A DNA stretch of 64,000 bases from Octopus vulgaris (taxonomy: Eukaryota): assembly GCA_951406725.2 (NCBI GenBank), contig OX597825.1, positions 42,098,001 to 42,162,000 of the forward strand. Direction: 5' to 3'. Positions 1 through 64,000 of this stretch are shown here, in pieces (position 1 is the stretch's first letter; each line of letters opens with the position of its first letter). A model generated the notes under the pieces. That model made no database searches and was not told the DNA's origin. It saw only the letters and a list, made by a program, of their open reading frames with translations. A program made the position numbers and the translations under genes.

Positions 1-800
1 TATCTTGTGAGAGATTGGAGATACCTTTCTGATACCAGTGACCAGGTTCCTAGTTACAGCTTTGGTGTGAAGATTCCTATAAATATAAACAATTTCATCA
101 CTATGCTCTTTATAGAGCTGGTACTTACCTGTCTCTAGGTCTAGAGTTACTTGCAGAAAGTTGACTTTTGTTAATTTGGTAGCAATGGTTATACTTCCAC
201 CAAAATATTGAAGAGATTTATAAAATTTTCCCTGCAGTTATGCATATTTTGACCATTCATATAGATTGAGATTGCCAAGCAGTCATCCTTGCACAAAGCC
301 AAACTGTGAAGGCATGTATGTTTTTTCTTAATGGTATCCAAAATAAATAACCCAACAATGTCACAGAACTCAACCCTGTCATAGCACCAAATGGATATGG
401 TGGGTAGAAGTACTTTTAACTGTTTAACCAGTAGGAATATGTGTGAAGCTGGAGCAACTTCCAGGCATTAATATGGATTTTGATATTGAGACTGTTAGGG
501 CCTTCAAGAGAAGAGATCTCAGTATTAAAGGATAGAAATTTATATCAAACTGGGTTAATTTACAGTTTGCTTTTTTCTTGATGTAGCAGAAGCAGTTAAT
601 TACAACAACAATGCCATTAACTTTGTAGCCATTCTGATATTTTAGAGTTGATAACATTGATAATACATTTATTTATAATATTTATCTTACTTTTAGCATT
701 TGATTGGCCTGCATTTAGGATTTGAAAGATGGTTGAACTTGAGATCATTAATCATAATAAAGGAAGGGGCGTGGTAAAGTGGTTCACATCATCTATCTTT
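1..800 (+). mobile_element. Highly degraded Penelope-like (PLE) RT-thumb/GIY-YIG remnant (tentative)
   Basis: Fragmentary translations KYKQFHHYALYRA, GSNGYTS and QTGLIYSL resemble the PLE thumb (K..I..L..RA, NGY) and the start of GIY-YIG, in the expected order. Many stops and frameshifts. Confidence 0.3.
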
Positions 801-1559
801 AAGAGAATGGCTAACTTTTTCACTTCATTGTTTGTGTCAATATATTTTGAGATGTAAGCTTTCTATTATGTTTTGGTTATGGGGTTTGTGAGAAGTCTAT
901 TGTGTGTGGAGATATTTGTTTCATATTCTTTGATTTGTTGGTGGGAATGTCGAAATTAAATAATGCAATTTTTAAGATTACCTTTCTGTGTGATAAATGT
1001 TAATGCAAAATATCAACCCCTACAGAATAACTGATGTAACATTCTGATGCTGAATAACTGATGCAAACATTGTGTCTGCCTATCACCTGAATTATAAATG
1101 AAAGAACTGCTGTTGTTAGCGAACTGAAGTATCTATGAACTCTGAACTGAAGAATGGAGGTCGAAATATTCCTACCAAAGCCATTTTAATATTGTACATT
1201 TTCTCCACCTTTATTCCACCTTTATTCTGAGACAAAAGAGTCAACCTGTCACATACGTGTAAATATGTGTGTCTATGTACGTACACTTTTACTTGTTTCA
1301 GCTAGAAGTTATGATCATGCTTGGGTAGTGCCATTGATGACCACTTCATATGTTTTCCTTCATTTTCTCTCCCTGTTTAGTTTTGGTGAATCAAAGAGTA
1401 TTATTCAATACTATTAAGTATTGAAATGGTGTAGGCTCTTGAACCTCAAGCAGATACTGTATTGGGTTTTTTACTCTATAGAGAGAGAATGATTACTTCA
1501 AATTCACTATTAATTTGACACTAAGTGCAGACCATAATAAGGAACAATATTCCAGGTGA

Positions 1560-2600
1560 CTGAGAGCAATTTTTCTCCACATCAATATGGTTTCATTTTC
1601 TCTTGTTCTGAACGATCTCAGAACCTAACCAACTAGCTGCTGGTACATTGACCCATCATAATAACATGTGAATGGAATGATGCATCATTATTCATGCAGA
1701 TTCCTAGGCCACCCACCGACTGTGGCTCTAGGATTGTATTACTTCCTGGTCCTGTGCATACTTACTGCAATCTATTTTGTGCACTGATAGCAGAGCGTTT
1801 GAAATCTTTAAGTATTGAACTGCCTATGATTTTCTTCATCTCACTTGAATATCGCACTCAGGTCTTTTTGTTCTTGACTGACTAACTGATACATTGGTGT
1901 TTTTGACAATACTAGTGAAGAGTAGCTGGCATATGATGTAAAGCATATCTGCAAGAACAATCACAAACAGTAGTGGCCCCACTTAAAACTGATGCCTCTT
2001 TAGAGAGAGTACTATTGGCTGCTACTGTCTAACTTCTAGATTATAAAAAAATTTATATTGCCACCTCTTAGCTCTCCAACTATACCAAGGTTATGCAGTT
2101 TGTGACATATTCCATGATAAACTTTATCAAAGGCTTTGGTAAACTGAAATATAAATACCTACACATATACAGAAGTGAGTTGTAGTCTCAGTACACAGTT
2201 ATAATACCGTAATAGCAGTGTGAAGCAGTTCCTACCGGAATGGAAACCATATTACATGTTAGTAAGCTATACATTTTCTTCTAGAAATATGATCAACTTT
2301 CTTCTGAAGATGCATTCTATGACTGCTGATGTGTGAGCTCAGAAACATAGGCCTGTAACCTTCAGCATCTGCTCTGCTTCCTTTTTTATGGTGAGGGCAT
2401 ATCATCCTTCTTTTAATGCTTTGAGAAGTCTGCTACATGCAAAGAAGTGCTAGAAAAGTATCTGCAATAGTCTTGTGAGAGCTTTTTTGCAAGTCGTTAA
2501 AAGATTTACTGGAAGATCATTGAGGTTTGTCACTGAATTCATGCTCACCTGGTTAGAGGCTTGTTTCACATCTCCCCTGTGCAGAGCTGGATAGTTCAAA
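1560..2600 (-). mobile_element. Degraded CR1/L2-type LINE reverse-transcriptase fragment
   Basis: Minus-strand translations YGFHSGRNCFTL (~2220-2253), FTKAFDKVYHGICHKLHNLGIVGEL (~2070-2146) and PLLFVIVLADM (~1945-1980) match non-LTR RT motifs in order. Confidence 0.7.
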
Positions 2601-2628
2601 AACTCTCTGGGTTTATTTATTTGCATAT

Positions 2629-2832
2629 TCTTTTACTTGTTTCTATCATTTGACAGCAGTCATGCTGGAGCACTGCCTTTTGTCAAACAAATGGACCCCA
2701 TAACTTATTCTTTGTAAGCCTAGTACTTATTCTATCAGGCTCTTTTGCCAAACTGCTAAGTTAATGGGATGTAAACACACCAACATCAGTTGCCAAGTGA
2801 TAGTGTGTGGACAAACACAGACACACAAATAC

Positions 2833-2865
<33 letters not shown>

Positions 2866-3022
2866 TATATATATATATATACAATGGGCTTCTTTAAGTT
2901 TCTGTCTGCCAAATCTACTCACAAGGCTTTGGTCAGCTCGAGGCTAGAGCAGAAGACACTTACCCAAGGTGCCATGTAAAGGGACTAAACCTGGAACCAT
3001 GGGGTTGGGAAGCAAGCTTCTT
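2629..3022 (-). mobile_element. tRNA-derived SINE family A, body (its head is displaced to 5996-6030 by an insertion)
   Basis: Reverse complement matches the complete copy at 54372-54780 (ggcaccttggg..gtcttct..., caaagccttgtgagt, tagaataagtactaggcttacaaagaataag, ggcagtgctccagcatg), including an internal (AT)/(AC) microsatellite. Confidence 0.85.
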
Positions 3023-3385
3023 TATTTTATTAAATTGGCCATGAAGGCCTTACAGAGAAGCAATGTGAGTTGGACATATACATTAATGAGATGAAAATGA
3101 CAAATATGAATGATGGAAATGGGAAGGGTATTCGGTGCCGGCAGACCGAACACCCTTCGAAATCACAGGTTCTTTTATTGCATAAAAATCAAAAAGTCAA
3201 TCAAATATCAAAAATACACTATCACTTTTCCCTTCTTCCTCCTTCCGGACCCCCAGTCATATATCTAGTCGCCTGCAGAGCAGACCGTGTTGACAGCTGG
3301 GAGTTCAGAAAGAAGAAGGCGAAGTGCCTTTTATCAAATGTTTGTGTCACACAGTGCCACAATTTCTAACTCACCACCTTCGCAG

Positions 3386-4450
3386 TTACCTGTGGAGGCC
3401 CAAGTATTCATCGACAGGGCACCCCCCCTCGAGGTAAACGAGGATAAAATCCTCCTCCTCTTCAGGGGGGGTCCCTGTCTGCTCTGTCAGGGGCACAACT
3501 CCCACTGACAGAGCCTCGCACACAGGCGGCACACATCCCACCAGTGCTTCAATAGGCAGCACAGGGCCATCCACTGACTGTCCCCTGCCTCCCCCTTTTC
3601 CTCTTTCCCTTTGAGGCTGCGGGGGCAGGGGTCTGTGTCGGTGGGCACGAAGGGACACTATCTCCTTCCGCCTCCTGTGCTGCCTGCACATTATTTGGTG
3701 AGCAGCCATTGTTGCTCGCCTATATTTTTCTCCTCATGGAGGCAGCTTCCTTCATGACTTCCATCGTCTCCCTCGCCACAGGGGGCGGGGGTGGGTACCT
3801 TACTTTCCTGTGCCAGGGCCATTTTACAGCCCCAGGGGCAGCCCTTCCTAATGTGGCCTGACTCCAGGCACGAATGACACTTGGTGGGGGGCGACCCTCA
3901 AGTATCACCGGATACTTGCAACCAGCCATTTTTAGGAACTCGGGGAATACCATTTTGCCTGTGGCCGATGGGATCCATAAGGTCAAAATTGCTTTTGACC
4001 CCTCCCAGTCGACCGCTGGCATCATTCTCACATTTAAGAGCCTGGGTCCGCTGCCTGATGGTATCCCCAATTCTTCCTGCTTCTGTGCTCAGGGGTAGCC
4101 CACATACCTAGGCTTTTATCACCCTCCTCCCACAATAAGTGGGGAAGAACAAAACTTCTTGCCCCTCAAGTGGCTCGCTGGCAAATCTGCCAGCTTCATC
4201 AGGGGTACCAAACAGCAACCAGACCGTTGCAAATTTGGTTCCCTGTGAAATAAATCTTATAGTTTGCAGGTAGTCTACCAACTCGTTCTCTATCACAATC
4301 TTGTCGAAGAGGGCAATGGCTCCATGCAACCTAGAATAGGCCCGTAGTACCACCATCCTCTTCTCAAGATCGTTAATCTACTGTTTGGTACGGGCCACCT
4401 CCCACTCCAAGGCAGTGGCACTGTTTATTTTTGCTACGCGCAAAAGAAAG
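3386..4450 (-). pseudogene. L1/Tx1-type ORF1 (RRM-like regions plus CCHC zinc knuckle), frameshifted
   Basis: Minus ORF pieces 4108-4356, 3720-4070 and 3386-3709 are collinear. After ILEGRP a frameshift gives TKCHSCLESGHIRKGCP (CX2CX4HX4C, ~3838-3888). VIKA*VCGLP resembles the start of a second RRM. Confidence 0.7.
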
Positions 4451-4866
4451 TCTTAAAAGTTCAACGAAAGTTCAAAGGTCAAAGAAAAAGTCCAAAAAAG
4501 GTACACAAAAAGTTAACAGAAACAATAAAAAAAATAAAACAAAGAAAGTCTAAAAAATAAATAAACAGTTCATAAAGAAAGAAAAAATCAAGAAAGATAG
4601 ACGGAAAAAAGAAAAACAATTCACACAGCAAAAATACAATTTCCTGGCCAACAAGTACTCCCAGCCAAATGTGGATAGGGTCCTTGGTATGAATTTTTTT
4701 TTTCCGTAACTGGTAAAATAAATCCAGTAAATCCAAACACAATACTGGCTACAGCCAACGGTAACTGCAACAGCAACTGTAACAGGTTCACACACACCCC
4801 ACCGCCTTTTTTCACAATAAATTCACAATATACAAAAACAGCAGCCACTGAGAGCAGGCAAAATTA

Positions 4867-5802
4867 CGAGGGACATTCAATAAGTAATGCCCCTGACCCA
4901 CTTGCAGTTGTTTGGTCTTGCTGAAATTTTGCATGTGCAATTATTTATATCTCTATAGATTTAGTGGTAAATTACAGCTTCTGATTCTGGTTTCTGATTT
5001 ACAGGTATTTGAACTGAGTCAAGTGTGAAATGGAGCCTGTTGAGTGTCGAGCAGTGATCCGGTTTTTGCATTTGAAAGGACGCATACCACAGGAGACTTT
5101 TGATGAAATGAAAGTAACTGATGGTGATGATGCCCCATCATATGACCTTGTAAAACGCTAGCAATGTGAATTCAAACATGGTCGGAACTCTGTGGAAACA
5201 GCTCCCAGATCTGGTCACCCCCCTTCTGCCATTGATGAGGCATCTGTCCGTCAAGTTGAGCAAGGTCATGCTCACAGTCTTCTGGGACCAGAACGGAGTA
5301 GTGATGACAGATTTCCTGGCAAAGGGTACCACAATTACAGGAGCCTATTATGCTTCACTTTTGAGGAAATTAAGAGAAGCTATCAAAATCAAGAGGCGGG
5401 GCAAGATCAGCAAAGGCATCCTCCTCCTGCAGGACAACGCTCCGGTCCACAACTCGCGTGTCGCCAGATCAGAAGCACAGGCATGCGTCTATGAACTTCT
5501 CCCCACCCCCTACTCTCCTGACCTTGCACCCTCTGATTTTCACCTCTTCCCAGCCATGAAGTTGTTTTTGAAAGGAAAGCGTTTACCAGATGATGCAGCC
5601 TTGATTTCTGAAGTCACATCGTAGTTGGAGGACCAAGCTGGGGTCTTCTACAAAAACGGTCTCCAGAGCTGCATCAAACACTGGGAGAAACGTGTAACTC
5701 TGGGTGGTTCCTATGTAGAAAAAGACTAATAACTGTGCCAAGTTTCGTTACTCTACTGCTATGGGAAGTGGGTCAGGGACATTACTTATTGAACGCCCCT
5801 CG
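4867..5802 (+). mobile_element. Mariner (DD34D) element with internal deletion
   Basis: TA duplication at 4865-4866 and 5803-5804. ~37-bp TIRs cgaggg..ttcaataagtaatg.ccctgacccactt. Motifs MLTVFWD, LQDNA, YSPDLAPSD. Lacks ~352 bp present in the copy at 46900-48192. Confidence 0.95.
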
Positions 5803-5995
5803 TATCCCAGAGCTGAGCAAAATTTATTAACAAAAAATTACAATATAATAAATTACTCCCAGCTCAGATAAAACAAAACCACCTACTTCGACGACCTTCT
5901 TTGTTTTTGTTCTTTTTTCTTGTAATTGGACGGAGCTAACAAGCCCATGTCCATTCTGGTAAAGCTGAAAGAAGTCGACTAACTGTGCATGTGCA

Positions 5996-6121
5996 GAAGC
6001 AAGCTTCTTACCACACAGCCATGCCTGCACCATCCACACAGCCACATCTGCACCTCCACACACCCACCCCTCAACACAGCCACATCTCCACACAGCCACC
6101 CCTCCACACAACCACACCTCC
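5996..6121 (-). repeat. SINE A head (A-box region) followed by degenerate ~16-bp tandem repeats of it
   Basis: gaagcaagcttcttaccacacagccatgcctgcac is the reverse complement of the SINE A 5' end. ccacacagccac-like units repeat about five more times. Confidence 0.65.
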
Positions 6122-7870
6122 AAATCTTTTATATTTTTTGCTTATTAGTGTCTCTTCCAGGCAGTTCTACCATTTTCTCCTTTGTGGTAATTGTTACCTC
6201 ACTTTGATCAGTTCTATTCTCCCTACCACTGCTTTGTGCAGTGTGGTTGCTGCTGTTTAGGCTTCTTGGTATCATTCTCAACCATGACATTAATATCTTT
6301 ATTTTGGTCCTTTACAAATCCTGAGTTACTTTGGTTGTTGGTTTATTTGTTTGCCTCTTTTTCATGCTGCATCAAGTTGTCTTATTAAAATTCATTTTTT
6401 CCTTTTCGTTTATGTCATTCGTCTCTAGATGACATAGCTCTGCTATCAGATTGTTAAGTGCATTGCACACAGCTAATCTATGCACTACGAAAAACAATAG
6501 GATTTCTTCAACTTGCCAATTTCATTTCACTGTGAATATTATTTTTAAAGATTTCTCCTTAATAAAGTCGGCTTTGTTGACATCCATCCGATTATGGGAT
6601 TTTTTGAGAGAAAAAGAAAGTAGAGCTGCTTGAAATGTGAGTTCATTTGTGGTAAAGATAATAAATTCGTGTAATTAGAATTGACTAGGTGTTTATAACT
6701 TCCAAAGAGATTTGTGATGAAAGCTGAAAGTGCTTAGTTGTTAAGATAATAAGATGGCTTAATTAGATTTATGTGATTGCTTATAATTTCATCGGAAGAG
6801 ATTTATGATGAAAAGTTGAAAAGTGATTTGTTGTGATGAAATAATAAAAGAAAATGAAATAATAAAACGAAATTCAATATAAAAATTTTACCAATTTTAA
6901 GTATGTGACTATAAGGCACAATTAAAATAGTCTTTATAACTTTAATATGTAAATACATTACACACACACACACACACACACATGTAGCGGAAATATTTAG
7001 CAATCAGGTTACTATATCTGATGCCGCAATTCACTGTAATATTGCCTATGTCATCACAAAAATTCTTACCAATCAGGACTTTGCATGGAACAGGCTTGAG
7101 CAACAATTTCATCTTTTGACATACTTCTTTCTGAGCCTAACTATCACTATATATTCAGTGCACATCAGCTTCTACAAGAGATTGTGAACAAATGACAGAC
7201 AGCACCTGATCCATAATACAAAAGCAAGGAACATACAGCAAACAAGACATCAGAAGTTATCCACAATGGACTAATTCCTTCAAATCATAAACACAGTAGC
7301 TATCCACAACAATAGACAAATGGTGATAGCAACATAAGGTCCAGCTAATATTTTGGCTGCTGCTACAATCACATCAATCCAAGAATTTTAATCTTCAACT
7401 CTCTTGATGCTTTGTTGTTCATAGTAACAAGATTTTTTTTAGTTGTATATGTAATGAATAGATATTTTGTTTAGTAAAATCTCAACAGATTTCAGTGTTT
7501 TCCATCGTAGCATATACATACATATATACAGTGTACTTTCGTTGATACATGTACCAACAGTAGACATGCTAATGAAATAGCAGCAACATAGGCAGAAAAC
7601 AAAAATAAAAAACCACAAAACCTTGAAGGAAACAAAATATCTGCGCTACACTACTCAACAGTTAAACCTAATGATAAAATGTAAAGAGAATAATGAGTTC
7701 ACACCTGATCGATTACATCTTCTGTGAAAAGTAATAAATTTCTTGAGGGAAAGCTAATTACTTCAAAATTCAAACTCAGGGTGCTGAGTGAAAAACTTCC
7801 TTATTCTAGAAAAATTTTTCAAGCAAGTTGGTATAAATCATAAATATATATGGATATGTGTAGATGTGGT

Positions 7871-7908
<38 letters not shown>

Positions 7909-7949
7909 CAAAATAAGCAACAAGGATATCCAATCACCCCATTTGATTT

Positions 7950-8300
7950 ATATGAATAATACCATACCAAATTCTGTTGCCTTTAACTTAAGCCCCATAT
8001 TCATCTGAATCTAAATTTTTGCTGCGCGCAAGCACATATCCACACTTGCACACACCTCCTCTAGCACTCTCCTGTCTTTGAAAGACCTTTTTCTTCACCC
8101 ATTCCCTTCCAGTCATCCAAAATGTGACCGCGTGTATATCGTTGGCGATTTTTTTCCCTCCGTCTTCCCTTCTTTGGATCTTTCCTTTTCCTATGATTCT
8201 GACAAAGAGCTCCGCTCGAAACGTTAAACCCTCCTTCTTTCCTGAGCGTCCAATGACAATATACTTGTTCCACGTCCTCGCGTTGTTGTGTTTTCATGTG
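7950..8300 (+). repeat. PLE pLTR-like repeat with a degenerate hammerhead motif (8199-8250)
   Basis: ctgacaa-a-gagc-tcc-gctc-gaa-acgtt...agcgt-c. Core has a G8A change; stems II and III and a GUC triplet are intact. Confidence 0.5.
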
Positions 8301-8469
8301 TGGGTGTATATACATACACCCACACACCTACACACACACACTCACACAAACATATATATATATGTATGTATAAATGGCGGTGCCTCAGCATGGCCACAGC
8401 TCATGAGCTGAAACTAGATAAAATCAAATCAAATTATCTCTCTCTCTATATATATAATTGAAATTTACA

Positions 8470-8588
8470 GGAAAATGAAGACAGGTGTATGAACAGCAAG
8501 GAGGTGTATTAGTTTGTAGCTCTAGAAAGTGAAAATGTCTTTTATGTTTCAAGCTTACACTCTTCAACAGAAAGGAATAAGTGAAAAT

Positions 8589-8590
<2 letters not shown>
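8470..8590 (-). repeat. Related repeat with a degenerate hammerhead-like motif
   Basis: Minus strand ctgttga-a-gagtgtaagctt-gaaac (8546-8570), same layout as 8199. Confidence 0.35.
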
Positions 8591-8619
<29 letters not shown>

Positions 8620-8964
8620 ATAAAAAAAGCACGTGGATTTAGAGATCAAGTATGGTGACTGGTTGGGAAAAAAGATTTGACAGGAGAGGTAGAAAGGAAA
8701 ATTCTTTAGGCAGTGGTGAACGTGGAGGAGGAAAGATTTGAAATCAGGCATGGAAAAAGGAGAAAAAAGAATGAAGAAAAGGAGAGAGACAGGCAAAGTA
8801 ATGGCATACGAAGTAATCTATCTATCTATCTAGCGCACGCATTATTTCGATATCAAAACTTTGGCTGTAAACTACGAACGCAAAAGATGAATCACAGATA
8901 AACATTCCTTTAAATTCAACCCGTTAACTACCTAGTATTATTTCTGCGCAATTGATCAACCCTT

Positions 8965-9152
8965 TTAGTTTATCTCTATTCTGTTTTTACTCTGTCTATT
9001 TCAGCTTCACACCTCATGTTAAATATATAATCTTATAGTTCCTTCTTACTTATCGTTAGTTTATCTCTATTCTGTTTCACTTTCTGTTTCACTTTCTCTA
9101 TTTCAGCTTCACGCCTCATATTAAATATATAATTCTATAGTTCCTCTTATCG
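8965..9152 (+). repeat. Diverged ~92-bp tandem duplication, possibly part of the RTE 5' region
   Basis: ttagtttatctctattctgttt...tttcagcttcac.cctcat.ttaaatatataa...tatagttcct...ttatcg occurs at 8965 and 9056. Confidence 0.8.
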
Positions 9153-9479
9153 ATGTCTAAGATAAATTTAGCTCACGCATCTCCCCTAAATCTGCAACAT
9201 ATCTCTCTCTCTCTCTCAATTATGTCTCTTAATACCTACAACGAAGTATTCTTTCTCCAAGAGATGAGATGCGCCCCTCATGGCTGCTAGTTTTTGCGGT
9301 GCATTCACTCCACCTATCCACCTTTACTGGAAGTCCCAATTTTGTCATCCTTGGTTGTCTCCCATGAGCACTTCAAAAGCTTACGCCAACCCACCCCCTG
9401 CTATATAAAGTTGTGATTTTATAGTGCAAAATATGATAGTGTAGTGTAGGCAGTTTGAACTTAAGTCTATAGTTTGTCT

Positions 9480-12400
9480 ATGAATCCTGCCAAATGCGAG
9501 TTTTCTTTTCAGGTTCATGAAGCTACGGTCCCCCGTCCCAAGGTCCCTAGGGCCCATACCTCCCACACCCTCAGGTTTGGCACCCTCAACGTTGGCACAC
9601 TGAAAGGTAGGTCTGGCGAGATTGTTGAGTTGCTTGAACGGAGATGTGTTGATATGTACTGCATTCAAAAAGTGAGGTGGAGAGGAGGTTCTGCTAGGTT
9701 CCTCACAGGCAAAGAACACAGGTACAAGATTTTCTGTGCTGAGAACACTGACGGGGTCGGGGGCATGGGTACACTTCTTGCAGAGAAATGGGTGGATAAG
9801 GTAATTGAGGTAGTCAGAGTATGCGACAGAATACTTAAGATTAGATTAGTGCTTCATCATGGATTAGCAATCATTATATCGGCCTATGCCCCTCATCCAG
9901 GGCTACCCGATGGACAGAAAGACCGATTCTATGACACCCTACTGCAGACTACCTCGTTGACATGGGCATGTTGGACAACATACAGGGGGCTTCTATGGCG
10001 TACATTGAGGCTACGGTTATGGTTCCCGCAATGAGGAGGGAACCAGGCTGCTGGAGTTCTGTGATGCAAATGATCTTATGGTTTGCAACACTAACTTCAG
10101 GAAACCTACCAGCCACCTAGCCACCTACCGATCGGGCTGACATACCAGCTAAATTGACTACATCCTTGCCAGGAAAAGGGAAAGATGGCTGCTTATAAAT
10201 GCCAAAACCTTCCCAGGCGAAGAATGTATCCTACAACATAGACTGGTAGTTAGTGACTTTAGGATCAGGACTAAGAGGACGACCAGAAGACGACCAACAT
10301 GGAGTAAAAGGGTCTGGAAGCTTAAAGATCCTGCGAAGGGACAGAGATTTAGAGACATATTACTTGAAGCCTTTGACGAAATAGAAGGGGATATAGCTTC
10401 ACAAAGGGTAGAAGACAACTGGAGGTTCCTATGGGACAACCTGCTAAGGGCGACTGACCAGATCTGTGGATGGTGCAAAGTCCCCTCAAAACCCAAAATA
10501 ACGTGGTGGTGGAACAATATTGTTGACAGGGTTATTAGACAAAAGAAACAGGCTTGGAAGGACTGGAAGAACGGTGGTAGCAGGGAAGTGTATCAGACTG
10601 CCAGAAGGGAAGCTAGGAGGCAGGTGTATTTAGCCAGAGGGGAAGCAGATAAGAAAAAATTTGCCAATGTTCTGTGCTGTGAAGCCGAAAGACTTGAGGT
10701 ATTTCATGTTGCAAGATAGTGTGTGAAAGAGAATTGTGATGTGGTAGGAGAGAAATGTGTTCGCATGCATGAAGGTTCACTTGCGCTAAATGAGGATGCA
10801 AAGAGAGAGGTTTGGAGATGCAACTATGAAAGGTTGCTGAATAAAGAAAATGCACGGGATAAAGAGAGTCTGCCGAATGTCGACCCAACAGAGGGGCCAG
10901 CTATCCGTGTTGACAGTTCCTTGGTAGTCAAGGCAATTAGAAGCATGAAGACAGGGAAAGCCTCAGGCCCATCAGAAATTACTGCAGAGATGCTCAAAAT
11001 ATCTGGCAGTGTCGTCTATAGCCTAGTCACCCGTATGGCTAACCAGGTGATACACGAAAGAGTCATACCCAATGACTGGTGTAGCAGCATAATAGTTAAC
11101 TGCTACAAAGGTAAAGGTGACGCCCAAGATACAAATAATTACAGAGGTATGAAACTGTTGGATCAGGTAATGAAGGTTGCGTAGAGGGTCATAGCCCAAC
11201 TTATTAGGGAGAGAGTCAACTTGGATGAGATGCAGTTTGGTTTCGTGCCAGGGAAAAGTACCACTGATGCCATATTTCTGGTAAGACAGCTGCAGCAGCA
11301 ATACCTAACCAAAGATAAGGCCCTGTACCTGGCTTTGGTTGACATGAAGAAAGCATTTGACAGGGTCCCCCGATCCCTTATCTGGTGGTCAATGAGGAAA
11401 CAAGGGATAAATGAATGGTTAATGAGAGCTGTGCAAGCCATGTACAGGGACGCTGTAAGTAAGGTAAGGGTTGGCAATGAGTACACTGAAGAATTCAGGG
11501 TAGAGGTAGGGGTCTATCAGGGTTCAGCCCTCTGCCCCCTTCTATTTATCATAGTCCTCCAGGCAATAACGGAGGGATTCCAGACAGTATGCCCCTGGGA
11601 GCTCCTCTATGCTGATGACCTTGCTCTAATTGCTGAGTTACTATCAGTACTAGAGGAGAAGTTCCAGGTATGGAAACAAGGATTAGAATCAAAGGGACTT
11701 AGAGACAACCTAGCTAAAACCAAAGTCCTAATAAGTAGGAAGGCAGGCAAACCACAAATCCCTTCAGGTAGATGGCCTTGCTCGATTTGTTGTAGAAGTG
11801 TAGGTAGAAACTGTGAAAGATGTACCTATTGTAAGATATGGACACATAAGAGGTGCAGTAATATCAAAGGAAGGCTAACTGGGAAAATAGTTTTTGCATA
11901 TGGCAGATGCTTGGGAGCAATAAACACTGAAAATGCGCAGAGACCAACCTCCGCCACATTCCAGGAGGAAAAACCAGAAGTAGTTGATAACTTCGGTTAT
12001 CTAGGTGACCAAATCAGTAGCGGAGGAGGGTGCACTGAAAGTGTCGCTGCTAGAATATGAATAGCTTGGGCAAAGTTCAGAGAGCTCTTACCTCTGCTGG
12101 TGACAAAGGGCCTCTTGCTCAGAGTAAAAGGTAGACAGCATGATGCATGTGTACGAACAGCCATGCTACACGGCAGTGAAACATGGGCTGTGACTGCTGA
12201 GGATATGCGTAAGCTCACAAGGAATGAAGCCAGTATGATCCGATGGATGTGTAATGTCAATGTGCATACACATCAGAGTGTAAGTACCTTGAGAGAAAAG
12301 TTGGGCCTAAGAAGCATTAGATGTGGTGTGCAAGAGAGACGAATGCGCTGGTATGGTCATGTGGCGAGAATGGATGAGGATAGCTGTGTGAAAAAGTACC

Positions 12401-12564
12401 ACATCCTAGCGGTTGAGGGAACTTGTGGAAGAGGTAGACCCAGGAAGACCTGGGGTGAAGTGGTGAAGCACGACCTTCGAACATTAGGCCTCACCAAGGA
12501 AATGACTAGCAACCGAGACCTTTGGAAATATGCTGTGTTCGAGAAGACCCGGCAAGCCAGATGA
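9480..12564 (+). pseudogene. RTE APE endonuclease-reverse transcriptase polyprotein (stops, frameshifts, deletion near 9960)
   Basis: GTLNVGTL, SAYAP, IDYIL and QHRLV (APE). QFGF, KAFDRV, QGSALCP and YADD at 11608-11619 (RT). C-terminal RWYGHVARM and RGRPRKTW. Confidence 0.93.
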
Positions 12565-13085
12565 AACCATAACCCGTGGCCTATGCCAGGAGTATAACCA
12601 GCCCGCTTATGCGTAGCATTTCCTTCTTTGGTCACTAAACTTTGCTTGCGAAGACCTGTTGAGGCAAGTGAAATCAAATCAAAATCAAAATAACTTCGAT
12701 GACTGGCATCCGTGCTAATGGGGTGCAAAGAGCACCATATGAATGTGATTGTTGACAGAGCGGCTATTCGAGTATGATCGTTACCAGCGTCGCCTTACTG
12801 GCATTTATGCCTGTGCTAGTAGGGAGCCAAGAACATCATCTGAGCGTGATCATTGTGATCGTTGCCAGAGCAGCCAACTGGCTTCTGTACCCGTGGCACA
12901 TAAAAAGCACCCACTACACTCTCGGAGTGGTTGGCGTTAGGAAGGGCATCAATCTGTAGAAAATATGCCAGATTAAGACTGGAGCCTGGTGCAGCCATCT
13001 GGTTGCCAGCCCTCAGTCAAAACCGTCCAACCCATGCTAGCATAGAAAAGGGACTTTAAATGATGATGATGATGATGATGATGAT
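9480..13085 (+). mobile_element. Near full-length RTE-clade LINE (5' boundary uncertain, may extend to ~8830)
   Basis: Single APE-RT ORF, ~500-bp 3' UTR and (GAT)n tail at ~13060-13085. Confidence 0.95.
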
Positions 13086-13109
13086 ATATATATATATAAA
13101 GTATATTAT

Positions 13110-13252
13110 TTCCTCTAGTTAACTCTCACATATCGTCCTCTGGTGAAGGGATATCCCTAATATCCCCCAAACAACTATAAGACTACCTTTCTCTTTATAA
13201 ATGTCCTGTAAATTCCACACTGCCTTGGCTTTGTTGTCTCATTTTATTTAAC
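13110..13252 (+). repeat. PLE pLTR-like repeat, degenerate hammerhead copy of the 14339 family
   Basis: ctggtgaagggatat..aatatccc..aaacaactataaga..tctctttataaatgtcctg..ccacac.gccttgg.tttgttgtctcattttatttaac matches 14343-14453. Confidence 0.75.
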
Positions 13253-13266
13253 ATATACATACATGC

Positions 13267-13299
<33 letters not shown>

Positions 13300-13348
13300 T
13301 ACATATATATACATACATACACACATACACAAACACACACACACACAT

Positions 13349-13383
<35 letters not shown>

Positions 13384-13430
13384 ACATAAATCCGGAGAAG
13401 CAGCACAGTCTAAGAAGTAGTGCAGTCAAT

Positions 13431-13588
13431 ATTTTTTCCTGGTGAAGGCCAATTTATGGGGTAATCCTAGGTTTCCCTATGACCTCAAGCCAATAGGTCT
13501 TGGGGTCTGACAATACGCTATGAAGTTAAACTCTTCATGGACAGGAAACCCAGAGTAACCCCATAAACCAGCCTTCACCAGGAATATA
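13431..13588. mobile_element. MITE-like element with ~40-bp imperfect terminal inverted repeats
   Basis: ttcctggtgaaggccaatttatggggtaatcctaggtttcc versus ggaaacccagagtaaccccataaaccagccttcaccaggaa. Confidence 0.6.
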
Positions 13589-13599
13589 TATACACACAC

Positions 13600-14030
13600 A
13601 GGGTACGATGGGTAAATTGTTAAAATTTTATATTCTTAATTTCGAGCATGCACATTGTTTTTGATTTTGTTGACTACACAATATAGTAGGATCTGTTGGG
13701 TACCATCCGTGAGAATAACAGCACCATGACTCAGTTCACTCTGCCAGAAATTTGGAAATGACATGCTGTACTACTTGGCATTCATACATTGCAGAGTGTT
13801 TACGTGTCAATCAGAAGACATATACTGAGAATGATAAAAGTCAAACCTTGAGTCAAAATCATGGTGGTGGCAACTCCATTCATCTTCCCACACGGCCTCA
13901 GACTCAGCCTACATTGAATGCCTGGAAGAAGTAGTGCTGCCCTGGGTCAAGAGGATGGCTGTTGGAAGACCCTATGTATTGCATCAGGACTCTGAACCGT
14001 GCTACACAAACAGGAGAACCCATTAATGGG
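13600..14030 (+). mobile_element. Tc1/mariner-superfamily (maT/DD37D-like) transposon fragment, deleted
   Basis: Starts cagggt. Translations MTQFTLPEIWK, IFPHGLRL and YIECLEEVVLPWVKRMAVGRPYVLHQDS resemble the xxQQDSAP catalytic region. Confidence 0.65.
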
Positions 14031-14455
14031 TTATCCAAAAAAAGTGATGAGTAGAAGTGGTATAAATGCTTCCTGTCTGTCATATGTATATTCCAATAGA
14101 AGTTCAAAATATGAACTCCTATTGGAATTTACATACCACAGACAGGAAGCATTTCTACCACTTCTACACATCACTTTCTTTGGATAATGAAACTGCAACT
14201 ATAATATCTTTATACATATTTATTTTTATTTCTATATTCATTCTCTCTTTTCCCTATACACTCCATATTTGCTTCCTTTCCTAAAATAACTCCCCATATT
14301 GAACTCTAATATTTCCCTCTATTTAACCACCTCACAGCATCTCTGATGAAGGGATATCTTTAATATCCCAGAAACAGCTGTAAGATTATCTGTCTCTTTA
14401 TAAATGTCCTGAAACTCCACACAGCCTTGGATTTGTTGTCTCATTTTATTTAACA
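14031..14455 (+). mobile_element. PLE 3' fragment with 5' inversion (157-bp fold-back at 14031-14187) and pLTR
   Basis: Near-perfect palindrome ttatccaaa...gttca aaata tgaact...tttggataa, followed by a pLTR-like segment carrying a hammerhead. Confidence 0.6.
14339..14386 (+). ncRNA. Minimal type I hammerhead ribozyme
   Basis: Stem I atct/agat, CUGAUGA, stem II gggatat/atatccc, GAAA, palindromic stem III acagctgt, GUA triplet. Confidence 0.75.
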
Positions 14456-14458
14456 CAT

Positions 14459-14549
14459 GTATGTATGTATGTATGTATGTATGTATGTATGTATGTATGT
14501 ATGTATGTATGTATGTATGTATGTATGTATGTATGTATGTATGTATGTA

Positions 14550-14592
<43 letters not shown>

Positions 14593-14605
14593 TCGTGTGT
14601 GTGTA
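14459..14605. repeat. (ATGT)n-(GT)n microsatellite
   Basis: Seen directly. Confidence 0.97.
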
Positions 14606-16331
14606 CTGACAAGCCAATGAGAGAACGTTTATGTCTTGCTATAAATAGCCACTATACTTCTTGTATAACATAACCTTGTATCCTGGAAAAGATCTCATTG
14701 GATAACATGGTTCTGGGTGAAAAATGGGATCATCATGACTAGAATATCTTTAACCATACTTAGTCTAGGAATAAAAACAACATCAGTACAACACATACCT
14801 TTTTATATACATGTACTCACATGAAGGTATGTATTTTTAGAGATGAACATTTTATTTTTATCTAACAAGTCCAAGTTTCCACTGGAATAAAGTAGTTACT
14901 TCAAGCAAGTCAGGGAGATTTTTTACAGCTTGATTTCATGTCATGTATTCGTGTTTCATACTGATTGATTTTAAAATTTTGGACAGTTAATATGACTGTA
15001 AAACTTTGAAATGCTTGAGGTAATATTTGTTTCTATGTCTGCATAGTGACATTAATTCTAGTTGTTTTGTATGTACGACTTGCAAATTTTTTTCATCAAG
15101 ATAAGTTAGTTTTCTGCCTCATGTTGTTAAATAGTTTCTGATGGTTATAGTATCAGTTTTTAGAAAAGTTGTTCCTAATATATATTATTTAAATGTTATT
15201 TTCACCTTCCCTTCCAAAGAACAAATATACTTTTATAGAGTTATTACATTCTTCCTACATACATGTATTTTTTAGAAGGAATTGGCATGTTATGAATTAC
15301 AGCTTAAAAATCAACTTTACATGTGTTCTGTATAACTTCCTTGTATGCTACTCCTTGCTGTTAGCATGTTTCATTGAGAAAAGTAGTGGTCTAAATTTTT
15401 ATAGTTGCATTAAATTATTATGTATATTAGCTCTCAAATACTATATATTTATGGAACCTGATACCATGTTTTATTTGTTCCATTATGCTTCCTGTATTTA
15501 GAACATGCAACTGAAGCTAATTTTTATATTGCTGCTATTCATAGTATGTACTGCTTGTGATCAGAGGGGAAATGTTTGTTAGGTAGGAAAAATTCTTCTC
15601 AATTATTATTTTAACATTAGTGTGTATAGCAAGTTGTAAAATATTACATTTATTTGTTTCCTTCTGTGTATGTATTTTTGATTTTACATGAGTTTCTTTG
15701 TTTAAATAAATACTTATTTTATAATCTTTTTACATCTATCTTCAGTATGATGCATTGTCAGCTATTTCTTTCACAGCAATTTGTCTCATACTTTTTATAT
15801 ACACTTGTTGCAAAAGGAATCAAGGTGGCTGATGGTTGATTTGAGAATTTATTCATGCATACTAAATATTCTGGTGGTTGTTTTATAACTTTCTAGTCAG
15901 TTCTAATTCGGAAGATTAATACAATGATCAAATGGATTAAACCATAATAAGTTGTGTGTGATTTAAGGAAGATTTGACTGTTCTTTCTAATAGTTATCTG
16001 TCTATAGAAGAAGTTCGCTCATGGGCTTGTCAGGAATTTGTATCTACTGGTGCACAAACTGAAATTGATGTCTTAGAAGTTCACTCAGCTATTATTTTTT
16101 TATACAGAAATATTAAGATTCAAAAAATTGTACATATGAATTTCAATTTATCATATTTGTAGCTTTTATACTTATATAACAGCATCCCTATCATCTGCAT
16201 ATAGGTCTATATATATTCAATATAAATATTATGCTTCAAGATATCATGTACCTAACCTACTTATTTCATTCATTAATTCTAGGTATCTATCTAGCTAACT
16301 TTCTCTCTCTCTCCCTCTCTCAATCTCTCTT

Positions 16332-16376
<45 letters not shown>

Positions 16377-16380
<4 letters not shown>

Positions 16381-16768
16381 GATATAGTTTTTTTTATTTA
16401 AACACATAAGGAATCCACTTATAGGGATTCTACATGCTAGAAAGAACAGCTAGGTTCTATAACCACAAAAATTAGGGAGAAAATTCGACAGGAATAAATT
16501 TAGAAATGAAAAACATTTACCATCCAGTTTCCTTGACCAATTGGTTTCTGATCTTATTTTAGCAAGTCAAGGAGAACTCACTAGGTTTGAGCTTCCTCAG
16601 CAGTTCCAACCTAGGGTTAAACGTATACACAGGGGACAATCAAAAATGTTTTTCATTTCTAAATTTATTCCTGTCGAATTTTATCCCTAATTTTATCCCT
16701 GTTCTTTCTAGCGTGTAGAATCCCTATAAGTAGATTCCTTATGTGTTTAAATATACACTATATCGTAT
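16377..16768. repeat. Fold-back element: ~130-bp inverted arms around a ~125-bp spacer
   Basis: 16377-16518 is the reverse complement of 16644-16768 (for example cgacaggaataaatttagaaatgaaaaacattt), apart from an indel. Confidence 0.85.
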
Positions 16769-16852
16769 GACTAATATATAGTCTTTTTGACTAAGGATTT
16801 TTACACGTTAGACCTCTGGAAATGTAAATTTTAATCAATTTCCATTTCCCTG

Positions 16853-16901
<49 letters not shown>

Positions 16902-16959
16902 GTGTGTATGTATGTATGTATGAATATATGCAAGTATGTATATATGTATGTATATATGC

Positions 16960-16991
<32 letters not shown>

Positions 16992-16999
16992 ATGTATGA

Positions 17000-17972
17000 A
17001 TCATCATCATCATCGTTTAACGTCCGCTTTCCATACTAGCATGGGTTGGACGATTTGACTGAGGACTGGCAAACCAGATGGCTGCACCAGGCTCCAAATT
17101 GATCTGGTAGAGTTTCTACAGCTTGATGCCCTTCCTAACGCCAACCACCCCAATAGTTTAGTGAGTGCTTTTATGTGCCACTGGCACGAGGGCTAGTCAG
17201 GTGGTACTGGCAGTGGCCACCCTCAAATGGTGTTTTTTACATGCCACCTGCACAGGAGCCAGTCCAGGGGCACTGGCAACGACCTCACTCGAATATTTTT
17301 CACGTACCACCGGCATGGAAGCCAGTTAGCTGCTGTGGCAACGATCACACCCGGATGGTGCTCTTAGCACTCCACTAGGATGGATGCCAGTCATCGAATT
17401 TGATTTTGATTTCACTTGCCTAGACAGGTCTTCGCAAGCAGAGTTTAGTGTCCAATGAAGGAAAGGTATGCATAAGTGGGCTGTTTACACACCTAGCATA
17501 GGCCACGAGGTTATGGTCTCACTTGGCTTGCTGGGTCTTCTCAAGCACAGCATATTTCCAAAGGTCCCGGTCACTAGTCATTGCCTCGGTGTGGCCTAAT
17601 GTTCAAAGGTCGTGTTTCACCATTTCATCCCAGGTCTTCCTGGGTCTACCTCTTCCACAGGTCCCCTCAACCGCTAGGGTGTGGCACTTTTTCACACAGC
17701 TATCCTCATCCATTCTCGCCACATGACCATACCAGCGCAGTCATCTCTCTTGCACACCACATCTAATGCTTCCTAGGTCCAACTTTTCTCTCAAGGTACT
17801 TACACTCTGTTGAGTATGCACACTGACATTATGCATCCATCGGAGAATACTGGCTTCATTCATATAGTCTACCTTTTACTCTGAGCGAGAGGCCCTTTGT
17901 CACCAGCAGAGGTAAGAGCTCTCTGAACTTTGCCCAAGCTATTCTTATTCTAGTAGCTACACTTTCAGTGCA
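17000..17972 (-). mobile_element. 5'-truncated RTE LINE, same family as 9480-13085
   Basis: Reverse complement of ~12031-13075. (CAT)n tail at 17000-17013. Internal deletion near 17862. Confidence 0.93.
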
Positions 17973-18874
17973 GTGGTCTAGCATATAGAAAAATCTGAAT
18001 ATTCTGCGGCCTTATATTACATACATATAAGAGAGATGACCACTAAGTGGACATCCATTATTCTAGAAGTCGACCTCTAAGGTCTTACCACTAAGTAAGT
18101 AATGTTCTCAAAAAAAATTTAGTAAACGCCAGAATGTACCAAACCAGTTTTGTTGTTATTACTTATGTAATCACTTACATAGATGTCCACAACTCGTCAG
18201 TGTGATTGTCATAGCAAAATATAATTTGCAGAATAATACACGGGAAGTCTGCATGAGATTGAACATGTAAGACAATAGGGGGTCGACTTCTAGCATAATG
18301 GATGCCCACTTATTGGTCATCTCCCTTATATGTATGTAATATAATTTTTCTGAATCTTCAGATTTTTCTTTATGCTAGACCACTGATTTTAAGTTGATAT
18401 TAATCAAATTATTATTAAATTTTTCGCCCTTATTATTTTAACTTTAAATTTAAATAACTATGTTTGCTAACCAGCAAAATTCAATGTAGAGAATTATTTT
18501 CTGCAGAATTATTTCCGGTATTTTGCCAAAACGAAAATTTTTAAATATAATCCCGAATGTAATTGGTAGAACTATATACATGTTCAATCTCAAGCAGACG
18601 TCTCGTGGATAGTTCTGCAATTTATATTTTGTTATGACGATCACACTGATGAGTTGCGGACATCTACATAAGTGATTACATAACTGGTAATAACGAAACT
18701 GATTTGTGATTAATCTGTATATTTTGTATCTTTTCATTTGTCTTGCTCGTTTACATTCTCGTGTTTGCTACATTTTCTTGAGAACATTCCTTTCTTAGTT
18801 GTCAGACCAAAGGGGGTTGACTTCTAGCATAATGGATGTCCACTTAGTCGTCATCCCCCTTATATGTATGCAAT

Positions 18875-18875
<1 letters not shown>
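17971..18875. repeat. Complex of nested inverted repeats containing a hammerhead-like motif
   Basis: 17971-18078 is inverted to 18278-18385 (cagtggtctagcat...). A further copy lies at 18812-18875. 18140-18268 is inverted to 18575-18705. Confidence 0.75.
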
Positions 18876-19168
<293 letters not shown>

Positions 19169-19169
19169 G

Positions 19170-19950
19170 TCAATAAAACATACATCAGAAAAGAAGCACA
19201 CGCTAAAGTATAGAATAGTAAATTTTAAACAATAATTTAAACTCCAGTCAAAGAGTTACCAAAGGTTTCATATCCACAAAGCCAAAGCTTTGTGGACAGC
19301 TTGTTAGACTCTATACAAAGACAAGAAAACCATTTTAACTTTCTACCACGCAGATGCGAAAAAACTCTCAGATATCGAGTTTTAAGGCCTAACATATAAA
19401 AACATTAATGAGGTGGGTTGTTTCCCCTGGACCATAGGATAAAACAACTCTTACAGACCTGGAAAAGCTTAAAGAGCAAACGTGGAGATCCAATCTTCCA
19501 GTAGGTAGTGCTTGGAGTGGACACATTTAGAGAAAACTTATTTATAACTATTTAATGCCCCAGATTTAGTATAGTCCTTAAGAATTTTGGTTCTCTCCAC
19601 GATGCAGACTTTGCAACGGCCACTCCCATTAATAAACGGGCTTGGGTTATCTCTTATTTTCCACCTGATATCACGTGTAGTATAATGTATGCATGTATGA
19701 TCTTTCTTTGAGTTTAAGTTCTTAAGAGAGTTCAAGCCAATCACTAACAAAGCAACAAGACTTTTTGAATTATGGGATTTCCTATTGTTTGTAAATATGT
19801 GGTTGAGTTGATGTATTAGTTGAACAGTCGATGCATACACCTAAGTGGGTGCATCTGCTCACATAAGAATTTCAGATGGAAAATCTTCCCTGTACCACTA
19901 ATAGATTAGAGTTGAAGAATCTGTGTCAGTTTCTTTTGCTCTTTCTCCAT
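19170..19950 (-). mobile_element. PLE 3' fragment (GIY-YIG C-terminus plus pLTR with decayed hammerhead at 19253-19311)
   Basis: IRWKI...SGRCKVCIVERTKI...LNSYK*VFSKCVH matches the PLE C-terminal pattern WKI..RC.LC..EK..I...LN...SKC.H. Confidence 0.7.
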
Positions 19951-20394
19951 GAAACCAAGTATTTCTAAGATTTTTTTGCAAATTTGTAGATGCATCACCT
20001 AATGTACCTCTGATGATAGGTATAAATTAAGTATAAATAAGAATTCATAGATAGGGTACAACAACTGTTATTTCCGTATTAATTCACCATAAATGCTCTC
20101 TTTCTCCTGGACTTTTGATTGTAAATTCACATCTGCTGGGTAGCTGACCTCTACAAACAATGCATGACCTTTGTTCTCTATCCCACAGAACAATATCAGA
20201 TCTGTTATGTTTGCACTGAATTGATTCCATTAAGTGAACATTTTGATAAATATAGTGGATGAACTTTTAAAATGTTTCCTTTTATTTTTAAAATGACTGA
20301 CAATGTGACATTAAAATATCTAATAATGAGAATTTTAAAGGAAAAATTCAAACCAATGACAAGTGAACATCATTATTAAGAACATTCAGGGCAA

Positions 20395-20587
20395 TGGATT
20401 TGTGGAATTGTTAAGTCATTGAAAAATGCCTTGCAGTATTATGTCTGGCTTCATATCCTGTCAGAGTCAGCTTTGCTTTTCTTTCTTTTGGAGCCAATGG
20501 AATAAAATACCATTCATGCATTGGGATCAATAATATCAATTAACTTGCCTTTGAAAATATCTAGCTTTTTGCCCAAATTAGAAATCT
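20395..20587 (+). mobile_element. SINE family B, degenerate
   Basis: Similar to 27885-28108 (gaattgtta...tttgctttt...aataaaataccatt...cccaaattagaaatc). Confidence 0.5.
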
Positions 20588-20879
20588 TTAAGAACATTTA
20601 GCTTCATTTCAATATTTCATATTGAATAAAGGCACTGATATATGCATCTACCGCCCCCCACACACACACACACACGTACAGGGTGACCCAGAACTATAAA
20701 CTCTCCTTAACAGCTGATAAATCACTTTATTTACATTCCTTTTTTGTTTTAGCCCATTCGAAATATGAAAAGAACCAGGTTAAGTTCTGAACAAAGGCAA
20801 GCTTTCCAAAGTGCTACTCGAAGTTTGAAAATGCCCTCAAAGGACAAAGAGAGTTTAGAAGCAGGTTTCAAACAGATCC

Positions 20880-21345
20880 ACCTATGTGACTTACCATTTT
20901 GGTGAGATGCTGAATTAAAAGTCCGTAGTTGTAGGAAAGCTCTGAAGGAGACCAAACTCAACATTAAGATTGTTGAAAAGCCAGGGAACTCCATCAGATC
21001 ACAATTATGTAGGACCATATGCACCAATGATAACTGCATGATATGTAGGATTAACCCTGGCATTAACTGTAGAACTAGAAATGTATTTTACAGCATAAGA
21101 TGCATAGGAGGTGCTTGTAAAGACATGAACATGACATACATAGGGGAGACATCTAGGAGCATTGCGGAACAACTACATGAACATTTGAGACAATATGACA
21201 ACAAAAAACAGTCCTCCATTCTCTACCAGCATGCCAAGGACCAACATGGAGGCAGCCTGGGTCCACTTGACATCCACATCTTATCCAAGCATTCAAAGGA
21301 TCCATCACTCAGACTACATCCCCTTAAATGAAACTTTCCCAATAC
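20880..21345 (+). mobile_element. PLE GIY-YIG endonuclease fragment
   Basis: CTNDNCMIC...NCRTRNVFYSIRC...YIGETSRS...EHLR...SILYQH. Confidence 0.8.
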
Positions 21346-21429
21346 TAAATAGGAAATATACATAGTAGATATCATACCCCCACACCCACAGTCTATACAG
21401 GTAGAGTAGAATAGTTAGTGGGCTGTTAT

Positions 21430-21985
21430 GTAGATAGATGTATATATGTATGTGTGTGGGTGTTTGTATATATGTATATGCACATGTATGTAAGCATATG
21501 ACTATGAAAGTAAACAGATAGACATACAGACAGATAGGTACATAGGTTATATGAAAAGACAAGCACACATACACACACATACACAAAAGAAGACTGAAAC
21601 ACAATACCATATATACACACACACTTTACTTCACACAAAGGCACATGTGGAGACATGTCCACACATATGGAGATACACATCCATACATACAAACACAGTA
21701 CATAGTTGCAAAAACCCATACACACAGACGCAGACACATATACACACACACACGGACACACAAGGAGACAGAGGTACACACACACACATACATAAAAACA
21801 CACAAACACAGACACGCAAACATATGAATATGCAGAATACATACATACATACAAATGTACACACATACATACATGTATACATATGCAAACACACGCACAC
21901 ATGAATACACACACATGCATGCATACCTACATATATATATGTGTATGCACATGCACACTGACCCACACAAGCAAACAAAAAGCAT
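21430..21985. repeat. Degenerate AC/AT-rich low-complexity tract
   Basis: Seen directly; it produces the spurious V/C/Y and H/T ORFs. Confidence 0.9.
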
Positions 21986-22227
21986 GCAATGTGAATAACG
22001 GACAGGGTCAAAACTATTGAAAAGATTGCAAGAAGCAATGAAAATTTTAGAAAAATAAAGAAGGAAATGAATAGAAATTTTACTGGTGAGTGTGTAAGTA
22101 TTATAAGACACTAAAAGAGAATGTTTCTCCCCAGGCACATCAAAATATCTTTATGTTCTGGATCTAACATATTCTTTTTTTAATATGAACACCATTTGAT
22201 GATGGCATATTAGCAATAAGTTTGAAG

Positions 22228-22440
22228 AAATGTTCGGAAACCATGGAAGTCGAAGATCCCTGTGAAGCAAGAAAGGGTACTTGGCACGCATTGACAGAGT
22301 TCATGAAAATTTGTGTTGCAAACGAGACATGAAATAAGAATTTCAAAATCAAGTTGAAGACATGGAACGAAGTAGTGAAGGCTGACCTTTGAACTCTGAG
22401 CTTAAGACATGAGAATACGAAGGATGCCATATGAGGTTCT
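22228..22440 (+). mobile_element. RTE C-terminal fragment
   Basis: KTWNEVVKADL*TLSL parallels KTWGEVVKHDLRTLGL of the RTE at ~12450. Confidence 0.55.
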
Positions 22441-22499
22441 CAAAAGCGACTCAACCCCTTCAGCAAAATAACAGTGCAGAATATTAAGACATTGTTAAT

Positions 22500-24090
22500 G
22501 CACAAGAGTTCTCAATGGTTATTCCAGAAGACAAATACATTCCTACAGCTGGTAACCAAACATTCAATTCTCCAGCTGCAGAAAAAGTTGAAGCTGTTAT
22601 TCCAGATGCAAATTTGGAAAAAGTACAATTGCAAAGACTTCTGACACTGCATAAAAAGTGTGTTCTTGGTAAATCTCCCCTTGAAACAATCAGGTCAATG
22701 CATCCAAATTATGACCCACTGCAGTTCTTATAGATATTTTCCTTTTGTGATGGGGGATGGAAGGTCAGCATTTGAGTATGGAGGGAAGAGTCATAAAATA
22801 TCACAGATGGATTTTTACAAATATAGGCTTGTAATTTGGAAACAGGATTTCCATTTCCTTCACTACTGAAGTCGTTTAGTTAAGGAATATTCTTGTGATA
22901 TGTATTCCAAAACTGAAGAAGCAAGGTTACAGTGGATTTGATATAATCAAAAATTAAAAAATAAATAAAAATCGGGTCAGAAATGTATCAAAATATTCAC
23001 GAGTGCATGTATTGTCATAGCTCAAATCATGGCAAAAGAGTAATCATGCCATCAAACATTCATAGGAGATCCACGATGGGTGCAGAAATTGTACCAAGAC
23101 TCAATGCTAATTGTTTAACTGTTAGGAAAACCAAATTTATTCATCTCTTTCATCTGTGATCCCCAATGGAAAGAAATCACAATATGAAATTAATCTAGGA
23201 CAAGCACTGGCTGACAGGCCAGATTTAACTGACAAAGCATTTAATAGGAAACCTAAAGATCTCTTACATGATATTTTGGAAGAGAACGTTGTGGGGACAG
23301 GATGCACATGGATGATAGAGTTTCAAAAGCATGGAATACCTCATTGTCATATGGTGTTCATATTAAAAGGAGAATATAAGTTAAATCCAGAAAATATAAA
23401 TGTTTGTTTATGCAGAACTTCTAAATATACAAACACAACTGAATTTATTTCAACATGTCACCAAAAGCATGCTACATGGTCTGTGTTGGAGAGATAAACC
23501 CAATGCAACATGCATGGTTGATGGGAAATGCAAAAAATATTTCCCTAAAGCAATAATAAATCTCTTAGTGAGATAAAAAAACAGTGGCGGCACGACATCG
23601 TGAAGTATATTTGCCACCTAAATGTGGCAGGGGCTACATGCTACAGTAGCATCGACCCTTAAGGGTTAGCCACATTTATGTGACAAATATACTTCACAAT
23701 TTCCCTAAAGATTTTCAGGAAAATACATTACGCATTTATAAGAGCTCTCCACTTTACTCATGTTGAATAATGGTTCTACATTTACAATGTCAAATTAGAT
23801 AATTGTTCAGTAGTACTATATCCACCTCCACCGCCATCTTTTTTGTCAAATATTGAGGCCATTGTAATACAGAGATATGTGCATCTGTAAAATCAGTTAA
23901 ATATATTAGCAAATAGGTCATGATCAGGTGACAGTCAATATTAGTGGACAAACCAATGTACAGCAAACAGAAACACAAAGATGAAAATTATGATAATGGT
24001 CAATATGTATCCTCATCAGAAGCAATCTGGAGGCTTTGGGATTCCATGGTTCATATCATCAAGTCCAAAAGCTTACAATTCATTTATCCC
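22500..24090 (+). mobile_element. Degraded Helitron RepHel (Rep/HUH region)
   Basis: HPNYDPLQ, ISQMDFYKYRL, KRVIMPS, YQDSM...GKPNLFISF..DPQWKEI, DRPDL, IEFQKHGIPHCHM (HUH ~23318-23353), SVKYI and YVSSSEAIWRL appear in Helitron order. Confidence 0.88.
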
Positions 24091-24330
24091 AACAGCAATA
24101 TCATTAAAATGATGATGATGATGATGATATTCAACATGCTATCCACACGCATGACAAGTCCACCCTCACTAAATATATATGGTCACATAGTTGAGCGATT
24201 TGCTTCACAACCATAGGGTTTCAGGCTCAGTCTGGCTGCATGCCAGCTTGGAAAAGTGATCTGCCCAAAGCCTTGTGAGTGAATTTGTGATTGTCTGTGT
24301 GTGTAAATAATATGTAAACACACAGACACA

Positions 24331-24392
<62 letters not shown>

Positions 24393-25899
24393 ACATACAC
24401 ATGCAAACATATAACACACACAACAGACACACATACATATATTATTTCAGTTCTTTTTAGTTTTACATTGATACATACTCACAAACATAAATATTGTATA
24501 TATACAAGTGTATGTGAATAGGTATATGGATATATTAGCATGAGGATATGTAAATAATTTCCACACACACAAATATAAACTGAAAGCATAGTCTTGTGTT
24601 TCTGTTCTAAATCAATAACATTGCACTTTCTTATAGATCTTAATAATTCTAATTGTTATCTTCTGATCTTAACCAATGTAATGAACATGTTAACATCTTG
24701 GAAGAGATTGTGCTGATTCGCGTTTTGTGCATGATTCAATATATATCGTTGAAATAATTATGTTTTCTAAAATCTGAACCGAAATGTGCAACTCCTAAAT
24801 TAATTATCCAAACTTTAAAATTTCTCAATAGATGGCTACAAAATTCCATGGAACATTATAAAAACAGTAGAATTTACTTTACTTAGAATAAATTTAACAT
24901 GACAAAGATTTTGGATGCCAAACACTTTGTGTGCTCAAATTGTTAGGAGGTTGTATTTCTGTACACATGTTTGAGTTTTGTGTCCAGAATAGCAATCATC
25001 ATCACCATCATCATCATCATCATCATCATCGTCGTCGTCGTCGTCGTCATCGTCATCATCATCGGCATCTCGGCATCATCATTTTGATATTTATTATTCT
25101 GTGCCTTGTCTGAAAAATAGAAAGGTTAGTCACAGCTGTAACAATTTTGATCTTATGTCTGTTCAATCACACAAAACCTGCAGCTAAGCAGCACCATATA
25201 TATATATATGTTCAAATCTTTTTTTTTTTTGTTAGTAGTATCAGTTCAGTGAGCATATATCATAACAATTTTGTATCACACAGCTAAAATCTACATTTAG
25301 TGTCCATATGTTACCATAATCTTCCACACTCTGTGCCCATACCTCATTACAATACAATATTCCATATTTAGTGTCCATATTTCACCTCAATGCAGCATCA
25401 ATCTCTTTGTGCATGACTTATAAGATCTGCCTTCTTTATCAAATTGTAAGCAGTGTAACAGCACCCTTAATTTTTTTTCCTATTTTTATCTCTGCTACAG
25501 TTCTTTCCTCACAATTGCATTTAGGCAACAGAAACTTCGATTTTTTTTTTCTATCTTATAATCAAGCAAGGAGTGAAGTGTTCATAGTCTTTGCCAGACT
25601 GTTGCCATTAATGCTGCCAATATTCAGTTTGAATCTCTGAACATAGATATCTGAGGTAGGAGATGAATGTGACCAGGTAGGAACTCTGAGAGTGACTGAA
25701 GATTTTTCCCACCGTTTGTTGTTATTGTTGTTTAGGCTCCAAGTTGATCCTGATTAAGCAGATATATGATCAATGCTGTCTCTCCCTACTACAAACATTC
25801 AACTTTTTTGTAAATCTAAAACTACATTATCCCATATCCCCTTTCTTTTTAATGAGAAAATGTTGGATTTAAAGTAAATTCGCCTTTTGTTTTTGCTGG

Positions 25900-26950
25900 A
25901 TATGTGACTGCATAGTTTTCCAGACCATTGCTTCTTCAAATATGACCATAATAGACAAGCTTTTGTTTTTACAGGAGTTATTGTCTTTCACCTACCTGTA
26001 ACACCTATTCATTTGTCAGTTGATCCATGTAAGAGACTCATAACATTCTCCTATCCACTCACATTTCAAACACATTCATTATGTTCTCTTCACATTTGCT
26101 CAGAGACCATGCTTCTGACTGTCACCCTCACTATGTACTCTAAAGAGTACATACTTTGAAGGATGTCAATTTCCATGCGTTTTCTGACTTTGATGAGAAA
26201 TTTTAGCCTTTACTCTGAGCCACACTAAATTTTGTGTGATGCCTGTAGAAAGTCGTCATAAATTACAAGATGAAGCTTCTTATCAAGCTTTCTAGCCATC
26301 TAAGCAACTGTTGATTTAATTTCATGTAATACATTTGGAGCTAATTTCTCCAATATACATATCAAATCTAAAGTTAGAAATTTATAACAGTCTTATGCAG
26401 ACAAAACTGTATCTTTTTCAGACTTATTGATTGCTCTAATTACAGAGTGTTATGTTCATATGTGTTCTTTTACTATAAGTTAAGCACAACTACTTACATA
26501 TTAATGAGATTTTACATACTTTCTTCCAAATGTCTTTACTTTTGCTACACCAATATTTTATCCCTTTCATTGAAATAAATTTGCACTCTTTCTGCAGTTG
26601 TTTGACAGATTTTAGAATGGGAACCATTGTAAGAATATTAAAGTTTTTTATGACATTTATTTCTAAGTTCCTTATTTACTTAACAGTTATGAAAAGACCA
26701 AGGACTTTTATGAACAACAAAGATGATCACTAAATTCTTTACCCAACTCACTGTTAATTCATCATGCACAGGACTATTTTGATAAATTGAACAACACTGG
26801 CAATACAGACTGTAAGATCCCATCAAAGACTTTTTCTTCATAATGATATATATGCTTCCTCTGCCTCTAGTGAAACTTTTGTCTCTGGAGCAGTCTGCAA
26901 TGAACCTCCTAACAATGTAGTTGGTAGTCAACAAAAATAACTCTGTATAT
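25900..26950 (-). mobile_element. Very old RTE-like RT remnant (tentative)
   Basis: Minus translations (TTNYIVRR, KKSLMG, FIKIVLCM) loosely track the RTE motifs STTDAIFLVR, KAFDRV and VRAVQAM. Confidence 0.3.
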
Positions 26951-27736
26951 TATCATAGCAATTTATACAGATATTTCTAAACTTCTACACCCTGTAGTAG
27001 TCTACAAAGATACTTCTATCCATTCTAATAGTCTACAAGGTTATCTATACAGAGGTCATTAGATATAACATTCATCAGCATGTCAAAATTAATCAAGTTA
27101 ATTTTAATTTTCATTTAAGAGTAAGATGAACTACTTTGGCATAATTACCCATTTTTTAAAAGTAAATCCACTTATAACTTGGACAGTTACAAGTGGACTT
27201 ATTAAAAGAAAGCTGGAAAGTATCACTTTCAAGTCCACAACAAGTAGAAACATTTACAATGGCCATTCAATTGCCACTCTAACTGTAAATCTTAATATCA
27301 ATGAAATAACCTTTTCAAGAATACAACTTCTACAGAACACTGTGGAATAGCTATTAATACAGTTATTCATACTTCTGATCCTATCTTACATATAAGTTCA
27401 CTTTATCAGTTCTACAACTACTACTTGAGTATAACTACGCTAAATACAAATTCTGTTACTGTTAAGTTAACCTTTTCAAATTCACAGCAGCTGGTGGCAC
27501 ACATAATGGCAAACATATACATCTATTCTTACTCTAAATCCTGTTGAATGAGAATTAAACTTCTGCAGTTTAATTCACAGCTCACAGCTGTTTGTAACAC
27601 CATATTGTAAATGTATTTTAGGCTCATAAGAGCATTTTAAGGGTCTGAACTTACATCAAGTAATTAAGAAGAAGATAAACATATCGCTTCCTCCTAACCA
27701 GGATGTTAAGTTTTTAGGTTATATTTAGTTACGGCC

Positions 27737-28108
27737 CTTTAAGTTCTGAGTTAAAACCTTGCTGGGATCAAATTTGCCTTTCATCCTTCTAAAATTGATA
27801 AAATAACATACCAGTTGTTTTCATCAAATATAACATTTTCTAAAATGTAGTGCCTTGCGGTTATGTTAGCTAATGATATTTTCAAAATGACTGAGGGCAT
27901 TGAACAGGCAGAATTGTTAGCATGCCAGGCAAAATGCTTAGTGGCATTTTGTCTATCATTATGTTCTGAGTTCAAATTCCACCAAGGTCAACTTTACCGT
28001 TCATCTTTTCAGGGTTGATGAAATAAGCATCAGTTGAGCACTGGGGTCAATATAATAAACTTACTCTTATCCCCAACTTGCTGGCCTTGTGCCAAAATTT
28101 TAAGCTGA
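27737..28108 (+). mobile_element. SINE family B (partial copy followed by a fuller copy from ~27885)
   Basis: ttctgagtt(c)aaa...tttcatc...gttgat.aaataa..cagttg occurs twice. Reverse-complement copy at 46230-46440. Confidence 0.75.
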
Positions 28109-28492
28109 TATCTAAAAATGATCTAGTGGTTACACTGTTTATTTGGAATTAACTGATGTACTCACAAATAAAATGGAAGGTTTGTTGTATGTAGAGCTGA
28201 ACTCACAAGTTGCAAACTGGTAATATCTTATTCAGTCAGTTAACTTACAGTGCACTTTATTGTAGACATGATATGTAGATATTGTATTTACAAGTTCTAT
28301 ATAGAAAGTGAGAGAGAGAGAGTGAAACAGAATATATCTACATAAGAATATGGATTTAATCAGTTATTTAAATAGTATGTGCCAGCTGTCATCAGCTCTG
28401 TAAAAAATTGAAAGGTGTTAATACATCTCTAAATTGGTATATCATACAATTTGAGATACTATTAATTTTATATTTGTTACTGATTCTACATG

Positions 28493-28528
<36 letters not shown>

Positions 28529-28586
28529 TTTATGTGTATGAAAGTGTATGTGTGACTGTATGTATGCCTGTTTCTCTCTCTCTTAT

Positions 28587-28918
28587 GAAGGCACATGGCT
28601 CAGTGGTTAAAGCATCGAGCTTATGATTGTGAGGTTGTGAACTCAAATCCTGGGCTGTGTGTTGTGTTCTTGAGCAAGACACTTTATTTCACATTGCTCC
28701 AGTTCACTCAGCTGTAGAAATGAGTTACGACATCACAGGTGCCAAGATGTATTGGCCTTTGTCTTTCTCTTGGATAACACTGGTGGCATGCAGAGGGGAG
28801 GCCGGTATGAATGGGCGACTGCTGGTCTTCCATAAACAACCTTGCCTGGACTTGTGCCTGGGATGGTAACTTTCTAGGTGCAATTCCATGGTCCGTGTCA
28901 TGACCGAAGGGGGTCTCA
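28587..28918 (+). mobile_element. tRNA-derived SINE family C
   Basis: A-box tggctcagtggtt, B-box-like gaactcaaatcc, core ttgagcaagacactttatttcac. Second copy at 29865. Confidence 0.85.
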
Positions 28919-28951
28919 GGTCTCAGATATATATATAAATTAATAGGGGTC

Positions 28952-29405
28952 ACAAAAGTGATGGAGGGTGCTGACTAGCAACGTTTATGCTAAAATAAGA
29001 GTTAAATTAGTTCCAAAGATACTAAAGCACTATACTCAATAACTGACGAAGGTGACATGTCCCTAGCATATATGGCTTAATCCGATTTCAAATTATGGTG
29101 TAGACCACCCTAATTCTCATTAGTGGCTCTTAACACCTGGTTAAACTCAACTTACTTTGTCAATCTTATAAGAAAAACCATTGAAATCATGTGCTGATTT
29201 TCAAAATGGTAAAAGTGTAAACAACAAATTAAAAGATTGGCTTATTAGTTATTAGAACCAAAAGGCAAAATTAATGCAGATTACAAAAGTGACAGATGGT
29301 ACTGACTAGAACTGCTTATGCTAAAATAAAAGTTAAATTAGCTCCAAAGTCACTAAAGCACTATACTTAAAGACTGACAAAGGGAAGCAAGTTCCTAGAG
29401 TATAT
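28952..29405 (+). repeat. Two diverged ~120-bp direct repeats, 331 bp apart
   Basis: acaaaagtga..ctgactag..ttatgctaaaataa.agttaaattag.tccaaag..actaaagcactatact at 28952 and 29283. Confidence 0.8.
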
Positions 29406-29456
29406 TGCAATTTCGATTCTCATTGCTAATGAGCCACCCTTTTGATTTGTTATATA

Positions 29457-29851
29457 CTAGCAGTATTGCCCGGCGTTGCTCGGGTTTGTAAGGGAAATAA
29501 CTATATAAGCATTTTTAGAGATGTAAAGTATGATAGCCATCTCAATATGGCTAACCACAAAGGGGGGGTGTTACTGTAGCTTTTACGTTCTGAGATTTAA
29601 TAATAAATTATTAGAGAGTTACTTCCCTTATATATGCCAAAAATGCATTAAAAATGGGAAAAATTGATGGTAAATTATTTTTTAAATCATAGACTCATCG
29701 TAGACGTGCGCTAATACCCAGAAGGGCTCGATATGAATCACAACTATAAGATACCCGGTTTTGGTTAAACTGCACCACAAAATGTGGGAGTAGTAAGGAA
29801 TCTAAATCGTAGGAGACAGACAGCACACAACCTCACTTTTATATATAAAGA
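29457..29851 (-). mobile_element. Non-autonomous Helitron, 395 bp
   Basis: Minus strand starts TC and ends CTAG. GC-rich hairpin cccgagcaacgccggg lies 8 bp before CTAG. Inserted between A and T with no TSD. Confidence 0.85.
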
Positions 29852-29864
29852 TATATAAACATGT

Positions 29865-30195
29865 GAAGGTGCATGGCTCAGTGGCTAGAGCATCAGACTC
29901 ACAATCATGAGGATTGAGTTCAATTCCTAGACTGGGCTGTATGTTGTGTTCTTGAGTAAGACACTTTATTTCATGTTGTTCCAGTTCACACAGCTATAGA
30001 AATGAGTTGCAATGTCACTGGTACCTAGCAGTATCAGCCTTTGCCTTTCCCTTGGATAATATCAGTGGCATAGAGAGGGGAGGCTGGTATACAGGGGAAA
30101 CTTTTGGTCTTCCATAAACAACATTGCCCAGACTTGTGCCTAGGCTGAGAACTTTCTTGGTGCAATCCTATGGTCATTCATGATCGAATGGAGTC
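29865..30195 (+). mobile_element. tRNA-derived SINE family C
   Basis: A-box tggctcagtggctag, B-box gagttcaattcct. Collinear with 28587-28918. Confidence 0.85.
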
Positions 30196-31690
30196 TTTAT
30201 CCCTTACATATAAACACACTTGCACACATACATCATATATATATATATATATCAATACTGGAAGGATAAGAAGTTTGCTTTGCAAACTTGTAGTCTCAGA
30301 ATTGATCGCATTGCTTGTCATCTCAGGCAAGTACATTTACTATAGCCTTGGGTTGACTTAAACTGTGTGAATGAATAAGAGTAGACAGAAACTGTGTAGA
30401 AGGCTATCTACCCTTAATTTAAATGTCTGGCCATGTTGCACTTTCGTCACACCATGTTCACTTGAGTCTACTCAGCTAATTTGCACACTAATTCAATAAG
30501 TAGACAATATGGTTGATCAACCAACCAGGCCCCTATAAATAAATATTAATGTTTGTGTGTGTGTGTACGTTAGTTCACTTTGATTGGTACAAGAAACGTA
30601 ATCCAGATAACCAGCAACTAATAGCATGCCCACCAGCCTGACCTGGTGAGGAGGGTTGCTAGAAACAAAAAACCAACAAAACAACACCAAGATTTTTCAA
30701 AAGGATGACTGAACCTAACATAATGTCTCCAGTTACCAATTACCAAGTAATAGTGCAAGGAACCAATTACTTAGTAGTAGTGAAAGGGACATAGAAATAC
30801 AAAATGAGGAATGAGTGTGACATAAAACAATTTGGGTGAGTTTGTCAGAATTACTGCCTAGAATATTAGGTGTAAAACATGAAGATTGTTCAGTTTCTGT
30901 TTATCTCAACCAATGTTTGGTCAGTGAAAGGAAAGATGTCTTATTGGGAAAGGAAATGCAGTTTGGTACATGCATCATTCACTATAATTAGTTTCATGTA
31001 AAGGAATTTCATAGAATTGCTCATGGATAATAGACATTTCAAAAGTAGTACTTGACTTTGTTGTTGTGGTGGTCAAGGGAACACATGTCTTTGTGATGAT
31101 GATGAAATACTGCCATTTCTTTTATCCTTTCTATTCTCCTATATACATTGGAATATTAGGTGCCCTATCAATCACATATCAACCAGGTTGATGGCTTTAG
31201 ACCATTTGTGGATACAGTCTGAATGAAATAATTTGAATGGTGGCTATTTCTCTAAATATAAAATCAGTGGTATTTAATTCTTCTTTTGCAATCTCAATTA
31301 AGATAGATTTGTCATGTCAGCAGAATGAATAATAATTGCATTCCTAAAGTCTTTACGTATTACCAGCTCCATAATGGAAGAGGAAGCATAAGAAGACCAT
31401 GGCTAAAGGACAAGGACAAGCTCAAGACTAACATGAAAAAACTGCATTGAAATGGAAATTCATTTGTCATGAAGAATAAAGCCATAAAGAACTATAAATT
31501 AAACTGTCTGGATCATTTTCAAGAACTCAGAGCAAAGATAAAGTCTTGAACTAATGTGCAAGCCATTTCATATAAGAATCCTTTATGTTCAATCTGTGAA
31601 CTCATTTGTAAATAGATGGTTGAATTAAAATCTTGTAAGACACGCAGATATAAGAATCCTTTATTATTGTTATTATTATTATTATTATTC

Positions 31691-32860
31691 TATGTTTGAC
31701 TTTTGCTTTACATTTGTACAAGTTGGCTCCAAGTCTCAAGAGACAAGTTGGAAGTTCATGTTGGTGTTATGCCTAGGATGCCATGTATTTGGTTTTGTAC
31801 TTAGTGTTGTACTAGTGAATGTTTTAAGAAACCATAAAAAAATTATGCTTGTTTTAAAACTTGAGTTTACATAGAAAGTATTTTGCATAGGAGATGAGCA
31901 GTTCCCATGAGCACTTTGTTTTCAATTTCTGCCATTTTTAGGTTTCCTGATATCTGAGCTAGATATCAATCAGCCCCTTTTGCTATCATTCCCAGGGCAC
32001 CTATGACAACAGGTATTATTTTAGCCTTCGAGTTTCACATTTTGTTAATTTCTATTTCAAGATCTTTATATTTGCTCAGTTTTTGGTAGGTCTTGACAAA
32101 TACGTTTATATCGATTGGGACAGTCATATCAATGAGGAGGCATGTTTTTTGTCTGAAGTCTTTTACTATGATGTCTGGCCTATTCGCATCTATCTTTCTG
32201 TCAGTTTGAATGGTGAAGTCCCAGAGGAGTGAGATGTGGTCATTTTGAAGCACTGGAGGTGGTTTGTGTTCCCACCAGTTTTTATCATGGGGCAAGTCTA
32301 GGCTTTTGCAAATTACCCAGTGAATATATTGTGCAGCTCTATCATGCCTGTTGAGATACTCTGTAGGCACAAGAAGACTGCACTTGGAGACAACATGATC
32401 AAGGGTTTCATTTTGTTGTTGACATACACAACATGTTGGGCTACTGTCGTTCTTTAATGTGTTGGCCTGGTTGTTCCTTGTAGGTAAGCATTGATCTTGA
32501 GCTGCTATGATAAACCCTTCTGTTTCAGATTTTAAGCCAGAGGCCATTAGTTATTGATGGGTCAGGGCTTTGTCAACATTGGCATTATACGCTCTCTTTG
32601 GGTATTTGCCATTGAGAGGTTTTTCTTGCCATTTATCATTCAGAATATCTAAGGTAGCAGTTTTAGTGTGGGTTTTCATGCACTTAGCTTTCTCTGTGCT
32701 TGTTTCTTGTATGTCTAATTCCGAAATTTGTTGTATTCGGAATTCATTTAGATATTCCTTTGCCTGTTTTGTTACTGAGTATGATGCTTTCTTGTTTTCA
32801 TGTTTTGAGACAAGTTTTAATATCCAGTCCTCAGAGTTTTTCAGGTAGGTGTCTAGGCCA
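31691..32860 (-). mobile_element. 5'-truncated R4/Dong-type RLE non-LTR retrotransposon
   Basis: ETEGFIIAAQDQ, zinc finger CCVC...ETLDHVVSKC, RHD, NRPDII..IDMTVP..K..KY (restriction-like endonuclease). (TTA)n on both sides. Confidence 0.9.
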
Positions 32861-32892
<32 letters not shown>

Positions 32893-32901
32893 CATTATTA
32901 T

Positions 32902-33467
32902 TTTCTCTTTATCACAAGTTTTGTTTGAGCTCCTGGAGTCCTGCATGCGTATCAGGCTTACTACCTGCAGTCTACGGTACCATGCTATTCGTTCTTTTCA
33001 GCTACCTAATACTTTCCTTATTATTCTGGCTGTGCCAAGGAGGCAAACATATCATAATAGTTCTACTGGGCACTCAATTCCAATTTCCTTTATATTCCTC
33101 TTGATGCCTTCTGATACTGTTCCCAAGGACCCAACAATAATTTTCCAGAGCTGGGCTATTTTCATATTTGTCACCTTCCTTCTTGACTTAAGAGGGTTGT
33201 ATCTATCATTTTGTCTTCCTTCTTGACTATTCATGTGTCAAAGGGGCATGTAACATCAACTATATAGCATGTGTGGTGCACCTTGTCCCCTACCACTAAG
33301 TCCAGTTTGTTATGCTCTAGCACCTAATCTGTTTTGAGTCTCTGACTCTGCTACTCTCTTTGGTTTGTGCTCATACCATGTCTTGCCTCTCACTAGTCTC
33401 CACTTATCACACAGTTTCCAATGTAGTACTTTTGCTACCTAGTCATGTCACCACAACTTGGTAATGC
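32902..33467 (-). mobile_element. Second R4/Dong-type RLE 3' fragment, different family
   Basis: HD.VAKVLHWKLC, WYEHKP, LDLVV..CYIVDVTCPFD, IIVGSLGTV. Flanked by (TTA)n/(TAA)n. Confidence 0.8.
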
Positions 33468-33516
<49 letters not shown>

Positions 33517-33537
33517 TATTATTATTATTATTATTAT
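33468..33537. repeat. (TAA)n switching to (TTA)n microsatellite
   Basis: Seen directly. Confidence 0.95.
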
Positions 33538-35288
33538 CCTCAATTTTATGGCTATATACATATGCACACATATATGTATGTCAATATGTTTGTGTATGTA
33601 TACATTTTTATATGCATGTATAATACATGCATATTTATATAGGCATATATTTTGCATTATATCACATTCTTTTTCTCACAAAAGCTTTTAAAACAGTAAA
33701 ATGTGATCTGTAGAAGAAACTACTTTTGGAAATTAATTTTAGTTTCTTTTCCGGAGCTAAAAAAATTAACTTAGTGAAACGAGGAAAAAAGTTTTAAAAA
33801 GGAAAATAAAATAGTGTACAATGTCAGCATAGTGCAGGTTTTGAGCATATAATTTCATTAAAACCAGACAAATATAAATTTAATTTAGAAATGTTAACAT
33901 GCTGCTGTTCACTTTCAATTTATCATTAGTCAGATTTCTTTAGCTTTTCTTTTATGCATTGTGATAGAATGTGATAGGGGTCAGATGGCCAAGTGACCAG
34001 TATTTGGGATTATCTGGTCATGAGTTCAAATTTGTTGTTAGTCATATAGCAGGGCATACCTTTCTACTTTGTTTCAGATCAATCAAATTCAAACTAGAGC
34101 CAACCAAATCATCTTTGTCTGTCTTGCAAGTTGATCAGAGCAGGACAGCTACCAAATAGTCATCCTATTTTTCCTAAAATTTTTTATGTTGTTGATGTTA
34201 ATAAGATTCATTTTGACTTGGGTATATTGTCAAATACTTACAGTTCTCTACTAGTCAGATGCCACAGCAGAAGTATGTCAACCCATGCATTCTATTCAAG
34301 GTTAGTGGTGGGTAACCATAATAACCATCTCAAGAGTAATGTACAAATCAGTAAGGATCAACTGTACAGATTATTCCAGAGGACTTTCAGCTCAGGAATA
34401 TTGGACAGAAATCTGACAGAAACCTGTAGCTTAGCATTGATTTGGCAAGAACTGCTTGTTTGCAATAAATACTACATGCACAATAGCACTGTTAGCTGGG
34501 CTAGTTTCAGATGTACACAAGGCAATGAAATCATTTTGAATGCATGAATTCATTATTCAATTGTTGCTGTCAAGTGAAATTATGTTAAAGAGCTGTAGTT
34601 ATATGTAGTGAGAATCTGGATATCATCCAAGTCCATCAGGAGGATCATGATTGTATGACGGATAAAGGTTGAAGACAGACACTCACTTCTTCAGCAAAGC
34701 CCTGATCAAAAGTTTTAAGTTGCACATGAAAGGGAAGATGAAATTGGTAAACAAGATAGTACCTTTGAGTAGATTTGCTGAAAAGTGGGACTAAGTGGTG
34801 GAATAATTGATATAGATTTTATGGGAGCTTGTAGGCCTGAGAATAAAGCTGGTACATGTCAGATATGTGGGTTTCTCAATTCCTCCATGGCTAAATCCCA
34901 ATCATGTTCTCTTTTATACTTTTTGCACATACATTTTCCATAGCACTTTTCATAATCAATTCTTTGTAATCACTCATAATTTTAGATAATTTATCTTAGT
35001 AATCTTGTCTCATTTATTACCTTTACTATAAATAAAATAATTATTATTACCATAATTAATATGTTTAATACTATTGATGCCTATTAATCTTTTGAAAAGA
35101 AATATTTTATAAAATTTCAATCTTATATCTTCACATTGAGTTTCTATCAATTTGACTGGTAATTATAATCTGATACATATTACCAACTGGAATCAAACTA
35201 GGAATAATTATCCTGCCAGCATGGAAAGCAGACGTTAAACAATGATGATCATGATCATGATCATTATGATATATATATATACACACAC

Positions 35289-35345
<57 letters not shown>

Positions 35346-36293
35346 ATTGTTTTTATGTTCAGTCACAATAAAAACAGTTAAACATTAGTCTGAAGGGTTA
35401 CTCTATACTTTCGTAGAGTACAAACTTCTTATTCTTAAGCAACATACATACATACATACATTTTTGACTATTTATATTTATCTTTCAAGAAGGGCTGCCA
35501 TATTAAGCTGCTGTCAATGCTGAACTTATTGACTGAGTTATTAGCGAGCATGATATATACATATCAAATGTTAAAATAATTACCAGCTTTTAAGTTGGGT
35601 TTAAATGTTCAAAATATTGTAATTTTATCCTATCTCATGTTACATGATCGCATTCCTCTCCAGGATATAAAATTGTCAGCCCTTATGTGCAGTCCATCTC
35701 TGCAACCATGTTATACACTTTAAAGAAACCTCAGTTTAAAAGGTAGTGAATGCACATACGTAGTTTCCACTGTCTTTGCCATCACTTTTTGAACCTGAAT
35801 ATTAGTAACAAAATTTCTCATTTACTCAAAATTTTTCCCCCTCCCAACATCTTTAATACATCTACTTCCTCTATCACCCTCCAAACACTTCCAAACACGA
35901 TAACTCTCTTTTCACCTTATATACTATGTCTAGTGAGACTCAACATGGTCACTCTACATTGTAGAACTAGTAGCAAAATCTCCCATAACTAACATCATGT
36001 TGTCTTAAAGAAAAAATAAGAGATTCTCAAGACTGGAATGCCTTCAGTCAAAGATCTGACCTGGATCTGACCAATGTATATAAAACTAAAATCACCAGCT
36101 GGGGAATATGTTGGGCTACTGTCTTTGCCATCACTTATTATACAACTTGTATATATTTTGAGACCGAGAGTAAATGTACTTAAAGTTACAGTCTCATTCT
36201 ATGTATCCATTGTACTGTGTTCCTTTATCAGATGATATTACAGCCTTCTGAGCAGAGTCATCATTAGATGGCTGAGAACACCACCATCTATAA

Positions 36294-36309
36294 TGGTGAA
36301 CCCGACGTG
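36294..36309 (+). promoter_or_regulatory. Primer-binding site complementary to the tRNA-Trp 3' end
   Basis: tggtgaacccgacgtg versus the Trp PBS TGGTGACCCCGACGTG, immediately after the LTR. Confidence 0.8.
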
Positions 36310-37629
36310 GAACACGGACCCAACTTAGAAACGCACTCCTAAAAGATCTACAGCGTTCACATCAACAGCCATTGAATTCATATGCTTTGTGACGTTCAAC
36401 TTGTGTTGGAGGTGCTGGTCTGGAGCACCACTGGCAATTAGAAGGTCATCGACGTATACGAAGACAAAGTCTAACCCACAAACGACCTCATTAATGAACC
36501 TTTGGAATGTGCTGGCTGCATTGTGAAGACCAAACGTCATAGACAAAAATTCAAATGCTCAAAAAAGCATGGTGTTGGCTGTCTTTGGAATGTAGTCAGG
36601 GTTGACAGGGATTTGATGGTACGTGCATACCAAGTCGATTTTAGTAAAAATCTTACAGCCGTGCAGGGTGGACCCGACTTATAAACGCATTACTAAAAGA
36701 TGTACAGCGTTCACGTCAACAGCCATTGAATTCATATGCTTGCGACGTTCAACTTCAGGACTGCCTCTACATTATCATCCATCACAAGTGAAAAGCTAAG
36801 AAAATTTTTCCACGTTAAAGCTTTTCATTTTCTCCATGACTTCTAGAGCCTATAACTAAAGACTTCTTTGTAGTTTTACGCACAAACAAATTCATGGTTA
36901 TTTCATCCTAACAACTTCTTGGCAGTTTACTTCATGTTTCACGAGACATCAATTCATTCTTACACAGCATCCTCTACTTGCTGAAAATAGCAGTAAAATG
37001 CAGAATTACATTTCAGATACTGCTGATGTACTTTCCTCGTCATCGTGTCTTCTCTACCAAGCAGGAACATCACATCATTTTTCCCTACCTGCCAGGCATG
37101 AGTTTCTCTCTCTCAACCCTTCCTGGATCATCTATGTGTTGGTCATTATTTTGTTCTTTATCCATTGGTAAGAACTTCTCCCAATTCATCCTTGGCTACT
37201 AAAAAAATTCCTAGTTCGATGCTCGCCGTTTCTTTCAACTAGGGTATTTGACTGCTATCTCTAGCAGCGTTTCTTTTAACCAGCTTGTTCTTCGTGGCGT
37301 TCCATTTCCTATTACCATCTGAAGATGAGTCCTTTTCCCTTGCCTCAAGCTGCTTCTTCGTCTTCCTCATGATTTTGTACTTCTGCTCCAGACGACACAC
37401 AATCCTCCTAAATGTTACGGACCATTGGAGAACTGACCCATCAGGTTTCACGCATGTGCAGGAACCATTTGTCTTCATGGAATTATTCTGCAGGGAGGAC
37501 CAGGCACTGCTCTTTCTCATGCGGACACGCACTTCCTGCTCCATCAATTTGTTGGTTCCATAGGAAATTCAAGGACCAGGCCGAAAAGTGTACACAGCCC
37601 TGCTCTTTCTCTTTTCAGGGAAACTAGAC

Positions 37630-40500
37630 CAGGAGGCACTGGGCACGTCAGTTGTCTCCCCCATTGATTCACCTTACCGTGCATATTTTATCCGAGATGC
37701 TATTTCTTCAAAGTCCTTTATGGTGGACACAGGAGCCAGTGTTATTATCTGGCCTCAAATGCTTACTTCCACCAATCCTGGCCTTTCTGACATATCTCTC
37801 TACGTAGTGAATCATTCCACCATTAAAACCTACGGACAAATCTCTCTTACCCTGGATTTATCATTCCATAGGGATTTCAAGTAGATGTTCATCACTGCAG
37901 ACCTGCCATATCCCATCCTTCTTACATCGCTATTCTCTCCTTGTTGACATTAGAGGATACCAGCTTATTGATGATACTATCTCACTTACAATCTCCAGAA
38001 AGGATTCTACTGTTCCTGTAGTGAACCCTTCTTTCTTTATGGCTTGTTCAGGTGACCTTACCACCAGTTACTCACTTTGTCTCAAAAGTTGTCAGATTAG
38101 TGATTTCATCCGTCGAATCCAGCCCATTCCACGAGACATTTCATCACCATTAAGGGACCTCCAATTTTTCCCGATTGCACCGTTTGCCTCCAGAGAAACT
38201 CCAGATCACCCAGGCTGCAGTTGAACTCATGCTCCAGCTTGGCCTCATTTGTCCTTCCATCAGCCCATGGGCAGCACCTTTACACATGGCCAGGAAGAAT
38301 GAAGCTGATTTTTGACCGGTTGGAGATTTTAGACGTCTTAACACTGTCACTATGGCAGATCGTTATCTGCTACCAAATGTGCAGGGATTTTCGTCTGCCC
38401 TGCATGTCTAAGACTTTTTCTAAAATCGACTTGGTATGCACGTACCATCAAATCCCTGTCAACCCCGATGACATTCCAAAGACAGCCAACACCATGCCTT
38501 TTTGAGCGTTTGAACTTTTGCCTATGTCTTTTGGTCTTTGCAATGTTGCCAGCATATTCCAAAGGTTCGTTGATGAGGTCGTCCGTGGGTTAGACTTTGT
38601 CTTCATATACGTCAATGACCTTCTAATTGCCAGTGATACTCCAGACCAACACCTCCAACACTTAACCCAACTGTTCAAGTGACTACATTCCTATGATGTG
38701 AAGATCAATCCAGCTAAATATATATTTAGTTCAACCAGTTTGGAATTCTTGGGGAATCTCATTGACGCTGACGGTATTCGTCTGCATTCCTCTAAGGTCG
38801 AAACCATCAAACGCTAGTTTCTTCCTGTTCCCTTAAAGCAGCTCAATTATTATCATCATTTCATTCCTAACTGTGCAGAGAAGTTGCTTCTCTTGACCCA
38901 GCTTTTGAAACATCAACAGGAAAAAGACTCCCCAATAACGCTGTCTCCTACAGCCATCCAAGTTTTTGAATCTGTCACAGCTAACCTGGTCCAAGCATCC
39001 TTCCTCGCTCACCCTGTTGAGATGCAAAATTGTCACCCACTGTAAACGTGTCATCACCTGCTATTGCCACAGTTTTAGAGTAATTTATCAACAGCCATTG
39101 GCTTTCTTTTCTTGCCAATTGAAAGATGTCGAACCGAGATACAGTGTGTTTGGTAACTCTTAGCAATTTATCTAGCAGTGGAGTATTTCTCTCATCTTCT
39201 CGAAGGTAGAGATTTCATGATTTTCACCGACCACAAATCAATAACATTTGCTCTTTTTGCGAAAACGGACCAGTACTCATCCAGAGAAACAACGCATTTG
39301 GAGAAACAAAGCATATAACAATAGGACAAAATTTATCATGTTTACTCTCAACCGAATATCACAGTTCACTAGTGACATTCGGCACATCGCTTGCACTGAC
39401 AACATCCCCATCAATGCCTTATCTCACCTGCCTGTTGGTGCATTGTCGTTTCCTGCTTTGATTGATTTGGTTGCTATGGCAACTGACCATCCCTCCTTGG
39501 ACTCTCTGAACGCCTCTTCACCACAGTTTGAATACCTGCCTCTGCCTTTTTTTGAAGGAGCTATTCTCTGTGATGTTTCTACTGGGTCACCCTGACCCTT
39601 TATTCATGAACATCACCGTTCTGCTGTTTTAGAAGCACTGCATTCACTGTCACACACCGGCATTGTGGTCACAGTAAAGCTTATCTCGGCCCGTTTTTCT
39701 GGCCGAATATGCATTGGTGTATTACTGCTTGGTCACGTGACTGTCTACCATGTCAGCGTTCTAAGGTGCACCGTCACATGAGAGCACCTCTTGGGCACTT
39801 CCAGTCACCGGACACCAGGTTCCATCACATACACATCGACCTGGTTGGTCCTTGGCTAGTCAGTTGCAGATATACTTATATATTGACCTGCACTGACCGC
39901 TTCTCTAGATGGCCTGAGGCCATCCCTCTTGTGGACATTTCCACGGAAACAGCCGCCAGAGAACTCATCTCTGGGTGGATATCTCGCTTCGGAGAGCCCT
40001 CTAGAATTATTACTGATCGTGGACGCCAATTTGAAGCTTGTCTGTTCCGTGAGCTTTCGAGATTGCTCGTTGTTCAGCACATCCACACTAGTTACCATAC
40101 TACCACGAATGGATTGGTGGAACGATTCCACCGCCAGCTTAAAGCCACTGTTGGTGCTGCTCCTGATCCTCATCTTTGGTCCGAGTTTCTCCCCATTGTT
40201 TTGCTGGGGTGCCACTCAGCTGTCAAAGAAGATTTAGGCTACTCCTCTGCTGAGTTCCTGTATGGCACCACTTTAGCACTTTCTGGACAAATGTTGGCAC
40301 CCGTCGACTTATCGGATGTGGATCCCACATCTTACATCACGCGTCTGATGTAAGGTCATTCTTTGCTGACCTGCCACCAATACTTCCTCGCACCCAATCT
40401 ATTTCTTCTACAGTACCTCTGGATATTTCTACTTGGGCTCATGTGTTTGTAAGAAATGAGGATGTCAAGGGACCGCTTACACCACCCTACACTTGTCCTA
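37630..40500 (+). pseudogene. gypsy pol (protease, RT, RNase H, integrase)
   Basis: FMVDTGAS; DFRRLN, FSKIDL..YHQIPV and YVND (38608-38619); FTDHK; integrase H..H..CLPC and HIDLVGP/TDRGRQF/NGLVERFHR. Confidence 0.92.
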
Positions 40501-40584
40501 TCACGTTCTTAGAAGCACACATCTGTGCCCTCCTATTGCACACATTCTTCTCCTACCTTACTCTTATTTGACCGCTTCAGGTCT

Positions 40585-40598
40585 AAGGGGGGAGGGGA
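40585..40598 (+). promoter_or_regulatory. Polypurine tract
   Basis: aaggggggagggga directly before the TG of the 3' LTR. Confidence 0.85.
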
Positions 40599-41039
40599 CT
40601 GTAGGTGCAGCTACCTCCCTTGACAGCAGCTGTTTAAACAAGCTCACAACTAGATGGTGCAAGAGCGGTTAGGTGCTGACACTAAGCCTTGGCATTTCCT
40701 CTTACACAATGAGACACCAGACTGTGAAGACATGACCTAGCTACAACACACACCAGCTAGCAGACATGAAGTAATGCACAGAAGATGAGCATGGCCTCCA
40801 CACATCAAACTCTTTCCATTATTATTCAACTTGTATATATTTGAGACCGAGAGTAAATGTATTTACAGTTACAGCCTCATTCTAGGAATTCATTGTAATG
40901 TGTTCCTTTACCAAATGATTTTACAACCTTCTGAGTGGAGTCATCATTAGATGGTTCCACAATCTGAGAACACCACCATCTAAACCATAACTACAGGATA
41001 TACTTTTTTGTCAGTTCTGTACATCCTGAGAAGCTAAAA

Positions 41040-43080
41040 ACTAAAATGAAACCCATTTTCTGCTTCTTTCCTATCATCTGTGTCCATTGTTTTAACCAAA
41101 ACCTCATACATCCCTTCCAACATGAAAACCACTCAACCCATTCTGCTACATGGCATAAACCTTTCAGCCTCTATTGACAGTCTATCTCAACTAGCCAGGC
41201 AGCACTCAGTCAAACCTCACTCTGAAAGGTGGTGTATGCAGATATGTAGTTTCCACTCTCTTTACCATTAACTCTCCAACCAAAAATGGTTTCCAATTAT
41301 TCACACTCAAAATCTTTCTTCCCACTTCTTTAAATACATTTGCTTTGTCTGCAAATCTCTAAACACCTAAAACGTTTTGACCATATCATATCTGTTTTAC
41401 ATTAAGGACATTATATTTCACCTTTTCTCTCTCTGAAGTCATCATCCTTGGTGACTTCAATTTTCCTGTGATGTTACTCTCACTCTATAATGATGCTGCC
41501 AGCAGTATGAGTAGAGAGTACTTAGTAACATAAGACATACTTTTCCTCAGATAACTAGAAATCTTTCTCAGTCTTTAACTTTCTACATCACCCAATTTCA
41601 CTCTTTACATATGTCCCTAACTGACATACTGACACTCCTAAGCTCCTTGATCTTGTTCTCACTTCAAATAAACCACTTTGCTCTATCAGGTTCTCTAATC
41701 AATACCTCTAGCCATATCTACTCACTACACACTCACATACAATACAGTTCCTTCAGCGTAATTGACTGCATAGCACTTCAAGATGTCTGAATAGTTGAAA
41801 CACAACCAGTCCTAAGCTATTTAAAGGAATACAAGTGATTCCTTCCTGAACTATCAGAGACAGTTGGCTGAGTGACTGTTAACAACCTGTTAGGCATATC
41901 TCTTCTCTTCTCCACACTACAAAACCCCATAGCTCAGTATCTCCAGGTGTTTCACTCATAGCCCAGTTGCAATTCAAGGCAAATGATATGATCAGCAACA
42001 CTAGATGAAAATTAGCTCATCCTATTAATTGGACAGCTTTTAATCCCATCATACAACTCCTGATTAACCATCATCTGAACTGTGAAGGGTATCCCTCAAC
42101 CTCCCCGGTCTTCTCAAAAAGCCAATTCATTTAGTCTTTTGATACATTTTGATACTTCTGTCAACTTTAAAATCTCCTTTATTCTTCTACTTTTCAGTTG
42201 TGATGGTTCTTTGAACACTACTCCCCAGGAAAAAGCTTCCACATATACATGCCAAGTGCAAAAGTCATCTGGTCATTTCAAACAAATAAGACCTTCAGTC
42301 TTGTCAAAGTCCTTCTCTTAACAATGACCATCACCATCCCAGTTAGCTCCCACTCTCACCAAACTCTTCAGTCTCTCTACCTCTTCTTAACGACCATCTG
42401 TATGGTTTTCATAAAGCCAGATCAGTCAGAGACTTAAAATCACATGTCCCTCACCCTCAAACTTCCATTTATGAGAAATCTGGAGAAAGTAGTCGTGTAA
42501 CACTCTTTATCAGCGAAACTTTTGACAGTGTCCTGTACATGATTCTTCACTCAAAATTACACACCTATGAGTTCTATTTGTTTCTCATCTCTTGGTTCAA
42601 GGATTTCCTATCAGATTGTATATGTATACCACTGAAGGAGTCCTCTCTGACCCACACTCTGTCAACTCTGGTATGTTCTGCTCTAGTGTTCGATTGTGTC
42701 CCTCATGTTTTTGCTCCTCTATATCAGCGGTCTACTCTCCATAAACTACAACAAAATTTATTCGTAAACAGATGATTCCAAACTTCTGCACCCACTCATC
42801 ATTTGCATGTACTCTTACTCTGTTTCATAACAGACGCCATGTCAAGAAAACCCAGTCACTGCATATTTCAAGAAATCCTTAATGCATACTGCCTCATTTA
42901 AACATAACAAAACAGTAGAGAACACTTAGAATATTAGGTTCTGCTATCAGTAAAAACTTTTTTTGCAAACAGCTATCTTTATCATAGCATCTAAAATATT
43001 GATCTCCCTCTTCAGTGCTTGCAAACACTTTTGACCCATCAACTAAGAACCTTCTACAAAACTCAGGTGAGATCTGAGAC
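41040..43080 (+). mobile_element. Degraded CR1/L2-type LINE (APE plus RT)
   Basis: KGGVC, EVIILGDFN (~41435), LLDLVLTS, ETFDSV...ILHSKL..SWFKDFLSD. A related APE piece lies at ~35740-35900. Confidence 0.65.
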
Positions 43081-43249
43081 TCCTAGTAATTGTGGGGTTG
43101 AACTAATCAGTTATTTTGGATTAAGCCCATACATAACTATAGGGGGAACTCAGCCAGCATGTGTAGACCTTGAGTAAATTACATTTCGAAATTACTTCTC
43201 TGCTGCGATTATACCAATGTAAATGGTGAAATACATTGAGGAAATAAAT

Positions 43250-43720
43250 GTCAAGAAAGCATAGATGTTTAGCTCTCAAATTTGAAGTAGGAAGAGCAGT
43301 GCTTCCAGGATGTATTCTATCATTTCTCTTGCTTAGAGTTCAAATAAAATATATCATGCGGGAAACAATCAGAGATGACAGTTAAGAATGAATGAATTTA
43401 TGGAAAGTATTTGGCAGCTTAAGGTTATGCTGATGATATTGTTTTGCTTAGTTGTGAAACATCAAGAACACAAAGAATGATATAAAAGCAAGAGGAAATA
43501 GGCAAATGTGTAGGCTTAAACATAAACATAAATAAAAGTGAAATTAAGGAAACTGAGCTGGCAGTTAGAAGAAATGTGTCTGTAAATGCACACATACTAA
43601 AGTCTGAAAACAGGATATGTTATAATGTTTGTTTCTGATGGATGAAATAAGAATATTCAAAGATGTGTTGAAAGTTAGAATGGCTTAACTTTATACTCTG
43701 TAATAAAATTGGAAGTAATG
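43250..43720 (+). mobile_element. RTE-like RT fragment
   Basis: GYADDIVLL at ~43423 followed by VGLNIN..KS. Confidence 0.6.
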
Positions 43721-44941
43721 CTTGGATAGCACCTACAAAAGGAAATAGTGATAGAAAGGCCAGTGCTGGAAATATCTTTCAAAAGGCCATAAACCTAGTC
43801 TAATAATTTCTTGAAGTTTAGACAATTCTAGTTTAACAAAAATGAAGAGAATCAAAAACTTTAAATTACTTAAATGATTAATTTTTGTTCACAGAAACTA
43901 TTTAAACTATTAGTTTTTATTCACAGAAACAAGAGATGACTATAAAATTCAAATTAATTTGACTGGAGAATACCATATATACAAATGATATTTTTAAAAG
44001 TCTAATAAGTATGCACTAACTTACAAGGATTTGATTTAAAATGTTTCAGCAAATATATTCAGTTGGAGAAAAATTATTGCATTTACCAAGTGAACAATGA
44101 TTTGCACAAACAGAAAAAATCATATTTGTTTCAAGTAAATCAAATATGGTGAAAGATATATATAAAAAAAACTCCATTAGAAGTAGCAGTAAAATAAACA
44201 TGTGAACTTAAACACAAAGAAAAAAATAGAAAAATAAATTAAGGACACATACAAATATTTTTACTTACAACCTGAGTTGATACATTCATAAGTTCTCGAA
44301 AATTTCACAAAAAAATTTATAACTAACTTGCTTAAAATATGGGCCTTACTTTCTTTTATTAAAATGAACATGTAATTATGTAAATTGCAAGCGGGGAATT
44401 ACCTACTGAAGAGGAATGTGGTGTCATTGAAAGTTTGACAAAAGATTTATGATGAGTCATTTTATCTAATTAATACTAACAACATAATATTAGTAGATTT
44501 GTTTCTAAAAGGATTAGTGTAAATACAGAAAAGAAGGTTATGATTTTTTTTTTATAGAAACAGCAAAACAAATTACACTCCCTTTCATATATATATATAT
44601 GTAAATGTGTATGCTTAGACATATTGATATATGTATATTTGGGCATATGTAAAAAGTAAAAAGATGTATGTATATATCATTGCTATTATGTTAAATTGTC
44701 ATATATCCAAATTTGGCCAAATACGGTTTTTTTTTTCAATATTTACATTCATCCACACTTGTAATATTTCTACCTCTTGTCACTGTACATTTTTGCCGAT
44801 TAGAGTTTATCAATGCAGTACTTTAAAATTTTTATTTTTCTTCCCTACAAACATGTTTTGTATCCCACAATGTCTTGTCCATTCACCCATGTCAACACAG
44901 AGAAGAGATGTGAAAACAATAATGAAGTTTATATATATATG

Positions 44942-44981
<40 letters not shown>

Positions 44982-45005
44982 TCTTTTTCTCTCTCTCTCT
45001 CTCTC

Positions 45006-45043
<38 letters not shown>

Positions 45044-45192
45044 ATATATTCTTTTACTCTTTTACTTGTTTCAGTCAGTTGACTGTGGCCATACTGGAGC
45101 ACTGCCCTTAAGAATATATGTATCAATCTATCTATCTATCTATAAATATATATATATCTTAGAAGGTTTGGAGATGATGTACAGGTATTATA

Positions 45193-45465
45193 TATTAGAA
45201 TGAAATGAGGTACTTAGAAATCCGGATGGTTTTATATTTACAGATATTTATTTGTATATTACATGTCTGTATACATCATATATCATATATTAGCGCTTTC
45301 GTCCATTCTAGTGGAGTTTTCAAATTGAACTCAATTTGAAGACTCCACTAGAATGGACAAAAGCGCTAATATCAGATATATGATGTATAAAAACATTTAT
45401 CATACTAATAAATACCTGTAAATATAAAACCATCCGGATTTCTGAGTACCTCATTTCTTCTAATA
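45193..45465. repeat. ~270-bp palindrome of PLE pLTR-like sequence with hammerhead-like motifs
   Basis: Arms meet at caaattgaactcaatttg (~45329). Each arm carries ttgaa[ag]a-ctcca..tggac-[gc]aaagcgcta. Confidence 0.8.
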
Positions 45466-46229
45466 CACACACACACACACACACACACACACTCAAACAC
45501 ACACACATATGTATGTATATTATTGGTAAATTCTTACAGGTACTTCTAGAAATTTTTGTTGTGGGATTTTCAAGCAGCAAGCTATTGAAGTTGTTTGTTT
45601 CCTACATAATGGATTTGCCAGGCCTTAAAGGATGATTACATTTTCAAAGTGAAAAATTCAGTTTTTCATCATTTCTCAAACTACATAAACAGTAGCCACT
45701 TTCTTGCTTTTGAGTGTTTTAAGTATATAATACTGAGCACAAAAATGTAGAGGCGTATTAGATATATTAGACACAGTAGAGTGTCGACCTAAGGTCAGCA
45801 CATAATGATTAATAAGATGTATAATTTTTGGTATATACTACAATGTGTCCCTGGCAACAATATTTTAAATCTCATCAGCAAAACTACAAATGTGTGAATG
45901 AATAGATAAAAGTTATCCTGCATATAAAAATTAAATAGATGAGTGTGTGATCTATTTCCCAAGGTTTTTTCTTTTTGGCAACAAGTCAATTGTTTATGTT
46001 AATCACAACCGATGTTAATGTGTTGATGAATATTTCCACTTATATATCATTACACTGTTGCCATTCTTTTTCGATTGATTGAAAAATCAGCAGCATGAAA
46101 CTCAAATTAATGATGCAAGAAGCTTTAGCTTCACACATGACACACATACGAACACACACTCACACCCATGCATGCACGTGCACACACACACGCACACACA
46201 TATGAAGCTGAATAACAACAATGATAATA

Positions 46230-46440
46230 TTGGTTTCAAATTTTAGCACAAGGTCAGCAATATTGGGGAAGGAGCAAAGTCAAATTACATCAACCCCAGT
46301 GCTTGACTGGTACTTATTTAATCGAACCTAAAAGGATGAAAGGCAAAGTCAACCTTGGCAGAATTTGAACTCAGAACGTTAAGACAGATGAAATGCCATT
46401 AAGCATTTTGTCCTGCATGCTAACGATTCTACCAGCTCAA
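46230..46440 (-). mobile_element. SINE family B
   Basis: Reverse complement of 27885-28108. Confidence 0.75.
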
Positions 46441-46477
46441 CACTTTAGATAATTATAATAATATTACTAATTAATTT

Positions 46478-46830
46478 CCAGCCACATGGTTCCAGGTACA
46501 CTCCCACTGCGTAGCACCTTGGGCAAGTGTCTTCAACTATAGCTTCAGACCAGCCTTGTGAGTGGATTTAGTAGGCAGAAACTGAAAGAAGTTCATTATG
46601 TGTGTGTGTGTGTGTGTGTGCCTTTGTGTCTGTTCCTCCCCACCACTGCTTGAAAACTGATATTGGTATGTTTACATCCTTGTAACTTGGCACTTCAGCC
46701 AAAGAGACTGATAGACTAAGTACCAGGCATAAAAAGAAAATAAGTATTTCAGTCGAATAGTTCAACTAAAATTCCTCATGGCAGTGCCCCAGCATGGTTG
46801 CATTCTAATGACTAAAACATAATAAAAAAA
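46478..46830 (+). mobile_element. SINE family A
   Basis: ccagccacatggttccagg...cttgggcaagtgtctt...gccttgtgagtggattt...ccccagcatgg. Confidence 0.8.
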
Positions 46831-46899
46831 AGCAATAAAAAGACATGGAAATACATATTTATAGTTGAGTCATTCATGTCTTTAGAATACAGACTCTTA

Positions 46900-48192
46900 C
46901 GAGGGACGTTCAATAAGTAATGCCTCTGACCCACTTGCAATTGTTTGATCTCGCTGCAATTTTGCATGTGCAATCATTTATATCTCTATAGAGTAAGTGG
47001 CAATTTACAGCTCTGAATTAATTGTGGTTTCCGATTTACAGGTGTTTGAATCGAGTCAAGTGTGAAATGGAGCCTGTTGAGTGTCGAGCAGTGATCCGGT
47101 TTTTGTATTTGAAAGGACGCACACCACGGGAGACTTTTGATGAAATGAAAGTAACTTATGGTGATGATGCCCCATCATATGACCTTGTAAAACGCTGGTA
47201 TCGTGAATTCAAACATGGTCGGAACTCTATGGAAACAGCTCCCAGATCTGGTCGCCCCTTCTGCCATTGATGAGGCATCTGTCCGTCAAGTTGAGGCTGC
47301 CATTTTGGAAGATCGATGCGCATAACTATTCGCCAAATAGCCCATGAGGTCAAGATTAGTACCGGGTCTGTGGAAACTATCATTCATGACCATTTGCATA
47401 TGCAAAAGGTGTCTGCCAGATGGATTCCCAGGTTGCTCACGCCTTTCCAGAAGCAAGAACGCGTCGAGTGCTCAAGGGTGAATTTGGAGATGCGCCAAGA
47501 AGATGAGTCAAAATTTTTCAAAAGACTGATTACACAGGATTAAACCTGGGTCCATCACGATGATCCAGAGACCAAAGCCCAGTCAATGCAGTGGAAGCAC
47601 CATGACTCACCCCCTCCAAAGAAGGCAAGGGTGCAGCCCTCCGCTGGCAAGGTCATGCTCACAGTCTTCTGGGACCAGGACGGAGTAGTGATGACAGATT
47701 TCCTGGCAAAGGGTACCACAATTGCAGGAGCCTATTATGCTTCACTTTTGAGGAAATTAAGAGAAGTTATCAAAATCAAGAGGTGGGGCAAGATCAGCAA
47801 AGGCATCCTCCTCCTGCAGGACAACACTCCAGTCCACAACTCGCTTGTCGCCAGATCAGAAGCACAGGCATATGGCTATGAATTCCTCCCCCATCCCCCT
47901 ACTTTCCTGACCTTGCACCCTCTGATTTTCACCTCTTCCCAGTCATGAAGTTGTTTTTGAAAGGAAAGCATTTTCCAGATGATGCAGCCTTGATTTCTGA
48001 AGTCACGTTCAGGTTGGAGGACCAAGCTGGGGGTCTTCTACAAAAACGGTCTCCAGAGCTGCATCAAGCAATGGGAGAAATGCGTAACTCTGTGTGATTC
48101 CTATGTAGAAAAAGACTAATAACTGTGCCAAGTTTCGTTGCTCTACTGCTATGGGAAGTGGGTCAGGGGCATTACTTATTGAACGCCCCTCG
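46900..48192 (+). mobile_element. Full-length mariner (DD34D), 1293 bp
   Basis: TA duplication at 46898-46899 and 48193-48194. ~37-bp TIRs. Same family as 4867-5802. Confidence 0.96.
47067..48119 (+). pseudogene. Mariner transposase (frameshifts and stops)
   Basis: MEPVECRAVIRFL (HTH), RSGRP, WIPRLL, TQD*TW, MLTVFWD, LQDN and PDLAPSD. Confidence 0.93.
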
Positions 48193-48949
48193 TACCTATA
48201 TCTTTTACTTTTTACTCCTACCTTATATTGCTATGACCATCCCAACAATACCAAATCAGCACAACCTCTTTAGCAATAAAATGAATTTAGTTTTACTCAG
48301 TAAATGTTAAACTTTACAGACAAGTGAAGGTGAGAAGAGCCCCTCCTTCATATTGTGGATTGTGAGGAATACTTTCCTGTTCTTATTTCATAAAGTGGAT
48401 TAAAGGCAATGTTTATGCCAGAAGAATTTGAACTTGCAGTAGAGGAAGTAACATCAACTAATTCTAAAAAGTTTTTATCAAATCTGCTGAAAGACAAATA
48501 CAACATTTATAACATTCTAGGATATTTTAGCACAATGTTATTCTTAATGGAAATATTTCTCAATATACTGAAACTGGCCTGCTACCAGAGGACCACTCTT
48601 TCTATATCTCAGTGTGATCTGATTGTCACTTTACACTTCAATACCTTATTTCATTAGACATTCAACTCACAATTTCTTTCACCTAGCATTCAGCATCTAC
48701 ACTAGTGTCTGTCTATCATTAAATACCCTTACACATGCACATACATAGCTATGTGTGTGTGTATGTGTTTACATACACAAACATATACACATGCATTTAC
48801 ACAGCCACAGTCTAATGACTGACACAGACAAAAGATATATATATATATATATATATATGTATAAGGGTGGAAAGGAACACACGAGTTGATATATATGAAA
48901 AAACAAGTCAAAAATAGAAAATGCTAAGATAATTTTATAGTGAATCTTT

Positions 48950-48987
48950 CAGTACCGGTTTCGGTCATTTTGAGACCTTTTCAACTG
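48950..48987 (-). ncRNA. Minimal hammerhead ribozyme, U3:A8 core variant
   Basis: cag-UUGAAAA-ggtc(tcaaaat)gacc-GAAA-ccgg-UA-ctg. Confidence 0.65.
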
Positions 48988-49596
48988 TAACGATTAAATA
49001 ATTAAATTTAGAAAAATTAGAAGAAAAGATTTTTAAAAGAATATTTCTGTAGTAGTGTTCAGATATAAGTAGCATTCTGCCTTTCTCTGACTCCCTTGTT
49101 TGCACTTGTGTGTTCGAGGTCGTTTTGAGTTCTTGGTAGGATAGGTGAAGAATAAGGAGGCTGATGTGGAGAGGGGGTGGGGAAATCTGGGAATGCCTTA
49201 ATGGTCGTATTTTGAATGGTCAGTGGCTGACAGTAGTCGCAGTTCAATTCAGGAATTGTTTATGGAATTTGCGTAGGCGTTATACTGAAAGACATTAGTG
49301 ACAAGGTTAAGGGGTGGAAGGTGGAGAAGTAGAAGAAGAAGAAGATGACGATGTTGATGATGATGATGATGAAGAAGAAGAAGGAGAAGATGGTGGTGAT
49401 GATGGTGGTGATGATGATGATGATGATGATAATGATGATGATGAAGAAGAAGAGGAAGAAGAAGAAGAAAAAAACAGAGAAGGGAGAATATGAATGGGTG
49501 AAAGTATAGCTGTGATGGGGCTGATTAGTAATGGATTCTATAGAGTGTAATATTTGTGTGTGTATATATTTCTTTTATTCTAAAGTTGAGGTATAT

Positions 49597-50753
49597 TAAT
49601 TGTTTGTCGTAGACCCGTTAAGAAGTGGCTTGTATTTTGTAATAAAGAGATTTTCTTTACTTATTCATTGTCTCGAGGTTGTATCGTCCCTAAATTGGTA
49701 GAGGGGGAAAATCTTGAAGTTTGGTGTTTTTTTGTTGGCGCAAGTATCTATGTGTTGGCTAAAAGCTATTTTTCTGTTTTGGGGAATTTTTATCTGGGAT
49801 CTGTGCAGGGCCATTCGTTTACGCAAACCATTTTTTGTTTGGCCTATGTACTGCTCTTGACACCCGGAGCAGGTTAGTGAGTATATTAGGTTCTCCGAAG
49901 CACATGTGAAGTTGCTTTTCACTGTAAACCGTTGTCCCTGTTTGAAGGAGAACTCTGATCCCTCAATTAGATAGTCGCATATCCCGCAATTGGGTCTTCC
50001 ACATTTTTTTACTGTCGGCTTCTGTGTTGAAGAGTGAATTCGGGCTTGTGTTAGGAGACTTTTCATGGATCTAGGCTGTCTTTTGCTTTTTATGATCGTG
50101 TGTGTTTGGAGGATTGTGTTCATTCTGTGGTCTTTTTTTAGGAGGGGTATGTTGTGGAGGATGGTGTCGAAGGCTTCGTTATTGAGAGGGTTGTGTGTGG
50201 AGATGTATGGTAAGGCTTTTGGTTGTAAGTTTTTCTTTGATTTGGGATGTCTCAGTTCCTTGATGTTAAGTTGAAGGGCACGTTGAATGCACTTGTTAAT
50301 AAGTGAAGGTGGATAGTTCCTGGTGATAAGGGTATCTTTTAGTTCTTGTAGTCGTGTGTCTCTGGTGTTTGCGTAAGAGACTATAGTGCATATCCTTTTT
50401 GCTAGATTGAAGGGGATATTCATCCTGGTGTGTCTGGGGTGGCATGAATTGAATGGAAGATATTGCTTAGAGTCTGTAGGCTTATAGTATATGTCTGTTT
50501 CTATTATATTATTAGCTTTCTTAATGAGGATATCGAGGAAGGGGAGTTGTTGCTGGCTATATTCCATCGTGAATTGGATGTTTACATCCAGTCCGTTTAA
50601 AATTTCCTGGAATTCTATGAGTTTTTCTATATTTTTATGCCAAAGGATGAAACAGTCATCTAGATATCTCTTCCAGTTGTTTTCTATGTAGATGGAGAAA
50701 GGGCTGCCATATCTTTCTAGAACCTTACGATACAGACTGATCTCTAGGTATCC
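49597..50753 (-). pseudogene. PLE RT C-terminal half plus GIY-YIG endonuclease
   Basis: WKRYLDD (YLDD 50655-50666), LPFLD, YYKPTD, CGRPNCGIC, NLIYSLTC..C..QYIGQT. Open for ~360 codons, then one TGA at 49665, and the frame continues ISKENLFITKYKPLLN. Confidence 0.92.
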
Positions 50754-50908
50754 TACTACAGAAATATTCTTTTAAAAAAACTTTTCTTCTAATTTTTCTA
50801 AATTTAATTATTTAATCATTACAGTTGAAAAGGTCTCAAAATGACCGAGACCGGTACTGAAAGATTCACTATAAAATTATCTTAGCATTTTCTATTTTTG
50901 ACTTGTTT

Positions 50909-50939
<31 letters not shown>

Positions 50940-51419
50940 CTAACATATACACATAAGACTTTCTGATATAATGCCTTGCAGTGTTTCTTTTTACTCTTTA
51001 CGCATCTGAAATCAAATCCAGTATTCCAGCACAGCCAGCTGGAGAATAAAGAATTAAAATGTTAAAAGGAAGGCAAGTCTACCAGAAATGTTCTCTAAAA
51101 TGCATACACTTTTTTTAAACAACCAAGGGGTAGAGTTGTCTTTCTTCCTTAATACAGAAAGCTTTATCAATACTCTTCAGACCATGCATTCATATTCACA
51201 ATTTTGTTCATGCATTTAACAGATTACTATTACTTGGAAAATTCTAGTTAATGAATCCCAGAAGTTACACAAGGGAAAGTCAAAAATTATCTTTCACTAA
51301 AACTTTCTTTAGATTGGTCATACCGCTTTTAGTATTTGTGTGTTTCAAATGTAGTACTCTAGTGGTTATATGGCTTGACCTTGATCACTTCAGTTTTTAT
51401 TTCTTGTATTACAGAGTAC

Positions 51420-52340
51420 ACTTAGCTACTCCACTGGCAGCATGGACCAAGGAAGAACAGAGATCAGTGATCTGATTTCTCTGGTTTGACGGTGTGTCAG
51501 AGGCTGAAATTCCTCACAGGCTTTCAGTTCAAGTTGGAGACAGTGTTCTACTATGTAGAAATGTTTATGAATGGAAAGAGAAGTTTAAAAATGTCCAAAC
51601 AAGTGTAAAGCATAAAGAGGGAGCAGGATATCCATCAACCACCATCACTGGCATGAAGATTCAAGAGGCTCAAGAGATGATTCTAGCAAACTAACAAGTG
51701 ACCATTGGTCTCTAGCAAACCAACGAGTGATGAGGTAGAATGTTCTTGGCAAATTAGCCATGCTTCTGCATATGAAATCATCCATGAAAAGCTTCACTTC
51801 CATAAAGTCCATGAGAGATAGGAGCTAAGAGAGCTTACCAAAGTACATAAATGCAATTGTGTGGAGATCTGTTATTTAACCACTGGTTAAGGCAAAGCTT
51901 TTATGGAGAAAATTGTCACATGAGATGAGACCAGGGTCCATCATTTTGAACTAGAATCCAAAAGACAGATTATAGAGTGGAAACATCTGGAATTGCCAAG
52001 GAGAAAGAAATTCAAGACTCAAACTTCCGCAGAGAAAGTGATGCTAATCATCTTTTCTTCAGACACAAAAAGGCCTATACTGAAACATTACCTAGAAAAA
52101 GGGTCTAAAGACACCAGTGAAATGCTGGCCAACAAACTGAAACCAGCAATTTTGAACCAAACACTGAGTTCTATCATTAAAGCAAGTGCTATTGTTGCAT
52201 GACAATGCATACTCACCTGCAACCTACACCATTGAAACCATTGAAAAACTGGGTCTAGGGTTGCTGAAACAGTCTAGATCTCATCCTTTCCAACTATCAC
52301 CTTTTTGAACCATTCAAACATGCTCTACCACACTGTTGGT
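51420..52340 (+). mobile_element. Old mariner transposase remnant, different family
   Basis: EEQRSVI*FL, EIPHRL..VYEW.EKFK, T*DETRVHHF, KKFKTQTSAEKVML and LHDNA. Confidence 0.85.
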
Positions 52341-52570
52341 TTGCTACAAACTTAAAGCTAGATAATTGTTTATTATGAAATTTACTGAAAATTGACAAAG
52401 ATCCTATTTTATTAATTGGTTAATTTGCTTGGCATATCAAAATCAGCAGATTACTGTATGGTGTTACTCAGATACAATAGCTTAGCAGCACCAGATAATT
52501 CTGCTAATCAACCAAACTACAATCTTGTTAATCATTCCTTTGACAAGACTAAAGTAGGCAAACTGGCAAG

Positions 52571-52998
52571 TTCAATCACATTGTCTGTTTACATCTGATG
52601 TCTTGATATGAAACGCAGCAAAAATCAGTGCTGGCTATAAGTTATAGAATATCGATAGAAATAACCTTAAAATAATGTAAGAGCAGTGCTGACACAATAG
52701 AACATGCTACTGACTTCTGAAAACATTTAGTATGCCTTATAGTATATTGTGTTTGCGTAATGAAGTATCACGTGCCTACAAATCTTCAATGTTTATATAC
52801 CAGCTCCAGGGATGTGTCTAATATGTAAATTGGTATATCCAATAACTTAATGCCGTTGTATGCAGTGGCTATATAAGCAATGTGTTCAGAGGCAATAATG
52901 GGTTAGATGGGTGCTGAAGAAAGGACAACAACCTCTGAAATATAGCATATACACTCATTACCCACTTTTGTCTTCGATCACATTGTCTGTTTACATCT
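52571..52998 (+). mobile_element. Retrozyme-like ~402-bp unit with 26-bp terminal redundancy and a type I hammerhead
   Basis: ttc[a/g]atcacattgtctgtttacatct at 52571-52596 and 52973-52998. Hammerhead at 52899-52964. Confidence 0.6.
52899..52964 (+). ncRNA. Type I hammerhead ribozyme with extended stem I
   Basis: atgggtg/cactcat (plus tgggt/accca), CUGAAGA, agg/cct, GAAA, tat/ata, AUA triplet. Confidence 0.7.
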
Positions 52999-53066
52999 AA
53001 TTTCTTATGTGTGTGTGTAAGTGGGTATATATGTATATATACACATACTCACACATATATCTATTA

Positions 53067-53385
53067 ACTTTTATCGTATGTTTGTTTCAGTCATTAGGCA
53101 GTAGCCATGAAATATAGTGGTTTTATTTGAATGAATTAACCTCAGTACTTAGTTTTTGAGCTTGGTACTTATTCTATCAGTCTCTTTTGCTGAACCACTA
53201 AGTTACAGGGATATAAAGAAACCAAGCAGTGATGAGTGAGAATCACAGGCTCAGAGATACACACACACAGACCCTGCTGTATACACAACTGTCTTCTTCC
53301 ACTTACCTTCTACCAAATCCCTTATGAAGCCTCTGTTGGCTGAAGGGTATAGTGTGGTTGAACAGCAAACTTTTAACCACATATA
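53067..53385 (-). mobile_element. SINE family A, degenerate
   Basis: tgtttcagtcatt...tacttattctatc..tctcttttgc..aacc.ctaagttac matches 2629-3022. Confidence 0.7.
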
Positions 53386-53409
53386 GACACACACACACAC
53401 ATATTCTGC

Positions 53410-53665
53410 CTATATGTCAGGGCACACCTTTGAATGTAGTGTATGCCAGAAGGTTTGCAAATCCAACAGAGGCCTCAAAAGACATTTTAAGATCAACAAA
53501 GAGCAGAACTTATCTGCAGTTCTTGGTGGTCCAAATTGGAGGTACAATCTATGTGGGTGTCTTTTCAGAACATTGTCTGGTTTAAAAAGCCACATCAGTT
53601 GCTATGATGGTGTTAAGGTGTAGGTGCAGGAGATGGTCAAACTCTGCATAAGGAGACAACCACCA
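53410..53665 (+). mobile_element. Probable 3' end of an RTE-type LINE with C-terminal C2H2-like fingers
   Basis: CSVCQKVCKSNRGLKRH and LCGCLFRTLSGLKSH, then a stop, a short UTR and an (AT)n tail. No TGEKP linkers. Confidence 0.55.
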
Positions 53666-54371
53666 TATATATATGCATGTGCAAACATATATATGTTTTG
53701 TGTGTGTGTGTAGGTGCATGGATGTGTGTCTGTATGTGTGTGTGAATGTGTTATCCTTTAGTTGGAGAAATAAGGATTGGCTCAGAAAAAGCAAAAGTGG
53801 AAAAAAAATGGACAAAAATGAAAGAAAATAAAAAAGGAATATATATTATATATATATAAAATTGTAATGTGAATGACATTTTGAAAATAAAAGAATGTAA
53901 TATGTAATTTCATATATATTACATGTGTGTGAAATTGTTAAAGTAAATATTTTTATGATAAAAATTTGCACAACTTCTGAGAAAATCTTCTCACTACAGT
54001 TTGCCTACATTGAACATCTCTGACTACCATTCTGTGTTAGTTGTTTTAGTTTCCCTCTGACAACATGACCAATGTGAAACACATTGCATTTTATTATATG
54101 TAATATAGGATTAGTTAAGCATAAGAAAGCAGAATGAACATTCAAATACAAAAGACAAACAGAACTAAGTAGAAATACTGTTACAGCAAGGAAAAAGAAA
54201 TGCTGTTGGATAATTTAGAATCTTCCAACTGTTTCATTAAGCATTATAAGACAAATACAAAAGTAAAGAAAATCACCCCAACTAATTTTAATTGATTTAG
54301 AAAGTAAATCATATAGATTATAACAAATTCAGATTCAAACACTAAAGTGTTAGTCACAAAAGAAATATATG

Positions 54372-54780
54372 TAGGTGTAGGAGTGATTGTGTGGTAAGTT
54401 GCTTGCTTACCAGCCACATGGTTCAAGTTTCAGTACTACTGCATGGCACCTTGGGCAAGTGTCTTCTACTATAGCTTTGGGCCAACCAAAGCCTTGTGAG
54501 TGGATTTGGTAGGCAGAAACTGAAAAAAGCCCATCGTATATATATATAAATTTGTGTATGTGTATGTGTGTGTATGTTTATTTATCTGTACTTGTCCCCC
54601 AACATCACTTGACAACCGCTGCAGGTGTGTTTACATCTCCGTAACTTAGTGATTTGGCAAAAGAGACCAATAGAATAAGTACTAGGCTTACAAAGAATAA
54701 GTCCTAGGTTGATTTGCTCGACTAAAGGCAGTGCTCCAGCATGGCCACAGTCAAATGACTGAAACAAATAAGAGTAAAAG
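54372..54780 (+). mobile_element. tRNA-derived SINE family A, full length
   Basis: A-box-like tgattgtgtggtaag, body with internal microsatellite, tail gactgaaacaaataagagtaaaag. Confidence 0.88.
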
Positions 54781-56799
54781 AATACACACACACACACACA
54801 CACGTGCATATATAAATACATATATATATGTGTGTGTGTGTGTGTACAAAAGTCTGTAGCATATAATATATGTTGATGTTTTGCTTATTTTAATTATTTC
54901 ATTCTCTTTCCATGTGATTAAGTTTGGTTTAACATCTAAAGAATCTAGAATGAATAATTTTCTTGGTAATAATCCTGGGCTAATTTTAGAAATAGAAGGA
55001 AGTTACATTTCAACTATAGAAATAATATTTGTTTAAAATTCTGTCGATAATTTTGTTTGTATTTTTGGCTTAATTGTAAAATATTCACGTGGCTGAGGAA
55101 TGATTGTGTTGAAAAAAAGAAAGAAAGAAAAAACATTTTGCATTCATTATTTAGTCTGATATATATTATTACTATTAGTTGGTTAGAGGTTTGTTTTTTT
55201 TTAATTCTTCTCCTAATCATTGATTTTAAAACTTTAAATTATGTTAACTAGGAACTTACAAGACAAAAGATAAGAGAAAATACAAAAATGAAAAATCAAA
55301 TTAAAATGTCAGTCTTTTTGTTTCAAAATTTAAATAGAAATGATAATTTGTCATTTAAATGTGCAAATTGAATAAATAATGAATATCAATTCGTTTTATG
55401 AATCATCAAAAGTGGAAGATAACCAACTTTTAAATAAGACATTCTTTAGATAATAAAATGCAAGTACCAGCTTTATTTTGATTTTCGTGTTCTTGTTTTA
55501 AATCAGTGAAATTAGAACGATATAAAAAAAATCATTCAATGTGTCTAGTCTTTCTTCTCTCCTAGTTGATAAGTTATGAATATACAATCATACTGAAGAT
55601 AAGAACTAACATACTTCCTTCATATATTCATGAAGTAGGTGAGTATTCGCTTATTCAATACATGAAAATATCACAACACTAACTAGAAATAAATTTGTGG
55701 CGAGGTACTGTTCATATCTCAGCTTTTAGAATAAATGCCTTGTACCGATGCATGTTATAAAAGATGATTAAAAGAGTAGACATCAGAAAAGGAATACAGT
55801 CATAAAACATTGCCTATGGCAGCATGGAAAAACAAATATGAAAATGATGATGATGATGATGACAATAAAGAGTAGGAAAAGGAGGGAGAAGAGAAGCAGT
55901 AAACATTAGTCAGTAACAAATAGCAAATATTATTACTAATAATAAATGTTGTTCTATATGAATTTTTCTATCCTGGATCTGTGCTTTTGAAGAATTTAAT
56001 TTAATTTAAAATTTATGCTACTGGTATTTGTATTTTCCAGTGTGTTTGAGAAACAATTCTGCATATCTTTCAGTATTTTTCTGGGAAAACAGCAGCATCC
56101 ATAGCCTTGTCAGTAATACTGGAAGTTTTGGGAGAATCACTAAGTAAAAAAAATACTGATTCTTATTTTGTTGAAACATTAAAATAATATGGTGACAAAT
56201 TTAATTCCTTGCTGCATATATCGACAGTACTTATCTAATTTTGTGAATCAATAATTTATTAGATCAGCACAAAATAATAAGTTTATGTAAAAAGAGCTTA
56301 ATCAATCTAATTGGCTTTCAGTATATTACTGGTATATATTTTATTGATCCTGAGAGAACAGAGAATAAGTTTTATCCCACTGAAATTTGAACTCAAAACC
56401 TAAAAAGATTGAACTAAATACTAATAGGCATTTAGTGTAAGAATCTGCTTTTTTTCTTTTTGTTTTTTTTTTCCCCCAACTAACACTACTTTAGATAATC
56501 AATAAAGATGACTTTTAATCTTTATGACTTTTATTGAATAAATTGATCATAGTACATTGCTCCTACTTCATTTCAGAGGGACCATTCATGTAGTTGCTCA
56601 TCTTCCTAAAAATCTCACTCAAACTTTCTTTATCTAGCACTCCCTTTTCTTAAAAATTGAAAGGATGTATTGAATAATGTTGTCCAAGACACAGTACATC
56701 ATTAAAAAAAAATGAAAAACATGAAACATTTCTGGATGGAATATCTATCAGATTATTGATGAACTGGAGCAGGGTCCTATTTCCAAAAAAAGGGCAACA

Positions 56800-57650
56800 A
56801 AAATGCTACCTGATACTGTCAACTAACACCTTATTTAAGCCCATTTCCAGTATCTCAAAACTTATGATAACGACTATTGAAACCAATTTTTTCTAACATC
56901 TTTGTTCTTAATGAACTCTAATATGTCTTCCATAAAGCTAGATCTACCTTCTTATTTCACTAACAAATGAATTCTTGCTCTTGAGAATTTTAAACAAAAC
57001 AATATTGTTGCACTTGACATGAGCTGGCATGGGAATATCTTTGTTAAACAGCCTGCTTGTGCTCTAACCATTTTTCATTTCTTGACTTCCTGTTAGATCA
57101 CACCATCATAACCTGTGCTAAGGACGTACTGTCTAACCTACATTCTATTACATCTGGTGTAACTGAAAGTTAAATGTTGACTCCTACATGCTATCCTATA
57201 CATTAGCTACCCATTTGCCATCATCTTCAACACTTCCCACTTCTATACAGATGATCCTATTCTTCATCCCCTCAAAAACTTTTTGCACCCAAACATCAGC
57301 AAATTGCACCTACAATTTCTTCTGCTAAACCTACTCTGATTCCATGAACAGAGATTCCCAAAATCTCCTGCAACAGTACAAAGATTCTATCTATATACAA
57401 ATTGAGAAAATATTATTGTAAGTGACCACCCTATTTATACATAAATAGCAAGCAAATAGAACACTCATCATCACTGAAGATCTCTTCTAGTAAATACAAA
57501 TCCTCAATATAGCCAAACAGAATAACAAAAGAGTCCCAATGAAATACTACACACATCTGATAAGGTGTTTTTACAGCCATAAAACGTCTCCTCAACTGAT
57601 TGGTATGAAACCAATGATGCCACCCACCTCTAAACTCTGGTTACACTTTA
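56800..57650 (+). mobile_element. Degraded CR1/L2-type RT fragment
   Basis: YVFHKARST, IVALDM and YTDD (~57244). Confidence 0.55.
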
Positions 57651-57669
57651 TTCACATTTGGTTAAATTA

Positions 57670-58090
57670 CTTCAACACTTGACTAGTACTTTATTTGGTC
57701 AACTTCAGAAAAATGAAAGTGAAAGTGACCAGAGAGGATTTGAATTCAGAATATAAATATTTGGAATAAATACTGCAAGATATTGTCTCTAGTGCTCCAA
57801 TAACTGCATCAACCCACTGCCCTTAGGACAAAACTAATAATAAAATGTATTTAGTCTTGCACTCTACTATCCCTGCAGCCCTTCGTAAACAATCATAATG
57901 CCAAGGTTTCTAATGTAAGCACAAAGCCATTAATTGTGAAGGGAAGTAGAGTTGCTAAATTTGAACTTAGTATTTTACTGGTACTTATTTTATTAATCCT
58001 GAATGAATAAAGAACAAAGTTGATCTCCATAGATGAATTAAAAAACAAACAAAAACTAAAGGGACATATCTAAATACTGCATGGTATTTT
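57670..58090 (-). mobile_element. Two degenerate SINE family B copies (another at ~56320-56440)
   Basis: tggtacttatttt...gaatgaa..aaagt...gatttgaattcagaa resembles 46230-46440. Confidence 0.5.
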
Positions 58091-60215
58091 ATCTGGTTCT
58101 CCACTCTTTTCTTCCTCTTCTGGTAGCATCAGTTAATCTTCCCATCGTGGCAGCTGCTTCTCAAATCATCAATAATTGATTAGCAATTTTCTGTCCCCTG
58201 CTCTCTCTCTCACTCTCTCTCTCTCGCACACACACACACACATACACACACACTATCTCTGTCCAATATCCAAACATGCACTCTCACACCATCCTCCTTC
58301 TACCCACTCAGCTTTACCCCCTACACATAATGCTATATTTATAGCAACATTTTGTCATTTTTTAAAACTTTTAGCTTAACACACTCAATCACCTCATACA
58401 TTCTATTAAACTGATATAACATGCACTTACACATATGTTATTATATCAATGGTGGTAGACTCTCTTCTACCTTTTACTTCTCCTCTTACACACATTCTTC
58501 ACTCTCTCACACCATACCTCTCAACTCAAGCACCTAATATCTTTAGAACACAACCACATTCATTCACTGCCCAGCATATACTTCTCTGCCAGAAACCACT
58601 TACCCTCATCCACTTCTCTATTTTTTTTCTGCTATTATTTACCATGCTGTATCTGTAAAACACACACACCCTTTTGTTCTTCAGCTAATTTTATTTCCTC
58701 TAATTCACTATCAATTTATCTTTACAAATGACAAATTATGCAAAACATTGTTATCTCTTCCTTTCCTCTACAGTGTAATATACTGACTTTGTAAATGTGC
58801 AATTTTTTTCATATTTATATTTTTTGATCATATTTTGCCTTCTGGATAGAGATTTCACCCTCAGATTACATGGAGAGGGGATTTCTGGTAACCATCTTAG
58901 CCTGTCCTTATTTTTATTGATCCAATGTCAGCATCTATGCAGTTACTTGGCTCATTAATTGTAAGACACAACCCTTTTTTTTAATAAACTCCTCTCATCT
59001 TGAGATTATAGGTTTTATAATTAATAAGTGCTACATGTTCCTCAGAAATAGCAAGCAAATATCTAGTTTTATCTATTACCAAAAACTTGAAGAATGATTA
59101 TTTTTGTAGTTAAGTGGTTAATGATAGGATGGTATTGTGTTTGTAAAAATGTTGTTTTTTAAATGTTTTTTTTCTAGAGGAGAGTATATCACAATGATCT
59201 TAGGACCTCCTATACCAATGGATGAATGTTGATTTTCATGTTTAACGACTGGTTGTAGGAAAAATCTGAACAGGGAAGGAATACTGAAAAGATAACCTTC
59301 TAGAGAGGAAGAAATAGATAATATGGTTAGTCTGGGGCCTTTTTCTTTTTATTACATATTCACTGCCTTGATCCTTTACAAGGGCCTCTGAAAATGGTGG
59401 GATGGAGATGAAAACATCGTCAAAATGCAGGCCTTAACTGAATGATTGCACAGAATGGATTTCACTGAAGAAACCCAAGTTAATGATGTTAAATTAAGAG
59501 TGGTATAAAATCTACCACACATGTAACCCATAGTGGTGCTGGAGCTCAGAATGCAATCAGCCAGAACAGAAACTGCAAAGCATCTGGTCCACTGCTCTTA
59601 CAATCTTGCTACTTCATTGTTCTAGACTGTACATTGTTTATCAACCCCCAGAAAGATGAAAGGCAAATCTGGAGAGCAGCATTCAGAATAAATATTGCAT
59701 AACATTTCAATGAACACTTCAAGGACTCTACCTGGGAAGTGGGAGGTACAATATGGATAAGAAGAGAGATGAAAAACAAGTGAGTTGGGTAGATGTGGGT
59801 GCAGCTTGCATAAAACCAATCAACTCCCATGTGTAATAACAGCTGTAGTTTAAGTAAAATAAAAAGAAAGAACAAATAGCAGAGCTAGTGGTGATTTTTT
59901 TAGCAATAACTCAGCTCTGATCAAGCAGATTACATTAATTCCAGCTGTGACCAACTCACCATGTCTTCCTAAGTTATATTTAGAGCTATATTGTCCAAAC
60001 TGTCCTCTTTTTTAAGAAGTGGAGGACCTTTGACCAGTTTGAGGAAGGTCTTGCAATTGTTTTAACAGGCAGAGAAAGCCACAAAAGCACTTTCTTATTA
60101 ATACATGGTCTGCATGAGTAGGGATCGCTGGCTCAAAACAATAACAATAGCAAAATCTAGCATTCTGTTCTTTCGCTTTTCCTCATCCTTACTGCTGCTG
60201 GTGCTGCTGCTGCTG

Positions 60216-60254
<39 letters not shown>

Positions 60255-63200
60255 TTGCTACTACTACGGAGAGCAATACTATAATAGTATTTCATTATTC
60301 ACTATATGAGGGGCAAATGATAAATGTAAGTTGTATTAATCATAATTAGCCATTGTAAGTTGCATATATTAGAGTACCATCAGAGAATAGAAATTATACC
60401 TACTTGTGTCACAAAACTCACTCAAGGAGAGATGGTTACAATTTGAAAGGTACCGTAGGTGTTTTATAATTTGATTCACAAAGAGTGGCAACTCAACGAT
60501 ATGGTCTCAAACCCATCTCAGTTTTAATATTCTGGGTAAGACCACATCTACTCAGACAGATTGATGCAACAAAGTTTGAACAATCTTTGAATTGTTGGTG
60601 TACTACTGCTCCCATTGCATAGATGATCATTCAAAATTGCATCAACAAAATGTTTACTTTTCAACTGACATCGTATCACTCATTAACACACCACACTCAC
60701 TGGACTTACATATGTGTTATTTCTTATATACTTGGTTCTATCTTTGAGGGAGGCTAATTGTTGCTCCTACATCCAAGCCCATCTGATTCACTTGTTTTTC
60801 CAACTAATATTGTTGATATTTTCTGAGATATTCAGATCTGTTTTAGCTGACATTATTAATCATGATGGGCATATAGTAAAATATAAGAAATAACTGAATA
60901 TTTAGTTATAAGTATGAAAATAAGAATTTATAAGAAATATACAAAACTGCTTAAGCAATCATATGGAGGAAAATATTAGAGAAGAACATGTTTCTTTTAA
61001 ATAACATACAACCATTACATTAAAATGAATGATATATTAATGTCACCATATCATCAATGATATAGATTAGAGGAATCTGCTGAAGTGCTTAGTTTTTCTT
61101 CCTCCATCATTAGTCTACTAGTTCCTCATACTACATTTTGCACATTCTTCCTTCTTTTTTGGACTGATTAAACCATAGTTATTGTTAACTCACAGCATTG
61201 TTTTTTCTGAGTATAAGTTATAGAAATGCATGGCACTGGTCCATAAAATTAATAGATAAATTAATACCCCAGTCACTTGAATGTTTCTCTTTTTAATTCA
61301 TTAGGAATGAACTTATTTGAAAGATTCTGATGTCAAATGATATTTAACATTGTAATTATCAATCTGAGACGGAAAAGTGAAACAGGCCCTTTGGCGGAAA
61401 TATATTGTTTCTGGTTAAAATTATACATGCTTTACATATCTCATTACTTTTTCTTTCCACTGACTGACCCTAAAATAAATGTCCAAAATTACTGCTTAAC
61501 TTCTATCCCATAAATGGCAAAGTTAACATATAAACAAAATAATTCTGTTATATTGAGAAATTAAACACTGGATGTTTTAGAAAGGAGATCAAGAGAGTCA
61601 CTTTTGTTTCTTTATAGAGGATGTTTTCAATGTAAATGGAGGGAAATTAATTCAAATGGAACCAAAAGATTTAATTTTGGTTTTCCGAGTCTTCAACCTT
61701 CCAGTTTTAAGAGGGAAGAACTTAGATTAATGAAGAGTAGCCTGTTGAGTAATTTAAGTGAAGTGAAAAACCTAAAACTAAATATGAAACCAGGTGGCAG
61801 TCTCAGCTCTAAAGAAGCATACCACTACTTCAATGTGCTTCACGATTACATCACAGAACTGCCTCATTAAATGTTCTAAACACTGAAGCAATATTTTAGC
61901 TCTAAGAGGGATAGGTACCATAGAAAAAGAGGTAATCTTCCAGAAAGATAACACAACAATCTGGTTCTAATTCTCAGTGAAAGCTTTTTGATTTTGCTTA
62001 TATTGTTAATGTCTCTGAAGGAGCTTGAATAACTCATCACAATTTCTGATTTCTCTTACCTCAAAAGTGTAGAACTTTTGACCCAAATCAAAACAAACCA
62101 ATATATAACTTTCTACATGACATAGTGAGAGATATGAATCCGGTGTTTCTACTTAGTATTCATCACTGACAATAACATGAAAAGAGGAAATGGTTTATCT
62201 AGGAAGATAACTTATCATAATCTAAATCTGATTTTTGCATTAAACCATTTATATAATCAACTATAAATATTCTGCTGAATTCCTAAATCATTTGAAGAAT
62301 CCTTGCCAAAATGAAAGCTATTGTTACCTTACTATTCCTTTGTAATATATAAGAAAAGAATTTTGTCCTGCTTACATTGTTTTACCAAAGTTGTGAAGGG
62401 AATTATTTGAAATATATTACTTGGATACAAAACCTATGTTGATAAACCAGATGACTTATTTATATCACATATTGAATACGAAGAAAATGAAAATGTTATA
62501 TTATCCTTCAAATCATAAATTCCTTTAGTGTTTCTATTCTTCTTTTAATATTTTCCCTTCAATGTTGCATCTTAATCTGATGAAAACATCTATTTATTCC
62601 ATTAATTTCCAACTGTTCTCTTGTCGAAGGAGTTCAATGGTTTTCACACAACTTTCAGTATTCTCTCATCCTGTTTTCTTGTTGCTTTTACAATAGCAGC
62701 AGCAAGAATAACACCAACTGACACTACAACCACAATTATCACCATCACCATCATCATCATCATATTTTCAATGATACATTTGCTTCCATGGAATACCCCA
62801 TTTCTCTCATTATCTATTCTTATTTTTCCTTCCCTTCATTTCTCTTGTATTCTTACAATTAAACGACTGTTTCCTTTTTCTTGATCATGCTGTTGTTGTT
62901 AAGATAAACTCATTCTAACATATCTTTTCGATTCTTCATGTTGCTTGCTGTTTTATGATCTTATCTTATTCACTATTGCTGCTAAACTAGTTTTATTATA
63001 TCTTCTTATGTTTTCTTCCTTTTTTCAATTGTGTTTATTTATTATATTTTTTATTCTCAACTCTATATTCTCTGAATACCAGAATATCTTTGGCCAGATA
63101 TAATCTCATCCATCTTACATTTCAAGTTGTTTTATATTTTTCTTGTTTTTTTCCTTTCCTACTTTTCCCTTCATTTGTTTATAATACTTTTCCTGCTGGT

Positions 63201-63439
63201 CATTCTTTATTGTCAATGTAAGTCTTTGAATGTTTAGCTTTTCTCTCTGTACTCTTCTTAACAATAAAATTCATTGACTTTGCTAACCAAGTATTTGCAC
63301 TTGTTCATGCTTCCTATTGATAAGTATAGCCTTACTTACTGTTTGATATATTCAAAATCTAGAGGTTAGATTAAAATACAATTGCCAGGATTTAGTGTTT
63401 TATTTTTTACACTATACTCTTTTTTGTTATAATGATATC

Positions 63440-63532
63440 TAAAAGTATGTATGTGTATATACGTAAATATATGTATGTATGTATGTGTATATATATATAT
63501 ATATGTATATACATATATATATATATACATAC

Positions 63533-63617
<85 letters not shown>
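63440..63617. repeat. (AT)n/(ATAC)n compound microsatellite
   Basis: Seen directly. Confidence 0.97.
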
Positions 63618-63619
<2 letters not shown>

Positions 63620-64000
63620 TAAGCATGTATTTATGCGTGATTGTATTGTTTCAGTTTTTCTTTTATTTGTTTATTAGAATTCTTCCCTGAAGGAGGGAAT
63701 TAGGTTTTAACAAAGAAACTAAAGCTTCATCACTGGAATTTAGATAACAATAATAATTGTTATATATCAGGCATTAAGAAACTTTTACATATTTTTAGTT
63801 TCATTTATGGATTGCCTTTGTAGTAAGACTATGTAAACCAATCTCTTGCTGATGGCCTATCATTTCCAGATTTTCACTGAGATAGTTTTTAACATATCCA
63901 AGTGCACCAAGAGTATTGGTATAAATGTAAATTCATATTGAGGGTACAAGAGCTTCATATTTCAAAAATGTAATTTCATAACTAGGGTACAGGAGCTGCA

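Follow-up and report, generated by a model that had tools for sequence, protein, structure and literature searches.

A copy of a short interspersed element (SINE) in the genome of Octopus vulgaris is interrupted, within a 64,000-nucleotide stretch of contig OX597825.1 (hereafter, the window), by an insert that was initially described from its letters alone as an apparently complete retroposon carrying a single gag-like reading frame. The locus raises the question of whether this insert belongs to a family of elements that encode ORF1 and nothing else, and how such elements would be copied. We conclude, with a probability of roughly 0.85, that the insert is a dead ORF1-only retroposon lying at a fixed site in the SINE, and that the ORF2 protein (ORF2p) of an L1/Tx1-group element using the same site probably copied it in trans.

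Structure of the locus

A direct-repeat scan recovered the 14-bp repeat GAAGCAAGCTTCTT, the two copies of which (3009-3022 and 5996-6009) are identical, as first described. The SINE flanks were compared with an intact copy of 416 nt in this genome and matched its positions 2-35 (85%) and 24-409 (81%). Once the insert is removed, the SINE therefore rejoins, which bears out the original reading. The nested mariner was also confirmed; it has 39-nt inverted ends including the TA, and relatives of the element are empty at this site, where a gap of 2 nt divides the two halves. The mariner-free insert, previously put at about 2.0 kb, measures approximately 2,035 bp, reads on the minus strand and leaves no space for an endonuclease and reverse transcriptase (EN/RT). 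The features of the locus, in the order in which the element is read, are listed below.

6010-6031, minus strand: 5' piece of the host SINE head with the A-box-like GGCTGTGTGGT; together with the repeat it matches positions 2-35 of the intact SINE
5996-6009, minus strand: 5' target duplication, AAGAAGCTTGCTTC in element sense; the same letters are found at the 5' junction of relatives
5805-5995, minus strand: portion of the 5' UTR upstream of the mariner, up to 92% identical to other copies
4865-5804, plus strand: mariner that inserted later, with inverted ends and a duplicated TA; remains of a transposase at 5154-5624 (PF01359, E = 7e-18)
4438-4864, minus strand: T-rich portion of the 5' UTR downstream of the mariner, from comparison with relatives
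3243-4437, minus strand: decayed ORF1 with two predicted RRMs, a CCHC knuckle and a low-complexity and C-terminal part, from homology, the fold being modelled on an intact relative
3838-3879, minus strand: zinc knuckle CX2CX4HX4C, from the motif; PF00098 in relatives, below the curated cut-off
3023-3242, minus strand: 3' UTR ending in AATAAAATA, without poly(A), from comparison of copies
3037-3049, minus strand: hairpin of 4 bp with a 5-nt loop, common to the autonomous partner, from alignment of ends
3009-3022, minus strand: 3' target duplication, from the direct-repeat scan
2626-3008, minus strand: remaining host SINE with a B-box-like segment, CCTTGGG, a central microsatellite and the 3' part, 81% identical to the intact copy over 397 columns

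The zinc knuckle of the preliminary description was found, at 3879-3838 on the minus strand, but other details of that description required revision. Instead of a continuous frame of about 350 codons, homology revealed an ORF1 of about 400 codons (approximately 4437-3243) that is broken by multiple stops and by four or more changes of frame and that no longer has the ATG of its relatives. With its start codon lost and its frame interrupted by stops and frameshifts, the studied copy is dead. The 3' UTR, which follows a 5' UTR of about 620 nt and the ORF1 remnant, is about 220 nt long by ORF1 homology, not about 360 bp. In place of the A-rich tail that had been reported there is no poly(A); the copy terminates in ...AATTTAATAAAATA, followed directly by the target repeat.

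The segment from about 3400 to 3243 is a swapped tail segment, yet it is homologous to the ORF1 C-terminus. The last 380 nt or so of the copy also trail an ORF1 of the B-like type (see below), and tails are mosaic within the family. The closest copies among the fetched loci were 87% (ORF1) to 92% (UTRs) identical to the studied copy; taken with a substitution rate of 0.0036 per million years, as quoted in PMC13282606, these identities would very roughly give it an age of 12-19 million years.

A high-copy family of ORF1-only elements

The genome (2.8 Gb in 227 contigs) was searched with the insert and with the ORF1 protein. The DNA search returned 1,783 candidates, 40 of which were scored; the protein search returned 11,273, and the 150 that were scored all had E values of 1.6e-77 or less, many with open frames of 416-437 aa. 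Many copies of the family are young and intact. As expected of a family, many copies of about 2 kb were found that contain ORF1 only and have their own junctions.

An end-like junction lay 0.7-1.7 kb from the ORF1 start in 54 of 59 rows (five times as an inner end-like motif) and was missing from the other five; in none of the 59, representing 55 distinct loci, did an ORF2 precede the 3' end. At 40 further loci, retrieved with 5 kb of downstream sequence, the junction was reached within 2.3 kb in 37 and ORF2 was absent in 39. Altogether, ORF2 was observed behind an A/B-type ORF1 at none of 95 distinct loci (55 + 40). Copies with ORF2 between ORF1 and this 3' end, which the preliminary description had linked to a single-copy deletion, were therefore not encountered at these loci, and the arrangement is that of HAL1, an ORF1 without an ORF2. 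Target site duplications (TSDs), 5' truncation and high copy number were also present, as in a multicopy retrotransposed family such as HAL1. The family thus consists of high-copy, approximately 2-kb, ORF1-only non-LTR retroposons.

Two lineages, A (which includes the studied copy) and B, are related at about 62% identity, while lineage C is separate, with units of 1.5 kb and about 25% identity to A/B. At E values of 0.001 or less, the intact ORF1 had a single database relative, a protein of Octopus sinensis (60% identity).

A young A-B array was covered in all 30 of its bins by short pieces of contigs from runs that bear the labels of three other organisms, a weak hint that this array is distributed more widely than the present genome. 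Contigs of one run presumed to be RNA covered both young units, an observation that has no bearing on transcription. Among individual loci, L166 was initially taken to have ORF1 followed by ORF2; this was rejected because the ORF2 belongs to a second, downstream element that has its own ORF1. An RT match in L002 was likewise rejected as a family ORF2, since it lies beyond the 3' junction.

Predicted fold, selection and descent of ORF1

Residues 1-217 of an intact A copy were modelled with AlphaFold2 from a 10-row alignment (pLDDT 80.5), which gave two alpha/beta domains ahead of the knuckle. Foldseek with this model listed tandem-RRM proteins, and VIA matched it to a La RRM (Z 9.8, rmsd 2.4, 82 aligned); neither capsid nor L1 ORF1p structures were among the fold matches listed for residues 1-217. 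An Atlas lead listed CCHC and ZCCHC3-like clusters for ORF1. Pfam analysis of intact copies identified zf-CCHC and no Transposase_22, and a PDB sequence search with ORF1 gave weak knuckle matches alone. In agreement with the RRM and CCHC composition anticipated at the outset, ORF1 is predicted to consist of two RRMs followed by a CCHC knuckle. This is a type I ORF1, which is consistent with the Tx1 clade (PMC5203782).

Nei-Gojobori dN/dS ratios were calculated for 13 of 64 distinct stop-free copies, using pairs with dS greater than 0.05 and excluding a frameshifted cluster. The ratios were 0.15-0.21 for A versus B, where dS values of 1.1-1.7 are near saturation, 0.27-0.46 within A and 0.13-0.27 within B, and all bootstrap upper bounds were below 1. 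In these copies, which were chosen for the absence of stops, the ratios (0.13-0.46) indicate that ORF1 is under purifying selection. A tree of 29 rows placed A/B together with the O. sinensis protein in one 100/100 clade on a long branch, with no autonomous member; C and three autonomous ORF1s fell outside it, and the deeper branches were without resolution. The tree suggests that ORF1-only elements arose at least twice.

These data bear on an alternative in which the 2-kb units are recurrent, short-lived deletion products of autonomous parents that have the same ORF1 but were unsampled or lost, the selection having acted in those parents. Products of this kind are frequent among Drosophila telomeric elements (PMC13534243), and with 150 of 11,273 candidates sampled a rare autonomous element with an A/B ORF1 could exist. 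However, no ORF2 was found behind such an ORF1 at the 95 loci, and where ORF1 could be read in autonomous lineages (L145-type, L151, L154, L155, L156 and L158), it was just 22-31% identical to the A/B type. The long-branched A/B clade without an autonomous member and the dN/dS of 0.13-0.27 by which young B subfamilies differ also argue against deletion products. This explanation is unlikely, although it survives better than those considered below.

A fixed target in a tRNA-head SINE

The preliminary description had treated the 14-bp repeat as a TSD of this one insertion. It is indeed a duplication, but it is not private to the insertion: family copies share the 'TSD' together with the SINE flanks, and the repeat is the family's fixed target, which extends to 15 nt in relatives. 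This strict target specificity had been missed. When ends were picked regardless of flank, by means of a 29-nt pattern of the element 3' end that contains no target bases, 24 matches were obtained, including the studied copy; the target came next in 18 and the remaining six were off target. Exact filled junctions numbered 1,166 and exact empty 33-nt sites 57,534, or about 1 in 100,000 positions, while both reversed controls gave 0. The family therefore inserts at one fixed site in a tRNA-head SINE. Older copies occupy the AAGAAG..TTCC variant of the SINE and young copies the AAGTAG..TAAC/TTAC variant.

The insertion site lies between the A- and B-box-like motifs of the tRNA-like head of the SINE, as judged against the A- and B-box consensus. 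The head is tRNA-like with a z of about 6 versus shuffled genomic tRNAs and, together with its box-like motifs and the 57,534 exact 33-mers, it has the properties of a tRNA-derived SINE. ARAGORN found no tRNA in the window, Rfam gave low-complexity matches alone and no tRNA match on the region and the intact SINE, and the target was absent from the best 14 rows of a comparison with 30 genomic tRNA loci (8 isotypes). When the host SINE was considered as a candidate for the octopus CORE-SINE OR2, the CCTTGGG motif (PMC5786205) was found in it. The SINE and the elements share nothing beyond the target, so the SINE itself was likely moved by another LINE.

An autonomous partner at the same site

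An autonomous L1/Tx1 relative sharing the last 150 bp or so of the insert had been proposed as a further expectation. Such a relative exists, but the shared 3' end is confined to the terminal 30-40 nt; the 5' UTRs of this partner and of the ORF1-only riders show no similarity, and their ORF1s are only about 26% identical. With an ORF1 in their 5' part and a 3' end common to an autonomous LINE, the riders resemble non-autonomous LINEs in which ORF1 is present, a class described in PMC5786205 that takes in HeT-A, HAL1 and Ag-Sponge.

The partner occupies 5,453-5,457 nt between identical target copies and encodes ORF1 and an intact ORF2 of 1,133 aa, in which PF03372 (endonuclease), PF00078 (RT), PF13966 and a C-terminal zinc motif were identified. 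The best solved relative of ORF2 was L1 ORF2p (E = 4e-67 versus 1e-19 for R2). An APE endonuclease, an RT and a C-terminal zinc motif within the L1 group are the domains of the Tx1 clade. ORF2 was 31% identical over 726 columns to a coral protein that its source names 'Transposon TX1', an automatic name, and an Argonauta protein was among its closest relatives. The partner thus belongs to the L1/Tx1 group, its placement in Tx1 being suggested by domain order, targeting and the 31% identity to the automatically named protein.

Insertion of the partner is sequence-specific: all six young full-length copies that were fetched (L145-L150), which were first located beside ORF1-only arrays, lie between SINE target copies. 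The 14 best matches to the partner endonuclease were 100% identical, and the partner is young. An older partner subfamily (L216) ends like the studied copy and is found in the same older SINE variant. Within 1.5 kb upstream of the first 30 junctions on contig C1, ORF1 was detected in 12 cases, ORF2 in nine and neither in nine. One SINE (L100, L099 and L111) contains seven ORF1-only units and one partner; the near-identical units of this array may partly be tandem duplications. Mixed arrays of the order C-A-partner (L164) and partner-A-partner (L159/L160) require separate insertions.

Element ends read ...RAAATA, directly adjoin the target and lack poly(A). RNAalifold predicted the 4-bp hairpin unaided in the shared 3' end. 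In an alignment of 25 ends, which were picked by us from 171 junction matches and are related, so that they amount to about two events, 99 of 100 cells were paired and two pairs were compensatory (T-A/G-C and C-G/T-A). Among 85 distinct ends, 20 had no hairpin motif and four had a mismatched pair.

From the shared target, the shared tail and the arrays, we infer that the riders are mobilised in trans by the partner. It is very unlikely that they are true ORF1-only retroposons mobilised by another LINE, the common target being a coincidence or a relic. A 3' overlap of only 30-40 nt and dissimilar 5' UTRs would be compatible with such an origin, as would the related Tx1-like lineages that exist with other flanks. 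Against it, the target, orientation, hairpin and terminal bases of the riders are identical to those of the partner, the arrays are mixed, and young and old partner subfamilies match young and old riders.

Independence of the insertions

Duplications of the target range from 9 to 15 nt and copies stack in tandem. Inserts of 52, 106, 185, 255, 563, 646, 936, 1,209 and 1,334 nt carry both junctions; because these 5'-truncated inserts of varied length keep both junctions, the insertions were independent. In nine instances a private target variant (positions 7-11) was seen at either end of the insert, which demonstrates a real target duplication. One subfamily, by contrast, invariably had a 5' copy that followed a variant of its own from position 10 onwards (at least 14 of 78 inserts, with search patterns that constrained positions 1-9); some of the 5' repeat therefore probably originates from the RNA.

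Nearly all full-length copies are flanked by SINE on both sides, as they would be if the insert had entered a SINE once and then spread as the cargo of a composite SINE. This scenario is scarcely tenable; it is contradicted by inserts that are truncated at many points yet retain both junctions and by the private target variants duplicated on both sides, and the host SINEs are of different variants, with different families stacked at one site. Finally, the insert could be taken for the remnant of an LTR element and its ORF for a gag, a view to which the CCHC knuckle lends some colour but which can be dismissed, as no LTRs or other long direct repeats bound the insert, the duplications are of 9-15 nt and the copies 5'-truncated, and the ORF is homologous to the ORF1 of an EN/RT element and has a predicted tandem-RRM fold.

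Proposed mechanism of mobilisation

In the mechanism that we propose for copying in trans by the partner, the 5' end of the element RNA probably falls within a target-like leader, and ORF1p, with its two predicted RRMs and CCHC knuckle, would act in cis by coating the RNA that encodes it; the selection acting on ORF1 in a lineage that has no ORF2 would thereby be explained. The ORF2p of the partner would bind to the terminal hairpin together with the TGAAATA end, not poly(A), and its endonuclease would nick the bottom strand of the SINE between CTT and ACC and prime reverse transcription there. The T-to-A step at this point resembles the step cut by the L1 endonuclease. Second-strand cleavage 9-15 nt away would duplicate the target, and each insertion would regenerate the site, leading to head-to-tail stacking and swapping of 3' tails. 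Insertion would part the A and B boxes of the SINE and so upset the spacing of its promoter; the filled SINE is predicted to be silenced and host genes would be spared, the SINE offering tens of thousands of dispensable landing sites.

Discussion

The element was originally called HAL1-like, which holds for its design and not for membership of HAL1. HAL1 has a poly(A) tail, unlike the octopus element. Like HAL1 in mammals, the octopus family is non-autonomous, encodes ORF1p only and, by our reading, would depend on the ORF2p of a partner; it differs in having an RRM and CCHC ORF1 instead of Transposase_22, a strict target, a Tx1-type partner and an invertebrate host (PMC5753468). Because the ORF1 type and the tail differ, the family is not HAL1 proper.

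ORF1-only elements in mixed head-to-tail arrays within one niche are also seen in HeT-A, other ORF1-only Drosophila telomeric elements and Ag-Sponge. That class derives from the Jockey or CR1 clades, and its Drosophila members lie at chromosome ends (PMC5786205, PMC13534243), whereas the octopus niche is a dispersed sequence within a SINE and is entered with target duplication. Use of a set position in another repeat is shared with Tx1-Mar/SINEU of crocodilians, Xenopus Tx1, Keno, Kibi and Koshi, and these systems likewise have tandem insertions that sandwich TSDs and non-autonomous riders with the same target (PMC4494074). The Tx1 targets named in the available portion of that paper are DNA transposons, LTR elements, snRNA and 5S genes, satellites and microsatellites, and not a tRNA-head SINE; the riders of these systems are non-coding SINEs (PMC4494074), in contrast to the octopus riders, which keep an ORF1 under selection. 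A short 3' hairpin with compensatory changes, present in partner and rider, recalls stringent-type LINE/SINE pairs, although in octopus the rider encodes a protein and is 2 kb long, and the stem is limited to 4 bp (PMC3747384).

The repeat annotation of Octopus vulgaris comprises 13 recently active L1-Tx1 families with 421 insertions and a mean length of about 5.4 kb, close to the 5.45 kb of the partner (PMC13282606). The available portion of PMC13282606 reports neither targeting nor ORF1-only families, and its consensus library may contain these sequences. SINE-targeting Tx1 elements and cephalopod ORF1-only families were not found in the literature searched, which lay outside Repbase Reports and most subscription journals; the families may already be named in Repbase, Dfam, the PMC13282606 library or the PMC4494074 supplements. 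Each ingredient has a precedent, and within that literature the combination appears to be new: a HAL1/HeT-A-like design on Tx1-type targeting, with ORF1-only riders, a target-specific Tx1-type element and a tRNA-head SINE as target, in a cephalopod.

In the available portions of the literature, action of ORF1p for its own RNA has only been proposed, for HAL1-type elements. The octopus family would add evolutionary evidence that ORF1p serves its own RNA even though the element that supplies ORF2p has an ORF1 that is 74% diverged. Intact young copies of the rider, the partner and the target are available together with a minimal 3' signal, which makes this question open to direct testing, and a new sequence-specific APE endonuclease/target pair is supplied.

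A broader interpretation is offered tentatively, at slightly less than even odds. It envisages, in octopus genomes, a long-lived, three-tier system in which a Tx1-type endonuclease is aimed at the promoter region of the commonest SINE and is exploited by at least two independent ORF1-only parasites; of these, A/B would have outlived its parent LINE, kept a selected RNA chaperone that serves itself, and attached itself by a 13-nt hairpin. If this is true, targets that track SINE variants over time would represent an arms race of element against element, and the system would provide a compact, testable model of a cis-acting ORF1p that works with a trans-acting, site-specific ORF2p.

Probable tail exchange and short inserts at the SINE target

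At five target loci in the O. vulgaris genome (L011, L012, L017, L024 and L027), an inner end-like motif and a partial copy of the target were followed by an additional tail segment. These inner ends are likely to be the trace of new 3' tails that were acquired from neighbouring units in the arrays. At four further loci (L210, L221, L232 and L236) the target was occupied by very short inserts of 52-255 nt; the insert at L221 consisted of the 5' 63 nt of rider lineage B fused to a 3' end and is possibly a SINE-sized derivative.

The rider ORF1 family also included an Octopus sinensis gene model, LOC115225585 (P0001), which was placed in the A/B clade by the tree. It therefore probably represents a transposon copy that was annotated as a gene, and not a gene of the host.

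Other repeats in the window

The following additional repeats were present.

9465-12057, + strand: decayed endonuclease/RT element, its RT 25% identical to that of the partner
32038-32550, 34278-34634, 39610-40350 and 49668-50771: putative retroelement remnants, identified by translation and labelled by eye
46478-46827: further host SINE copy
54373-54781: further host SINE copy, full length, with an empty target
6007-6123: degenerate CA-rich tandem repeat (16-nt unit), adjoining the SINE head

By eye, these remnants were labelled as putative C-terminal fragments of RT, a reading frame resembling an integrase and one resembling a Penelope RT.

Related autonomous lineages and a second SINE family

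Additional autonomous lineages, with ORF2 identity of 60-66%, were found at L151, L152, L153, L154 and L155, and the flanks of these elements differed from the SINE target site. Since a ~2-kb ORF1-only unit lay immediately upstream of the autonomous element at L155, this arrangement suggests that the same rider pattern occurs at a different target.

A second SINE family was observed at L152 (minus strand, ~6820-7090 in the reading from the L152 3' end) and also upstream of another locus, L047. When its terminal segment was compared with the 3' ends of Tx1-like elements, 87-90% identity was found over 29-47 nt. Because of this resemblance at the sequence level, the second SINE family is likely to be mobilised by the Tx1-like LINE group.
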